This document shows, piece by piece, positions 1 through 64,000 of a stretch of 64,000 nucleotides of DNA. The stretch lies in assembly GCA_035463115.1 (NCBI GenBank), contig DATHTO010000020.1, forward strand, positions 9,316 to 73,315, read 5' to 3'. The position numbers were made by a program, and so were the translations under genes. Position 1 is the stretch's first letter. Each line of letters starts with the position of its first letter. Origin of the DNA: Actinomycetota bacterium. Lineage in GTDB: Bacteria > Actinomycetota > UBA4738 > HRBIN12. The notes under the pieces are model-generated. The model was not told the DNA's origin, made no database searches, and saw nothing but the letters and a program-made list of their open reading frames with translations.

Positions 1-64
1 CGGGGAGCGCGTGGAGACGGCTGTGTCCGTGGTAGTAGAGCGCGTGCGCGTGTGCGCCGCTCAT
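1..64 (-). CDS. possible ECF transporter T component (CbiQ-like), 5' fragment only; continues past window start
   Basis: ATG at 64-62 overlaps the TGA of the upstream PDGLE gene (ATGA). The translation MSGAHAHALYYHGHSRLHALP is in the expected position after cbiM-cbiN/PDGLE. Only 21 codons are visible. Confidence 0.25.
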   Translation of the reverse strand, partial: MSGAHAHALYYHGHSRLHALP

Positions 65-414
65 GCGGGAGGGGCCGCGGCTCCGCTCGCGTTCGCGCGA
101 CGCCCGCGGATCGTCCGGATCGTGGCGAACAGCAGCGCGCCGACGCCGAAGGTGAGCACGACGCCGACGATCCCCGCGAGCCCGGTCGCGAGACCCTCGT
201 CGTCGACACCCTCGACGCCGTACTCGGCGAAGGTGGAGTCGCCCAGGGCGTGATCCCGCGCGGACCCATCGAAGCCCTGGTCGATCGAGACCTTCTCGAG
301 ACCGTCGGGCGAGCTGCTCGCGAGCGGACCGACGAAGAACGCCAACCCGAGCGACACGAGGAGCCCGCCGGCGATGAACAGGCCGATCGTCGTCCTCGAC
401 GTCGTGCGGGCCAT
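61..414 (-). CDS. PDGLE-domain membrane protein (CbiN-replacing partner of CbiM)
   Basis: 117 aa. Has two TM segments flanking a SSPDGLEKVSIDQGF motif (PDGLE domain). Its ATG at 414-412 overlaps the cbiM TGA (ATGA). Confidence 0.6.
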   Translation of the reverse strand: MARTTSRTTIGLFIAGGLLVSLGLAFFVGPLASSSPDGLEKVSIDQGFDGSARDHALGDSTFAEYGVEGVDDEGLATGLAGIVGVVLTFGVGALLFATIRTIRGRRANASGAAAPPA

Positions 415-1112
415 CACCGGCCTCCCGTCGCGACGGTCGATGGTGGCAGCACCGTGGGCGTCGGCCGCAGATCGCGGGCGCCGTAGACGAGATCGGACCG
501 GGCGGCGAGCACCGCGGCGACGGTCAACGCGGTGAGCAGCCCCTCGCCGACGCCGATCAACGCGTGGACGCCCACCATCGCCGCGAACACCGTCGACAGA
601 TCCACGCCCGTCGTGCCGCCGATCGAGTACTCGGCCCAGAAGGCGATCGAGGCGAGCACCACCGAGATGCCGGCGGCGATCCCCGACGCGAGCACGACGC
701 TCGGACGCGTGCGAGGGAGCACGGCGCGGAGGGCGGCGAAGACCGCGTAGCCACCGATCCCGCCGACGAACGACATGTTCAGCACGTTCAGACCGAGCGC
801 CGACAGGCCGCCGTCGGCGAACACGAGCGCCTGGATCAACAGGACGAGGGCGACGCACACCGCTCCCGTCCAGGGTCCGACCAGGACGGCCGCAAGCACG
901 CCGCCGAGGAGGTGCCCGCTCGTGCCCGCGGCGACCGGGAAGTTCAGCATCTGCAGGGCGAAGACGTACGCCGCGACGAGGCCCGCGAGCGGCGCCGCGC
1001 GGTCCTCGAGCTCGTTCGCGGCCTTCCGGACGGCGACCGCGATGCCTGTGAGCGTCGCGGCGCCGGCCGCGACGGAGACGGGAGCGTTGATGAATCCGTC
1101 AGGGATGTGCAT
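414..1112 (-). CDS. cbiM: cobalt ECF transporter substrate-specific component CbiM
   Basis: N-terminus MHIPDGFINAPVS is the CbiM/NikM hallmark. It is a polytopic membrane protein of 232 aa. Confidence 0.85.
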   Translation of the reverse strand: MHIPDGFINAPVSVAAGAATLTGIAVAVRKAANELEDRAAPLAGLVAAYVFALQMLNFPVAAGTSGHLLGGVLAAVLVGPWTGAVCVALVLLIQALVFADGGLSALGLNVLNMSFVGGIGGYAVFAALRAVLPRTRPSVVLASGIAAGISVVLASIAFWAEYSIGGTTGVDLSTVFAAMVGVHALIGVGEGLLTALTVAAVLAARSDLVYGARDLRPTPTVLPPSTVATGGR

Positions 1113-1227
1113 GTCGCCCTCCGTCGCGGTGAAGCGTCAGGTTGCAGTTGCAAGTCGCTGCATCAAGCCCGCATGGCGAATCTACGAGCGTCCGCGAGAT
1201 GCGTCAAGCGGCGGCCCGCAGGCGAGC

Positions 1228-2880
1228 TCAGAACGAGGCAGCTTCTCGCCAGGTCCCGAAGACGGCCTGGAGGGCGGCAACGGTCTCGCCTTCGGTGCAC
1301 CGCGCCCGCGCACACGCGATCAGCGGTCGGATCAGGTCCGCGTCGTCGTCGCGGGCCGCCGCCACGAGCTCCGCGAGCGCACGCTCCGCCGCGGCCTCGT
1401 CGCGTTCGGACCGCGTGCGGGCGACGGCCTCGCGCTGCGCGACCTCGGTGGAGAAGGGGATCTCGAGCACCGGCACGACCTCGTCGGCATCCTCGACGAA
1501 GCGGTTCACGCCCACCTGCACGAGCTCGCCCGCTTCGAACCGCCGCTGTTCCTCGAACGACGCCTCAGCGATCTCCTTCACGATCCACCCCGTCTCGACG
1601 CCGCGCAGCACGCCTTCGAGCATGGACCCCTCCCCCATCCGTTCGAGCTGCGCGAAGATCTCCTCGGCACGCTCCTCGATCCGATCCGTCAGCGACTCGA
1701 CGAGGAACGAGCCACCCAGGGGGTCGGCCACGTCGGCGACGCCGGTCTCGTACGCGATCACCTGTTGGGTCCGCAGCGCGAGCGTCGCCGCCTCTTCGGT
1801 CGGAAGCGCCAGGACCTCGTCGAGGGCGTTCGTGTGGAGCGACTGCGTCCCTCCGAGGACGGCGGCGAGCGCCTCGATCGCGGTGCGGACGACGTTGTTC
1901 GACGCCTGTTGGGCCGTGAGCGAGACCCCCGCGGTCTGCGTGTGGAACCGCAGGCGCTGGGCGTTCGGATCGGTGACGCCGTACCGGTCGCGGAGCCACC
2001 GCGCCCAGATCCGTCGCGCCGCTCGGAACTTCGCCACCTCTTCGAACAGGTCGATGTGGGCGTCGAAGAAGAACGAGAGGCCCGGCGCGAACCGGTTCGG
2101 ATCGAGTCCGCGACCGATGCCGAGCTCGACGTACGCGAACCCGTCAGCCAGCGTGAAGGCGAGCTCCTGCGCCGCCGTCGAGCCCGCCTCGCGGATGTGG
2201 TACCCCGAGACGCTCACGGGATGGAACCTCGGAACGCGCTCGACGCAGAAAGCCATGAGGTCGGCGATCAGCCGGAGGTGCGGCCGGGGCGGGAACAGCC
2301 ATTCCTTCTGCGCCGTGTACTCCTTGAAGATGTCGGTCTGGAGCGTGCCGTCGAGGCGCTCCCAGGGCACCCCCTGGGCCTCGGCGGCCGCCAGGTACGC
2401 GGCGAACAGGATCGGCGCGGGTCCGTTGATCGTCATCGAGACGGAGACGTCGTCGAGCGGGATGCCGTCGAACAGCACGATCACGTCGTCGAGCGAGTCG
2501 GTCGCGACGCCGCACCGTCCGACCTCGCCCTCGGCGCGCGGATCGTCGGAATCGAGCCCCATCAACGTCGGCATGTCGAAGGCCACCGACAGGCCGGTCT
2601 GCCCGCGGTCGAGCAGCAGGCGGTACCGGGCGTTCGTCTCCGCAGGCGTGCCGTAGCCGGCGAACTGCCGCATCGTCCACAGCCGGCCGCGGTACATCGA
2701 GCCGTAGACGCCGCGCGTGTACGGGAACGATCCGGGGACCCCGAGGTCGCGTTCCGCGTCGAACCCGTCCGGGACGTCGCGGTAGACGGCGTCGAGCGGT
2801 TCACCGGATCGCGTCGCGTTCCGCGTGGGCTCGTCCTGGCCCGTGGCGCCTCCTCGTCTTCGGCCGAGCGCGATCGTCAG
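1228..2880 (-). CDS. methylmalonyl-CoA mutase family, catalytic (substrate-binding barrel) subunit without a B12-binding domain; start codon unresolved
   Basis: Carries the FPYTRGVYGSMYRGRLWTMRQFAGYGTPAETNARYRLLLDRGQTGLSVAFDMPT and TAQQASNNVVRTAIEALAAVLGGTQSLHTNALDEVLALPT motifs of MCM alpha. It ends without a DxHxxG cobalamin-binding domain. No ATG/GTG/TTG lies in frame between the meaB stop (2877) and the conserved N-terminus. Confidence 0.8.
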   Translation of the reverse strand: MTIALGRRRGGATGQDEPTRNATRSGEPLDAVYRDVPDGFDAERDLGVPGSFPYTRGVYGSMYRGRLWTMRQFAGYGTPAETNARYRLLLDRGQTGLSVAFDMPTLMGLDSDDPRAEGEVGRCGVATDSLDDVIVLFDGIPLDDVSVSMTINGPAPILFAAYLAAAEAQGVPWERLDGTLQTDIFKEYTAQKEWLFPPRPHLRLIADLMAFCVERVPRFHPVSVSGYHIREAGSTAAQELAFTLADGFAYVELGIGRGLDPNRFAPGLSFFFDAHIDLFEEVAKFRAARRIWARWLRDRYGVTDPNAQRLRFHTQTAGVSLTAQQASNNVVRTAIEALAAVLGGTQSLHTNALDEVLALPTEEAATLALRTQQVIAYETGVADVADPLGGSFLVESLTDRIEERAEEIFAQLERMGEGSMLEGVLRGVETGWIVKEIAEASFEEQRRFEAGELVQVGVNRFVEDADEVVPVLEIPFSTEVAQREAVARTRSERDEAAAERALAELVAAARDDDADLIRPLIACARARCTEGETVAALQAVFGTWREAASF

Positions 2881-3818
2881 CGCTCGGCGAGCCGTCCCTC
2901 CAGGATAGAGGCAGCGCGGTAGGGATCCACCCGGCGGTGTTCCAGGTCGGCGAGCAGCGCGCCGTCGGCGTCCAACGAGGCGCCGACGCGCCCCCGGAGC
3001 CGCGCGCCGGCGAGACCCTCCACCTCGCGGCGGAGGCGGGCGCGACGCTTCGCGTCGAGCCCGCCGGACCCGCGGAGCCACCTCCGGTGCGCCTCGACGG
3101 CCTCCCAGAGGCCGTCGAGGCCCTCCCCGAGCGTGGCGGTCGTCGTCACGACCGGCGGGGTCCAGTCGCGCGCGGCGCCGAGATGGAGCATCTGCTCGAG
3201 GTCGCGCACGACCTGGGCGACGCCGTCCCGGTCGGCCTTGTTGACGACGAAGACGTCGGCCACCTCCAGGATCCCCGCCTTCGCGATCTGGACGGCATCG
3301 CCGAAGCCGGGCGCCAGGGCGACGACCGTCGTGTCGGTCGCCGCGGCGACGTCGACCTCCGCCTGTCCGACCCCGACGGTCTCGACCACGATCAGCTCGT
3401 AGCCCGCGGCGTCGAGGATCCGAACCGCTTCGGGCGCCGCCAGCGCCATGCCGCCGAGGTGCCCGCGCGTCGCCATCGAGCGGATGAAGACCTCCGGGTC
3501 CGTCGCGTGCTCCTGCATCCGGACGCGGTCGCCGAGGAGCGCCCCGCCCGTGTACGGCGACGTCGGATCCACCGCGAGCACGGCGGCCCGGATGCCGTCG
3601 GCGCGCGCGCGCCGGACGAGCGCCGCAGCGATCGTCGACTTGCCGACGCCCGGCGGGCCGGTCAACCCGATCGTCGCGGCGTCGCCCGTGCGCGAGAAGA
3701 TGCCGGCCGAGAGCGCGGGCAACTCGTCGCCTCCGTCCTCGACGAGCGAGATCGCCCGCGCCACGGCGCGGCGCTCGCCCGCGAGCACGCCGGCGATCAG
3801 GGCGTCCACGTCCACCAC
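2877..3818 (-). CDS. meaB: methylmalonyl-CoA mutase-associated G-protein chaperone MeaB/ArgK
   Basis: 313 aa. P-loop GPPGVGKST, and VVNKADRDG (NKxD) motif. Confidence 0.85.
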   Translation of the reverse strand: MVDVDALIAGVLAGERRAVARAISLVEDGGDELPALSAGIFSRTGDAATIGLTGPPGVGKSTIAAALVRRARADGIRAAVLAVDPTSPYTGGALLGDRVRMQEHATDPEVFIRSMATRGHLGGMALAAPEAVRILDAAGYELIVVETVGVGQAEVDVAAATDTTVVALAPGFGDAVQIAKAGILEVADVFVVNKADRDGVAQVVRDLEQMLHLGAARDWTPPVVTTTATLGEGLDGLWEAVEAHRRWLRGSGGLDAKRRARLRREVEGLAGARLRGRVGASLDADGALLADLEHRRVDPYRAASILEGRLAER

Positions 3819-3824
3819 GGCAGC

Positions 3825-5117
3825 CTATCGGCCGTGCCCTGCGGGCCGGCCCGGCCGGCTCGGGTCCCACGCGCCGGCACCCGGGCGGTCCGACGACGCG
3901 AGGTCGTGAGCGACGGCGGTTCCGGCGCCCGGGATCGCGTCGAGCGCCAGCCGCAGCGACCGGCACCGCGAGCGCTGCGCCTGGACGGCCCGGCCTTCGA
4001 CGGCCCGGCCTCCGAGGGGCCGGGCGTCGCCGCCGGCGTGGCTCACCAGCATCGCCAGCGTGATCTCCTCGCGATGCAGCCGCGCGAGGAGCCGGGCGGC
4101 CGTCGGGCCCGCCCGACGGCGCATCGCGCGCACGGCTCGGCGCCGTCCTCCCGGGACCGCGAGGACCGCGGCGTCCTCGGGTGTCAGCGCGTCGCCTCGC
4201 GCCGCGACCGTCAAGGCGTTCGCGAGCCACCGCCGTTCGCGGCGGTGCGCGAGCGCGACGGCGACCACGACGACGAGCGCGAGCGGCGCGGCGCGGACGA
4301 CGGCGGCGGTGGCGACGGCGACCCACTCCACGCCCTCGACCGGCGCCGCGGGATAGAGCGACGCCAGGAAGGGCGAGTTCCACAGCGCGTGCCCGGCGAT
4401 GCCGAGCACGCAGAGCGCGATCGCGATCGGGACGCGGCGTCGCGTCGGGACGCCCTCACGCCGGGAGACGACGAACCCGAGCGCCATGCCGATCAGCCCC
4501 GTGTACAGGACGTGCCCGTACAGACCGCTCGCGAGCACGCGCGCGGCGAACCCTTCGGCGATCGCGCCGACGGACCCGCCGAACGTGGCGACGAAGTAGA
4601 CGACGTCCTCCACCACGGCGAACCCGAGCCCGCAGACGGCGCCGTAGACGAACCCGTCCATCACGTCGTCGATCTCGTCCCGCGCGATCGCGGCGAGGAG
4701 GACGAGTCCCGCGCCCTTCAGGACCTCCTCGAGCACGGGTGCGACCACCACCGGCGACCACCGTGCGCCCGCGTCGGCGCCGACGACCGTCGTGAACACC
4801 TCGGTCCACGCCGACGCGTCGAGCGACAGGGCCGTCGCCGCGAACGCGCCCCACGCGAACGCACCCAGCATCATGGACACCGGCTCGCGCTCGTAGAGGT
4901 CCAGCTCGTACACGAGCACGAACGCCGGCAGCGCGTAGACGACGACGAGCAGACCGGCGAGCGCCCACGCCGATGACGCGATCCCGGCGAGGTCGAGCAG
5001 CGCGGCCGCGACGCGGACGATCCCGTAGGCGATGAACGCGCCGAACACCCAGAAGGCGGGTTCGCTCGGCTGGAACACCGATCGATGGCCGAACCGGACG
5101 GCGGCGGGCGCGATCAC
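3825..5117 (-). CDS. prsW: PrsW-family intramembrane metalloprotease
   Basis: Multi-TM protein with the VLEEVLKGAG (EExxK), FVYGAVCGLGFAVVED and GHALWN motifs. Its GTG start at 5117 overlaps the upstream TGA (GTGA), and GGAG lies 9 nt upstream. Confidence 0.65.
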   Translation of the reverse strand: MIAPAAVRFGHRSVFQPSEPAFWVFGAFIAYGIVRVAAALLDLAGIASSAWALAGLLVVVYALPAFVLVYELDLYEREPVSMMLGAFAWGAFAATALSLDASAWTEVFTTVVGADAGARWSPVVVAPVLEEVLKGAGLVLLAAIARDEIDDVMDGFVYGAVCGLGFAVVEDVVYFVATFGGSVGAIAEGFAARVLASGLYGHVLYTGLIGMALGFVVSRREGVPTRRRVPIAIALCVLGIAGHALWNSPFLASLYPAAPVEGVEWVAVATAAVVRAAPLALVVVVAVALAHRRERRWLANALTVAARGDALTPEDAAVLAVPGGRRRAVRAMRRRAGPTAARLLARLHREEITLAMLVSHAGGDARPLGGRAVEGRAVQAQRSRCRSLRLALDAIPGAGTAVAHDLASSDRPGAGAWDPSRPGRPAGHGR

Positions 5118-5680
5118 GCCACGCGCGCTCCGGCCGCCATCGCGGCGATGTCGGCGGCCACCGAGGCGAGCACGCTCTCGGGCGCGGTGGCTTCGATGAC
5201 GAGGCCCGCGCCGCTCGGGCCGACGGTCGCGAGCACGACGCCTTCGACCGGTGCGCGAGCCGCGGACCGGCCGACGTAGACCAGGCGGAGACCCGGGAGC
5301 CCGCCCACGGCGAACGACGTGACATCGGTCGTGGCGAGGTGGAGGAGACGCGGCGCGAGCACGCCGTCCTCGTACACCGCCATCAGCGTCGGGAGGTCGA
5401 CCCCAGCGTCGGCGAACGCGGTGACGACGACGACCGCGCTCCCCTTCGTGAGGACCGAGCGCGACGTGTCGTCGTCGGGCCGCCGATCGTCGGCGTCCAC
5501 CGTCCAGCCGCGAGGAGGGTGGACCGTCGCGACCGACGGGATCCCGACCGGTGCGCCGGCGGCATCCTGCACGGCGGCCGCGACGACACGGCCGCCGACG
5601 GTCAGCGCCACGATCGTCAGTGTGACGGCCACCGCCGGTCCCCATCCGTGCGGTCGGAACGCACGATCGACGTCGGTCAT
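5114..5680 (-). CDS. hypothetical single-pass membrane protein
   Basis: 189 aa. One N-terminal TM (AVAVTLTIVALTVGG) followed by a Gly/Ala/Val-rich extracytoplasmic domain. Coupled to the downstream prsW (GTGA) and the upstream SCP2-like gene (ATGA). Confidence 0.4.
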   Translation of the reverse strand: MTDVDRAFRPHGWGPAVAVTLTIVALTVGGRVVAAAVQDAAGAPVGIPSVATVHPPRGWTVDADDRRPDDDTSRSVLTKGSAVVVVTAFADAGVDLPTLMAVYEDGVLAPRLLHLATTDVTSFAVGGLPGLRLVYVGRSAARAPVEGVVLATVGPSGAGLVIEATAPESVLASVAADIAAMAAGARVA

Positions 5681-6078
5681 CGCGCCGAGAGCAACGACGT
5701 CAGCCGGCGCACGTCGCCGAGGTGTCGCACGATGCCGCGCACCCTGATGCGGCCGGTGAGCAGATCGAGGACGACGGCCCGTCCTTCGCGCGACACCACG
5801 TCTGGGAGACCGGAGCGGAGCGGGACCGACGCGAGCGCGAGCACGCGCATCCCGTCGGCGCGTACCCGAACCGGCGCGCGCGGATCGTCGCCGTCGCACA
5901 CCACGACGTCGCCCCGTCCGATCCGGAGCGACGCGAGGACGGCCGCATCCGGCACCTCGATCACCGCGCGGAGGGGTCGGCGGAGCAGCTGCCTGCGTGC
6001 GGGATCGCGCGCGAGGTTCTGCGCGATCAGGTCGTCGAGCATCGCCGCCAGGCCCGCGTCACCGTGGGCGCCGGTCAC
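5677..6078 (-). CDS. SCP2-like (sterol-carrier/lipid-binding fold) protein
   Basis: C-terminal LLTGRIRVRGIVRHLGDV resembles the SCP2 MMxGKLKVKGDL motif. Its GTG at 6078 overlaps the TGA of the upstream ADH gene. Confidence 0.45.
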   Translation of the reverse strand: MTGAHGDAGLAAMLDDLIAQNLARDPARRQLLRRPLRAVIEVPDAAVLASLRIGRGDVVVCDGDDPRAPVRVRADGMRVLALASVPLRSGLPDVVSREGRAVVLDLLTGRIRVRGIVRHLGDVRRLTSLLSAR

Positions 6079-7112
6079 GGCGTCAGGATCACCTTCGTCG
6101 CCTCGCGACGATCGAACAGTTCGTAGCCGCGCTGCGCCTCGTCGAGCGCCAGTCGATGCGAGACGAGCACCGTCGGATCGAGGCGCCCGGTCGCGACGTC
6201 GTCCATCGTCGCATCCCAATGCGCGTGGATCGGGCAGACACCGGCGAACCGGAGGTCGAGGCCGCGGATCCAGTACGTCCCCAGTTGCAGGTCGATCGTC
6301 TCCCCCGCGTACATCCCCGCCACCACGACCCTGCCGCCGCGCCTCGTGACGTCGACGGCGGTGGCGAACGCCGACGGAGACCCGACGGCGTCGATCGCCA
6401 CATCGGCGCCGCGGTCACCCGTCACGGACGCCAGCGCCATCTGCGGGTTGCGCCGGTCGACGTGGACCGGTGCGGCGCCCCAGCCCTCCGCTGCTGCGAG
6501 ACGAGCGTCCTCACGGTCCAGCGCCACGACCGCGGCGCCCGTCCGGACGAGCGCTTGGGCGACGAGAAGCCCCACCGGCCCTGCCCCGACGACGGCAACC
6601 GTCTCGTCGGCCGTTGGGGCGGCGAGACCCGCGACGTAGCGCGCGGTCGTCGCGATGTCCGCGACGAACACGGCACGCTCGTCGTCGACCTCGTCGGGGA
6701 TGGCGAGCAGGTTGACGTCGGCGTGGGGCACGCGGAGGCGTTCCGCCTGCGTGCCGGGGAGCTCGCCGCCGAACAGCCCCGTCCCGAAGATCGCCGCCTC
6801 GTCGCAGAGCGCCGACCGCCCGTTGCGGCAGAACCAGCACGCGCCGCACGCGACGGTGAACGAGGCGACCACCCGGTCGCCCGGACGGAACCGCGTCACC
6901 CGCGGACCGACGTCCTCGACGACGCCGACGGCCTCGTGGCCCATCGGCTCCCCCGGATACAAGGGCGCCTTGCCGTGGAAGAAGTGCATGTCGGAGCCGC
7001 AGATCGCGGCGCGGGTCACGCCGATCAGGGCGTCGTCGTCGCGTTCGAGCGTCGGATCGGGAACGTCGTCGACGCGGACCTGCCCGACGTCGGCATACAC
7101 GACCGCGCGCAC
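6075..7112 (-). CDS. zinc-dependent alcohol dehydrogenase (MDR family)
   Basis: 345 aa. GHEAVGVVEDVG, structural-Zn CGACWFC and the Rossmann VVGAGPVGLLVAQ motif. Confidence 0.85.
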   Translation of the reverse strand: MRAVVYADVGQVRVDDVPDPTLERDDDALIGVTRAAICGSDMHFFHGKAPLYPGEPMGHEAVGVVEDVGPRVTRFRPGDRVVASFTVACGACWFCRNGRSALCDEAAIFGTGLFGGELPGTQAERLRVPHADVNLLAIPDEVDDERAVFVADIATTARYVAGLAAPTADETVAVVGAGPVGLLVAQALVRTGAAVVALDREDARLAAAEGWGAAPVHVDRRNPQMALASVTGDRGADVAIDAVGSPSAFATAVDVTRRGGRVVVAGMYAGETIDLQLGTYWIRGLDLRFAGVCPIHAHWDATMDDVATGRLDPTVLVSHRLALDEAQRGYELFDRREATKVILTP

Positions 7113-7125
7113 GGTCCCCTCCTCG

Positions 7126-7569
7126 TCAGTCCTCGTCCGGGAACTCGGTCGGCACCTCGCCGGTCAGCCGGACGAGCTCGTTCGCGGCGCGGACCTGCCG
7201 GACGATCGTCGGAAGGTCGCCCCGCACCCGCAGCTTGCCCTGCATCATCGCGCGGATCGGGTCCAGGTCGCCGAGCACCACGTCCTTCCATCGGCTGTAG
7301 GGCGCCGCGAGCACGTACGCGCACGCGGGGCCGTCCTCGGCGGCGATCGGGCCGCCGGCACGGCAGGCGCCGTGCCACAGGTCGAGCCGCGCCCACACGT
7401 CGTCGGGAACGTTCCGGTCGGGCTCGGCCTCGACGAGGAAGGCGATGTCCCCCTCCCAGTCCTTCGCGGCCTCCCGATACTCCGAGGAACCGTTGATCAG
7501 GCCGGCGAACGCATCGAACCACTCCTGGCTGAGGAACGCCGCCATCAACGACCCGGGCGGCTCAGCCAC
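7126..7569 (-). CDS. SCP2 sterol-binding domain protein
   Basis: AMMQGKLRVRGDLPTIVRQV canonical SCP2 C-terminus. An alternative start lies at the second Met (7545). Confidence 0.7.
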   Translation of the reverse strand: MAEPPGSLMAAFLSQEWFDAFAGLINGSSEYREAAKDWEGDIAFLVEAEPDRNVPDDVWARLDLWHGACRAGGPIAAEDGPACAYVLAAPYSRWKDVVLGDLDPIRAMMQGKLRVRGDLPTIVRQVRAANELVRLTGEVPTEFPDED

Positions 7570-8365
7570 CCACCCCCGACAGGATCAACACGAGCCCGAT
7601 CGCGTTGAAGACCATGTGCGCGGCGATCGGTGCGAGCAGGCTCTGACGCCGCTCGTAGATCCACGCGAGCCCGATGCCGGTGGCGGTCATCACGATCGGC
7701 AGGACGAGCGCGTCGGCGAGCGCCTCGTCGACCGGCAGATGCACGAGACCGAACACCACGCCGCTGATGACCGCAGCCGGCCAGAAGCCGCGCCGGTCGG
7801 CCAACCCTCGGAACAGCACGCCTCGGAAGAAGAACTCCTCGGCGATCGGGGCGATCGCGAAGCCGTAGACCACCGCGAGCACGCGGCCGGCACCCGTCAG
7901 GTCGGGCGCGAGCTGGTCGGGCGTGTCGACCGGCCCGCCCGCGACCGTCTCGAGCAGCACGACGACGACGAGGGCGACGCCGAGCGCCACGATCGGATAG
8001 AGGATCAGCCCTGCGACGGCTCCCCACGCGGCGTCGCGCCAGCCCACGCGGCCGGCCCGGATCCCCATGGCGGCCTGCCAGGCGGGGTGACGGATCCGCA
8101 GCCAGAGCCACAGGAGCCCGACGGTGACGAGGGCGACCACGCCGGAGATCAGGAGGACGTCGGCGTCGGCGCCACCGGACATGTCGCCGGGATCGAGGAG
8201 CGCCGAGAGCAGCGGGTACACGACGACGCCGCCCACGACGACGTTCGCGAGGAGCCAGATGCCGAGACCCTCGAGACCGCTCCAGGTGGCCTTCGGGCGC
8301 CCGTCCCGAACGTCGCCACGCGGCGCCGCGTCCACGTCCGGACGCGGCGGGACCGGCAGGCTCAC
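7562..8365 (-). CDS. CPBP/CAAX-type intramembrane metalloprotease
   Basis: Motifs IAEEFFFRG (EExxxR), FGLVHL (FxxxH) and HMVFNAIG (HxxxN). Its GTG at 8365 overlaps the murA TGA. Confidence 0.7.
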   Translation of the reverse strand: MSLPVPPRPDVDAAPRGDVRDGRPKATWSGLEGLGIWLLANVVVGGVVVYPLLSALLDPGDMSGGADADVLLISGVVALVTVGLLWLWLRIRHPAWQAAMGIRAGRVGWRDAAWGAVAGLILYPIVALGVALVVVVLLETVAGGPVDTPDQLAPDLTGAGRVLAVVYGFAIAPIAEEFFFRGVLFRGLADRRGFWPAAVISGVVFGLVHLPVDEALADALVLPIVMTATGIGLAWIYERRQSLLAPIAAHMVFNAIGLVLILSGVGG

Positions 8366-9654
8366 CAGGTCTCCGCGGGATCGGGCACGAGCAGCGCGCC
8401 GCCTTCGCGGCGGACCTCGGCCCCGAGGCACGTGAGCTTCTCTTCGAGGTCCTCGTAGCCGCGATCGACGTGGTAGAGATCGGCGATCTCGGTGACGCCG
8501 TCGGCACACAGGGCCGCGATCACCATCGCGGCGCCGGCGCGGATGTCGAGCGCTCGGACCGGCGCGGCCGACAGGCGGGGAACGCCGCGCACGACCGCGT
8601 GGTGGCCCTCGGTCCGGATGTCGGCCCCCATGCGCCGGAGCTCGTCGACGTACAGGAAGCGTCCCTCGAACACGTTCTCGGTCGCGATCGCGGTGCCTTC
8701 GGCGACCGACAGCATCGCGAGCAGGATCGGCTGGAAGTCCGTCGCGAGCCCCGGATACGGCAGCGTGACGAAGTCGACGGCGCGCGGACGGACGTCCTGT
8801 CGCACGCGGAGGCCGTCGAAGGTCACGGAGATGTCGGCGCCGGCGTCGGCCAGCTTCGAGAGCAACAGCTCGAGGTGCTCGGGGCGGGCTTCCGCGAGCG
8901 TGACGTCGCCCAGGGTGGCGACCGCCGCGGTCGCCCAGGTCCCTGCCTCGATCCGGTCGGGCATCGCACGGAACGACGTCGGCGCGAACGAATCGACGCC
9001 CTCGACCTCGATCGTGCTCGTGCCGGCGCCTCCGATGCGGGCGCCGAGCTGGATGAGGAATGCCGCGATGTCGGCGATCTCGGGCTCGCGCGCGGCGTTG
9101 TCGATCACCGTCGTGCCGCGCGCGGCCACGGCCGCCATCATGAGGTTCTCCGTCGCGCCGACGCTCGGATAGTCGAGGGTGAGCGCGGCGCCGCGCAGGC
9201 CGTGCGGCGCCGTCGCCTCGACGAACCCATGCTCGAGCGTCACGGTCGCGCCCATCCGTTCGAGACCCGCGAGGTGCAGGTCGATCGGACGGCTGCCGAT
9301 CTCGTCGCCGCCGGGCATCGCGACACGAGCGCGACCGCATCGAGCGAGGAGCGGACCGAGGACGACGATCGAGGCGCGCATCCGACGGACCAGTTCGTAC
9401 GGCGCCTCGATCGCCCCGACGTCCGTCGCGTCGATCGTGACGCCTCCTGCGCCGTCCCACGACACCCCGACGCCGAGCTCCTCGAGGACGTTGCCCATGA
9501 GCGAGCAGTCGATGATCCGAGGCACGTTGCGAAGCTCCGTCCGGCCGGGCGCCAGCACGGACCCCGCCATCAGCTTCAGCGCGGCGTTCTTGGCGCCCGC
9601 GATGCGAACGGCGCCGTCGAGCCTCGCGCCCCCGGTCACGAGCAGGCGGTCCAT
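8362..9654 (-). CDS. murA: UDP-N-acetylglucosamine 1-carboxyvinyltransferase
   Basis: 430 aa full-length MurA similarity (KNAALKLMAGSVLA...RPIDLHL). Synteny after atpC matches mycobacteria. Confidence 0.9.
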   Translation of the reverse strand: MDRLLVTGGARLDGAVRIAGAKNAALKLMAGSVLAPGRTELRNVPRIIDCSLMGNVLEELGVGVSWDGAGGVTIDATDVGAIEAPYELVRRMRASIVVLGPLLARCGRARVAMPGGDEIGSRPIDLHLAGLERMGATVTLEHGFVEATAPHGLRGAALTLDYPSVGATENLMMAAVAARGTTVIDNAAREPEIADIAAFLIQLGARIGGAGTSTIEVEGVDSFAPTSFRAMPDRIEAGTWATAAVATLGDVTLAEARPEHLELLLSKLADAGADISVTFDGLRVRQDVRPRAVDFVTLPYPGLATDFQPILLAMLSVAEGTAIATENVFEGRFLYVDELRRMGADIRTEGHHAVVRGVPRLSAAPVRALDIRAGAAMVIAALCADGVTEIADLYHVDRGYEDLEEKLTCLGAEVRREGGALLVPDPAETW

Positions 9655-9736
9655 CAGGGCCCCATCGTAGGCCGTTGCGTCGCCCCGGTCGCGCAGGGAG
9701 CGTGCGTATGGACGGCGTTCACGGTCGCGCCGGCCG

Positions 9737-10147
9737 TCACCCGGCGATCGCGAGGCGCGCGTTCGCCTTGTCGAGCTCGCGTTGGAGCCGCTCGCGCTCG
9801 TCCGGCTCGAGCCCGTCGCGCGCGTCGAGGCGATCGCTCGCCTCGCTCGCGCGCTGACGTGCCGCTGCCACGTCGACCTCCGACGCGAGCTCGGCCCCGT
9901 CGGCCAGGACGTCGGCGCGGGTCGTCCCTTCCTCGGTCGAGACGTGCAGGAACCCGCCGTCGATCACGACGACCTCCTCGCCGCGCTCGGTGTGGACGCG
10001 CAGCGCTCCGACGTCGAGACGCACGAGCAGCGGCGCGTGCCCGTTCATGATGCCGACCTCGCCGTCGGTGCCGCGGGCGACGAGCAGGCGCGCCTCACCC
10101 GACCACAGCTCGCGCTCCGGCGTGACGACGTGGACCTCGAGCGCCAC
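9737..10147 (-). CDS. atpC: F1 ATP synthase epsilon subunit
   Basis: 136 aa. Last gene of the atp operon. Confidence 0.85.
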   Translation of the reverse strand: MALEVHVVTPERELWSGEARLLVARGTDGEVGIMNGHAPLLVRLDVGALRVHTERGEEVVVIDGGFLHVSTEEGTTRADVLADGAELASEVDVAAARQRASEASDRLDARDGLEPDERERLQRELDKANARLAIAG

Positions 10148-10150
10148 GGG

Positions 10151-12483
<2,333 letters not shown>

Positions 12484-12486
12484 CGG

Positions 12487-14253
12487 CTAGCCCGGCGGCG
12501 GCGCGTCGGTGTCGCCGGCCGGGCCCGCCGTCTCCCGCGTCTGCCTCTGCGCCTCGGTCTGGGATCCGGCGACCACGGTCGCGGCGCCTCCGCCGTCGCT
12601 CTGCGGCACGGTGTCGTCGGCGTCGTCGTCGACGGACGACATGCGATCCCAGCCGACGTCAGCACGGACCTCGTCGGGACCGGTGCCTCCGCCGAGCGCC
12701 GCGGCCGAGCCCGCGTCGGCGTCCGACGGGACGAACGTGGTCTTGTACTCCGCGATCGCGGACTTCAGCTTCTCCTCGGTCTCGTCCGACAGGTCGCCGG
12801 TCTCCTTGATCGTCGTGAGGACCTCGGAGGCGCGCGTCTCGACGAACGAGAGGAAGCCGTCCATGAAGCGCTTCGCGTCGTCGACCGGATACTCGTCGAG
12901 GTGGCCGCCCGTCACCGTGTAGACGGCGACGACCTGCCGCTCGACGGGTTGCGGTTCGTACTGCCGCTGCTTGAGGATCTCGACGACGCGAGCGCCTCGG
13001 GCGAGCTGCTGCTGGGACGCCTTGTCGAGCTCGGAACCGAGCTGCGCGAACGCCTCGAGCGCACGGTACTGCGCGAGGTCGATCCGCAGCCGCCCTGCGA
13101 CCTTCTTCATCGCCTTGATCTGAGCGGCGCCACCGACGCGTGACACCGAGATGCCGACGTTGATCACCGGCCGCACACCCGAGAAGAAGAGCTCCGGCTC
13201 GAGGTAGATCTGCCCGTCGGTGATCGAGATCACGTTCGTCGGGATGTACGCGGAGACGTCGCCGCCCTTCGTCTCGATGATCGGAAGGGCGGTGAGCGAT
13301 CCGCCGCCGAGCTCGTCGGACAGTTTCGCGGCGCGCTCGAGCAGCCGTGAGTGGAGGTAGAACACGTCGCCGGGGTACGCCTCGCGGCCGGGAGGACGCC
13401 GCAGCAGCAGCGACAGCGTGCGGTACGCCGTCGCCTGCTTCGACAGGTCGTCGTAGACCACCAGCGCAGCCTCGCCGTTGTACATCCAGTGCGCGCCGAG
13501 CGCCGCGCCCGCGTAGGGCGCGAGGTACTGGAACGGCGCGGGATCCGACGCGGCGGCGTTCACGATCACGGTGTAGTCGAGCGCGCCGTTCTCACGGAGG
13601 GTCTCGACGACCTCCGCGACGGTCGAGGCCTTCTGTCCGACCGCGACGTAGATGCACTTCACCGCGCGGTCGGTCCCCCAGTTCTCGCGCTGGGCGATGA
13701 TCGCGTCGATCGCGACGGCCGTCTTGCCGGTCTGACGGTCGCCGATGATGAGCTGGCGCTGGCCTCGCCCGATCGCGGTCATCGCGTCGATCGCGGTGAT
13801 GCCCGTGTAGAGCGGTTCCTTCACGGGCTGCCGCGACACCACGTTCGGCGCCTGCACCTCCAGGTTCCGTGTCTCGGTCGACGCGATCGAGCCTCTGCCG
13901 TCGAGCGGACGACCGAGGGCGTCGACGACGCGGCCGAGGAAGCCGTCGCCGACCGGCACCGACAGGATCGTCCCGGTCTGCTTGACCGGGTCGCCCTCCT
14001 CGATGTGGGACGCCTCACCGAGGATGATGCAGCCGATCTGGTCCTCCTCGAGGTTCAGCGCGACGCCGAGGATCCCGCCGGGGAACTCGAGGAGCTCGTT
14101 CGCCATGGCGCGCGGGAGCCCCTGGACGCGGGCGATCCCGTCACCGGTCTCGACGACCCGACCGACCTCTTCACGGTCGACCGACGGCGTGTAGCTCTCG
14201 ACGTTCCGACGGAGCGCATCGGCGATCTTCTGCGGGTCCAGGTCCAATGCCAT
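12487..14253 (-). CDS. atpA: F1 ATP synthase alpha subunit with ~75-aa acidic/Gly-rich C-terminal extension
   Basis: P-loop GDRQTGKT. 588 aa versus ~510-550 typical. The tail after ...EYKTTF is [19 protein letters not shown]...DTDAPPPG. Confidence 0.95.
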
Positions 14254-14261
14254 CGTCTGCC

Positions 14262-14819
14262 TCAGCTCCCGAGTACCTGCGTCGCGTCCTCGAGCCGGCT
14301 CGCGACCGAGCCGTCGAAGACTTCGTCACCGACACGGGCGACGACGCCGCCCACCACCGTCGGGTCCACCACGATCTTCACCTCGACCTGCTTGCCCGTC
14401 GCGCGCGACAGCGCCTCGGTCAACCGCGCACGCTGCGCGTCCGACAGCGGAACCGCGCTCCGCACCTCGGCGACCTCGCGCTGGCGCTGCTCGGCCGCGA
14501 TCTGCGTCACCCGCTCGGCGATCTTCGTCAGGTCCCGGGCGCGATCGGCCTGGATCAGGAACGACACGAGAGCCACCGTCGTCGGGTGCGCCCGCTCGCC
14601 GAGCACGTCGCGGACGAGCTCGACCCGGTTCTCGACCGGAAGAGCCCGGTTGCCGATCGCCTCCCGGAGCTGCGCGTTCGCGTCGACCGCCTTCGCGAAG
14701 GCGAACAGCTCGTCCTCGATCGTGCCGAGGGCGCCTTCGGCCTGCGCGACCGCGACGGCGGCCGCGGCGTACCCGCCGACGCGATCGTCGCTTCCGAAGA
14801 GACGGTCGAGCACGCCCAC
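14262..14819 (-). CDS. atpH: F1 ATP synthase delta subunit
   Basis: 185 aa OSCP-like. Confidence 0.85.
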
Positions 14820-14823
14820 CGGG

Positions 14824-15399
14824 TCAGCCCCGTCCGTTCGTGCCGGTCGACGCGACCTCGTCGATGTAGTCGTCGATCAGGCGCTCGTGCGTCGTGCGGT
14901 CGAGGGACTGCCCGACGACGCGCCCGGCGAGCTCCACCGCGATGTCGCCCACCTGCGCGCGCAGTTCCTGGAAGACGCGATCGCGTTCGGCGCGGATCTC
15001 GTCCTGCGCTCTCGCCACGGTCGCCTGCGCCTCTTCCTCGGCCTTGGCCTGGACGTCACGGCGGAGCTGTTCCGCCGTCTTCCGGGCCTCCTCGATGATG
15101 CGGTTGGCCTCGTCGCGGGCGCCGGCCAGCTGCTCGCGGTACTCCGAGAGGACCGTGTCGGCTTCGGAACGCGTCTGCTCCGCGCGCTCCATCTCGCCCT
15201 GGATCCTCGCCGTACGCTCGGCGAGCATCGTGTTGAGCGCCGGGAACGCGAACTTCGCGAGGACGCCGAAGACGATCAGGAACGCCACACCGCCGAAGAT
15301 GATCTCGGCGATGTCGGGCAGGATCGGGTTCTCCGGTCCCGCCACCTCCTCGGCCTCGGTCGCCGCGAGGAGCGCGAGCGATGCGATCGTGCTCAGCAT
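14824..15399 (-). CDS. atpF: Fo ATP synthase b subunit
   Basis: N-terminal TM plus a long charged coiled coil. Confidence 0.85.
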   Translation of the reverse strand: MLSTIASLALLAATEAEEVAGPENPILPDIAEIIFGGVAFLIVFGVLAKFAFPALNTMLAERTARIQGEMERAEQTRSEADTVLSEYREQLAGARDEANRIIEEARKTAEQLRRDVQAKAEEEAQATVARAQDEIRAERDRVFQELRAQVGDIAVELAGRVVGQSLDRTTHERLIDDYIDEVASTGTNGRG

Positions 15400-15409
15400 C
15401 GACGCCTCC

Positions 15410-16517
<1,108 letters not shown>

Positions 16518-16946
16518 CTACCGAGCCTCCCGTGCGGCGAGCGCCGAACCGGCCCGAGCCGCCGCCGGGTCGGCGGGGATCTCGAGCGTCGCGCCCACGC
16601 CGCGGGTCACGAGTCGCGCTTCGAACGCGAGGAGCAGGATCGTGGCCGGCACGACCGCGAGGGCGAACGCCACCGGCGAGAACGGATCGAGGGTGTTCAG
16701 GGCGAACATCGCCGCGACGACGACCCCGAGCCGCACCACGAACCCGCCGAGCGCGACGGCGAACACCGCCGAGACCGAGATCGTCGACGCCCACGCGAGC
16801 GAGAGCCCGTGCGCCGCGAAGTTCGCGGCGACGATCGCCACGCCGACGGCGGCCGACCACGCGGCGTCGGCGCCGTCGACGAGCCATCCGAGGGCCGCGG
16901 CGAGCGCCATGCCCGCGACCGCGGGGACCACCGCCCGCCTCACCAT
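16518..16946 (-). CDS. ATP synthase protein I-like membrane protein
   Basis: 142 aa with 4 TM segments, directly upstream of atpB as in other actinobacteria. Confidence 0.5.
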   Translation of the reverse strand: MVRRAVVPAVAGMALAAALGWLVDGADAAWSAAVGVAIVAANFAAHGLSLAWASTISVSAVFAVALGGFVVRLGVVVAAMFALNTLDPFSPVAFALAVVPATILLLAFEARLVTRGVGATLEIPADPAAARAGSALAAREAR

Positions 16947-16962
16947 CTCGCCCTCGGGTCGC

Positions 16963-17184
16963 TCAGCGCTCTTCAGTGCCGTACCGCCTGTAGATGACGT
17001 ACAAGGACACGCTCACGCCGAGGAGCATCCCGATCGGGAGGAACAGGTACGCCTCGAAGCCGAACCACCGGTCGAGGGCGTAGCCGACCCCTCCCCAGAC
17101 GAGGATCCCCGACAGGAGGGTGCTGATCACGCCCCACGCCTGGTTCGCCGACCTCCAAGCTTCCCCTCGGTCGTGTCCCTGCAT
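16963..17184 (-). CDS. AtpZ/ATPase_gene1-family small membrane protein
   Basis: 73 aa with two TM segments. It is the first gene of the atp operon. Confidence 0.55.
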   Translation of the reverse strand: MQGHDRGEAWRSANQAWGVISTLLSGILVWGGVGYALDRWFGFEAYLFLPIGMLLGVSVSLYVIYRRYGTEER

Positions 17185-17253
17185 GGGCGCGGGCAGTATA
17201 GGAGGCGCGGTCTGCGCCCGTCAAAGCTGTTTCCGCAGGTCAGAGCCTTGAAC

Positions 17254-17285
17254 GCCGACTTCGTGAAAGTTTTCACGAAGTCGGC
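17254..17285. repeat. perfect 32-bp palindrome GCCGACTTCGTGAAAGTTTTCACGAAGTCGGC between the pot operon 3' end and the atp promoter region
   Basis: Read directly from the sequence: two 15-bp arms around a GT centre, with an AT-rich core in a 70% GC background. Confidence 0.8.
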
Positions 17286-17346
17286 CGGCGCGGAACGCCG
17301 TCCCGACGACGGACCGGGGTCCGGATCGGGACCTCGGGGCGACCTT

Positions 17347-18216
17347 CTACGTCCCCGCTCGGCGCGACCCTCGGAACGCCGTCACGAGGTTCAGGCCGGC
17401 GGTCACGACCCCCGCCGCGAACAGGATCGTGCCCCAGACGTTCACCTGGGGCGGAACGCCGACCTTCGACGCTCCGAACACCCACGTCGGGAAGGTGTTC
17501 TGGGACGCGCCGACGAACTGCGTGATCACGAAGTCGTCGAGGGACAGCACGAAGGCGAGCAGGAATCCGGCCATGACGCCGGGAAGGATCAACGGCAACG
17601 TCACCCGGTAGAACGCCTGCCACGGCGTCGCGAACAGGTCCTGCGCGGCGTTCTCCAGCGACCGATCGAGGCCCTGGACCCGTGCACGCACCGTGATCGC
17701 GACGAACGCGATCGAGAACCCGATGTGACTGAAGAGGATCGAGCCGTACCCGAGCGGGGTGCCGGATTGAACGAACATCGACAGCAGCGCCGACGCCAGC
17801 ACGATCTCGGGGATCGCGATCGCGAGGAAGATCACGAAGTTGATCGCCGCGCGGCCGTGGAACCGGTAGCGCCCGAGCACGAGGCCGATCAGCGCCCCGA
17901 GCGCGGTCGCGACGATGGCCGCCGGGAACGCCACTCGGACCGACATCACGAGCGCGTCGTTCAGTCCTGTGACCCCGAACAGATCCCGCCACCAGTCGAA
18001 CGTGCAGCACGTGAACTGGGCGACCTGACGCTCCTGCCCCTGCAGCACGTTGAACGAGAACACGAACATCACGACGATCGGGCTCGCGAGGTACAGGATC
18101 ATCGCGACCGTGAATACAGGAAGGATGTAATACGTCCATCGCCGCCGGGCGCTGCGCGCGGGTGGACGCTCTGCCGCGGATGTCGTCGCAGGACCCTCGG
18201 TCGTCGTCGCGCTCAT
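17347..18216 (-). CDS. ABC transporter permease (PotC-like, polyamine/opine type)
   Basis: BPD_transp_1 signature (EAAQDLFATPWQAFYRVTLP). Confidence 0.8.
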   Translation of the reverse strand: MSATTTEGPATTSAAERPPARSARRRWTYYILPVFTVAMILYLASPIVVMFVFSFNVLQGQERQVAQFTCCTFDWWRDLFGVTGLNDALVMSVRVAFPAAIVATALGALIGLVLGRYRFHGRAAINFVIFLAIAIPEIVLASALLSMFVQSGTPLGYGSILFSHIGFSIAFVAITVRARVQGLDRSLENAAQDLFATPWQAFYRVTLPLILPGVMAGFLLAFVLSLDDFVITQFVGASQNTFPTWVFGASKVGVPPQVNVWGTILFAAGVVTAGLNLVTAFRGSRRAGT

Positions 18217-18217
18217 A

Positions 18218-19177
18218 TCAGATCGCCGATGCGGCCAAGGTGTCGTCCTCGGTCCCGAGCGCCCGCGCGTACATCACCGCGATCACCAACATGCCGAGCA
18301 TCAGGATCACGGAAAGGGCAGCGGCCTCCGGATAGGCGACCTCCGTCAAGAACTTCCGTTGGATCACCTGTCCGACCATGGTCGTGCGACTCGAGCCGAG
18401 CACGGTCGAGTTCACGTAGTCGCCCGTCGCGGGAACGAAGGTGAGGATCAACGCCGCGAACAGGCCCGGGAACGAGAGGGGCCACACGACCCGATAGAAC
18501 GCTTCGAACTTCGTCGCGTACAGATCTTTCGCCGCCTCGATGAGCCGGCGATCGATGCGCTCGAGCGCGACGTACAGCGGCAACGCCGTGAACGGCAGGA
18601 AGTTGTACGTGATCCCCGCGACGACGGCCACGGGGCCCGCGAGGACCCGGAAGTCGTCCGGCAAGAGCCCGATCGACTTCAGGGGGCCGAAGAGGACGCC
18701 GTCGTCGGCGAGCAGGAACTTCCACTGCACCGTCCGGATCACGAACGAGACGAAGAACGGCACGAGGATCATGAAGAAGAGCGTCGACTTCCAGCGCCCC
18801 GCATAGAACGCGATCCAGTACGCCATCGGATACGCGAGCAGGATGCAGAACAGCGTCGCCAAGCCGGAATAGATCACTGACTTCACGAAGAACCCGCTGT
18901 AGTCGCCGAGGACGTCGCCGTAGTTCGCGAACTCCCACGAGAAGCTGAACCCGCCCGACAGCAGCCCGCCGCTCTCGAGCGAGGTGTACACCACGAAGCC
19001 GAGCGGAACGAGGAACGCCAGCGCGAGGTAGACCGCACCCGGCGCAAGCAGCACGTACGCAACGCGCCGCTGGCGCTTCGCGAGGAACTGGTCCGCCCGC
19101 TTGGGCGGCTCGGCCCCCGCTCCACTGACGGCGGCGGCGCCGCCGAGCAGAGCGAGGTCCTGTGCCTTGTCCGCCAA
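18218..19177 (-). CDS. ABC transporter permease (PotB-like)
   Basis: EAAKDLYATKFEAFYRVVWP signature. Confidence 0.8.
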   Translation of the reverse strand: MADKAQDLALLGGAAAVSGAGAEPPKRADQFLAKRQRRVAYVLLAPGAVYLALAFLVPLGFVVYTSLESGGLLSGGFSFSWEFANYGDVLGDYSGFFVKSVIYSGLATLFCILLAYPMAYWIAFYAGRWKSTLFFMILVPFFVSFVIRTVQWKFLLADDGVLFGPLKSIGLLPDDFRVLAGPVAVVAGITYNFLPFTALPLYVALERIDRRLIEAAKDLYATKFEAFYRVVWPLSFPGLFAALILTFVPATGDYVNSTVLGSSRTTMVGQVIQRKFLTEVAYPEAAALSVILMLGMLVIAVMYARALGTEDDTLAASAI

Positions 19178-19192
19178 GATGTCGCCCTTGCC

Positions 19193-20500
19193 CTACGTCT
19201 CGAAGAGCGGGTTGAAGATCGAGTCCCACTCCTCCTGCTCGTCGTCGGTCGTGAGGTTCCGGCCGAAGCTCGTCTTGCCCAACAGCTCGTCGTCCGGCCA
19301 CAGGAACTCGCTCTCGGCCGTCGCCCGCAGGTCCTCCGCGAAGCCTCCGCTCTCCTCCTCGGCGTGATCGGCGATCAGCTGCTGCACCTCGGGCACGGGC
19401 GACATGTAGAGCACCCATTCGGTGATCATCTGGGCGATCTCGGGCTGATACACGTAGTCCATCAGCTGGTAGGCGCCCTGCGGGTTCGCCGAGTTCGCCG
19501 GGATCATCATGTTGTCGATCCAGAGCACCGCGCCGTTGTCGGGCACGCCGAACTCGAACGGATAGTCCTCCCAGATCCGGTAGTACAAGACGTCGCCCGA
19601 CCACGCCATGCACGCCGAGGTGTTGCCGGCGACGAAGTCGTCGATGTAGCCCTGGTCGTAGAACGTCCGGACGGTGCCGGACTCCTTCAGCATCTGGACC
19701 CAGTCGGCTGCCTCTTGCCACTCCTCGGGCCCCGACACCTCGGGGTCGATCCCGAGGTTGATCATCACGAGGTTCGGCAGATCCTCGTTCGCGAACAGCC
19801 CGACCGCGTTCGTGCCGACCAGGTCGGCGTTCATGAGGTCGTCCATCTTCGTGAGCGGCTGCGCGACCATGTCGGTGTTCCACGCGAGACCCGTGAGCCC
19901 CGACTGCCACGCCATCGTGAACCGATTCCCCGGGTCGAAGCTCGGGTCCCTCGCCCACGCCGCCGCGTTCGCGTCGAAGTTCGGCCGACGGCTCGGATCG
20001 AGCTCGGTGACCCAACCGTTCACCACGAGCGCGTTCAGCTGTCGCCCGTTCGTGATGACGATGATGTCGCGCCCGGTGTCCTGCCCGGCCTGGAGCTGCG
20101 GGAGGAGCTCGCCGAAGAACGCGGCGTTGTCTTGGATCTCCTCGTTGTAGTTGACCTTGATGCTGGTGTCCTGCTCGAACTGGTACAGCGACGGATACCC
20201 CCGCTCACCGGTGGGCAACCTGCCCTTGTCGATGTAGAGCGGCCAGTTCGCGAACTCGACCGTGTCGCCGGGATCTGCGGTGAAGTCGACGGTCGGTCCC
20301 GCGGCCGACGTTCCGGTGTTGCCCCCGGAGCCCGGCGGTTCTTCGCCGCCGCACGCCGCGAGGATCGAGGCGAGGCTCAGCGATCCGACGGAGATGCCCG
20401 CGTATCGGATCATGTCGCGCCGCGACATGCGGCGCGACGTCATGCCGCGCATCCACGCGGCCGAACCACCCGGCAGCTGCGGGCGCTGGTCGTCCGTCAT
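19193..20500 (-). CDS. ABC transporter substrate-binding lipoprotein (PotD/PotF family)
   Basis: Tat-like RR motif followed by the lipobox LAACGG. ATGA overlap with the potA stop. Confidence 0.8.
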   Translation of the reverse strand: MTDDQRPQLPGGSAAWMRGMTSRRMSRRDMIRYAGISVGSLSLASILAACGGEEPPGSGGNTGTSAAGPTVDFTADPGDTVEFANWPLYIDKGRLPTGERGYPSLYQFEQDTSIKVNYNEEIQDNAAFFGELLPQLQAGQDTGRDIIVITNGRQLNALVVNGWVTELDPSRRPNFDANAAAWARDPSFDPGNRFTMAWQSGLTGLAWNTDMVAQPLTKMDDLMNADLVGTNAVGLFANEDLPNLVMINLGIDPEVSGPEEWQEAADWVQMLKESGTVRTFYDQGYIDDFVAGNTSACMAWSGDVLYYRIWEDYPFEFGVPDNGAVLWIDNMMIPANSANPQGAYQLMDYVYQPEIAQMITEWVLYMSPVPEVQQLIADHAEEESGGFAEDLRATAESEFLWPDDELLGKTSFGRNLTTDDEQEEWDSIFNPLFET

Positions 20501-21627
20501 GCGTCTTCCTCCTCCATCACGAGATCGTCCTGAGGTTCGACGGCGAACGTGTGCTCAGGCTTCCACCACAGCACCACCTGTTCGCCCTGCCGGGGTGATC
20601 GCTCGGCCCCGAGGTTCTGGACGTACACGGTGAGCTCGGTTCCTCCCGGTGCGTCGACCTTGAACTGGTGGCTCACGCCGATGTACGTCGACATCACGAC
20701 GCGACCGGTGATGCTGTTGTGCCCGGCCGGAACGTCGAACCCGTCGTGCGCGATCGAGATCTTCTCCGGTCGCACACCGACCTTCAGCAGGTTCGACGAA
20801 TGCGTCGGGATCCGTGCGGCGGGCAGCCGCACCGTCTCACCCGCCGCCAGCAGCACCGACGCGTCACCGTTCGTGCTGCCGGTGTCCTTGAGCTCCCCTT
20901 CGAACAGGTTCGACGCGCCGAGGAACCCCGCGACGAACTCGGTGGCGGGGTTCTCGTACACGGCCTCGGGCTCACCGAGCTGTTCGATCCGGCCGTGGCG
21001 CATGACGGCGATGCGGTTCGACATCGTCATGGCCTCTTCCTGGTCGTGCGTCACGTAGATGAACGTGATGCCGACCTCCTGCTGGATCCGCTTCAGCTCG
21101 AGCTGCATCTGCTTGCGGAGCTTGAGGTCCAGGGCGCCGAGCGGCTCGTCCAGCAGGAGCACCTTCGGATGGTTCACGAGCGCTCGCGCCAACGCGACGC
21201 GCTGCTGCTGCCCACCCGACATCTGGCCCGGCTTGCGATCCTCGAAGCCGACGAGGTCGACGAGGCGGAGGGCGTCGGAGACGCGTGACTCGATCTCACC
21301 CTTGTCGACCTTCTTGCGGCGCAGGCCGAACGCGACGTTCTCACGGACGTCCAGGTGCGGGAACAGCGCGTAGGACTGGAACACCGTGTTGACGTCCCGC
21401 TTGTAGGGCGGAAGGTCGGTGACGTCGCGCCCACCGAGGTACACGGTCCCGTACGACGGATCCTCGAACCCGCCGATCATCCGGAGCGTCGTGGTCTTCC
21501 CGCAGCCCGAGGGGCCGAGCATGCTGAAGAACTCCCCCTCGGCGATGTCGAGCGACAGGTCGTCCACGGCGGTCACGCCACCGAACTGCTTGGTGACGCG
21601 CTCGAGGCGCACGTCGACTTCCGGCAC
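20497..21627 (-). CDS. ABC transporter ATP-binding protein (PotA-like)
   Basis: Walker A GPSGCGKTT, LSGGQQQRVALARAL, and a C-terminal TOBE domain. Confidence 0.85.
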   Translation of the reverse strand: MPEVDVRLERVTKQFGGVTAVDDLSLDIAEGEFFSMLGPSGCGKTTTLRMIGGFEDPSYGTVYLGGRDVTDLPPYKRDVNTVFQSYALFPHLDVRENVAFGLRRKKVDKGEIESRVSDALRLVDLVGFEDRKPGQMSGGQQQRVALARALVNHPKVLLLDEPLGALDLKLRKQMQLELKRIQQEVGITFIYVTHDQEEAMTMSNRIAVMRHGRIEQLGEPEAVYENPATEFVAGFLGASNLFEGELKDTGSTNGDASVLLAAGETVRLPAARIPTHSSNLLKVGVRPEKISIAHDGFDVPAGHNSITGRVVMSTYIGVSHQFKVDAPGGTELTVYVQNLGAERSPRQGEQVVLWWKPEHTFAVEPQDDLVMEEEDA

Positions 21628-21768
21628 GTCAACCCCCTCGTGAGACCCCGTTCGCGGCGCATGATGCCACAGGGGGTCGCATCATCACCAGGCTTCCGGG
21701 CGGCTGGAACCTCCGTGACCGAGGTCCCGCTCCCCTCAGGTTGTACGGAACGTCCAAGGCTGCGGGCT

Positions 21769-23016
21769 CTACCCGCCGCGCGGGACCGCCGGGTCCGCGG
21801 GATCGGGGTCGGCTGAGCCGGGCGACGACGCCGCCTCCTGCGTCACGTCGGCGTTGCCGTTGCCGTTGCGGCGGACCGCGAGCCGCGGCAGGACCGTCGC
21901 CAGGAAGAGCGCCACGGCCGCCACCAGGATGAGGCCGACCTGGAGCCGGCCGTCGATCAGCCCGACGGCCAGGGCGCTGCCCGCGATCAGCACGCTCCAC
22001 AGGTACATCAGCAGGACGGCCTGCCGGTGGCTGTGGCCCACGTCCATCAGCCGGTGATGGAGGTGTTCCTTGTCGGGGTGGCCGATCGACTGCCGCCGGC
22101 GGGTCCGCCTCACGATCGCCGCGACGACGTCGAGGAACGGGATGAACAGGGCGAGCAGGGGCACCAGGACGGGGCCCGCGATCGCGGCGAAGTCGCCGGA
22201 CGACGGAGGGTAGGGATTGCGTCCCACGCCCGAGATCGTCGCGACCGCGAGCAAGAGACCGAGGAGCATCGAGCCCGTGTCGCCCATGAAGATCTTGGCG
22301 GGGTGGAAGTTCCACGGCAGGAAGCCGACGCAGATCCCGGCGGTCACGGCGGCGAGCAGGGCGGGCTCCGAGGCCGTTCCGAAGTAGCTGTCGCCGTTCA
22401 CCATGTACGCGAAGAACGCGCCGGCCGCGATCGCGACCATGCCCGCTGCGAGGCCGTCCAGGCCGTCGATCAGGTTCACCGCGTTCACGATCGCGACGAC
22501 CCACAGGATCGTCAGCGGGGTCCCGAGACCGCCGGAGAGGACGACGGTCTGCCCCCACGTCTCGCCCGCCGGATCGCTCACGAACGGGACCCACAGCCAC
22601 GCGAGCTCGACGCCGAGCAGCACGAGCACGCCTCCGATGAAGATCTGGGCCGTCAGCTTCGTGAGCGGCAGGACGCCCTTCGCGTCGTCGACGAGTCCGA
22701 GCGCGACGATCAACGTCGCCGTCACGACCGTGGCGAGCGGATCGGACCTCGCCTCGTGCACCTCGCGGAAGAACGGCAGGGCGTAGGACACCGCGAGCCC
22801 CGCGAGGAGCCCGAGATACATCGCGAGCCCGCCGAGGGTCGGGAGGGGGCGGGTGTGGACCGTCCGGTCACCGGGCTGATAGATCGCGCCCGTCCTGATC
22901 GCGAGCACCCGGACGAGAGGGGTCGCCACGACCGTGACCGCGGCGGCGGCGACGAAGACGATCAGGTACGCGGACACGTCGCCGGAAAGCATGGGACCCG
23001 GTCGCCCCGTCGGCAA
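21769..23016 (-). CDS. wecA: UDP-GlcNAc:undecaprenyl-phosphate GlcNAc-1-phosphate transferase (GT4 WecA/Rfe/TagO)
   Basis: MraY/WecA motifs NAVNLIDGLDGLA and DTGS. Sits directly upstream of the atp operon, as Rv1302 does in M. tuberculosis. Confidence 0.85.
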   Translation of the reverse strand: MPTGRPGPMLSGDVSAYLIVFVAAAAVTVVATPLVRVLAIRTGAIYQPGDRTVHTRPLPTLGGLAMYLGLLAGLAVSYALPFFREVHEARSDPLATVVTATLIVALGLVDDAKGVLPLTKLTAQIFIGGVLVLLGVELAWLWVPFVSDPAGETWGQTVVLSGGLGTPLTILWVVAIVNAVNLIDGLDGLAAGMVAIAAGAFFAYMVNGDSYFGTASEPALLAAVTAGICVGFLPWNFHPAKIFMGDTGSMLLGLLLAVATISGVGRNPYPPSSGDFAAIAGPVLVPLLALFIPFLDVVAAIVRRTRRRQSIGHPDKEHLHHRLMDVGHSHRQAVLLMYLWSVLIAGSALAVGLIDGRLQVGLILVAAVALFLATVLPRLAVRRNGNGNADVTQEAASSPGSADPDPADPAVPRGG

Positions 23017-23044
23017 CCGGGCCCCGTGCGAGCGTGGTGCGCCC

Positions 23045-24310
23045 TCAGGCGTACACCGGGAAGCGCTGCATCAGGTCGCGCACCCGGTTCCGCGCCTTGT
23101 CCTTCACCCCCGCATCGTCGGCGTCCTTCAGCACGTCACCGATGATGCTCGCGATCTCGCGCATCTCCGCTTCGTCCATGCCGAGCGTCGACACGCCGGG
23201 GGTTCCGATGCGCACGCCGCTCGGCGCCGACGGCGGGTTCGGGTCGTAAGGGATTTGGTTCTTGTTGAGCGCGATGCCGACCTCGTCGAGCACGGTCTCG
23301 GCGCGCTTGCCGTCGAGGCCGGCGTCACGGACGTCGGCGAGCAGCAGATGCGAGTCGGTGCCGCCGGACACGATCCGCAGGCCCTCGTCAGCGAGCGCCG
23401 CCGAGATCGCGCGGGCGTCGCGTACGGTGCGCTCGGCGTAGGTCTTGAAGTCGTCGCTCATCGCTTCCTTGAGGCACACGGCCTTACCGGCGATGCAGTG
23501 CTCCAACGGCCCTCCTTGCATCATGGGGAAGACCGCCTTGTCGATCGCCTTCGCGTGCTCGGCCTTGCACAGGATCATCGCGCCGCGCGGGCCGCGGAGC
23601 GCCTTGTGCGTGGTGAACGTCACGACGTCGGCGTGCGGCACCGGACTCGGGTACGCCCCGCCGGCGACGAGGCCGATGAAGTGCGACGCGTCGACCCACA
23701 GCAGCGCGCCGACCTCGTCGGCGATCGAACGGAACGCCCCGAAGTCGATCTCGCGGGGATACGCGGTGTAGCCGGCCAAGATGATCTTCGGCCGCTGCTC
23801 CTTCGCGAGGTCACGGACGCGGTCCATGTCGAGCTGCTCGGTGTCGCGATCGACCTCGTACCCGACGAAGTTGAACCACATGCCCGACACGTTCACGGGG
23901 GAACCGTGCGTGAGGTGCCCACCGTGCGCGAGGACCATCCCCAGGACCTTGTCGTTCGCGTTGCCCGGCTCGAGGAACGCCCCGAAGACGGCCATGTTCG
24001 CCTGCGCGCCGGCGTGCGGCTGCACGTTCGCGTGCTCGGCGCCGAACAGCTCCTTCGCTCGATCGATCGCGAGCTGCTCGCTCACGTCGACGAACTCGCA
24101 ACCGCCGTAGTACCGGCGGCCGGGGTAGCCCTCGGCGTACTTGTTGTTCATCGACGACCCGACCGCCGCGAGGACGGCCGGGCTGGCGTAGTTCTCCGAC
24201 GCGATCAGGCGGAGCGTCGTCCGCTCACGTTCGAGCTCGCTCGCGATCGCGTCGGCGATCTCGGGGTCGGTCGCCTTCAGCGCCTCCCAGTCGGCTGCGT
24301 ACTCCCTCAT
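23045..24310 (-). CDS. glyA: serine hydroxymethyltransferase
   Basis: 421 aa. [14 protein letters not shown]-lysine motif. Strong GGGGAG RBS before the ATG at 24310. Confidence 0.95.
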
Positions 24311-24756
24311 GGCGTCTCCCCTCGTTCGATGCGGGCGATCTGCTCGATCCGTCGCTCGTGGCGTCCGCCGTCGAAGGGCGTCGCGACCCACTCGCGGACG
24401 ATGTCCTTGGCGTAGGCCGGCGCGACGACGCGTGCGCCCATGCTCAGGACGTTCGCGTCGTTGTGCGCACGCGCCATGCGCGCCATCCACAGGTCGTGAC
24501 AGAGCGCTGCGCGGATCCCGTCGACCTTGTTCGCGGCGATCTGCTCGCCCTGTCCGGAGCCGCCGAGCACGATGCCGCGATCGGCCTCGCCTCCGACGAC
24601 CGCGTCGGCGACGGCGAGGCAGTAGATCGGGTAGTCGACCGGTTCCTCCGAATCCGCGCCGACGTCGAGCACCTCGTGGCCCTCGTCCTCGAGGAACGCG
24701 CGGAGCTCCTTCTTCAGCGCGAAGCCCGCGTGGTCCGAACCGATCGCGACGCGCAC
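24307..24756 (-). CDS. rpiB: ribose-5-phosphate isomerase B
   Basis: 149 aa. [12 protein letters not shown] and [12 protein letters not shown] motifs. ATGA overlap with glyA. Confidence 0.85.
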
Positions 24757-25341
24757 TCAGGCCTCCTCGCGCTGGGCCGGCACCGGCACGGGTCCGGCGA
24801 GCCCCTCGGCCAGCCGCTCGGTCCACTCGTCGAGCTCCCACGCGATCGCGCGGTAGCTGTCGAGCGGCATCCCGAGGGGATCCGCGACGTCGTCGTCGAG
24901 CGGGTTGCCCGTGAAGCCCTCGCGGCGGCGGGCGGCGGCGGCGGCCACGCGGGTCGCGAGGTCGGGCGCGGCCGTCGGAGGCGCCATCGACTCCACGAGC
25001 CGGACGAGCTCCTTGAGCGTGAACACCCGATCGGCCACCTCGGGCATCCAGGCCGTGATCGCGTCGCGGTGTTCCGAGGCCATCGTGACGATCAGGTCCG
25101 CGGCGTCGACGTGGCTCGCCTCCAGCCGTCGAGCCACGTGGCGTTCGATCTCGACGCCGCGCTCGCGCGCCGCCTCGACCGACTCGGGCATCGCCGCGGA
25201 CCCCTCCCAACCCGCGGTCCCCGCGGAGCTGACGTCGGGGGCATCGCTCCCCAACCGGCGGGCGAGCGCGGCGCGCAGGAGGCCTTCGGCGATCGGGGAA
25301 CGACAGATGTTCCCGGTGCACACGACGAGGATCGAGGTCAT
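24757..25341 (-). CDS. low-molecular-weight protein-tyrosine phosphatase
   Basis: [10 protein letters not shown]-loop (CX5R) and a DP loop. Confidence 0.85.
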
Positions 25342-25979
25342 CGGAGAGGGCCGGAGTCTAGCAGTGGGTCTCCTCCGTCCATGAACCGGCGCACGGCCTC
25401 CGCCGACACCGTCCCCTCGCGCAGGAGACGGGCCGGCGATGTCGTCAGATCGACCACGGACGAGGCGACACCTATCAGCGCCTCGTCGGAACACAGGTAG
25501 ACGTCGACGTCGGCGCCGAACGTGGCCACGAGCTCGTCACACGTGCGGCCGGGGTCCTCGCCGGTCCGGTTCGCGCTCGTGACGGCGAGCGGCCCGGTGC
25601 GGCGGAGGAGCTCCAACGCGAGCGGCTCGTCCGGTACGCGGATCCCGACGGTGTCCCGTCGGTCGCCGAGGTCCCAGCCGCGGCTGCGGTCGGTCCTCGG
25701 CACGATCAGGGTGACCGGGCCCGGCCACCACGTCGCGGCGGCGCGCTCGGCGGTCGCGTCGAGGGCCCCCACCAGCCGCGCGGTCGCCACGTCGGCGACG
25801 AGGATCGGGAGCGTCAGCGAACGCGGGCGCCGCTTCGCGCCGAACAACCGGTCGGTCGCTCCCGGCAGGTCCGGGCGCGCCGCGATCCCGTACACCGTGT
25901 CGGTGGGGAACGCCACGAGCGCGCCGCGCGCCAGCGCGTCGACCGCGTCGTCGACCGGCGTGCGACCCGTCACGGCCAC
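25338..25979 (-). CDS. tsaC: L-threonylcarbamoyladenylate synthase (TsaC/YrdC/Sua5 family)
   Basis: [11 protein letters not shown] and VTSANRTGE motifs. Occupies the position of Rv1301. Confidence 0.8.
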
Positions 25980-26809
25980 CGGCCCGCGACGACGCGCTCC
26001 CGTCCCGCGAGGTCGCGCTGGATCGTCACGTCGCGGAACCCGGCGCGGGCGGCGGCGTCGGCCACGTCGCCGGCGATCCGGACGTCGACCTCGACGGCGA
26101 CGCCGCCGCCGGCCCGGAGCCAGGCCGCGGCCGCCCCGAACAGGCGCTCGTACCCCGCGAGGTCACCGAACAGGGCGAGCGCCGGATCGGCGAGCACCTC
26201 CCTCGACAGCTGGTCGGCCCACGACGGATCGAGGTACGGAGGGTTGCTGACGACGAGGGCCACCTCGCCGCGGACGTCGGTGTCCAGCGGCGACAGGAGG
26301 TCCCCCTCGCGCACGTCGACGGACAGGCCCAGGCGCGCGGCGTTCGCGCGAGCGAGCGTCACCGCCTCGCGTGACACGTCGGTCGCGATCACGCGGGCGG
26401 CCGGACGCTCGTCGGCGATCGCGAGGGCGACCGCTCCGGTCCCCGTGCCGACGTCGACGACGATCGGAGCCTCGGAGGGATCGGCGTCGAGGACGGCGAG
26501 CGCGACGTCGACGAGCGACTCCGTCTCGGGACGCGGCACGAACACACCCGGCACCACCTCGAGCACGAGCCGCCGGAACCCCGTCTCGCCCGTGAGGTGC
26601 TGGGTCGGCGCTCCCGCACAGCGGCGACACAGCAGGCGCCCGTACGTCCGCGCCTCGGCCGACGAGAGGCCGGCCGCGCGGGCGTAGATCCCGGCACGAT
26701 CGGTGTCGAGCACCGACATCATCAGCTGCTCGGCGGCGACCACCGGGCTGTCGACGTCGTGCCGCGCGAGGTACTCGGCGCCGCGACGGACGACCTCGGC
26801 CGGCCGCAT
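25970..26809 (-). CDS. prmC: release factor glutamine methyltransferase PrmC (HemK)
   Basis: NPPY motif (VSNPPYLD) and SAM motif VVDVGTGTGAVA. The ATG shares one base with the prfA TGA. Confidence 0.85.
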   Translation of the reverse strand: MRPAEVVRRGAEYLARHDVDSPVVAAEQLMMSVLDTDRAGIYARAAGLSSAEARTYGRLLCRRCAGAPTQHLTGETGFRRLVLEVVPGVFVPRPETESLVDVALAVLDADPSEAPIVVDVGTGTGAVALAIADERPAARVIATDVSREAVTLARANAARLGLSVDVREGDLLSPLDTDVRGEVALVVSNPPYLDPSWADQLSREVLADPALALFGDLAGYERLFGAAAAWLRAGGGVAVEVDVRIAGDVADAAARAGFRDVTIQRDLAGRERVVAGRWP

Positions 26810-27909
26810 CAGCCCTCCTGCGCCCCGAGCTGCGCCGTGCGTTCGGCGGCGAGCAACCGGTCGACGAGACCGTCGAGCTCCTCGCCGCCGGCGAGCACGT
26901 CGGCGAGCTGGTGCGAGGTGTGCTTGATCCGATGGTCCGTGACGCGACCCTCGGGGAAGTTGTACGTGCGGATCTTCTCGGCTCGCTCGCCCGTTCCGAG
27001 CTGGGCCTTCCGCGCGGCGGCCTCCTTGGCGCGCGCCTCGTCCTGCGCGATCTGGAACAGCCGGGCGCGGAGGTACCGCATCGCCTTCTCTCGGTTCTGC
27101 AGCTGGGACCGCTCTTCCTGCACCTCGACCTTGATCCCGGTCGGCCGGTGCACGATCCGTACCGCGGAATCGGTCGTGTTCACCGATTGTCCTCCCGGAC
27201 CGCTCGAGCGGTAGACGTCGATCTGGAGATCCTCGGCTCGGAGATCGACCTCGACCTCCTCCGCCTCGGGCATCACCGCGACCGTCGCGGTCGACGTGTG
27301 GATCCGCCCCTGCGACTCGGTGGTCGGCACGCGCTGTACGCGGTGGACGCCCGCCTCGTGCTTCAGCCGTCCGAACGCATCTCTGCCACGGACCTCGACG
27401 CTGATCTCCTTGAACCCGCCGAGCTCCGACGGCGACGTGGCGAGGATTTCCGTCTTCCATCGATGCCGTTCGGCCAGGCGTCGGTACATCTCGAACAGGT
27501 CGCCGGCCCAGAGGGCGGCTTCCTCGCCACCGGTCCCCGCCCGGATCTCGACGATCACGTCCTTGCCCTCGTTCGGATCCTTCGGCACGAGCGCGAGCTC
27601 GATCTCGGCGCGGAGCGCGGCCGCTCGCTCTCCTTGTCGGGTGGCCTCGTCGCCGAAGTAGGCCGACATCTCCGCGTCGGGCTCGACGCCGGCGAGCTCG
27701 CGGGCCTCCGCGGCGGCGCGCGTGGCCTCACGGAACGCCCGGAACGGCGTGACCACCGCCTCGAGCTCGGCGAACCGCCTGCCGAGATCGCGCAGCCTGT
27801 CGGGGTCGCCGGCGACGTCGGGGCTCGCCATCTCGGCCGCGACGGCCTCGTACGCAGCCTCGAGCTCCTCGAGACGGCGATCGAGATCGGGCACGGAAGC
27901 GTCGGTCAT
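26809..27909 (-). CDS. prfA: peptide chain release factor 1
   Basis: GGQ motif (SSGPGGQSVNTT) and PxT-type recognition loop. Confidence 0.95.
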   Translation of the reverse strand: MTDASVPDLDRRLEELEAAYEAVAAEMASPDVAGDPDRLRDLGRRFAELEAVVTPFRAFREATRAAAEARELAGVEPDAEMSAYFGDEATRQGERAAALRAEIELALVPKDPNEGKDVIVEIRAGTGGEEAALWAGDLFEMYRRLAERHRWKTEILATSPSELGGFKEISVEVRGRDAFGRLKHEAGVHRVQRVPTTESQGRIHTSTATVAVMPEAEEVEVDLRAEDLQIDVYRSSGPGGQSVNTTDSAVRIVHRPTGIKVEVQEERSQLQNREKAMRYLRARLFQIAQDEARAKEAAARKAQLGTGERAEKIRTYNFPEGRVTDHRIKHTSHQLADVLAGGEELDGLVDRLLAAERTAQLGAQEG

Positions 27910-27992
27910 CCGTGGATTGTGGCAGCGCGCGCGACCGCGTCGCGGCGTTCGGATCCCTCACGATCGCGCGGCGGGCCGCGCGACGGGCCGGT

Positions 27993-28802
27993 TCAGTCCC
28001 GCGAGCGACCCTCGTCGTCGACGTCGAGGTCGATCGAGGCCAGATCCGGGATGTCGACCTGCTCGCTCGGCGACGGCGAGACCCAGAGGTCTTCGTAGCG
28101 CGGATCGACGGGCGCCTCGTCTCGCGCCGACGCCACGGACGTGGCGAACGCCGGGGCGGACGGCGCGGGATCAGCTGCCGACGTCGGTGCCGCGCCCGAC
28201 GAGGACGTCGTGTCGGCGTCCCCCATCTCGGCCTCGAGCTCGTGCGCGACGGCGAGGAGTCGCGTGCGCATCTGATGCATCTGGTCGACGAGCGAATCGC
28301 GGCGCTGTGACAGGCTCGACAGGAGCCGGTCGGCCTCTTCGCGCGCGCGCACGAGCGCTTCGCTGCCCTGCTGCCGCGCCTCCTCGGCGCGTGCCTGCGC
28401 GTCGACGCGGATCCGGTCTGCCTCGGACCGCGCCTGCTCCATGAGCCTCGTCGCCTCGGCCCGCGCGTCCGACAGGATCCGCTCGGCCTCCTTGTCGGCG
28501 GTCGCGATCAGCGAGGAGAAGCGCTTCGCGAGCGCGTCGTAGGCGTCGTCGGACCCGTGCTGCGTCGTCGCCGTCTCGGTGGCGGCGTCGGCGGTGGACG
28601 CCCCGCCCACGGCGGCCTCGTCGATCTTGGCCCGTCCGAGCTTGGCGTCTCGAACCTCGCGCTCGAGCGTCTCGACCTGGGTGGCGACCTGGTGCAGGTA
28701 GTCACGCACCTGATCGGGGTCGTAGCCCCGGCGGATCGTCGCGAACTCGCGGCGACGGATCTGCTCGGCGCTCGGCAACAGCGGCAGGTCGAGGTCGGTC
28801 AT
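27993..28802 (-). CDS. DivIVA-domain protein with acidic low-complexity C-terminus
   Basis: N-terminal FATIRRGYDPDQVRDYLHQV (DivIVA domain) followed by a coiled coil. Confidence 0.6.
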   Translation of the reverse strand: MTDLDLPLLPSAEQIRRREFATIRRGYDPDQVRDYLHQVATQVETLEREVRDAKLGRAKIDEAAVGGASTADAATETATTQHGSDDAYDALAKRFSSLIATADKEAERILSDARAEATRLMEQARSEADRIRVDAQARAEEARQQGSEALVRAREEADRLLSSLSQRRDSLVDQMHQMRTRLLAVAHELEAEMGDADTTSSSGAAPTSAADPAPSAPAFATSVASARDEAPVDPRYEDLWVSPSPSEQVDIPDLASIDLDVDDEGRSRD

Positions 28803-28879
28803 GGGGAGTCCTCCCTGGGGAACGTTGAGGTCGACATCATCCGCATCCTGCCACGCGGATGCAACGACCGATCCGGTCT

Positions 28880-29941
28880 TCAGCCGGTCGGCGGCCCCGG
28901 CGCCCCGGCCGACGGCTCCGTCGATGGCTCCACCGGACCGGCGGGCGGACCGCCGTCCGGCACGGGACCGACGGGCGTACCCCCGTCCAGCACGGGACCG
29001 ACGGGCGGACCCCGGTCCTCCACGGTCTGGGCGGCATCGGGCCCCGGCACGGACGGCGTCGCGGCCTCCGCCTCACGGCGCAGGACCTCCTCGAACGACG
29101 CGATCGCGATCTCGATCTGATCGTCGTCTGGCTGCTGGGTCGTGATCTTCTGCAGCCAGATGCCGGGGGCCATCAGGGCACGCATCACGAGCGAATCCGG
29201 GAACCGGGCGCCGAGGCGGAGCGCCTCGTACGCGATCGCCGCGATGAGCGGGATCGCGACGATCCTCGACCCCAGACGCCACAGCAGGCCCGGCGTCCCG
29301 AACAAGGTGAACACGAAGATCGTGATGACCATCACGATGATGAGGAAGTTCGTGCCGCACCGGACGTGTTCCTTCGGGAACCGATCGACGCTGCGCGGCT
29401 CGAGCGGCTCGTCGTGCTCGTAGGCGGCGATCGTCTTGTGCTCGGCGCCGTGGTACTCGAAGACGCGATGGATGTCCTTCGTCCGTCCGATGATCCACAG
29501 GTAGCCGACGAACAGCATCACGCGGAAGATGCCTTCGAGGACGTTCACCCAGATGCCGCCGCCGACGGCCCCCTCGAACCACGTGAACAGCGTCGTCGGC
29601 CCGAGGATGAAGATCCCGACGAACAGCACCGCCGCGATCGTGAGCGAGACGGTCACCTGGCGGTTCGAGAGCTGCTCGTCCTCGTCGAGCGACGCGTTCG
29701 CAGCGATCATGAGCGCCCGCACGCCGATCGCGAGGGACTGCCCGAGCACGATGATCCCGCGGAAGCCCGGCTTCCGCCAGATCGGATGACGCTGCTGGAC
29801 CGACCGGATCTCGTGGGACTCGAGATGGATGTCGCCGTCGGGCCTGCGGACGGCGACGGCCCAGTGGTCGGCTCCGCGCATCATCACGCCCTCGACGACG
29901 GCCTGGCCGCCGTAGAGATGCGTGGCGGGCGTGTCGCCCAC
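28880..29941 (-). CDS. DUF1385-family membrane protein with Pro/Gly-rich repetitive tail
   Basis: N-terminal YGGQAVVEGVMMRG is the DUF1385 consensus. C-terminal GPPVGPVLDGGTPVGPVPDGGPPAGPV tail. Confidence 0.65.
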   Translation of the reverse strand: MGDTPATHLYGGQAVVEGVMMRGADHWAVAVRRPDGDIHLESHEIRSVQQRHPIWRKPGFRGIIVLGQSLAIGVRALMIAANASLDEDEQLSNRQVTVSLTIAAVLFVGIFILGPTTLFTWFEGAVGGGIWVNVLEGIFRVMLFVGYLWIIGRTKDIHRVFEYHGAEHKTIAAYEHDEPLEPRSVDRFPKEHVRCGTNFLIIVMVITIFVFTLFGTPGLLWRLGSRIVAIPLIAAIAYEALRLGARFPDSLVMRALMAPGIWLQKITTQQPDDDQIEIAIASFEEVLRREAEAATPSVPGPDAAQTVEDRGPPVGPVLDGGTPVGPVPDGGPPAGPVEPSTEPSAGAPGPPTG

Positions 29942-29947
29942 GCTCGG

Positions 29948-30181
29948 CTAGCCCCGCTGCTTCGCGGCAGCCTGAGCGCGCTGCGACTTCTCGTAGCGGC
30001 GCTGGAACCGCTCCACGCGGCCACCCGTGTCCACGAGCTTCTGCTTGCCGGTGTAGAAGGGGTGGCAGTTCGAGCAGATGTCTGAGCGGATCTCGCTCAC
30101 GGTGGACCGTGTCTGGAACGTGTTGCCGCAGGAACAGTGGACGTTCGCGATCTGGTACTCGGGATGGATGCCTTGCTTCAT
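29948..30181 (-). CDS. rpmE: 50S ribosomal protein L31 (zinc-binding type)
   Basis: 77 aa with CxCG...[10 protein letters not shown]. Confidence 0.9.
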
Positions 30182-30205
30182 CGGTCGTCGTCTCCTCGGC
30201 GGGTG

Positions 30206-30224
30206 TGGCCGCCAGGGTAGCGGC
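30206..30224 (-). terminator. stem-loop GGCCGC-n7-GCGGCC between the rho stop and rpmE start
   Basis: 6-bp GC stem read from the sequence. No U-tract follows, which is common in high-GC genomes. Confidence 0.3.
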
Positions 30225-30258
30225 CTGCACCCTTTCCAACGTCGCGGTATTCCGGTCC

Positions 30259-31863
30259 TTAGCTCCCGGCCGGCGCCTTCGCGATCTCCTTCAGGAACTG
30301 CTCGTTCGACTTCGTCGACCGCAGCTTGTCGATCAACAGCTCGAGGGCCGCGCCGGGCTCGAGCGCGTGGAGCACGCGACGCAGCTTGATCACCAGCGCG
30401 AGCTCCTCGGGCGGCAGCAACAGCTCCTCCTTTCGCGTGCCCGACGCGTCGACGTTGATCGCCGGGAACAACCGCTTCTCGGAGAGCTGCCGATCGAGCC
30501 GGAGCTCCATGTTGCCGGTGCCCTTGAACTCCTCGAAGATCCCGTCGTCCATCCGCGAGCCCGTTTCGACCAGCGCGCTCGCGATGATCGTCACGGAGCC
30601 GCCCTCCTCGATGTTCCGCGCTGCACCGAAGAACCGGCGCGGCGGGTACAGCGCGGAGGCGTCGATGCCGCCGGTGAGGATCTTGCCCGACGCCGGCATC
30701 CCGAGGTTGTACGCCCGCGCGAGCCGCGTGAGCGAGTCGAGGATGATCGCGACGTCTTGGCCCTGCTCCGCGAGGCGCTTCGCCCGCTCGAGCACGAGCT
30801 CGGTGACCTGGATGTGCTGGTCGGTCGGCTTGTCGAAGGTCGAGTACACGACCTCGGCGGCCGAGACCGTCCGCTGCCAGTCGGTGACCTCCTCGGGACG
30901 CTCGTCCACGAGCAGCACCATGACGTGGGTGTCGGGAGCCGACGCGATGATCCCGTTCGCGATCTGCTTCAAGATCGTGGTCTTGCCCGCCTTCGGAGGC
31001 GACACGACCATGCCGCGCTGACCCTTGCCGATCGGGGCGATCATGTCGATGATCCGCTCGCTCACGGCCGTCGCGCTCGTCTCGAGCCGGAACCGCTCGT
31101 CGGGGAACAACGGGGTCAGCTTGTCGAACTGCGGGCGGTTCTGGGCCTGCTCGGGGTCGACGCCGTTCACCCGGTCGACCGCGAGGAGCGCGGGGTACTT
31201 CTCGTTGTCGCGTGCGCGCCGCGCCTTGCCGCTCACGACGTCGCCCTTGCGGAGGGCGTGCTTGCGGATCTGACCGACCGAGACGTAGATGTCGTCGGGG
31301 CCGGGGAGGTAGCCGCTCGTGCGGAGGAACCCGTAGCCCTCCGGCAGCATGTCGAGGATGCCCTCCTGCGACGGCGCGTTCGCGAGCTCTTCGGCGATCT
31401 GCGCCTCCTCGCGCTGCCGCCGCTCGTCACGCTGACGCCGGCGCTCCTCGCGGGACGGACGGCGGCGCCGGCCTTCGCCGTCGCGGTCACCGCGGGCGTC
31501 AGGGCCGCGGTCGCCGCGGTCACGTCCGCCGTCACGGTCGCCGCGATCGCGTCCGTCACGGTCACCGCGGTCGGTGCGCTCGGGTCGGTCGGTTCGCGTG
31601 GCGGCACCTTCGCCGTTCGCGGCGGGTCGCGCGTCGGGTGGCGTCGTCGCCTCGGTCGCGGTGGTCGTTCCGCCGTTGCTCGCGTCGGCGTCGGCCGGCG
31701 CCGACGACGAGCCGTTGCCGCGCGCGGCGACGATCGCGTCGATCAGTCCGGCCTTCCGCAGCTTCGCCGCGCCTTCGACCCCGAGCGACTGGGCGATCGC
31801 TTGCAGCTCAGGAAGGAGCTTCGTGCCGAGGGACGCTCGGTCGGTGGTGATGTCCGTTGCCAT
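30259..31863 (-). CDS. rho: transcription termination factor Rho with Arg/Asp-rich N-terminal insertion domain
   Basis: P-loop PPKAGKT plus Q/R loops. A ~150-aa RD-rich insert is typical of actinobacterial Rho. Confidence 0.95.
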
Positions 31864-31868
31864 CTGGC

Positions 31869-32549
31869 CTATGCCTCTTTCTCGTGCTCGAGCCCACCGA
31901 GGAGCTCGTCCTGCAAGGTCGTCCAATCGGCTCGGAACCGCTCCAAGCCGAGGTCGGTGAGGGGATGCTTCACGAGCTGCGCGAACACGTCGTGGGGCAT
32001 CGTCGCGATGTCGGCGCCGGCGAGGGCCGCGTCGACGATGTGCATCGGGTGTCGGAGCGACGCGGCGAGCACGTTCGTGTCGTACCCCTGGACCGCGTAG
32101 ATGTCGGTGATCTGGCGGAGCGCGTGCATCCCGTCGCTCGCCGCGTCGTCGATGCGTCCGAGGAACGGCGACACGATGTACGCCCCGACCTCGGCCGCGA
32201 GGATCGCCTGCGCCGGCGAGAACACCAGCGTGACGTTGATCTTGATGCCGTCGTCCGTGAGCCGCTTGCCGGCCTCGAGGCCCGCCGGCGTCATCGGCAC
32301 CTTCACGACCGCGTTCGTGCCGAGCTGGGCGAGCGTGACGCCCTGCTCGTACATCGGCCCCGCGTCCTCTTCGGTCGTCTCGAGGGAGACATCGCCGTCG
32401 ACCTCGTCGAGGATCTGCCGCCAGACCTTCTCGGGCTCCTGGCGCTCCTTGCCGACCAAGCTGGGGTTCGTGGTCACGCCGCCGAGGACGCCCCAGCGGT
32501 TGATCTCGCGGATCTCATCGATGCTCGCGGTATCGAGGAACAGCTTCAT
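31869..32549 (-). CDS. tal: transaldolase / fructose-6-phosphate aldolase family (short type)
   Basis: MKLFLDTAS start and the Schiff-base lysine region VKVPMT. AAGGAGG RBS. ATGA overlap with the upstream gene. Confidence 0.85.
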   Translation of the reverse strand: MKLFLDTASIDEIREINRWGVLGGVTTNPSLVGKERQEPEKVWRQILDEVDGDVSLETTEEDAGPMYEQGVTLAQLGTNAVVKVPMTPAGLEAGKRLTDDGIKINVTLVFSPAQAILAAEVGAYIVSPFLGRIDDAASDGMHALRQITDIYAVQGYDTNVLAASLRHPMHIVDAALAGADIATMPHDVFAQLVKHPLTDLGLERFRADWTTLQDELLGGLEHEKEA

Positions 32550-33568
32550 GCGCTCTTCCCCTCCTTCTCTCGTTCGGTCTCTGGCTCCATCGGAGGCTCC
32601 GGGTTCAGGTCGATCGCGCCGCCTGGCGACGGCGTCTCGTCGCGCACGCGGAGCTCGGCCGCCCGCGACGTGGCACGTTCCATGACCAGGTCGGTCACCG
32701 CGGCGATCGCCTGGTCGAAGCTGTAGTTCGGGATCACCGGCACCCCGTGGGACAGCGCCTGGCTCTTCACCCACCGCTGGAGCCGTCGGATGTTGTCGAA
32801 CCCGAGCTCGTAGCGCTGGGCGGGGCGGGATGCGACGGCGTCCTCGCGTGCGCCGAAGTGCGACCGGTGTCGCTCCTCGTCGTCGACGCCTATGACGAAG
32901 GGTACCGCGAGAACGCGGTGTCCGTGGGTTTCCACGTCGAAGAACCCCGGAACGATGTGCGCGCCTTCGATCACGATGCTCGTGCCCTCGTCGGCGGCGC
33001 GCTCGATCAGGGCGTCGACCCCGACCGACACCGCGGCCGTCTGCTCGCGGAACCCGAGGATCACCGCGTCACCGGCCCGCGCCGGCGCCTCGCGGAGCGC
33101 CTCGTCGGCCTGGAACGACGAGACGTGGAGCGTGGGCATCAGCTCGGGAGACAGCATCGAGCGCATCACCTCACGGATCGCATCGGTCGCGACGACGCGA
33201 ACGATCCCGAAGCGCGCGGCGAGCTGCGTGGCGATCGTCGACTTGCCGACGCCGGTCGCCCCGCCGATCAGGATCACGAGCGGAACGTCGAGCCGCTCGA
33301 CCTGTCGCCACCGCAGGAAGTTCTTCGCGTAGCGCTCGCCGGCCGTGTCGCGCAACGCGTCGACCACGACGGCGGCAAGCTCGTCGGTCGTGAGCGAGAA
33401 GCACGACGCCTCGACGAGACGGTCCTCGACCGCGTCGGCGACCTCGTACGCGCGCAGCGGAGACAGGCCGGTGACCATCACCTGCGACGCGAGGAGCCCC
33501 TTCGAGAAGGGCAGGCCGGCCTCGGGGTCGGAGATGACGATCGGCGGGGTCTTCGACGTTTCGGTCAT
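32546..33568 (-). CDS. 2-phosphoglycerate kinase-like P-loop kinase
   Basis: ILIGGATGVGKSTIATQLAARFG P-loop within a ~340-aa protein. The architecture matches archaeal 2PGK. Confidence 0.55.
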   Translation of the reverse strand: MTETSKTPPIVISDPEAGLPFSKGLLASQVMVTGLSPLRAYEVADAVEDRLVEASCFSLTTDELAAVVVDALRDTAGERYAKNFLRWRQVERLDVPLVILIGGATGVGKSTIATQLAARFGIVRVVATDAIREVMRSMLSPELMPTLHVSSFQADEALREAPARAGDAVILGFREQTAAVSVGVDALIERAADEGTSIVIEGAHIVPGFFDVETHGHRVLAVPFVIGVDDEERHRSHFGAREDAVASRPAQRYELGFDNIRRLQRWVKSQALSHGVPVIPNYSFDQAIAAVTDLVMERATSRAAELRVRDETPSPGGAIDLNPEPPMEPETEREKEGKSA

Positions 33569-33601
33569 CGGTCTGGTCGGTGGGTTCCGGGCGGCGACGC
33601 C

Positions 33602-34948
33602 TCAGCGATGGAGCGCTCGATCGTGCGCCAGCGCGAGCACGCCGCCGAGCGCCGTGTCGAGATCGGTGTCGCCGGCGACGGCGTCGGCCCGGTTGTCGAC
33701 GAACACGACGTCGGCACCACGGGCGATCGCGTGCTCCGCCGCGACGTCGATGGCGGCCGCCTTCAGCTCGGTCAGCAGCACGTCGTACGTATCGGCCCCC
33801 TCGAGGTCCTCCACCAGGCCCGCTCGGTCGGCGAGCCGCGCGCTCCATCCGACGACGCGGCATCCGTGGTCGGCCTGCAGGCGCGCGACCTGTCGGGCTG
33901 CCACGGCGCCGGGCGCCGTCGTCGTGAAGAACGCTTCCCTCCCCCGCACGTCGCCCAGTGGCACCGGATGGAAATCGGTGACGATGCATCCGGCATCGCC
34001 GAGCGCGCTACGGAGGTGGGTGGTGAGATCGGAGAGGCGTTCCGGGTCGGGAACGCTGTTGGCCATGGTAACAACCGCCAGGTCGCTCCGCAAGAGCCGG
34101 TACGGGCCCAGGTACCCCCGGACGTACTCGGGTGGCGCCGTCGCCGGCACCACGAGGACGCCGGCATCCCAATCGATCGGCGGGATCGCGGCGCCACTGC
34201 CCTCGAGCACCACCAGGCCCGGCCGGCGCGCCGCCGCGAGCGCCAGGGCATCCGGCACGTTGGTCGCGTGGGTGGCGCCGGCCAGACCGCCCGCCGCCCG
34301 CCTGGCGCCGATCGTCGCGACACCCGTCGTCAGGGCGTCCTCGAGGTAGTCCGAGGCGGCGTGCTCGCCGCTCCGGACGAGCGCGAGGAGGCGATCGAGC
34401 GTGACGGAACCGGGTTCCGCGACCTCGGGCTCCGGCGGGCCGCCCCGGCCCATCGCGACGACGACCGGTGAGAGACCGCGGCGGTCGGCGAGCCGAGCGA
34501 CCTCGCCCGCGATCGCCGTCTTCCCGGTGCGCTTGCCCGTTCCGATCACGGCGACCGTCGGCAGGCCGGGCGGCGGCGGTCGACGTTCCGGAGGTTCGAG
34601 CCGGAAGTCCGCCCCGACGTAGGGGACGCCGTTCGCGAGCGCGACGGATGCGAGCGCCAAGCGTTCGCGGTAGCCGAGGACGGGCTCGTCGGACAGATCG
34701 AGGACCACGTCGGGGCCGAGTTCCCGGATCGCGCCGTCGAGCGCGCTTCCGGCGTCGTCCCCCGTCACGCGGACGGGGACGCCGAGCTCCGGAACCTCCC
34801 CCGGCTGGACCTTCTCGGTCCCGCCCACGAGGAGCGCCAGCACGACGTCGTGGCCGCGAGCGCGCGCGACGTCGATCGCCCACCGCGTGACGGGCGGGTA
34901 ATGCTCGCCGTCGACGATCGCGAGCGTCCTCATCGAGGATCGAGGCAC
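33602..34948 (-). CDS. cyclic 2,3-diphosphoglycerate synthetase-like protein
   Basis: 448 aa with an internal P-loop VIGTGKRTGKTAI. Its size and domain order are as in methanogen CpgS. Adjacent to and co-oriented with the 2PGK-like gene. Confidence 0.45.
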   Translation of the reverse strand: MPRSSMRTLAIVDGEHYPPVTRWAIDVARARGHDVVLALLVGGTEKVQPGEVPELGVPVRVTGDDAGSALDGAIRELGPDVVLDLSDEPVLGYRERLALASVALANGVPYVGADFRLEPPERRPPPPGLPTVAVIGTGKRTGKTAIAGEVARLADRRGLSPVVVAMGRGGPPEPEVAEPGSVTLDRLLALVRSGEHAASDYLEDALTTGVATIGARRAAGGLAGATHATNVPDALALAAARRPGLVVLEGSGAAIPPIDWDAGVLVVPATAPPEYVRGYLGPYRLLRSDLAVVTMANSVPDPERLSDLTTHLRSALGDAGCIVTDFHPVPLGDVRGREAFFTTTAPGAVAARQVARLQADHGCRVVGWSARLADRAGLVEDLEGADTYDVLLTELKAAAIDVAAEHAIARGADVVFVDNRADAVAGDTDLDTALGGVLALAHDRALHR

Positions 34949-34997
34949 GAGGGAGCCGCCGACGCCGGCCGGGGGCCGCGCGGTCGCATCCGCGCCG

Positions 34998-35828
34998 CTA
35001 CCGTTCGTCGACCGCGAGCGCGCGTTCGCGGTCGACGGGGCCCCCGGGTTCGACGGAGGGCTCCTGGACCGGCGGCTCGCGGTGTCGCTGGCCGCTTTCG
35101 AACAGCGAGAACCGCGCCATCACGTGCTCCTCGCCGAACGGGAACTTGCGACGGATCTCGACCGCGTCCCCGTCGAACGTGAGGACGTTGTAGCAAGGCT
35201 TCGTGTAGCCGCGCAGGCGCAGCGACGACACCGTCCCGGCGTTCGCGATGAAGGTGTCCTCGAGCCGCCACACGTACGGGACGTGCTTGTGGCCCGACAG
35301 GACGACCTGCACGCCCGCGTGGATCAGGACCTCCAGCAGGTCGCCCGCATCCATCACCGTGCTCCGCTCGCGACCGGTGCCGGGGATCGGGAGGAGGTGG
35401 TGGTGCAGGACGAACACCTTGAGGGCGGCCGGATGGCGGAACTGCTCCGCGATCCAGGGATAGTTCGCGCGGCCGACCTTGCCTTCGTTCAGATCGGGCT
35501 CGCTCGAATCGACACCGACGAGGCGGACGTCGCCGACGTCGACCGACCACGCTCGTGGACCGATCAGCTCCTCGAAGTGGAGGTAGCCGACGTTGCGGGA
35601 GTCGTGGTTGCCGGGAACGGTATGCACCGGCGCGTCGAGGCGCTCCACGTAGGCCAGCCAGTTCTTGTACTCCTGGCGGAACCCCTCGGCGGTGAGATCG
35701 CCCGAGACGACGACGACGTCGGGAGCGAGCTCGTTCAGCTCCTTGATGACGCGGTTCATGAGGTTCGGCACGAAGTAAGGCGATCCGACGTGCGGATCCG
35801 AGATGTGGGCGATCGTGACCACCGGCAC
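34998..35828 (-). CDS. calcineurin-like metallophosphoesterase
   Basis: GDxHG/GDLT/GNHD/GHKH motifs (ISDPHVG, VVVSGDLT, PGNHD, SGHKHV). GTG start. Confidence 0.7.
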   Translation of the reverse strand: MPVVTIAHISDPHVGSPYFVPNLMNRVIKELNELAPDVVVVSGDLTAEGFRQEYKNWLAYVERLDAPVHTVPGNHDSRNVGYLHFEELIGPRAWSVDVGDVRLVGVDSSEPDLNEGKVGRANYPWIAEQFRHPAALKVFVLHHHLLPIPGTGRERSTVMDAGDLLEVLIHAGVQVVLSGHKHVPYVWRLEDTFIANAGTVSSLRLRGYTKPCYNVLTFDGDAVEIRRKFPFGEEHVMARFSLFESGQRHREPPVQEPSVEPGGPVDRERALAVDER

Positions 35829-35853
35829 GAGTCTAGTCGTCGGCCATCTTCTG

Positions 35854-35904
35854 CCCCTCTGGCCGCCCCCTCTGGCCGCCTCCTCTGGCCGCTCCCTCTG
35901 GGGG
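35854..35904. repeat. 4 tandem copies of a 13-bp unit (C)CCCTCTGGCCGC in the divergent intergenic region
   Basis: Read directly from the sequence. CTCTGG recurs at 35857, 35870, 35883 and 35896 (period 13). Confidence 0.75.
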
Positions 35905-35920
35905 TGCCATCGCGATCGGC

Positions 35921-37117
35921 GTGGGACGATGGATCGTCGTGTCGATCCTCGACGTCTTCCTCCTCGCGCTCCTGGTCCTCACGGCCGTCGGTGGCTATCG
36001 ACGCGGCGCCCTCCGGCAGGTCTTCGGGCTGGCCGGCGTCACCGCCGGGGTCGGCATCGGTCTCCTCCTCGGTCCGTCGCTCGGCGAGAGCGCGTCGGAT
36101 CCCCTCGCACGCGTGGCCATCGTGCTCGGCGTCGTCGTCGTCGCGGCGTGCGCGGGGAACGTCGCGGGCTACCTGGTCGCCGGTCGCGTCCGGAAACGGC
36201 TCGAGCCCCAGGGCGCGGCGGCCGTCGCCGACCGGGTGGTCGGCGTCGGGATCTCGGTCGTCGCCATGGTGCTCGCGGTCTGGTTCCTCGCGTTGAACCT
36301 CGCGAACGGACCGCTGCCGACGGTCGCGCGGAGCATCCGGGACTCGCGGCTCGTGGCCGCGATGGCCCAGGCGCTTCCGGCGCCGCCGCCGCTCGTTCCG
36401 CAGCTCGAGCGGTTCGCCGACGCGCTGGGGTTCCCCGACGTCTTCGTCGGCCTCCCGTCGTCGGGGGAGCCGGCCGAGCTCCCGTCGAGCGGCACGGTTC
36501 GCGCCGCGGCCGCGGCGGCCTCGCGGAGCACCGTGCAGGTCTTCGGGGACGGGTGCGCCGCCGGCTACCTGAACGAAGGCTCCGGGTTCGTCGCCGAGCC
36601 GGGACTCGTGGTCACGAACGCCCACGTGGTCGCCGGGACGGCGGAGGTCTCGGTGCGACCGGACGGGCAAGCCTCGCTCGAGGCGACGGTGGTCGCGTTC
36701 GACCCTCGGATGGACCTGGCCGTGATCCGGGTGCCGGAGCTCACGGCACCGCCTCTTCCGCTCGAGACGGCCGAACAGCCGCGTGGGACCGGAGGCGCCG
36801 TGCTGGGCTACCCGGGGAGCGAGCCGCTCGTCGTCGTGCCCGCGGCGGTCCGACGCGCGTTCGAGCCGACCGGGCGGGACATCTACGGTCGCGGCGAGGT
36901 CGAGCGACGTCTGTACGAGCTCGACGCCACCGTCCGCGGCGGGAACAGCGGCGGACCGTTCGTGCTTCGGGACGGGCGGGTGGCGGGCGTCGTGTTCGCG
37001 AACTCCGTCCTCGACGACCACGTCGGATACGCGATCGCGGCGTCGGAGGTGCTGCCGATCCTCGACGCCGCACGGACGCTCACGGCGCAGGCCGGCGTGG
37101 GCAGCTGCGCCCCGTAG
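35921..37117 (+). CDS. MarP-like membrane serine protease (CvpA-type 4-TM domain + trypsin-like protease domain)
   Basis: N-terminal 4 TM segments. C-terminal TNAHVV (His), D, and GNSGGP (Ser) catalytic triad motifs. GTG start. Confidence 0.7.
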   Translation: MGRWIVVSILDVFLLALLVLTAVGGYRRGALRQVFGLAGVTAGVGIGLLLGPSLGESASDPLARVAIVLGVVVVAACAGNVAGYLVAGRVRKRLEPQGAAAVADRVVGVGISVVAMVLAVWFLALNLANGPLPTVARSIRDSRLVAAMAQALPAPPPLVPQLERFADALGFPDVFVGLPSSGEPAELPSSGTVRAAAAAASRSTVQVFGDGCAAGYLNEGSGFVAEPGLVVTNAHVVAGTAEVSVRPDGQASLEATVVAFDPRMDLAVIRVPELTAPPLPLETAEQPRGTGGAVLGYPGSEPLVVVPAAVRRAFEPTGRDIYGRGEVERRLYELDATVRGGNSGGPFVLRDGRVAGVVFANSVLDDHVGYAIAASEVLPILDAARTLTAQAGVGSCAP

Positions 37118-37120
37118 GGG

Positions 37121-37999
37121 TCAGCGCTCGGACGCGTCGAACCCGCGCGAGCGTGTCCCGGGCGTGAGGATCCGCCACGTCGTCGGGAGCTCGAGCGTCT
37201 CGTGGTCGAGCGCTGCTCCGTCGGGTGGGAACGCGAGCAGGGAGGGCCCGGCCCCCGAGACGCACACGGGCACGTGTCGTCGCGCGATGTCGTCGAAGAC
37301 CTCGGCGGCGTCCGGCGCGAGCGCCAGTCTGGCCTCCTGGTGCAGCCGGTCGCGGAGCGCGATCCGGAGCAGTGACGGGTCGCGCGTGACGGCCTCCACG
37401 ACGAGCGCGGCGTGCGCGGCGTTGTACACGGCGTCGGCGCGGGGCACGGGGTCCGGCAACGCGGCCCGGGCTTCGTCGGTCGGAAGGGCGAACGGCGGCA
37501 CGATGACGACCGGCCGCAGATCTGGGTGTGGCTCGAACCGGCGCACCGTTCCGTCGGGGAGCGCGACCGTGAAACCGCCGAACGTGGCGGCGGCCACGTT
37601 GTCGGGATGTCCCTCGAGCTCCGCCGCGAGCGCGAACACCGACGAGGCATCCCCTCCCTCGAGGCCGAGGTCGAGGGCGCGCGACGCGATCACGACGCCG
37701 GCGACGATCGCGGCCGACGACGAACCGAGACCGCGACCGAGGGGGATGCGGTTGCGACCGCGGACCGCGAGCGACGGCGGCTCGAGCCGCATGCGGTCGG
37801 CGATCGTCGCGATCGTCCGGCTCACGAGGTCCGATCCGTCGGTCGGGAGCTCTGCCGCTCCCTCGCCCTCCCACGCGATCGCCGTATCCGCGCCGGTGTC
37901 GACGACCACCTCGTTGCAGAGGTCGAGCGCCAGGCCGAACGAGTCGAACCCGGGTCCGAGGTTCGCCGACGTCGCCGGAACACGGACCTCGAACCGCAT
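37121..37999 (-). CDS. thrB: homoserine kinase
   Basis: GHMP kinase motif PLGRGLGSSSAA. Follows thrC. Confidence 0.9.
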   Translation of the reverse strand: MRFEVRVPATSANLGPGFDSFGLALDLCNEVVVDTGADTAIAWEGEGAAELPTDGSDLVSRTIATIADRMRLEPPSLAVRGRNRIPLGRGLGSSSAAIVAGVVIASRALDLGLEGGDASSVFALAAELEGHPDNVAAATFGGFTVALPDGTVRRFEPHPDLRPVVIVPPFALPTDEARAALPDPVPRADAVYNAAHAALVVEAVTRDPSLLRIALRDRLHQEARLALAPDAAEVFDDIARRHVPVCVSGAGPSLLAFPPDGAALDHETLELPTTWRILTPGTRSRGFDASER

Positions 38000-38004
38000 C
38001 GCGC

Positions 38005-39093
38005 TCAGAGCCCGAGTTCCGCGGCCACGACCGAGGCGTCGGGCGGAACGACCGCGGGATGCGCGGCGCCGGCGATCGCCCACTCCGGGTCCTTCAGACC
38101 GTGGCCCGTGAGGATGCAGACGATCGTCTGCCCGGCCTCGAGCAGCCCCTCGGCGTGGAGGCGCAGCAGACCGGCGACGCTCGCGGCGCTCGCCGGCTCG
38201 ACGAACAACCCCTCGCGCGCGACCCGCCGGTACGCGGCGAGGATCTCGCGATCGGTCACCGCCATGATCGCGCCCTCGGACTCCGACGCGGCGGACGTCG
38301 CCTTCTCCCAGGAGGCGGGGTTGCCGATCCTGATCGCGGTCGCGATCGTCTGCGGGCTGGCGACGGGCGCGCCGGCGACGAGCGGCGCGGCGCCGGCGGC
38401 CTGGAAGCCGAACAGCCGGGGCGGCTCGTGGATCACGCCGTCGGCCAGGTACTCGCCGTACCCGATCCAGTGGCTCGAGATGTTCCCGGCGTTGCCGACC
38501 GGCACGCAGTGCAGATCGGGGGCGCGCCCCAGCGCGTCGACGATCTCGAACGCACACGTCTTCTGTCCCTGGAGCCGGAACGGGTTCACGCTGTTCACGA
38601 GGGTGACCGGGAAGTGCTCGGCGAGGTCGCGCGCGAGCGTGAGCGACGCGTCGAAGTTCCCGTCGACCTCCAGCACCCGCGCGCCGTGCACGAGCGTCTG
38701 GGCCATCTTGCCGAGCGCGACCTTGCCCTTGGGCACGAGCACGGCGCACGTGAGGCCGGCCTTCGCGGCGTAGGCCGCAGCCGCCGCGCTCGTGTTGCCG
38801 GTCGAGGCGCACACGACCGCCTTCGCGCCCTCCTCCACCGCCTTCGAGATCGCGAGGGTCATCCCGCGGTCCTTGAACGACCCCGTCGGATTGGCGCCGT
38901 CGTACTTCAGCCACACGTCGCAGCGGGTCTCGGTCGACAGCGGGCCGCTCCGCACGAGCGGCGTGCCGCCTTCGCCGAGGGTGATCACCGGCGTCGCGTC
39001 GCTCACCGGCAGCCGCTCGCGGTACTCCGCGATCACCCCGCGCCACGGCGGCGCGCCGGAGGGCGCATCGCCCATCGGCGGTTCGACGCTCAC
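38005..39093 (-). CDS. thrC: threonine synthase
   Basis: PLP-lysine motif GSFKDRG. The GTG at 39093 overlaps the hom TGA. An alternative ATG lies at 39075. Confidence 0.9.
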
Positions 39094-40406
39094 CCTTCCT
39101 CGCCTTCGACCCGCAGGACGCTGGCGACGTCGCGGACGGCCTCGAGCTCGCGGACCTCCTCGATCGTCTTCTGGAACGCGCCCTCCTGCGCTCGGTGAGT
39201 GATGAACACGAGCGTGGCTTCCTCGCCGGCGCCCTCCTGCCACACGCGTTCGATCGACACGCCGTTGCGGCCGAACCGCTCGGCGATCTCGGCGAGCACG
39301 CCGGGACGATCCTCGACGTGCAGGTTCAGGTAGTACTGCCCGCGGGTGTCGCCCATGGGCCTGATGCGTCGGTCGCGCGCGTCGGTGGACGCGATCGACC
39401 GGCCGCCGTGCACGAGGTGTCGCGCCACGGCGATCACGTCACCGGCGACCGCCGTTGCGGTCGCGTCGCCGCCGGCGCCGCGCCCGTAGAACATCAGCTG
39501 TCCGATCCGCGGCCCTTCGACGAAGACGGCGTTGAACGCGTCGCGGACCGACGCGAGCGGATGCGCGGTGGGGATCATCGCGGGGTGAACGCGGACCGAG
39601 ATCGCGTCGTCCTGGAGCTCCGCGATCGCGAGCAGCTTCACGACGTATCCCAACCGATCGGCATCGGCGATGTCCTGGGCCGTCAGGCGCGTGATGCCCT
39701 CGCGGTAGACATCGTCGATCGTCACGCTCGTGTCGAACGCGAGCGACGCGAGGATCGCGCACTTCGCCGCCGCGTCGACCCCGTCGACGTCGGCCGTGGG
39801 GTCGGCCTCGGCGTAGCCGAGCCGCTGGGCTTCCGCCAGCGCTCCGTCGAACGACCATCCGTGCTCGGACATCTGCGTGAGGATGAAGTTGGTCGTCCCG
39901 TTCACGATCCCGAGGAGCCGCTCCACCCGCTCGCCCGCGAGCGACGAGCGCAGCGGTCGGATCAGCGGGATGCCGCCAGCCACCGCGGCTTCGAACGCGA
40001 GATCGAGCCCCGCGGCGTCGGCGGCGGCGAAGAGCTCCGCGCCGTGCGTCGCGAGGAGCTCCTTGTTCCCGGTCACGACCGGTTTGCCGTTGGCCAACGC
40101 CTGGAGGATGAGCGACCGGGCCGGCACGGTTCCGCCGATCAGCTCGACGACGACATCGGTGCCGGGGTCGTCGACGACGAGGCGGCCATCCTCGACGAAG
40201 GCCTCGGCCGGCAGCGGCACGTCGCGCACCTTCGCGCGATCGCGCACCGCGACCCGGTGCACCTCGATCCGGACGCCGGCGCGGCGTGCGATGTCGTCGG
40301 CGTTCGCTCCGAGCAGACGGATCAGCGCCGCACCGACGTTGCCGGCGCCCAGCACGCCGACACGCACCACGCGGTCGCCGGCCGCGCGTTCGCCGATCCG
40401 CGTCAT
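39090..40406 (-). CDS. hom: homoserine dehydrogenase (with C-terminal ACT domain)
   Basis: NAD motif [10 protein letters not shown], catalytic region, and ACT domain. ATGA overlap with the lysA stop. Confidence 0.9.
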
Positions 40407-42256
40407 CGTCGGTCCCCCACCCAGCGCGCCATCAGGATCTCGTCCTCGTAACCGTAGGTCTTCCGAGACTGCCCTGACAGCCGCCCCTCCTCGACGAACC
40501 CGAAGCGGCGGTACATCGCGATCGCGCGTCGGTTCGAGGGGTAGACCGACAGGACGAGCTTGCCGACGTCGGCGGCCCGTGCCCACCGCACCGCTTCGGC
40601 CAGCAGGGCGGTGCCCACGCCGCCGCCGCGACGGTCTTCGGCGACCACGACCGCGAGCGTCGCGACGTGACGCGTCGCGGGATGCCGCTCCCGCGTGAGA
40701 CCGAGATGACCGATCACGCGACCGTCGGCCACGGCGACGAGCTCGACCCCGTCGTCGCCGACGGCACGTGCGAACCGCCGGCGCCACGTCCGCACGGGCT
40801 GCGTCACGTCGTCGCTGCGCACCCAGCGCCCCTCCGCGATCACGGCACGCCACAGGTCGAGCGCGGCGGCGGCATCGCGCGGCGATGCGCGCCTCACCGA
40901 GACGCCGAGCGGCGCGATCGCCTCGTCGGCGTCGCTCCGAGCGGCGGCCACCTCGAGACGGTCGAGATCGGCGGCGTCTTCGCGCCGGAGCCACCGCTCG
41001 ACGTCGCCGCCGCGGACCGCGACCACCGCCGGCCTGCCCACCCGGTTGTAGCCGGAAGCGAGCGAATAGCCGTACGCGCCAGTCGCGGCGAACGCGACGA
41101 CGTCACCGGGCGCGAGGTCCGACGGGACGGCCACGCGTTCGGCGAGGACGTCGCCCGACTCGCAGTGACGACCGACGATCGCGACGTCGATCGTCGGCGA
41201 GGCGTGCGTCCGCACGGGCGTGACCGAGTACGCCGCGTCGTAGAGCATCGGACGGAGGTTGTCCGACATCCCGCCGTCGACCGCGACGAGCGTCCGTCCG
41301 CCGACGCGCTTCGTGCCGACGACGGTGTACAGCGTGACCGCGGCGTTCGCGACGAGCGATCGACCGGGCTCGACCATCAGCGTCGGCACCGCGATCGCGG
41401 CGTCGTGCGCGAGCGCGTCCAGGCGATCGGCGAGCGTGGGTGCGAGCGCGACCGGGTCCACCGGACGCTCGTCGACGTACGTGACCCCGAAGCCGCCACC
41501 GACGTCGACGATCTCGGTCTCGCTCCCGATCGCGGCGCGGACGTCTCCGGCGAGGCCGACGACCGCGTCGAGGACGCGGACGTACGGGTCGACGTCGAGG
41601 ACCTGCGACCCCGCGTGCGCGTGGAGCCCCGCGTAGCGGACGTGTCGCAGGTTCGCGGCCTCCCGGAGCACATCGGTCACCGACGCGCGCGGCGTGCCGA
41701 ACTTCGACACCTCGTGACCCGTGGCGATCGCCTCGTGCGTGTCGACGAGGACCTCGGGGATCACGCGGAGCAGGAACCGCTGCGCCACCCTGCTGCCCGC
41801 CGCGATCGCGTCGAGCCGACGGAGCTCGTCGATGCCGTCGACGATCATGAGCCCGAGGCCTGCCTCGACGGCGAGGGCCAGCTCGGCATCGGTCTTCGCG
41901 TTCCCGTGCAGCAAGACCCGGGAGCCACGCGCGCCGGCGCGCATGCACGCCTCGACCTCACCGCCGCTCGCGCACAGCAGGTCCAGCCCCGCGTCGAGCG
42001 CGAGCCGGATCACGGCATGCGCGGTGAACGCCTTCACGGCGTACGCCGCGCGGTCGTACGCGCGGGCGACGGAGCGCATCCGCTCGGCGATCTCGTCGGC
42101 GTCGACCACGATCGTCGGCGTGCCGTGGTTGGCGGCGAGGTCGGCGGCGGAGATCCCCCCGATCGCGAGCCCGTCGTCGCCCCAGGCGGCGTTCCGGGGC
42201 CAGGGCGACGGGGCCGACGATGCGTCCGACGGCGGTTCCGGCGCGGGCTCAGCCAT
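40403..42256 (-). CDS. lysA: diaminopimelate decarboxylase fused to a C-terminal GNAT acetyltransferase domain
   Basis: The N-terminal ~440 aa are LysA (PLP fold, CESGD, GAYGYS). The C-terminal ~170 aa are GNAT (RGGGVGTALL motif A, YRRFGF). One uninterrupted 617-aa frame. Confidence 0.85.
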   Translation of the reverse strand: MAEPAPEPPSDASSAPSPWPRNAAWGDDGLAIGGISAADLAANHGTPTIVVDADEIAERMRSVARAYDRAAYAVKAFTAHAVIRLALDAGLDLLCASGGEVEACMRAGARGSRVLLHGNAKTDAELALAVEAGLGLMIVDGIDELRRLDAIAAGSRVAQRFLLRVIPEVLVDTHEAIATGHEVSKFGTPRASVTDVLREAANLRHVRYAGLHAHAGSQVLDVDPYVRVLDAVVGLAGDVRAAIGSETEIVDVGGGFGVTYVDERPVDPVALAPTLADRLDALAHDAAIAVPTLMVEPGRSLVANAAVTLYTVVGTKRVGGRTLVAVDGGMSDNLRPMLYDAAYSVTPVRTHASPTIDVAIVGRHCESGDVLAERVAVPSDLAPGDVVAFAATGAYGYSLASGYNRVGRPAVVAVRGGDVERWLRREDAADLDRLEVAAARSDADEAIAPLGVSVRRASPRDAAAALDLWRAVIAEGRWVRSDDVTQPVRTWRRRFARAVGDDGVELVAVADGRVIGHLGLTRERHPATRHVATLAVVVAEDRRGGGVGTALLAEAVRWARAADVGKLVLSVYPSNRRAIAMYRRFGFVEEGRLSGQSRKTYGYEDEILMARWVGDRR

Positions 42257-43913
42257 CGGAACGGTCCATCCGTTCCGGCGCCGACACGCCGAGGAGACCG
42301 AGGAGGTTCGCGAGCACCTGCTTCGTCGCGCGGCAGAGCCAGAGCCGTGCCTGCGTCAGTTCCGCGTCGTCGCCGACGACGCGGCAGTCCGTGTAGAAGC
42401 GATGGAACCGCGCCGCGAGGTCCTGCGACGCGTGCGCGAGGCGATGCGGCGCGCGCAGGTCCGCGGCGGTCGCGATCACGCCCGGCACGTCGGCGAGCGC
42501 CCGCAGGAGATCGGCCTCGGCCTCGTGCACCAGGAGGCCGAGGTCCACCTGCTCGATCGGGCGCGGTTCCACGCCGGCGTCGGCAGCCTTCCGGAGGATC
42601 GACGCGATCCTCGCGTGCCCGTACTGCACGTAATAGACCGGGTTGTCCATGGACTCGCGCGCGACGGCCTCGATGTCGAAGTTGATCGTCGCGTCGGGGC
42701 TGAACATCAGCAGGTGGAACCTGGCCGCGTCGGTCCCGACCTCGTCGAGCAGCTCGTCGAGCGAGACGAACGTGCCCGCGCGCTTGCTCATCGCGACCGG
42801 CTCGCCGCCGCGCAGGAACGCCACGAACTGGTACAGCACGATCTCGACCGCCTCGGCGTCGTACCCGAGCGCGTCAGCGGCGCCGCGGACCCGCACGACG
42901 TCACCGTGGTGATCGGCACCCCAGACGTACACGAGGTGGTCGAAGCCTCGCGAGAACTTGTCGACGAGGTACGCACAGTCCGCGCCGAAGTACGTGTGCG
43001 CGCCGTTCGAACGGACGACCACGCGGTCCTTGTCGTCGCCGAAGTCGGTCGACCGGAACCAGACCGCTCCCTCCGCGTCGTACGCGTGCCCGCTGTCGCG
43101 CAACCGCTGGACCGCCGCGTCGATCTCGCCCTTCTCCGCGAGCGACGCCTCCGAGACGTAGGTGTCGAACCGCACGCCGAAGCGCGCGAGCGTCGCCTCG
43201 ATCCAGGCGAGCACGCGACGGACGCCTTCGGCGCGCAGGCGCGCGAGGCGCTCGGCGGGCTCGAGATCGGCCAGGGACGGACCGTTCGCCTCCAGCACGT
43301 CGCGCGCGATGTCGGTGACGTACGCGCCGCGGTAGCCGTCGTCGGGCCACGCCGCCTCGCGGCCGAGGAGCTCCAGGTACGCCGCTTCGACCGACGCGCC
43401 GAACCGATCCATCTGGCCGCCCGCGTCGTTGAAGTAGTACTCGCGCTCGACGGTCCACCCCGCCGCCTCGAGCAGGCGCCCGATCGCGTCGCCGAGGGCC
43501 GCGTTGCGCGCGTGACCGACGTGCAGGGGCCCGGTCGGGTTGGCGCTCACGAACTCGACCTGGGCACGCCGGCCGGACGGCGCGACGGTTCCGTACGCGT
43601 CGCCTTCGGCGGCGATCCGCCGGACCACGTCGTGGAGCCAGTCGTCGGTCACGAACAGGTTGATGAACCCCGGCCCCGCGACCTCGACCTTCTCGATGAA
43701 CGGCGCCGGAGGCATCGCGTCGACGACGTCCTGGGCGACCTCGCGCGGGGACCGTCGGAGCCGCCCGGCGACCGCGAGGGCCACGTTCGTCGCGAAATCG
43801 CCGTGCTCCTTCTGCTTCGGGGCGAGCAGCTCGGGGGTCGGAACCTCGCCCGCGTCGCCCACGACCGTTCGCAGCCCGGCGGCGATGACCTCGCGGAGCT
43901 GGTCCTCGATCAC
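42249..43913 (-). CDS. argS: arginyl-tRNA synthetase
   Basis: HIGH motif (PTGPLHVGHARNAALGD) and the MSKRAG variant of KMSKS. The GTG at 43913 overlaps the TGA of the upstream response regulator. Confidence 0.9.
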   Translation of the reverse strand: MIEDQLREVIAAGLRTVVGDAGEVPTPELLAPKQKEHGDFATNVALAVAGRLRRSPREVAQDVVDAMPPAPFIEKVEVAGPGFINLFVTDDWLHDVVRRIAAEGDAYGTVAPSGRRAQVEFVSANPTGPLHVGHARNAALGDAIGRLLEAAGWTVEREYYFNDAGGQMDRFGASVEAAYLELLGREAAWPDDGYRGAYVTDIARDVLEANGPSLADLEPAERLARLRAEGVRRVLAWIEATLARFGVRFDTYVSEASLAEKGEIDAAVQRLRDSGHAYDAEGAVWFRSTDFGDDKDRVVVRSNGAHTYFGADCAYLVDKFSRGFDHLVYVWGADHHGDVVRVRGAADALGYDAEAVEIVLYQFVAFLRGGEPVAMSKRAGTFVSLDELLDEVGTDAARFHLLMFSPDATINFDIEAVARESMDNPVYYVQYGHARIASILRKAADAGVEPRPIEQVDLGLLVHEAEADLLRALADVPGVIATAADLRAPHRLAHASQDLAARFHRFYTDCRVVGDDAELTQARLWLCRATKQVLANLLGLLGVSAPERMDRSDG

Positions 43914-44296
43914 AGGGCATGCTCCTCGGTTCCGTCGATCCGATGACGTACCAGCCGCACGAGCGCGATCGGATCGAACGGCTTCGTCACGCGGTCGACG
44001 TCGTCGAGCGCCGCCGCGGCACCCGACGGGTCGTCGTACGTGCGCGCGGTGAGGAACACCAGCTGCGTCGAGGCGAGGTCCTCGTCGGCGCGGATGCGGT
44101 TCGCCACCTCGTATCCGTCGAAGCCCGGCATCATCACGTCGAGCACCACCGCGTCCGGACGGAGCTCCCGCACGCGATCGAGCGCCTCGCCGCCGTGCGA
44201 CGCCGTCGAGACCTCGAACCCGTCGAGCCGGAAATTGACCTCGAGCAGGCGCAGGATCACCGGATCGTCGTCGACGAGGAGCACGCGCGGGGACAT
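43910..44296 (-). CDS. single-domain response regulator (CheY-like receiver)
   Basis: LLVDDD, phospho-acceptor D in VLDVMMPGFDG, T and K (VTKPF). Confidence 0.75.
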   Translation of the reverse strand: MSPRVLLVDDDPVILRLLEVNFRLDGFEVSTASHGGEALDRVRELRPDAVVLDVMMPGFDGYEVANRIRADEDLASTQLVFLTARTYDDPSGAAAALDDVDRVTKPFDPIALVRLVRHRIDGTEEHAL

Positions 44297-44401
44297 CGGG
44301 ATGGAGCATACCGACGGCCTTCGGGGCGGCCGCCGACGCGTTGCTAGACTCGTCGTCCCAGGCCACCGGCCGGGCCATCCCGGTCCGGGCATCCCGGTCC
44401 G

Positions 44402-44476
<75 letters not shown>

Positions 44477-44483
44477 CCGTACG

Positions 44484-45140
44484 ATGTCCCCGATGGCCGA
44501 TCCTCGCGCGATGCGCGCGCCCACCGGGTTCCATGCGGACCGGATCCTCGAACGCGACGATCTCGTCGACGATCCGGTCGCGCAGTTCCGGCGGTGGTTC
44601 GACGAGGCCGCCGACGCCGGCGTTCCGCTGCCGAACGCGATGGCGCTCGCGACGGCCGACGCCGACGGCCGGCCGAGCGTCCGGCACGTGCTGCTGCGCG
44701 GTGTCGACGAACGCGGGTTCACGTTCTTCACGAACCGCGAGAGCCGGAAGGGACGACAGCTCGACGAGAACCCGCACGCCGCTCTCGTCTTCCTCTGGAA
44801 GGAGCTCGACCGCCAGGTGAGCGTCGAGGGACGGGTCGAGCGCACCTCCGACGAGGAGTCCGACGCCTACTTCGGCGGGCGCCCCCGTGGCGCGCAGCTC
44901 GGAGCGTGGGGGTCGCCGCAGAGCGCGCCGATCGCCGGGCGCGACGACCTGATGCGCCTCGTCGCCGACGCCGACGCGCGGTTCGGCGAGGGGCCGGTCC
45001 CCCGGCCGCCCTTCTGGGGCGGGTTCCGCGTCGTCGCGGACCGGATCGAGTTCTGGCAGGGCCACGAGCATCGGCTGCACGACCGCTTCGCGTACACGCG
45101 CGGCGCCGGCGGCTGGCACGTGGATCGACTCGCGCCCTAG
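44484..45140 (+). CDS. pdxH: pyridoxamine 5'-phosphate oxidase
   Basis: FMN-binding split barrel with C-terminal HEHRLHDRFAY. Confidence 0.85.
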   Translation: MSPMADPRAMRAPTGFHADRILERDDLVDDPVAQFRRWFDEAADAGVPLPNAMALATADADGRPSVRHVLLRGVDERGFTFFTNRESRKGRQLDENPHAALVFLWKELDRQVSVEGRVERTSDEESDAYFGGRPRGAQLGAWGSPQSAPIAGRDDLMRLVADADARFGEGPVPRPPFWGGFRVVADRIEFWQGHEHRLHDRFAYTRGAGGWHVDRLAP

Positions 45141-45227
45141 CGCCCACGGAAGGTCCCGCAGGCGGCCCCCACCGGGCGGGTCGTTCGACCCCACGCTCGG
45201 GCCGGCCCGTCCGTCAGCATCGCTTCG

Positions 45228-48200
45228 ATGCAGACGGAGGTACCTGGGGTACGTGCCGCGGTCCGCCCATGGGCGGTCGTCGACGGCAACGAGGCCGCCG
45301 CGACGATCGCGCACCGGCTCTCGGAGGTGATCGCGATCTATCCGATCACCCCGAGCTCGCCGATGGGCGAGCTCGCCGACGCGTGGTCCGCGGCCGGCCG
45401 CCCGAACCTCTGGGGTGCCGTCCCGCGCGTCGTCGAGATGCAGAGCGAAGGCGGCGCCGCGGGCACCCTCCATGGCGCGCTCCAAGGTGGCGCGCTCGCG
45501 ACGACCTTCACCGCGTCGCAGGGTCTCCTGCTGATGCTGCCGAACATGTTCAAGATCGCGGGCGAGCTCACCCCGTTCGTGATGCACGTCGCGGCGCGCA
45601 CGATCGCCACCCATGCGCTGTCGATCTTCGGCGACCACAGCGACGTGATGGCGGCCCGCACGACGGGGTTCGCGATGCTCGCGAGCGCGTCGGTCCAGGA
45701 GGCGCACGACCTGGCGCTCGTGGCGCACGCCGCGACGTTGGAAGCGCGCGTCCCGTTCCTGCACTTCTTCGATGGATTCCGAACGTCGCACGAGGTCGGC
45801 AAGATCCGCCCGCTCGATGACGACGACCTCCTGGCGCTCGTCGACGACCGCGCGGTCCGCGCGCACCGCGACCGGGCGCTCTCCCCCGAACGGCCGAAGC
45901 TCCGCGGCTCGGCGCAGAACCCCGATGTGTTCTTCCAGGCGCGCGAGGCGTGCAGCCCGTTCTACGCCGCCGTCCCCGACATCGTGCAGGCGACGATGGA
46001 TCGCCTGGCGGATCGGACCGATCGCCGGTACCACCTCTTCGACTACGTCGGCCACCCCGAGGCCGAGCGCGTGCTCGTCCTGATGGGATCGGGCGTCGGT
46101 GCGGCGACCGAAGCCGTCGAGGCCCTGGTCGCCGGCGGCGAGCGGGTCGGGCTCGTCCAGGTGCGGCTGTACCGGCCGTTCTCCGCCGAGGCGTTCGTCG
46201 CGTCGCTGCCGACGTCGACGCGCGCGATCGCCGTCCTCGACCGCACGAAGGAACCGGGCGCGCCGGGCGAGCCGCTGTACCAGGACGTCCAGACGGCGCT
46301 CGCCGAGGAGCTCCAAGCCGGACGCGCCCGGTTCGAGCTCGGCTCGCCGTTCGTGATCGGCGCCCGGTACGGGCTCTCGTCGAAGGAGTTCACGCCGGCG
46401 ATGGCGAGATCGCTCCTGGATCACCTCGCGACGGCCGAGCCGCGGAACCACGTCACCGTCGGGATCGTGGACGACGTGAGCGGGTCGAGCCTCGACGTCG
46501 ATCGCTCGTTCTCCACGGAACCCGACGACGTCGTCCGTGCCGTCTTCTTCGGCCTCGGTGCCGACGGCACCGTCAGCGCGAACAAGAACTCGATCAAGAT
46601 CATCGGCGAGCGCACGGATCTGCACGCCCAGGGCTACTTCGTCTACGACTCGAAGAAGGCCGGTTCGGTGACGGTGTCGCACCTGCGGTTCGGCCCACGC
46701 CCGATCTCGTCGGCGTACCTGATCGATCGCGCGAACCTCGTCGCGGTGCACGAGTTCGAGCGCCTCGACCGGATCGACGTGCTCGCGATCGCGGAACCGG
46801 GCGCGACGCTGCTGCTGAACAGTCCCTACGGCGACGACACGTGGACGCACCTGCCCGTCGAGGTGCAGCAGCGGATCATCGACCTCGGCCTTCGGGTGTT
46901 CGTCGTCGACGCGTACGCGGTGGCGAAGACGGCGGGCCTCGGGAGCCGCGTGAACACGGTGCTGCAGACGTGCTTCTTCCGACTGACCGACATCCTGCCG
47001 TTCGACGAGGCCGTCCACGCGATCAAGGACGCGATCGTGAAGAGCTACGGCAAACGTGGCGAGTCGGTGCTCGCGCGGAACTTCGCCGCCGTCGACGCCG
47101 CCGTCGCTGCGCTGCACGAGATGCGTGTTCCGGAGCGCGCGACCGCGACGCGGACCCGCCCGCCGGCGGTCGATGCGGAGGCGCCTGGCTTCGTGCAGCG
47201 GGTGACGGCGCGGATCCTCGCCGGCGAAGGCGACCTGCTGCCCGTGAGCGCCCTTCCGGTCGACGGAACGTTCCCGACCGACACCGCTCGGTGGGAGAAA
47301 CGCTCGATCGCGCACGAGATCCCGATCTGGGATCCCGAGATCTGCATCGACTGCGCGAAGTGCGCGCTCGTGTGCCCGCACGCGGCGATCCGGATGAAGG
47401 TCTACGAGCCCGGCGAGGTCGAGGGTGCGCCGGAGACCTTCGCGCACAAGGAGTGGAAGGACCGGGAGCATCCTGGACGGTGGATGACGATCCAGGTCGC
47501 GCCCGACGACTGCACCGGATGTGGCATCTGTGTCGACGTGTGCCCCGCCCGGAGCAAGGAAGCGGTCAAGCACAAGGCGATCGACATGGCGCCGAAGCGC
47601 GACCACCTCGAGCGCGAGCGCGCGAACCTCGGGTTCTTCCTCGACATCCCGGATCCGGCACGCGCCGACGTGCGCGCCGACACGGTGAAGGGATCGCAGC
47701 AGCTCCGGCCGATGTTCGAGTACAGCGGCGCGTGCAGCGGTTGCGGCGAGACGCCCTACCTGAAGATCTTGACCCAGCTCGTCGGCGATCGGATGGTCGT
47801 CGCGAACGCCACGGGGTGTTCGTCGATCTACGGGGGGAACCTCCCGACGACGCCGTGGTCCGTCGGCGACGACGGGCGCGGCCCCGCGTGGGCGAACTCC
47901 CTGTTCGAGGACAACGCCGAGTTCGGCCTCGGCATCCGCCTCGCCGCTGACGCCCGTCGCGACCTCGCCGTCGAGCTCCTCGAGCGGCTCGCCGACGAGC
48001 TCGATCCCGACGTCGTCGCCGCGACGCTCGCCGCCGTCGACGCCCGCGACGACGCCACGATCGGCGCGCAACGCGAACGGATCGAGTCGCTCCGCAGGCG
48101 GCTGTTCGCCGTGAGCGATCCTCGCGCACGGAACCTCGAAGCCGTCCTCGACGCGTTGCTCCCGACGAGCGTCTGGATCGTCGGCGGCGACGGATGGGCC

Positions 48201-48848
48201 TACGACATCGGGTTCGGGGGGCTCGATCACGTCCTCGCCACCGGCCGGAACGTCAACGTCCTCGTCCTCGACACCGAGGTCTACTCGAACACGGGCGGTC
48301 AGGCGTCGAAGGCGACGCCGCGTGGCGCGGTCGCGAAGTTCGCCGCGGCCGGCAAGGAACAGGGCAAGAAGGACCTGGGTCAGATCGCGACCGCGTACGG
48401 CGACGTGTACGTCGGGCAGATCGCCCTGGGCGCCGACATGCCACACGCGGTCAAGACGATCGCCGAGGCCGAGGCGCACGACGGGCCGTCGCTCGTGATC
48501 GCGTACAGCACCTGCATCGCCCACGGGATCGACATGTCGACCTCGATGACGCACCAGAAGGAGGCCGTCGACAGCGGCTACTGGCCGCTGTGGCGGTACG
48601 ATCCGGCGCTCTCCCGAGCGGGCCAGCCTCCCTTCCGCCTCGACTCGAAGCGGCCGAAGCTGCCGCTGAAGGATTTCGCGCTGCAGGAGGCTCGGTTCGC
48701 GATGCTCGAGCGGACCGATCCCGATCGCGCGCACGAGCTGCTCGATCGCGCCCAGGCCGACGTCGACGCGCGGTGGCATCTGTACGAGCAGCTCGCCGGG
48801 ATCGAGCGGGCGGCCGACCACCCCGACGTGGAGGAGCGCTCGACGTGA
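45228..48848 (+). CDS. pyruvate:ferredoxin (flavodoxin) oxidoreductase, single-polypeptide homodimeric type
   Basis: 1206 aa. SEVIAIYPITPSS. Two 4Fe-4S CxxCxxCxxxCP motifs (CIDCAKCALVCP, CTGCGICVDVCP). TPP domain GDGWAYDIG. Confidence 0.9.
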   Translation: MQTEVPGVRAAVRPWAVVDGNEAAATIAHRLSEVIAIYPITPSSPMGELADAWSAAGRPNLWGAVPRVVEMQSEGGAAGTLHGALQGGALATTFTASQGLLLMLPNMFKIAGELTPFVMHVAARTIATHALSIFGDHSDVMAARTTGFAMLASASVQEAHDLALVAHAATLEARVPFLHFFDGFRTSHEVGKIRPLDDDDLLALVDDRAVRAHRDRALSPERPKLRGSAQNPDVFFQAREACSPFYAAVPDIVQATMDRLADRTDRRYHLFDYVGHPEAERVLVLMGSGVGAATEAVEALVAGGERVGLVQVRLYRPFSAEAFVASLPTSTRAIAVLDRTKEPGAPGEPLYQDVQTALAEELQAGRARFELGSPFVIGARYGLSSKEFTPAMARSLLDHLATAEPRNHVTVGIVDDVSGSSLDVDRSFSTEPDDVVRAVFFGLGADGTVSANKNSIKIIGERTDLHAQGYFVYDSKKAGSVTVSHLRFGPRPISSAYLIDRANLVAVHEFERLDRIDVLAIAEPGATLLLNSPYGDDTWTHLPVEVQQRIIDLGLRVFVVDAYAVAKTAGLGSRVNTVLQTCFFRLTDILPFDEAVHAIKDAIVKSYGKRGESVLARNFAAVDAAVAALHEMRVPERATATRTRPPAVDAEAPGFVQRVTARILAGEGDLLPVSALPVDGTFPTDTARWEKRSIAHEIPIWDPEICIDCAKCALVCPHAAIRMKVYEPGEVEGAPETFAHKEWKDREHPGRWMTIQVAPDDCTGCGICVDVCPARSKEAVKHKAIDMAPKRDHLERERANLGFFLDIPDPARADVRADTVKGSQQLRPMFEYSGACSGCGETPYLKILTQLVGDRMVVANATGCSSIYGGNLPTTPWSVGDDGRGPAWANSLFEDNAEFGLGIRLAADARRDLAVELLERLADELDPDVVAATLAAVDARDDATIGAQRERIESLRRRLFAVSDPRARNLEAVLDALLPTSVWIVGGDGWAYDIGFGGLDHVLATGRNVNVLVLDTEVYSNTGGQASKATPRGAVAKFAAAGKEQGKKDLGQIATAYGDVYVGQIALGADMPHAVKTIAEAEAHDGPSLVIAYSTCIAHGIDMSTSMTHQKEAVDSGYWPLWRYDPALSRAGQPPFRLDSKRPKLPLKDFALQEARFAMLERTDPDRAHELLDRAQADVDARWHLYEQLAGIERAADHPDVEERST

Positions 48849-49882
48849 CGCCCGACCTCACGACCCGATACCTCGGGCTCACCCTGCAGAGCCCCATCGT
48901 GCCGTCGGCGTCGCCGATCGGGCAGCGGATCGACACCCTCCGGGCCCTCGAAGGTGCCGGCGTCGGCGCGGTCGTGCTGCCGTCGCTGTTCGAGGAGCAG
49001 ATCGAGCACGAAGAGACGCAGCTCCACGGCGTGTACGAGCTCGGGACCGAGAGCTTCGCCGAAGCCCTCACCTACCTGCCCGAGATGGACGACTACACGA
49101 GCTCGTCCGATGCGTACCTCCGGCACCTCGCGGCATGCACCGGCGAGCTGTCGATCCCGGTGATCGCCAGCTTGAACGGCATCACCCCCGGCGGCTGGAT
49201 CGCCCACGCGAAACGGCTGCAGGACGCCGGCGCCGCGGCGATCGAGCTGAACGTGTACTTCATCGCCGCGGATCCCGACGAGACCGCCGACGAGGTCGAG
49301 GAGCGCTACGTGAAGCTCGTCGAGGCGGTGCGTGGCGAGGTGACGATCCCGCTCGCCGTGAAGATCGGGCCGTTCTTCAGCTCGGTCGGTCACATCGCGC
49401 ACCGGCTCGTCGCCGCGGGTGCCGACGGGCTCGTCCTGTTCAACCGGTTCATGCAACCGGACATCGACGTCGAGACGCTGACGCTCGATCCCACGCTGCA
49501 CCTGTCGAGCAGCGCCGAACTGGCGCTCCCGCTGCGGTGGATCGGCATCCTCCGCGACCGCGTGCACGCCTCGCTCGCGCTGACGACCGGCGTCCACGTC
49601 TGGCAGGACGTCGCGAAGGCCCTGCTCGCCGGCGCCGACGTGACGATGACCGCCAGCGCGCTCCTGCGAGAAGGCCCGGGCGCCGCGATCGCGATGCGGG
49701 ACGGGCTCGTCGCGTGGATGAGCGAGCACGGCTACGCATCGGTCGATCAGCTGCGCGGGTCGATGAGCATGGCGAAGGTTCCGAACCCCGTCGCGTACGC
49801 GCGGGCGAACTACGCACGGTTGGTCACCGCGTTCGTCAGCCCGTACGACTGGCGCGGCGTCGACGCGGCGCACCGGACGTGA
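48845..49882 (+). CDS. dihydroorotate-dehydrogenase-like FMN TIM-barrel protein lacking the canonical SCPN active-site motif
   Basis: Resembles class-1 DHOD at the N-terminus (LGLTLQSPIVPSASPIG), but carries ELNVYFIAAD where LNLSCPN is expected. Its GTG overlaps the PFOR TGA. Confidence 0.5.
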   Translation: MTPDLTTRYLGLTLQSPIVPSASPIGQRIDTLRALEGAGVGAVVLPSLFEEQIEHEETQLHGVYELGTESFAEALTYLPEMDDYTSSSDAYLRHLAACTGELSIPVIASLNGITPGGWIAHAKRLQDAGAAAIELNVYFIAADPDETADEVEERYVKLVEAVRGEVTIPLAVKIGPFFSSVGHIAHRLVAAGADGLVLFNRFMQPDIDVETLTLDPTLHLSSSAELALPLRWIGILRDRVHASLALTTGVHVWQDVAKALLAGADVTMTASALLREGPGAAIAMRDGLVAWMSEHGYASVDQLRGSMSMAKVPNPVAYARANYARLVTAFVSPYDWRGVDAAHRT

Positions 49883-49918
49883 GGACCGAGCGCGACGACG
49901 GCGCTACCCTCCTCGTCC

Positions 49919-51256
49919 ATGGACACCGACGAGTTGCGCCGACGCATCCACGACGACATGCCGCGCACGGTCGACGAGCTCGGACGGCTCGTCCGGATCC
50001 CGTCGATCGGCTATCCCGGCTACGACCCCGCGAACGTCCGGGCGAGCGGCGAGGCCACGAGGGACATCCTCGCCGACGCCGGCTTCGACGGCGTTCGCTT
50101 GCTCGAGCTCGGCGACGGTCATCCCGCCGTGTTCGGCGAGCGCCGGGGGCCCGAGGGATCGCCGACCGTCCTGCTCTACGCGCACCATGACGTGCAACCC
50201 GAAGGCGACGGCACCGCCTGGACGACACCACCGTTCGAACCCGAGGTCCGTGACGGACGGATGTACGGCCGCGGCGCCGCCGACGACAAGTCGGGCATCG
50301 TGATCCACGCGGCCGCGATGCGGGCGGTCGGCGACCAGCTGCGCTGCTCCGTCAAGGTCGTCGTCGAGGGCGAGGAGGAGTGTTCGACGGCGCACCTCCC
50401 CGATCTCGTCCACGGGAACGGCGACCTGCTGCGCGCCGACGTCGCGTTCGTCGCCGACGGCGGCAACTACCGGACGGGGGTCCCGACGATCGGCACGAGC
50501 GTGCGTGGCGTGACGGACTGCGTGGTGCAGGTCGACGTGCTCCCGCAGGCACAGCACAGTGGCTCGTTCGGCGGTCCGATCCCGGACGCCATCACGTCAC
50601 TCGCCCGCATGCTCGCGACGCTGCACACCGACGACGGCGACGTCGCGATCGGAGGGCTGCACCGCTTCGCGTGGCAGGGCACCTCGATCCCCGAAGACGA
50701 GTTCCGCGCCGAGGCCGGCGTCTTCCCCGAGGTGCAGATGATCGGCACGGGCCCGCTCACCGATCGGCTGCTCTCGAAGCCGGCCGTCGCGGTGCTGGGC
50801 TTCGACGCGCCGCGTGTCTCGGAGTCCTCCAACCAGATCGTGCCGACGGCCCGCGCGCGGGTCAGCCTCCGGCTCGCGCCGGGCCAGGACGCGAGCGCGG
50901 CCCGCGACGCCCTCGTCCGCCACCTCGAGGCCGCCGCTCCGTGGGGTGTCCGCGTGACGATCGACGCGGCCGAGGCGGGCATGGGCTACCTGGTCGACCC
51001 GACCACCGCCGCCTACGGCGCGACGGTGCGCGCGTTGTCCGAAGCGTTCGACGGCAAAGACGTCGTCGCGATGGGCAGCGGCGGCTCGATCCCGCTCGTC
51101 CCCATGCTCGCCGAGACCTTCCCCGGGATCGAGGTGCTCATCGTGGGCGCCGGTGACGATCGCTCGAACGTCCACTCGATCGACGAGAGCGTCGACCTCG
51201 AGGACCTCGAGCGCATGATCGTCGCGGAGTCGCTGTTCCTGCTCGACCCCTCGTGA
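49919..51256 (+). CDS. M20-family metallopeptidase (dipeptidase/ArgE-DapE-like)
   Basis: Metal-ligand HHDVQP, DDKSG and EGEEE motifs. Confidence 0.75.
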   Translation: MDTDELRRRIHDDMPRTVDELGRLVRIPSIGYPGYDPANVRASGEATRDILADAGFDGVRLLELGDGHPAVFGERRGPEGSPTVLLYAHHDVQPEGDGTAWTTPPFEPEVRDGRMYGRGAADDKSGIVIHAAAMRAVGDQLRCSVKVVVEGEEECSTAHLPDLVHGNGDLLRADVAFVADGGNYRTGVPTIGTSVRGVTDCVVQVDVLPQAQHSGSFGGPIPDAITSLARMLATLHTDDGDVAIGGLHRFAWQGTSIPEDEFRAEAGVFPEVQMIGTGPLTDRLLSKPAVAVLGFDAPRVSESSNQIVPTARARVSLRLAPGQDASAARDALVRHLEAAAPWGVRVTIDAAEAGMGYLVDPTTAAYGATVRALSEAFDGKDVVAMGSGGSIPLVPMLAETFPGIEVLIVGAGDDRSNVHSIDESVDLEDLERMIVAESLFLLDPS

Positions 51257-51292
51257 GGCACCCGCTCGGCGGAAACGCGCGACGCTGCTAGG

Positions 51293-51826
51293 TTGCCCGA
51301 CATGAGCGATCCCGAACAGACCGCAGGCCCCGCGCAGCCGCCCGTGGTTCCGGCGGTTCCGGTCGGAGGCGAGACGGCCGGCGGCGGTGACGGCGCCGGC
51401 GCCGGCCCGCAGCAGGAGTCGGTCGCCGAGCCCGCGAAGCTGCTGCGGATCGCGTCGATGGTCCGCGAGCTCCTCGAGGAGACGCGCCAGGCGCCGATGG
51501 ACGAATCGGGGCGCAAGCGCCTCGCGAGCGTCTACAGCCGGTCGCTCGGCGAGCTCGGCGAGGCGATCAGCCCGGATCTCCGGGAGGAGCTGGAGCAGCT
51601 CGCGCCGCCGATGGAGGGCGTGCCGTCGGAATCCGAGCTCCGGATCGCGCAGGCGCAGCTCGTCGGCTGGCTCGAGGGCCTCTTCCACGGGATCCAGGCT
51701 GCGATGTTCGCGCAGCAGGCGGCCGCGCGCGCCCAGTTCGAGGAGCTCCGCCGTCGCGGGTTGATGGCGCAGAACCCGCAGCCGGGCGAGGGCCAGCCGC
51801 CACAGCGCGGCGGCCAGTACCTCTAG
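51293..51826 (+). CDS. bpa: bacterial proteasome activator Bpa/PafE-like
   Basis: ~170 aa helical protein ending in the GQYL motif that docks onto the 20S proteasome in mycobacteria. Confidence 0.6.
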   Translation: MPDMSDPEQTAGPAQPPVVPAVPVGGETAGGGDGAGAGPQQESVAEPAKLLRIASMVRELLEETRQAPMDESGRKRLASVYSRSLGELGEAISPDLREELEQLAPPMEGVPSESELRIAQAQLVGWLEGLFHGIQAAMFAQQAAARAQFEELRRRGLMAQNPQPGEGQPPQRGGQYL

Positions 51827-51835
51827 ACGCTGCCC

Positions 51836-52642
51836 TCAGCGGACGCGGCCGCCCTCGTCGCGCGTCAACAGCTGCGCCAACAGCACCGGGACGAACGTGA
51901 TCGCGATCGCGAGCATCGCCACGACGTTCACGACGGGTTTCGCACGAGGTCGGAACAGGATCGAGAAGATGTAGATCGGCAGCGGCTGCTGCTGCCCCGC
52001 CACGAACGTCGTGACGATGATCTCGTCGAACGACAGCGCGAACGCGAGGATGCCGCCGGCCAGGAGCGCGCTTCCGAGGTTCGGCAGGATCACGTGGCGG
52101 AACGTCTGCCAGCCGCTCGCGCCGAGATCGCTCGACGCCTCCGCGAGGTTCGGCGACATCCGACGCAGCCGGGCGACGACGTTGTTGTAGACGATCACGA
52201 TGCAGAACGTCGCGTGCCCGATCACGAGCGTGGTCGTGCCGAAGGGGACGTCGAACTGCGCGAACGTCGAACGGAGGGCGATGCCGGTCACGATGCCGGG
52301 GAGAGCGATCGGGAGCACGACGACGAACGCGAGCGCGTTCCTGCCGAAGAACCGCGCGCGGTAGACCGCCGCGGCCAGGAACCCGCCGATCGCGATCGAC
52401 AGCGCCGTCGCGACGAGCGCGACGGTGAGCGAGAGACGGAGCGCCGACCACAGATCCGAGTCACGGAACGCGATCCCCCACCACCTCGTCGTGAGGCCGG
52501 GCGGCGGGAACGTGAACGCCGAGGTCTGCGTGGTGAAGGCGTAGAGGACCGTCACGGCGAGCGGGGCGTAGAGGAACGCCACGACGAGGAACGTCGAGAT
52601 CCGCAGGCCCGTTCCCGCCCGCGCCGTCGACGACGTCCTCAT
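51836..52642 (-). CDS. ABC transporter permease (PotC-like)
   Basis: EASSDLGASGWQTFRHVILP signature. Confidence 0.8.
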   Translation of the reverse strand: MRTSSTARAGTGLRISTFLVVAFLYAPLAVTVLYAFTTQTSAFTFPPPGLTTRWWGIAFRDSDLWSALRLSLTVALVATALSIAIGGFLAAAVYRARFFGRNALAFVVVLPIALPGIVTGIALRSTFAQFDVPFGTTTLVIGHATFCIVIVYNNVVARLRRMSPNLAEASSDLGASGWQTFRHVILPNLGSALLAGGILAFALSFDEIIVTTFVAGQQQPLPIYIFSILFRPRAKPVVNVVAMLAIAITFVPVLLAQLLTRDEGGRVR

Positions 52643-53634
52643 AGCGCCTCGAACGCGCCGAGCCGCTTCGCCGCGCCCAGGTAGAGCAGCATGATGGCCA
52701 TCGCGACGAACGTGAACGCCGCCGCGAGCGGCAGGTTGCCCGCGACGCCGATCTGCGTGAAGACCATCTGCCCGAGGTACAGCTGCGACGTGCCGAAGAT
52801 CTGCGGCAGGATGAAATCGCCGAGCGTGAGCGAGAACGTGAAGATCGATCCCGCGACGAGGCCGGGCTTCGCGAGCGGCAGGATCACCTTGCGGAAGGTC
52901 ATCCATGGACGCGCGCCCATGTCGCTCGACGCCTCGAGCAGCGTTCCCGGGACGCGCTCGAGCGCAGCGTGGACAGGCAGGATCATGAACGGCAGCCACA
53001 GGTACGAGAAGACGATGAAGAGGCTGAGCTTCGACTGCACGAGGCTCTGACCGCCGATCAAGGGGGCCTGGAGCAGGAAGCGCAGCACGCCGTCGAGCTG
53101 CAAGGTGTCGAGCAACCACGGGAGGACGCCCTCGCCGGCGAGGATCGACCGCCACGCGACCGCGCCTCGCACGAGGTAGCTCGACCACAGCGGCATGATC
53201 ACCGAGATGTAGACGAGCAGGCGCATGCGCGGCGACGCGTACCGCGCCATGTAGTACGAGACCGGGAAGGCGAGGAACGCGCACGCGACCGTGACGGCGG
53301 CTGCCATCGCGACCGTCCGCAGCACGATCTCGCGTTCCGTCGGGCGGAGCAGCTGCTCGTAGTTCGTGGTGCCGAACTCCCGCACGAGGAGCCCCGTGAA
53401 CTCCTCGAGCCGGTAGAAGCTGTAGCTGAGGAGCACGCCGAGCGATCCGAGGTACAGCACGCCCAGCCACAGGAGCGCCGGCAACAGCAGCAACCACAGC
53501 TTCGCCCACGGATGGCGATGGAAGAACGAGGAGGTGGCGCGGAGCATGCCTCCACGCGGCGGCGCCACGTCGGTCACCGCCACCGGACGGCCCCCTGCGG
53601 AACGCGCGGACGGGGCCCCACGCGGGGGCCCCAT
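52639..53634 (-). CDS. ABC transporter permease (PotB-like); true start possibly at 53547
   Basis: EASSDMGARPWMTFRKVILP signature. Confidence 0.8.
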   Translation of the reverse strand: MGPPRGAPSARSAGGRPVAVTDVAPPRGGMLRATSSFFHRHPWAKLWLLLLPALLWLGVLYLGSLGVLLSYSFYRLEEFTGLLVREFGTTNYEQLLRPTEREIVLRTVAMAAAVTVACAFLAFPVSYYMARYASPRMRLLVYISVIMPLWSSYLVRGAVAWRSILAGEGVLPWLLDTLQLDGVLRFLLQAPLIGGQSLVQSKLSLFIVFSYLWLPFMILPVHAALERVPGTLLEASSDMGARPWMTFRKVILPLAKPGLVAGSIFTFSLTLGDFILPQIFGTSQLYLGQMVFTQIGVAGNLPLAAAFTFVAMAIMLLYLGAAKRLGAFEAL

Positions 53635-53662
53635 CCGTCGTTCGTGCCGCGGATCCGACGGA

Positions 53663-54915
53663 TCAACGTCCGCCGATCACCGCGACGTAGTTCGTGACCC
53701 ACTCGAGGTACGGCACGCAATCGGTCGAACCGTCGCCGCGGAAGCAGTCCGCCTGCGGGGTCTTCCAGAACGAGATCTGGTCGAAGTTCTCCGACCCGTT
53801 GATCGCGCAGCCGTCGGGGCCGAGCAGCTCGTTGTTCTCGCACGCCTCAGGGACCGAGGGCACGGCACCGAACCACGCTGCCAGGTCGCCCTGCACCTTC
53901 GGATCGAGCGAGTGTTCGAGCCACATGTACGCGCAGTTCGGGTTCGGCGCGTCGGTGTGCATCATCGTCGTGTCGGCCCAGCCGGTCGCGCCTTCTTCCG
54001 GCACGACGCTCGCGAACCCCTTGCCGAGGATGTTCACCTGGAACGGCCACGACGAGCTCGCGACGGCCTCGCCGTTCGTGAAGTCGTCGATCTGCACGAA
54101 CGCGTCGTGCCAGTACCGGCCGACGAGCTCACGCTGCTGGCGCAGCAGCTCGAGCGCCGCGTCGAACTGCTCCCGCGTCAGCGCGTACGGGTCCTCGATG
54201 CCGAGCTCGGGGTTGTGCGCCTTGAGGTACAGCGCCGCGTCGGCGATGTAGATCGCGCCGTCGTAGGCCTGCACCCGTCCCTTGTTCGACTCACCGTCGG
54301 GGAGCTGCTGCTCCTCGAACACGACGCTCCAGCTCGTCGGCGCCTCGTCGCCGAAGACGTCCTCGCTGTACATCAGGACGTTCGAACCCCACTCGTACGG
54401 CGCGCCGTAGTGCTCCATCGTTCCGTCGCCGTCGGTGTCGACCGTGTGCCACGGGGCGTCCTGCAGACGCTCGTCGACCGTCGAGAAGCTCGGGAGCAGG
54501 TCGAGGTTCACGGGCTGGACGGTGCCGCCCTGGATCAGGCGGAGGCTGGCGTCACCCGATGCGGTGACGAGGTCGAACTGGCCCCCGCCCTCCTGCATCA
54601 GCGCCACCATCTCGTCGGAGGTCCCGGCGGTCTTCACGTTGACCTGGCACCCGGTCTCCTCCTCGAAGGACGTCACCCAGTCGTACGCCGGCTCGGTCGA
54701 GCCGTCCTCGATGTAGCCGGCCCAGGCGATGATGTTCACCTGGCCCTCGCCGTCGCCGACCTCGGTGATCGGCGGCTCGTCCGGATCGCCGGACGCCACC
54801 TCGCCGCCCGTGTCGGTGCCGCCGGTGTCGTCGCCACCCCCGTCGTCGCCGTCGCCGCACGCGGCCGCGACGAGCGCCAGGATCGCGATGAGCGCCAGCA
54901 GGCGCATCCACTTCG

Positions 54916-54919
<4 letters not shown>
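53663..54919 (-). CDS. ABC transporter substrate-binding lipoprotein (PotD/PotF family)
   Basis: Signal peptide followed by the lipobox LVAAACGDG. Confidence 0.8.
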
Positions 54920-56061
<1,142 letters not shown>

Positions 56062-56143
56062 CGGACCCCCTTCTCCGTCGAGAACCGCGCTATCTTGCCC
56101 GGCCGGACCCGGGTCGGCAACGCAGTGGGCGCTATCCGAGCTG

Positions 56144-57157
56144 CTATCCGACCCGCGGGGTGGGCGTGACACCGCCGCCCGAGCGGCCCTCGGCGCCCTG
56201 GCGGAGCCCGCGGATCAACGCGCGCGGAAGGTGCGGTCCGGCGTAGACGAACGCGGTGTAGACCTGCACCGCGCGGGCCCCTGCGTCGAGCGCACGACGA
56301 ACGTCGTCCGGCGTCGCGATGCCTCCACAGGCGACCACCGGCCGGTCCGTCGCGCGGGCCACGGCGTCCACGACCACCGGGGTCAGCTCGCGGATCTCGC
56401 CGCCCGACAGGCCCCCTCGGCCGACGGCGAGGCGAGGGTCGTCCACGGGACGGGTGTTCGAGCAGACGAACCCGTCCGCGCCCGCGTCGGCGGCCACGCC
56501 CGCGAGCGCCAGCACGACCTCGCGTTCCGTGTCGGTCGTGAAGGGCGGCACCTTCACGAACAGCGGGACGTCGATCCGCGCCCGGAAGGACGTCACGAGC
56601 TCTCGCAGATGCGACTCGTTGTCTCGATCGCGCCCCCACGCGACGTTCGGACAGCTCGCGTTCAGCTCGATCGCGTCGGCGTGCGGCGCCACGAGCTCCA
56701 CCGTCGCGATCGCGTCGCCGACGTCCTCGTCGGCGACGCTCACGACGATCGGGGCCACGCGGCGCGCGCGCGCGAGCGCGCGCGCCGCGGCGTCCGCGCC
56801 GGGGTTCGGCAGGCCCATCGCGTTCGTGAGCGACGCGGTGGCGCGGTTCCGTGCGATCCGCGGCTTCGCGTTGCCCCTCCGCGGATGACGCGTGATCGTT
56901 CCGCCCGTGACCGAGCCGAACCCGAGCTCGGCAAGGGCGTCGAGGTGCCGGCAGGTCTTGTCGAACCCGGCGGCCAGGCCGACCGGGTTGCGCAGCGTGA
57001 GTCCGGCGACGTCGACCTCGAGCGAGGCGTCCTGCGGGGTTCCGCCGATCCGCGACCACGGGAGCGGGAGCGAGAGCAGCGCGCCCGCGAGCCGATGCGA
57101 CGCCTCCGGCGGCAGCGCGAGCATCGCCGGACGCATCGTCGCTTCGTACCAGCCCAT
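56144..57157 (-). CDS. pyrD: dihydroorotate dehydrogenase (quinone), class 2
   Basis: GFGSVTGGTITRHPRRGNAKPR, LNASCPNV and CGGIATPDD motifs. Confidence 0.85.
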   Translation of the reverse strand: MGWYEATMRPAMLALPPEASHRLAGALLSLPLPWSRIGGTPQDASLEVDVAGLTLRNPVGLAAGFDKTCRHLDALAELGFGSVTGGTITRHPRRGNAKPRIARNRATASLTNAMGLPNPGADAAARALARARRVAPIVVSVADEDVGDAIATVELVAPHADAIELNASCPNVAWGRDRDNESHLRELVTSFRARIDVPLFVKVPPFTTDTEREVVLALAGVAADAGADGFVCSNTRPVDDPRLAVGRGGLSGGEIRELTPVVVDAVARATDRPVVACGGIATPDDVRRALDAGARAVQVYTAFVYAGPHLPRALIRGLRQGAEGRSGGGVTPTPRVG

Positions 57158-57258
57158 CGCGAAGCATCATCGCAGACCACGGTCGGCGGGTCGCTCCGCG
57201 TCCGTGTCGGCGACCGTGCCCGGATCACGGTCGCGGGCCGTCACGAGCCGGGCCCGCC

Positions 57259-57795
57259 GTGGGAGACTCCGCCGCGATGGGCGAACGAGGGGACGACGAT
57301 CTCATCCGTCGGCTCGTGGAGGCCTCGGAGCTCCACGGCGACTTCGTGCTCTCGTCCGGCGCTCGCTCGACCGTGTACTTCGACAAGTTCCGGTTCCTCA
57401 CGCGGCCGGATCTGCTGCGCGATCTCGCCACACGTGTCGCGGGCATGCTCGCGCCGGGGACGCGGCTGCTGGGCGCCCCGGAAGGGGCCGCGATGCTGCT
57501 GGTGGCGGCCGTCGCGCTCCAGACCGATCTGCCCGTGACCGTCGTGCGCAAGGATGCGAAGGCGTACGGCACGCGGGCGCAGGTCGAGGGCGAGGTGCCG
57601 GCCGGCGCCGTCACGACCCTCCTCGAAGACGTCAGCACCACGGGGCATCAGGTGCGCCGGGCCGCGGAGGTGCTCGGCGAGGCGGGCGCCACCGTGGCAC
57701 GGATCGTCCTCGCGATCGACCGCGGCGGCGCCGACCATCTCCGCGCGGCGGGCTACGACGTCGACGCCGTCGCCGTGCTCAGACCGTCGGCGTGA
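57259..57795 (+). CDS. pyrE: orotate phosphoribosyltransferase
   Basis: PRPP-binding TLLEDVSTTG. Divergent from pyrD. Confidence 0.85.
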   Translation: MGDSAAMGERGDDDLIRRLVEASELHGDFVLSSGARSTVYFDKFRFLTRPDLLRDLATRVAGMLAPGTRLLGAPEGAAMLLVAAVALQTDLPVTVVRKDAKAYGTRAQVEGEVPAGAVTTLLEDVSTTGHQVRRAAEVLGEAGATVARIVLAIDRGGADHLRAAGYDVDAVAVLRPSA

Positions 57796-57801
57796 GGCGA
57801 C

Positions 57802-58758
57802 TCATCCGGGCGCGCCGACGCCCTCGGCGAGATCCAGCCGGTCCTCGAGCCGGCGCTGCCGTTCGTCGTCGTGCCGCTTCCACCCCACCGCGACGGCGAG
57901 CATCGCCGGCACCAGCAGGAACGACGATGCGAGCCACATCAGGACCGCGGCGTCGCGCTGGGACGACAACGCCGCGGGACCCCAGGGCGGCGCCGCCGCG
58001 GCGTACGTCGGGTACAGCGGGTCGTTCGCCACGAAGATGGCGAGCGAGAGGAACGACATCGCCGGCATCGCGAGGAACACGGTGAGCAACCGGACGGGGT
58101 GACGCCACGGATGCGGCATCGGGTCCGTGCCGACGACCGGCCACCACAGCAGCAGCGCGGCGCCGATCCAGAGCCCGTGCTCGACGGCGTGCCAGACCTG
58201 CGATCGGAGCGCGATGTCGAACAACGGAGAGAAGTGGATGACCCACGGGATCGCCGCGAAGCCGAGCCACGCCACCGCGGGCGTGGCGAGGACACGGAAC
58301 GGACGCGTCCGCAGCGCCGCCGTCACGTGCCGCGCCGTCCGCGGCGACGCCGCCCGCAACGCGAGGGTGACGGGCGCGCCGAGCGCGAGGAGCGGTGGCG
58401 CCACGAGCGTGAGCAGGACGTGCTGCGCCATGTGCACCGCGAACGAGACGTCGGCGTAGCGGTCGACCGGCGAGACCAGCGCGAGCGCCGTCACGGCGAG
58501 ACCGGCGTACCACCACGCCACCGCGCCCCACGGATGCGGCGTCGCTCTGCGTCGGGACCGGGTCACGGCGGCGGCGTAGGCCGAGCCGACGCCGAGCAGC
58601 ACGACGACGCTGATCGGATCGAAGCTCCAGGCCGCCCACGCCGGCCCCTCCGGCGGCACGGGGATCGCGCCCAGCATGCCGCCATCGTCCCACGACGGAC
58701 CGTGCGCCGGAACGGCGCGGCGCGGACCTGCGGTTGCGCCGGTCCCCGCGTTGACCAT
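57802..58758 (-). CDS. ctaG: caa3-type cytochrome c oxidase assembly factor CtaG-like membrane protein
   Basis: Polytopic protein with VHMAQHVLL (HxxQH) and AVEHGLW motifs. The true start is probably the internal Met near 58677. Confidence 0.55.
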   Translation of the reverse strand: MVNAGTGATAGPRRAVPAHGPSWDDGGMLGAIPVPPEGPAWAAWSFDPISVVVLLGVGSAYAAAVTRSRRRATPHPWGAVAWWYAGLAVTALALVSPVDRYADVSFAVHMAQHVLLTLVAPPLLALGAPVTLALRAASPRTARHVTAALRTRPFRVLATPAVAWLGFAAIPWVIHFSPLFDIALRSQVWHAVEHGLWIGAALLLWWPVVGTDPMPHPWRHPVRLLTVFLAMPAMSFLSLAIFVANDPLYPTYAAAAPPWGPAALSSQRDAAVLMWLASSFLLVPAMLAVAVGWKRHDDERQRRLEDRLDLAEGVGAPG

Positions 58759-58786
58759 CTCGTCGCCGCGCGGGTAGAACGGGTGG

Positions 58787-59362
58787 GTGGCAACGACCCC
58801 GGGGGCGGCGGCAACGGAGCGTCGCGTCTCGCCGCTGCTCTTCGGGACCGTGCTGTTCCTCGCTTCGGAGCTCCTGTTCTTCGGAAGCCTCTTCGCCGCC
58901 TACTTCGCGCTGCGCGCGCAGACCGTCACCTGGCCGCCGGAAGGCGTGCAGCTCGACGTCGTCGTTCCGGCGATCGGGACCGTGCTGCTGGTGCTGTCGA
59001 GCGTCACGTTCCAGGTCGGGCTCGTGGCGGGCGAACGGGGGCGACGTTCGGGGCTACGCGCGTGGATCGCCGCGACGCTCCTCCTCGGCATCGTGTTCCT
59101 CGGCGTGCAGATCTGGGATTACACACGCCTCGACTTCGACGTCTCGAGCCACGCGTACGGAACGATCTTCTACGCGATGACCGGCTTCCACGGGCTGCAC
59201 GTCGCCGCCGGGATCGTCCTGATGCTCGTGATCCTCGGCCGCCTCGCGCAAGGTGCGTACCAGGACGGCCGTGTCGAGAGCGTGCACGCGATCGGGTACT
59301 ACTGGCATTTCGTCGACGTCGTCTGGATCGCGCTGTTCGCGACCTTGTACCTCCTCCGATGA
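58787..59362 (+). CDS. ctaE: cytochrome c oxidase subunit III
   Basis: FYAMTGFHGLHV and YYWHFVDVVW motifs. Confidence 0.85.
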   Translation: MATTPGAAATERRVSPLLFGTVLFLASELLFFGSLFAAYFALRAQTVTWPPEGVQLDVVVPAIGTVLLVLSSVTFQVGLVAGERGRRSGLRAWIAATLLLGIVFLGVQIWDYTRLDFDVSSHAYGTIFYAMTGFHGLHVAAGIVLMLVILGRLAQGAYQDGRVESVHAIGYYWHFVDVVWIALFATLYLLR

Positions 59363-59380
59363 GCGGATGACCAGGGGCCG

Positions 59381-60136
59381 ATGAGCGATCGACAAGCCCG
59401 CCTGTTGACGTGGGTCCTGCGAGCGGGCTTGATCGCGGCGATCGTCGGCCAGGTCGCCTGGTCGTTCCGGCCGAGCGTGGGTCGGGCGCAGACCGACGAG
59501 GAGGCCCTCGGCCGTCGCCTCTACCAGAGCGGGTGCATCACCTGTCACGGCGTCGACGGTCGCGGCACCGAGCTCGGGCCGAGCCTCGAGGACGTCGGAA
59601 CCGCTTCGGTCGACTTCTACCTCTCGACGGGCCGCATGCCGCTGGCGAACCCCGGCGACCAGGCCGACCGTCGCCCGCCGGTCTACACCGACCCACAGAT
59701 CGCGGCCATCGTCGCGTACCTGCGACCCCTCGTGGCCGGGGGCCCCGAGATCCCCGAGGTCGACATCGCCGGGGCCGACCTCTCGCGGGGAGCGCTGATC
59801 TTCCTGGACAACTGCGCGGCATGCCACGGCGCGGGCGCGGGCGGCGACTCGATCGGCGGAGGCCAGATCGCGCCGGCCGTCGGTGGTGCTTCGCCCCAGC
59901 AGATCGTCGAGGCGATCAGGATCGGGCCCGGCCTGATGCCGCGGTGGGGAGAGACGACGATCGAGCCGGCCGACGCCGACGCGGTCGCCGCGTACCTCGT
60001 CTGGCTCCGCGACAACGCCGACGAGGGCGGACTGCAGCTCGGGCGCGTGGGCGCCGTCGCGGAGGGCCTCGTCGCGATGGTCGTCGGGATCGGATTGATC
60101 CTGCTGGTGATCCGGCTCACGAAGGCGCAGCCGTGA
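59381..60136 (+). CDS. qcrC: diheme cytochrome c subunit of the bcc complex
   Basis: Two CxxCH motifs (CITCH, CAACH) plus a C-terminal TM anchor. Confidence 0.8.
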   Translation: MSDRQARLLTWVLRAGLIAAIVGQVAWSFRPSVGRAQTDEEALGRRLYQSGCITCHGVDGRGTELGPSLEDVGTASVDFYLSTGRMPLANPGDQADRRPPVYTDPQIAAIVAYLRPLVAGGPEIPEVDIAGADLSRGALIFLDNCAACHGAGAGGDSIGGGQIAPAVGGASPQQIVEAIRIGPGLMPRWGETTIEPADADAVAAYLVWLRDNADEGGLQLGRVGAVAEGLVAMVVGIGLILLVIRLTKAQP

Positions 60137-60969
60137 ACCGGCCCGAGCGCCCGGTCGCGATCGCGCTCGTCGCCTCGATCGTCGGCGCGCTCGGCCTGTT
60201 CGTCGTCTACGCGATGGGCGGGCAACCGCAGCTCGAAGGCGCGCTCCTGTTCGTGGCGCTCGGGGGGCTCGGTGTCGCCCTGATGCTCTGGGCGCGAGGG
60301 CTGATGCGATCGATCGCCGATGAGACCCAGGGACGCCATGGTCCGGCGTCGCCGAGCGACGTCGAGAGCGCCACCGCGGCGGTGGAGGAAGGCGTCGACG
60401 AGATCCGGCGTCGACGGTTCCTGTCACGGCTGCTGCTCGCGGCGGCGGGCGCGCTGGGCCTCGCCGCCCTGTTCCCGGTGCGGTCGCTCGGCGGCTCGCC
60501 CGGCGACGAGCTGGCGACGACCGCGTGGAGGTCCGGGTCGCGACTGACGACGATCGACGGCAACCCCGTGAGCGTCGAGGACCTCGAGCTGGAGTCGTTC
60601 GTCACCGTCTTCCCCGAGGACGCGATCGGATCGTCCGACGCCCAGGCGGTCCTCATCCGCGTGGATCCCCAGCTGCTCGAGCTGAACGACGAACAGCTCG
60701 CGGCGACCGTCGACGGCTACCTCGCGTACTCGAAGCTGTGCACGCACGCCGGATGCCCACTCGGCCTCTACCTCGCAGCGACGCACGAGCTGCGGTGTCC
60801 GTGCCACCAGTCGACCTTCGACGTCCTCGACGGCGGGGTGCCCGTGTACGGACCGGCGGCCCGGCCGCTCCCGCAGCTGCCGATCGAGGTCGGGGACGAC
60901 GGCTTCCTGCGCGCCACCGGCGACTTCACGGACCCGGTCGGCCCGAGCTTCTGGAACATGCCGTCGTGA
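60133..60969 (+). CDS. qcrA: Rieske iron-sulfur protein of the bcc complex
   Basis: CTHAGCP and CPCHQS boxes. Its GTG overlaps the qcrC TGA. Confidence 0.85.
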   Translation: MNRPERPVAIALVASIVGALGLFVVYAMGGQPQLEGALLFVALGGLGVALMLWARGLMRSIADETQGRHGPASPSDVESATAAVEEGVDEIRRRRFLSRLLLAAAGALGLAALFPVRSLGGSPGDELATTAWRSGSRLTTIDGNPVSVEDLELESFVTVFPEDAIGSSDAQAVLIRVDPQLLELNDEQLAATVDGYLAYSKLCTHAGCPLGLYLAATHELRCPCHQSTFDVLDGGVPVYGPAARPLPQLPIEVGDDGFLRATGDFTDPVGPSFWNMPS

Positions 60970-62363
60970 TCGTCCGTCGGGTGGTCACGGGCGTGGACGA
61001 GCGGCTCGACACGACGTCGTTCATCCGACGCAACCTGCGGAAGGTCTTCCCGGACCACTGGTCGTTCATGCTCGGAGAGGTGGCGCTGTACGCGTTCGTG
61101 CTCCTCGTCCTCACCGGCATCTTCTTGACGTTCTTCTTCGTCGCGTCGCCGGAGCCGGTCGTCTACGACGGACCGTACGAGGCCCTCCGTGGGGTGGAGG
61201 TGTCGGCGGCGTACGACTCGGTGATGCGCATCTCGTTCGAGGTCCAGGCCGGGCTCGTGATGCGTCAGACCCACCACTGGGCCGCCCTCGTCTTCATGGG
61301 CGCGACGATCGTGCACATGTTCCGCGTGTTCTTCACGGGGGCGTTCCGGCGCCCGAGGGAGCTGTCATGGATGCTCGGCGTCCTGCTGTTCTTCACGGGC
61401 ATCGGCGCGGGCTTCACGGGCTACTCGCTGCCCGACGACCTGCTGTCGGGGACGGGGCTGCGGATCATCTACTCCGCCGTCGTCGGGGTCCCGTTCGTCG
61501 GGCCGTGGGCGGCGTTCCTGTTCTTCGGCGGCGAGTTCCCGGCTCCGGATCTGCTGTCGCGGATCTACATCCTGCACGTCCTGCTGATCCCACTTGCGAT
61601 CCTGGGGCTGCTCGGCGGCCACCTCACGCTCGTCTGGCTCCAGACCCATACGCAGTTCCGGGCCCCCGGCCGGACGGAGGACACGGTCACGGGTACGCCC
61701 GTGTGGCCGAAGTTCGCGGTGAAAGCGACCGGGCTCGCCTTCGTCACCTGGGCGGTGTGCGCCCTGCTCGGCGGCGTGGCGCAGATCAACCCCGTGTGGC
61801 TCTACGGACCGTTCGTCCCGTACTCGGCACCCTCGCCCGCCCAACCCGACTACTACGTGGGCTGGCTCGAGGGTCTGCTGCGGATCTGGCCCGCCTGGGA
61901 GTTCACGATCTTCGGCGTCACGATCGCGTCGACGTTCATCCCCGGAGCCGTCGTCCCGGGGATCGTGACGGGGGTGTTGCTGCTCTGGCCGTTCATCGAG
62001 GCGTGGGCCACGGGTGATCGCGCATGGCACCACTTCGCCCAGCGACCGAGGGAGGCGCCCGTCCGCACGGGCATCGGCGCCGGAGGCATCACCTTCTTCA
62101 CGATCTTGATGCTGGCCGGTTCGAACGACGTCTTGGCGTACTTCCTGCACATCGAGGTCGACGGCTTCAATCAGCTCCTGCGTTGGAGCCTGCCGATCGC
62201 ACCCGTCGTCGTCGGTCTCGTCACGTACCGGATCGTTCGCGATCTCCACGAACGGGACCCGCAGCCGATCCGCCGTCCGCAGCGCTCGCGCGTCCGCCGG
62301 ACCGCGACCGGCGGCTACGAGGCTGAGCACGAGGAGATGCCCACCTCGCGGAGGGCACCGTGA
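60966..62363 (+). CDS. qcrB: cytochrome b of the bcc complex
   Basis: Heme-ligand histidines (QTHHWAAL, ILHVLLIP). Its GTG overlaps the qcrA TGA. Confidence 0.9.
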   Translation: MIVRRVVTGVDERLDTTSFIRRNLRKVFPDHWSFMLGEVALYAFVLLVLTGIFLTFFFVASPEPVVYDGPYEALRGVEVSAAYDSVMRISFEVQAGLVMRQTHHWAALVFMGATIVHMFRVFFTGAFRRPRELSWMLGVLLFFTGIGAGFTGYSLPDDLLSGTGLRIIYSAVVGVPFVGPWAAFLFFGGEFPAPDLLSRIYILHVLLIPLAILGLLGGHLTLVWLQTHTQFRAPGRTEDTVTGTPVWPKFAVKATGLAFVTWAVCALLGGVAQINPVWLYGPFVPYSAPSPAQPDYYVGWLEGLLRIWPAWEFTIFGVTIASTFIPGAVVPGIVTGVLLLWPFIEAWATGDRAWHHFAQRPREAPVRTGIGAGGITFFTILMLAGSNDVLAYFLHIEVDGFNQLLRWSLPIAPVVVGLVTYRIVRDLHERDPQPIRRPQRSRVRRTATGGYEAEHEEMPTSRRAP

Positions 62364-63109
62364 GGCGCTGGCTGCTCGCGGTGGCGCCGGCGATGCTGGC
62401 GCTCGCGTCGTGTTCGGACGGCACGACGTTCGGGTTCCCCGACGCGGCGACCGAACAGGGCCGACGGATCGTCGACGTCTGGGGCGTGTTCATGATCGCG
62501 GCGATCGTCGTCGCGGGGATCGTGTACGCGGGCATCCTCTGGTCGCTGCTCCGCTACCGTCGCCGCCGGACCGATCCGGAGGGCTACGGGCATCAGTTCC
62601 ACGCGAACGTGCCGATCGAGATCGCGTACACCGCGGTGCCGATCCTCATCATCATCGGCTTGTTCCTGATCTCCTACGACGCCGATCGCGACATCCGCGA
62701 GCTGCATCCGGATCCCGACGTGGTGCTCGAGGCGACCGCGTTCTCGTGGGGATGGCGCTTCGAGTATCCCGAGCTCGGCGTCGTGGTGGTCAGTCCGCCC
62801 GCGACGCGTGCCGAACCGGGTCCCGAGATCGTGCTCCCGCTCGATCGCATCACGCGGGTGCGTCTCACGTCGGCCGACGTGATCCACGCCTTCTGGGTGC
62901 CGTCGTTCAACTTCAAGATGGACGCGATCCCCGGACGGACGAACGAGTTCGAGCTCACGCCGGTCGAGGAGGGGACGTACCGGGGGGTCTGCGCCGAGTT
63001 CTGCGGGATCCAGCATGCGTACATGACGTTCCGGGTCACGAGCGCGTCGCCGGCGGAGTTCGACGGGTGGATCGCCGAACAGCGGGCGGTCGGAGCAACG
63101 ACGGGATGA
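62360..63109 (+). CDS. ctaC: cytochrome c oxidase subunit II (lipoprotein)
   Basis: CuA centre HAFWVP...CAEFCGIQHAYM. Lipobox LALASCSDG. Its GTG overlaps the qcrB TGA. Confidence 0.85.
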   Translation: MRRWLLAVAPAMLALASCSDGTTFGFPDAATEQGRRIVDVWGVFMIAAIVVAGIVYAGILWSLLRYRRRRTDPEGYGHQFHANVPIEIAYTAVPILIIIGLFLISYDADRDIRELHPDPDVVLEATAFSWGWRFEYPELGVVVVSPPATRAEPGPEIVLPLDRITRVRLTSADVIHAFWVPSFNFKMDAIPGRTNEFELTPVEEGTYRGVCAEFCGIQHAYMTFRVTSASPAEFDGWIAEQRAVGATTG

Positions 63110-64000
63110 GCGTGTTCACCGGCGTGCGATCGACGGGGCCCGTGTCCTGGCTGACGACGACCGACCACAAGCGGATCGGGATCATGTACTGCGTCACGGC
63201 CTTCGCGTTCTTCCTGATCGGCGGGGCGCTCGCCGGCCTGATCCGCACCGAGCTCGCGCGGCCGGATCTGCAGTTCATGGAGCCCAACACGTACAACGGC
63301 GTGTTCACGCTGCACGGGACGATCATGATCTTCCTGTTCGTGGCCCCGTTCGGCGCAGGGCTGATGAACTACCTCGTGCCGCTGCAGATCGGAGCGCCCG
63401 ACATGGCGTTCCCCCGGCTCAACGCGACCTCGTACTGGTTCTTCGCGTTCGGCGGCGTGCTCGTGCTCTTCTCGGGCTTCGCGTCCCAGGGCGGCGGGGC
63501 GTCGATGGGGTGGTACGCCTATCCCCCGCTGTCGGGCCCCAGGTGGTCGCCCGGGATCGGGGTCGACCTGTGGATCTTCGGCGTCGGGTTCGCGGCCATC
63601 TCGACGATGCTCACGGGCATCAACGTCTTGACGACGGCCTTCCTGATGCGCGCGCCGGGGATGACGATGTGGCGGCTGCCGATCTTCACCTGGAACGCGA
63701 TCGTCACCTCGCTGCTCGGCGTGGTGGCGTTCCCGCCGCTGCTCGTGGCGGCCTCGCTCCTGTTGTTCGAACGACGGCTCGACGGGCTCGTGTTCGATCC
63801 GCTGGGCGGAGGCGACCCCGTCATCTACCAGCACCTGTTCTGGTTCCTCGGCCATCCCGAGGTCTACATCATGGCGCTGCCCTTCTTCGGTGTCGTCACC
63901 GAGATCATCCCCGTGTTCAGCAGGAAGCCCCTGTTCGGCTACGTCGGCTTCGTGCTCGCGACGATGACGATCGGCGCGTACTCCGTGGGCGTCTGGGCGC
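63106..64000 (+). CDS. ctaD: cytochrome c oxidase subunit I (3'-truncated by window end)
   Basis: Hand translation from the ATG at 63106 gives MSVFTGVRSTGPVSWLTTTDHKRIGIMY...TLHGTIMIFLFV...YQHLFWFLGHPEVYI. ATGA overlap with ctaC. Confidence 0.9.
   Translation, partial: MSVFTGVRSTGPVSWLTTTDHKRIGIMYCVTAFAFFLIGGALAGLIRTELARPDLQFMEPNTYNGVFTLHGTIMIFLFVAPFGAGLMNYLVPLQIGAPDMAFPRLNATSYWFFAFGGVLVLFSGFASQGGGASMGWYAYPPLSGPRWSPGIGVDLWIFGVGFAAISTMLTGINVLTTAFLMRAPGMTMWRLPIFTWNAIVTSLLGVVAFPPLLVAASLLLFERRLDGLVFDPLGGGDPVIYQHLFWFLGHPEVYIMALPFFGVVTEIIPVFSRKPLFGYVGFVLATMTIGAYSVGVWA

Follow-up and report, generated by a model that had tools for sequence, protein, structure and literature searches.

The 64-kb stretch of DNA analysed here (the window; 64,000 nucleotides from an Actinomycetota bacterium) ends in a cluster of respiratory genes, raising the question of whether an actinobacterium could make every catalytic subunit of a cytochrome bcc-aa3 supercomplex from one mRNA. 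An earlier reading of this DNA, made from its sequence alone, had proposed that it does so from a contiguous and translationally coupled locus. By Rfam, the window carries one tRNA only and no rRNA.

Gene content and junctions of the locus

Positions 57802-64000 hold a divergent ctaG-like gene followed by ctaE, qcrC, qcrA, qcrB, ctaC and a partial ctaD, all on one strand (Table 1). The ORF list and the sequence place every gene at the coordinates given by the sequence-only reading, and the contiguous ctaE-qcrC-qcrA-qcrB-ctaC-ctaD series that it described is borne out by ORFs, Pfam and NCBIfam. For each of the seven window proteins tested, an actinobacteria-specific NCBIfam model is the top match, with three scores falling under the curated cut-off: CtaE, a short actinobacterial form (181.6 bits against 190 for NF050119, aa3_CtaE_Actin), QcrA (242 against 275) and CtaC (220 against 250).

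Table 1. Features of the respiratory locus at the end of the window, with the matches that identify them
Feature	Position	Strand	Basis and remarks
ctaG-like (Caa3_CtaG family)	57802..58677	-	PF09678, 224.9 bits, E = 1.2e-66; longest ORF to 58758
promoter-like element TTGACC-18 nt-TAGAAC	58751..58780	+	ends 6 nt before ctaE GTG
ctaE, aa3 oxidase subunit III, 191 aa	58787..59362	+	PF00510, E = 1e-31
qcrC, membrane-anchored di-haem cytochrome cc, 251 aa	59381..60136	+	NF050122; two CxxCH
qcrA, Rieske iron-sulfur subunit, 278 aa	60133..60969	+	PF00355 and PF19297 (QcrA_N); NF050121
qcrB, cytochrome b, 465 aa	60966..62363	+	NF050120
ctaC, aa3 oxidase subunit II, 249 aa	62360..63109	+	PF00116 and PF02790 (COX2 and COX2_TM); NF050117
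ctaD, aa3 oxidase subunit I, first 298 codons	63106..64000, window end	+	PF00115 (COX1), E = 5e-86; NF050116

The junctions, read directly from the sequence, confirm that ctaC and ctaD follow qcrB through GTGA and ATGA overlaps. Stop and start codons share a 4-nt GTGA at qcrC/qcrA, qcrA/qcrB and qcrB/ctaC, and a 4-nt ATGA at ctaC/ctaD, while ctaE and qcrC are separated by an 18-nt gap instead of an overlap. The ctaC GTG is preceded, at a distance of 4 nt, by GGAGGG, which resembles a Shine-Dalgarno sequence.

The remainder of the unit was recovered from a public contig (L001) that matches the window with 99.85 % identity across the 2001 bases compared and extends past the window end. Here, ctaD is full-length at 538 aa, and its stop codon forms a GTGA overlap with a 127-aa ctaF (PF12270; L001 positions 10741-11124), downstream of which lies a convergent methyltransferase gene. 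Because L001 holds the complete ctaD and the overlapping ctaF before the convergent gene, the unit comprises seven genes, ctaE-qcrCAB-ctaCDF, with 4-nt overlaps at five of its six junctions. A 127-aa PF12270 product stands right after ctaD in L082 and L084 as well as in L001, and the CtaF sequence matches the M. tuberculosis CtaF chain weakly (8HCR_H, E = 0.006). The sequence-only reading was thus right that no ctaF lies between ctaC and ctaD, and following the DNA downstream, as it had advised, yields both ctaF and the rest of ctaD.

Together, these features make it probable that the locus is a functional respiratory operon, ctaE-qcrC-qcrA-qcrB-ctaC-ctaD-ctaF, whose last gene falls just past the window. 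Its predicted products are the three catalytic subunits of a bcc menaquinol:cytochrome c reductase and the four core subunits of an aa3 cytochrome oxidase, and the overlapping stop and start codons suggest one mRNA and translational coupling.

Subunit features and the III-IV interface

The bcc subunits carry the expected cofactor motifs. QcrC has two haem motifs (CITCH at residue 52, CAACH at 145) and a C-terminal membrane anchor (hydrophobic segment 226-244); it scores 208.7 bits against NF050122 (cut-off 200), and in the PDB it is closest to the QcrC chains of 7Q21, 6HWH, 6ADQ and 7E1V. Both Rieske boxes are present in QcrA (CTHAGC at 203, CPCH at 222), along with an RRRFL twin-arginine motif at 93 and three N-terminal hydrophobic segments, and supercomplex QcrA chains are again its top PDB matches. 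QcrB contains a Qo-type PDYY at 294 and HHW at 103, reaches 590 bits against the actinobacterial-type model NF050120 (cut-off 500), and matches the QcrB chains of 7Q21, 6ADQ and 7E1V best (E about 1e-133).

On the oxidase side, CtaC bears a lipoprotein signal (lipobox LASC at 15), DVIHAF at 173 and the CuA motif CAEFCGIQHAYM at 211, and it exceeds the cut-off of TIGR02866 CoxB (173.9 bits, cut-off 147.7). Its domains are COX2 and COX2_TM only, with no fused cytochrome c domain. Full-length CtaD from L001 contains GHPEVY, WAHHMY and HFHY and aligns with M. smegmatis CtaD at E = 2.5e-191. Every subunit searched finds its top PDB match in a chain from one of the solved III2IV2 supercomplexes of actinobacteria. 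The CIII2CIV2 complexes of Mycobacterium smegmatis, M. tuberculosis and Corynebacterium glutamicum (6ADQ, 6HWH, 7E1V, 7Q21) are built from the same seven core subunits, and they also have in common with the present set a di-haem anchored QcrC, a QcrA with three helices, a lipoprotein CtaC that is CuA-only, and the gene order ctaE-qcrCAB.

The subunits differ from those of the model species in size, with QcrA at 278 aa (versus 408-429), QcrB at 465 (versus 539-549) and CtaC at 249 (versus 341-363). Part of the difference in CtaC is an insertion in the cupredoxin domain, found in the Mycobacterium, Corynebacterium and Streptomyces proteins and absent here, where the alignment passes over M. smegmatis CtaC residues 150-209; the corresponding segment is 25 aa here and 59-61 aa in Streptomyces, whose CtaC has an insertion of ~35 aa that the window protein lacks. 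This segment is also short in nearly all Acidimicrobiia loci, so the insertion characterises class Actinomycetes and not the phylum as a whole. In the model complexes, a C-terminal QcrB extension of ~100 aa docks on the aa3 oxidase, with Glu453 in C. glutamicum (PMC8795186). Here, the tail past the last helix is ~45 aa, about half the model-species length; it aligns with M. tuberculosis residues 440-468 (G-x-Y-x-E-x-H and several Glu) and then stops, so that the III-IV interface may differ. At this interface, His529 of C. glutamicum CtaD pairs with QcrB (PMC8795186), and the PPEHNF histidine of the present CtaD (His513, position from the alignment) aligns with it and with the conserved histidine of the mycobacterial protein.

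These differences bear on whether bcc and aa3 could instead act as separate complexes, forming no obligate supercomplex of the mycobacterial type, with co-localisation of the genes serving only their co-regulation. The absent CtaC insertion, the truncated QcrB extension and the subunits that score under the actinobacterial cut-offs would fit such an arrangement. We nevertheless consider it quite improbable: QcrC belongs to the di-haem, membrane-anchored kind that stands in for a soluble cytochrome c, no cytochrome c domain is attached to CtaC, the interface histidine is kept in CtaD, and CtaF, the actinobacterial subunit IV, is present. Formation of a supercomplex in this lineage, like the role of CtaG, is what we infer.

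A further possibility, raised by the sequence-only reading itself, is that the locus is a paralogue that has degenerated or fallen silent, with the oxidase genes actually expressed located elsewhere. The view of the genome is 64 kb, so other oxidase copies or a soluble cytochrome c may exist beyond it; a tblastn search found no second copy of any subunit within the window. Against degeneration, all ORFs are intact, the cofactor motifs are complete with no frameshifts or lost ligands, and each of the eight genes gives a dN/dS under 1 against two relatives, with values of 0.24-0.48 in the catalytic subunits. Every relative examined, moreover, keeps the operon together with its flanks. We set the idea aside on the strength of the intact motifs, the conservation and the dN/dS values, leaving it only the slightest probability.

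Gene order in relatives and model species

How unusual the layout appears depends on the species with which it is compared. The bcc-aa3 genes of C. glutamicum are divided among three units, ctaD, ctaCF and ctaE-qcrCAB (PMC7337898), and the contrast that had been drawn with Corynebacterium, where ctaC/ctaF and ctaD lie away from ctaE-qcrCAB, is correct for this species, the present locus having all seven genes in one string with overlaps at most junctions. The M. tuberculosis gene order is absent from PMC7924339. In both genera ctaE precedes qcrC-qcrA-qcrB as it does here, where the unit continues past qcrB. In M. tuberculosis, ctaC/ctaF (Rv2200c/Rv2199c) presumably sit close to ctaE-qcrCAB (Rv2193-2196), just a few genes away, with ctaD alone truly distant.

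In Streptomyces, all bcc and aa3 core genes occupy one locus, described in S. coelicolor as qcrCAB-ctaE-SCO2152-SCO2153-ctaCDF (SCO2148-SCO2156; PMC7931247), and in the sampled loci (L066, L071, L073 and L076-L078) they share a single strand. The order there is ctaC-ctaD-ctaF, then ~2.1 kb with two other genes, then ctaE-qcrCAB, and the genes do not form an uninterrupted overlapping string. The gene order of the window recurs in clusters from Acidimicrobiia metagenome-assembled genomes (MAGs), including Ilumatobacteraceae (L064, L065), Acidimicrobiaceae (L079) and others, whose QcrB proteins are 47-52 % identical to that of the window. Overlaps of 4 nt are likewise available at qcrB/ctaC and ctaC/ctaD in L043, L057, L064 and L065. 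Three of these clusters (L057, L064, L065) have ctaG beyond ctaD/ctaF and in the same orientation as the other genes, unlike the divergent upstream ctaG of the window. The literature searched describes only the co-localised Streptomyces locus and the split units of C. glutamicum and M. tuberculosis; no published description of a ctaE-qcrCAB-ctaCDF operon or of the Acidimicrobiia clusters was found in it.

We surveyed the 81 loci whose QcrB genes are closest to that of the window. In 65 of them, no more than 10 kb separates ctaC/ctaD from qcrB, and the exact colinear order ctaE-qcrCAB-ctaCD occurs in 15, spread over about five separate QcrB clades that include Ilumatobacteraceae (the neighbour-joining QcrB tree is rough and serves only to show this scatter). 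Other arrangements are also found, with the two gene blocks convergent in 30 loci and the aa3 block first in 16. Three relatives with 66-75 % QcrB identity (L082, L083, L084) share the same operon, divergent ctaG and flanking genes, and L002-L005 have the gene order of the window; the assemblies of L005 and L083 contain evident frameshifts (a split ctaD, a fused ctaE-qcrC), and their junction details were left out. The comparison of locus architecture that had been called for thus shows, among these loci, a recurrent layout, and the suggestion that it is unusual holds only against Mycobacterium and Corynebacterium. Judged on its sequence, the locus is a real, functional and ordinary respiratory operon, with a layout common in relatives outside the model species.

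Expression of the unit and its meaning

The divergent gene upstream encodes a protein with about six hydrophobic segments, whose match to PF09678 far exceeds the gathering score of 27.7. It does not reach the Bacillus-type equivalog TIGR02737 (62.7 versus 279), so its product belongs to the family without being strictly orthologous to Bacillus CtaG. Its start is most likely at 58677, giving 291 aa, since this start is called in L001 and the products in L082-L084 are 287-290 aa. The ctaG-ctaE spacer is then 109 bp; the 28 bp that follow from the longest ORF were dropped for the 291-aa start. The earlier placement of a CtaG-like factor divergently and upstream stands, with a longer spacer, and the divergent ctaG/ctaE pair recurs in many surveyed loci.

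The promoter-like element upstream of ctaE has a single match in the 64-kb window and none in 100 shuffles, for a pattern picked post hoc. The orthologous position has an identical element in L001, L082 and L083 and a TAAAAC version in L084. Three or four lineages thus conserve TTGACC-18-TAnAAC at a distance of 6-7 nt upstream of the ctaE start. This spacing suggests that the ctaE transcript is leaderless. When the locus and the DNA following ctaF were scanned with consensus patterns for sigma-70 promoters and intrinsic terminators, nothing rose over shuffled expectation; such scans are uninformative for an actinobacterium of 70 % GC and leave room for internal promoters, and the generic scan missed the ctaE element because its -10 hexamer ends in C.

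The contiguous genes might be expressed as two or more units, for instance ctaE-qcrCAB and ctaCDF, if qcrB contained a promoter or a site at which the mRNA is processed, with the overlaps reflecting compaction of a high-GC genome and not obligatory coupling. The same two blocks are separable elsewhere, as the convergent and aa3-first loci illustrate, and four of the colinear loci have no qcrB/ctaC overlap, with gaps of 79-231 nt in L062, L068 and L079. Three promoters serve these genes in C. glutamicum (PMC7337898), and the strong Shine-Dalgarno-like motif before ctaC would permit independent initiation. Weighing against separate units, there is no non-coding space between qcrB and ctaC in the window, the 4-nt overlap is available in 11 of the 15 colinear loci and kept throughout the window's own clade, and the scans, uninformative as they are, returned no promoter-like or convincing terminator-like site inside the operon. 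On balance, we regard division into separate units as unlikely.

For the single seven-gene operon, we propose that transcription would start at a promoter directly upstream of ctaE, probably giving a leaderless mRNA, and would continue to ctaF, where the convergent gene follows. With stop and start codons overlapping by 4 nt at all but one of the six junctions, ribosomes ending one gene could re-initiate on the next, which would suit subunits present once per protomer of a III2IV2 supercomplex. Menaquinol would give up its electrons to QcrB, from which they would reach the di-haem QcrC by way of QcrA and then move directly to the CuA of CtaC and on to the haem a/a3-CuB centre of CtaD, with no soluble cytochrome c involved. 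The divergent CtaG-family protein may aid metallation or assembly of the oxidase.

The locus presents no new enzyme, mechanism or pathway, and automatic annotation in public MAGs already names the genes correctly. Outside the species, no QcrB exceeds 75 % identity to that of this lineage. Tentatively, and with more doubt than confidence, we suggest that this deep uncultured clade may keep a minimal and possibly ancestral supercomplex, with compact subunits (CtaC without the insertion, a short QcrB tail, a 278-aa QcrA) and one leaderless, coupled mRNA for all seven, the split in Mycobacterium and Corynebacterium being derived. Were this so, the operon would offer, as a single cassette, a natural template for expressing a minimal III2IV2 complex in another host and for studying its structure. 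More broadly, the split genes of the model actinobacteria do not typify the phylum, in which the bcc and aa3 genes are normally linked and occur in several fully colinear permutations, and the compact seven-gene cassette is a possible template for heterologous expression and a way to ask how equimolar synthesis helps assembly.

The ctaE-qcrCAB-ctaCDF gene string

The sequence-only reading had placed the bcc and aa3 genes in one contiguous string beside a divergent ctaG, and the list of ORFs, together with the sequence itself read directly, confirmed this string at the coordinates then proposed, with gene assignments that Pfam and NCBIfam show to be correct. GTGA overlaps were read at the qcrC/qcrA, qcrA/qcrB and qcrB/ctaC junctions and an ATGA overlap at ctaC/ctaD, bearing out the claimed joining of qcrB, ctaC and ctaD, while an 18-nt gap separates ctaE from qcrC. 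For six of the seven window proteins, the top NCBIfam match was an actinobacteria-specific model (NF050116-NF050122), with scores above curated cut-offs for QcrB and QcrC, somewhat below them for CtaE, QcrA and CtaC, and with CtaD compared as a partial protein shortened by the window end; the sole match of the ctaG-like protein was TIGR02737, scoring far under its cut-off. No second copy of any subunit was found within the 64-kb window.

Features of the window and of the relative L083 (ctaG-like to ctaD as listed among the ORFs and read from the sequence)
Feature	Position	Strand	Domains or remarks
PLP decarboxylase ORF region	40403-42355	-	650 aa; Orn/Arg/DAP type, fused C-terminal GNAT acetyltransferase domain
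tRNA-Arg(CCG)	44402-44476	+	sole Rfam match in window
Pyruvate:ferredoxin/flavodoxin oxidoreductase	45141-48848	+	1235 aa, single polypeptide; POR_N, POR, EKR, 4Fe-4S, TPP
Bpa (bacterial proteasome activator)	51257-51826	+	PF10759
ctaG-like (longest ORF)	57802-58758	-	318 aa; Caa3_CtaG; 28-bp spacer to ctaE
ctaG-like, alternative start	58677	-	291 aa; 109-bp spacer to ctaE
Promoter-like element	58751-58780	+	TTGACC-18 nt-TAGAAC
ctaE	58787-59362	+	COX3
qcrC	59381-60136	+	two cytochrome c domains
qcrA	60133-60969	+	Rieske, QcrA_N
qcrB	60966-62363	+	cytochrome b
ctaC	62360-63109	+	COX2, COX2_TM
ctaD (cut at window end)	63106-64000	+	COX1
L083 ctaE-qcrC single ORF	L083 4819-6156		445 aa
L083 ctaD in three pieces	L083 9149-11026		

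The missing end is supplied by L001, a 15.5-kb ENA contig that encodes exactly the window's QcrB protein and is 99.85 % identical to the window (2001 bases compared). Here, full-length ctaD encodes 538 aa and is directly followed by ctaF (127 aa; PF12270, Cyt_c_ox_IV), whose GTG overlaps the ctaD stop, with a convergent methyltransferase gene starting 2 nt past ctaF. Both ctaF and the remainder of ctaD, which the sequence-only reading proposed to look for downstream of the window, are present in L001, and ctaF was rightly said not to lie between ctaC and ctaD; in Streptomyces it likewise follows ctaD. With ctaD complete and ctaF adjoining it, the operon-like unit therefore comprises seven genes, ctaE-qcrCAB-ctaCDF, and because ctaF follows ctaD the locus is more complete than the sequence-only reading could show.

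Elsewhere in the window, the pyruvate:ferredoxin/flavodoxin oxidoreductase gene shares the stretch with the aerobic aa3 oxidase operon, and the Bpa gene is consistent with a proteasome-bearing actinobacterium.

The ctaG-ctaE spacer

Alignment of the ctaG-ctaE spacers of the window and its relatives revealed the promoter-like element, a pattern defined post hoc, unique in the window and missed by a generic promoter scan. It is kept at the orthologous position in L001 and in the relatives L082 and L083, with TAAAAC in the relative L084. The element ends 6 nt upstream of the ctaE GTG, a spacing that suggests a leaderless ctaE transcript; such transcripts are common in Actinobacteria. The most likely ctaG start is 58677, which agrees with the starts called in four related contigs and makes the element intergenic.

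Linkage of qcr and cta genes across relatives

In C. glutamicum, the supercomplex genes form three units, ctaD, ctaCF and ctaE-qcrCAB (PMC7337898), and M. tuberculosis studies handle ctaE-qcrCAB, ctaC and ctaD as separate loci (PMC6823465). With a QcrB alignment as query, we scanned the species-representative genomes of GTDB, kept the best 80 loci and added L001, assigning gene order by tblastn and CtaF by jackhmmer. Either or both of ctaC and ctaD lie within 10 kb of qcrB in 65 of these 81 loci: 15 are colinear as in the window (ctaE-qcrCAB-ctaCD(F)), 30 have qcrCAB followed by convergent ctaF-ctaD-ctaC, 16, six Streptomyces loci among them, carry the aa3 genes upstream on the same strand, three have ctaC-ctaD-ctaE-ctaG inserted between qcrA and qcrB, and one is divergent. 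The remaining 16 yielded no classified ctaC/ctaD match within the available flank, although one so tallied, L027, is itself fully colinear (ctaE-qcrAB-ctaG-qcrC-ctaCDF); L030 is the only one that lacks an aa3 match although its flanks reach 5 kb or more downstream of qcrB and 8 kb or more upstream, the others having shorter flanks. The proposed setting apart from model actinobacteria holds only against Mycobacterium and Corynebacterium; these genes are widely linked, and the layout is one of several permutations that are common among them. Our literature search found no paper on an uninterrupted ctaE-qcrCAB-ctaCDF order, and the Streptomyces qcr-cta locus is the closest published analogue.

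A rough QcrB tree scatters the colinear loci over about five distinct clades, with MAGs of Ilumatobacteraceae and Acidimicrobiaceae among them, and a 4-nt qcrB/ctaC overlap is possible in 11 of these 15 loci. The layout is universal in the window's own clade, in L002-L005 and likewise in three further relatives, L082, L083 and L084 (66-75 % QcrB identity). These three also keep the divergent ctaG and the flanking genes, with an ABC transporter, pyrD and a phosphoribosyltransferase to one side and a methyltransferase and DUF309 to the other. In L083, ctaE and qcrC were called as a single fused ORF; because ctaD is broken in the same long-read contig, assembly frameshifts are likelier than a true fusion.

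Three Acidimicrobiia MAGs (L016, L017, L051) are interleaved even more than the window, with oxidase genes between qcrA and qcrB in a one-strand order qcrC-qcrA-ctaC-ctaD-ctaE-ctaG-qcrB. Actinobacterial-type clusters (49-53 % QcrB identity) also occur in MAGs labelled 'Vulcanimicrobiota' (L027, L070), 'Bacillota' (L012), 'Chloroflexia' (L024) and 'Limnocylindrales' (L034), which reflects mis-binning, mislabelling or horizontal transfer.

Subunits and the supercomplex

Every cofactor motif checked in the window and L001 proteins is present: two CxxCH motifs and a C-terminal anchor in QcrC; CTHAGC, CPCH, a twin-arginine motif and three N-terminal hydrophobic segments in QcrA; a PDYY Qo-type motif in QcrB; the CuA site CAEFCGIQHAYM and a lipobox in CtaC; and GHPEVY, WAHHMY and HFHY in CtaD. 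For all six subunits searched against solved structures (all but CtaE), the top match was a III2IV2 chain of C. glutamicum, M. smegmatis or M. tuberculosis. By our reading of the alignment, the CtaD PPEHNF histidine corresponds to C. glutamicum His529, the partner of QcrB where complexes III and IV meet (PMC8795186). Compared with two relatives, each of the eight genes has a dN/dS below 1, and values for the catalytic genes are 0.24-0.48.

The window CtaC (249 aa) lacks the insertion at residues 150-209 of M. smegmatis CtaC, its cupredoxin-domain segment (residues 136-160) being 25 aa versus about 60 aa (59-61 aa) in Streptomyces. Across the aligned loci, the window clade and Acidimicrobiia have only 14-27 aa in this segment, and some Micrococcales and Nocardioides-like loci have an insertion of 32-41 aa. 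Since nearly all Acidimicrobiia-type loci have the short form, it would be a phylum-wide basal state and not peculiar to the window, and the insertion appears to be a trait derived in class Actinomycetes. In addition, QcrB continues for about 45 aa past its last helix, in contrast to an oxidase-docking extension of about 100 aa in C. glutamicum (PMC8795186), and QcrA has 278 aa versus 408-429 aa in model species. These differences allow to some extent for another kind of III-IV interface and do not argue against direct QcrC to CtaC transfer.

We infer a single transcript, translational coupling and supercomplex formation at this locus. All subunits would be made from one polycistronic mRNA, on which ribosomes would terminate and reinitiate at the five junctions that overlap. 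In the C. glutamicum supercomplex, each protomer contains the catalytic subunits QcrABC and CtaCDEF in single copy (PMC8795186), and such a transcript would suit equal subunit amounts.
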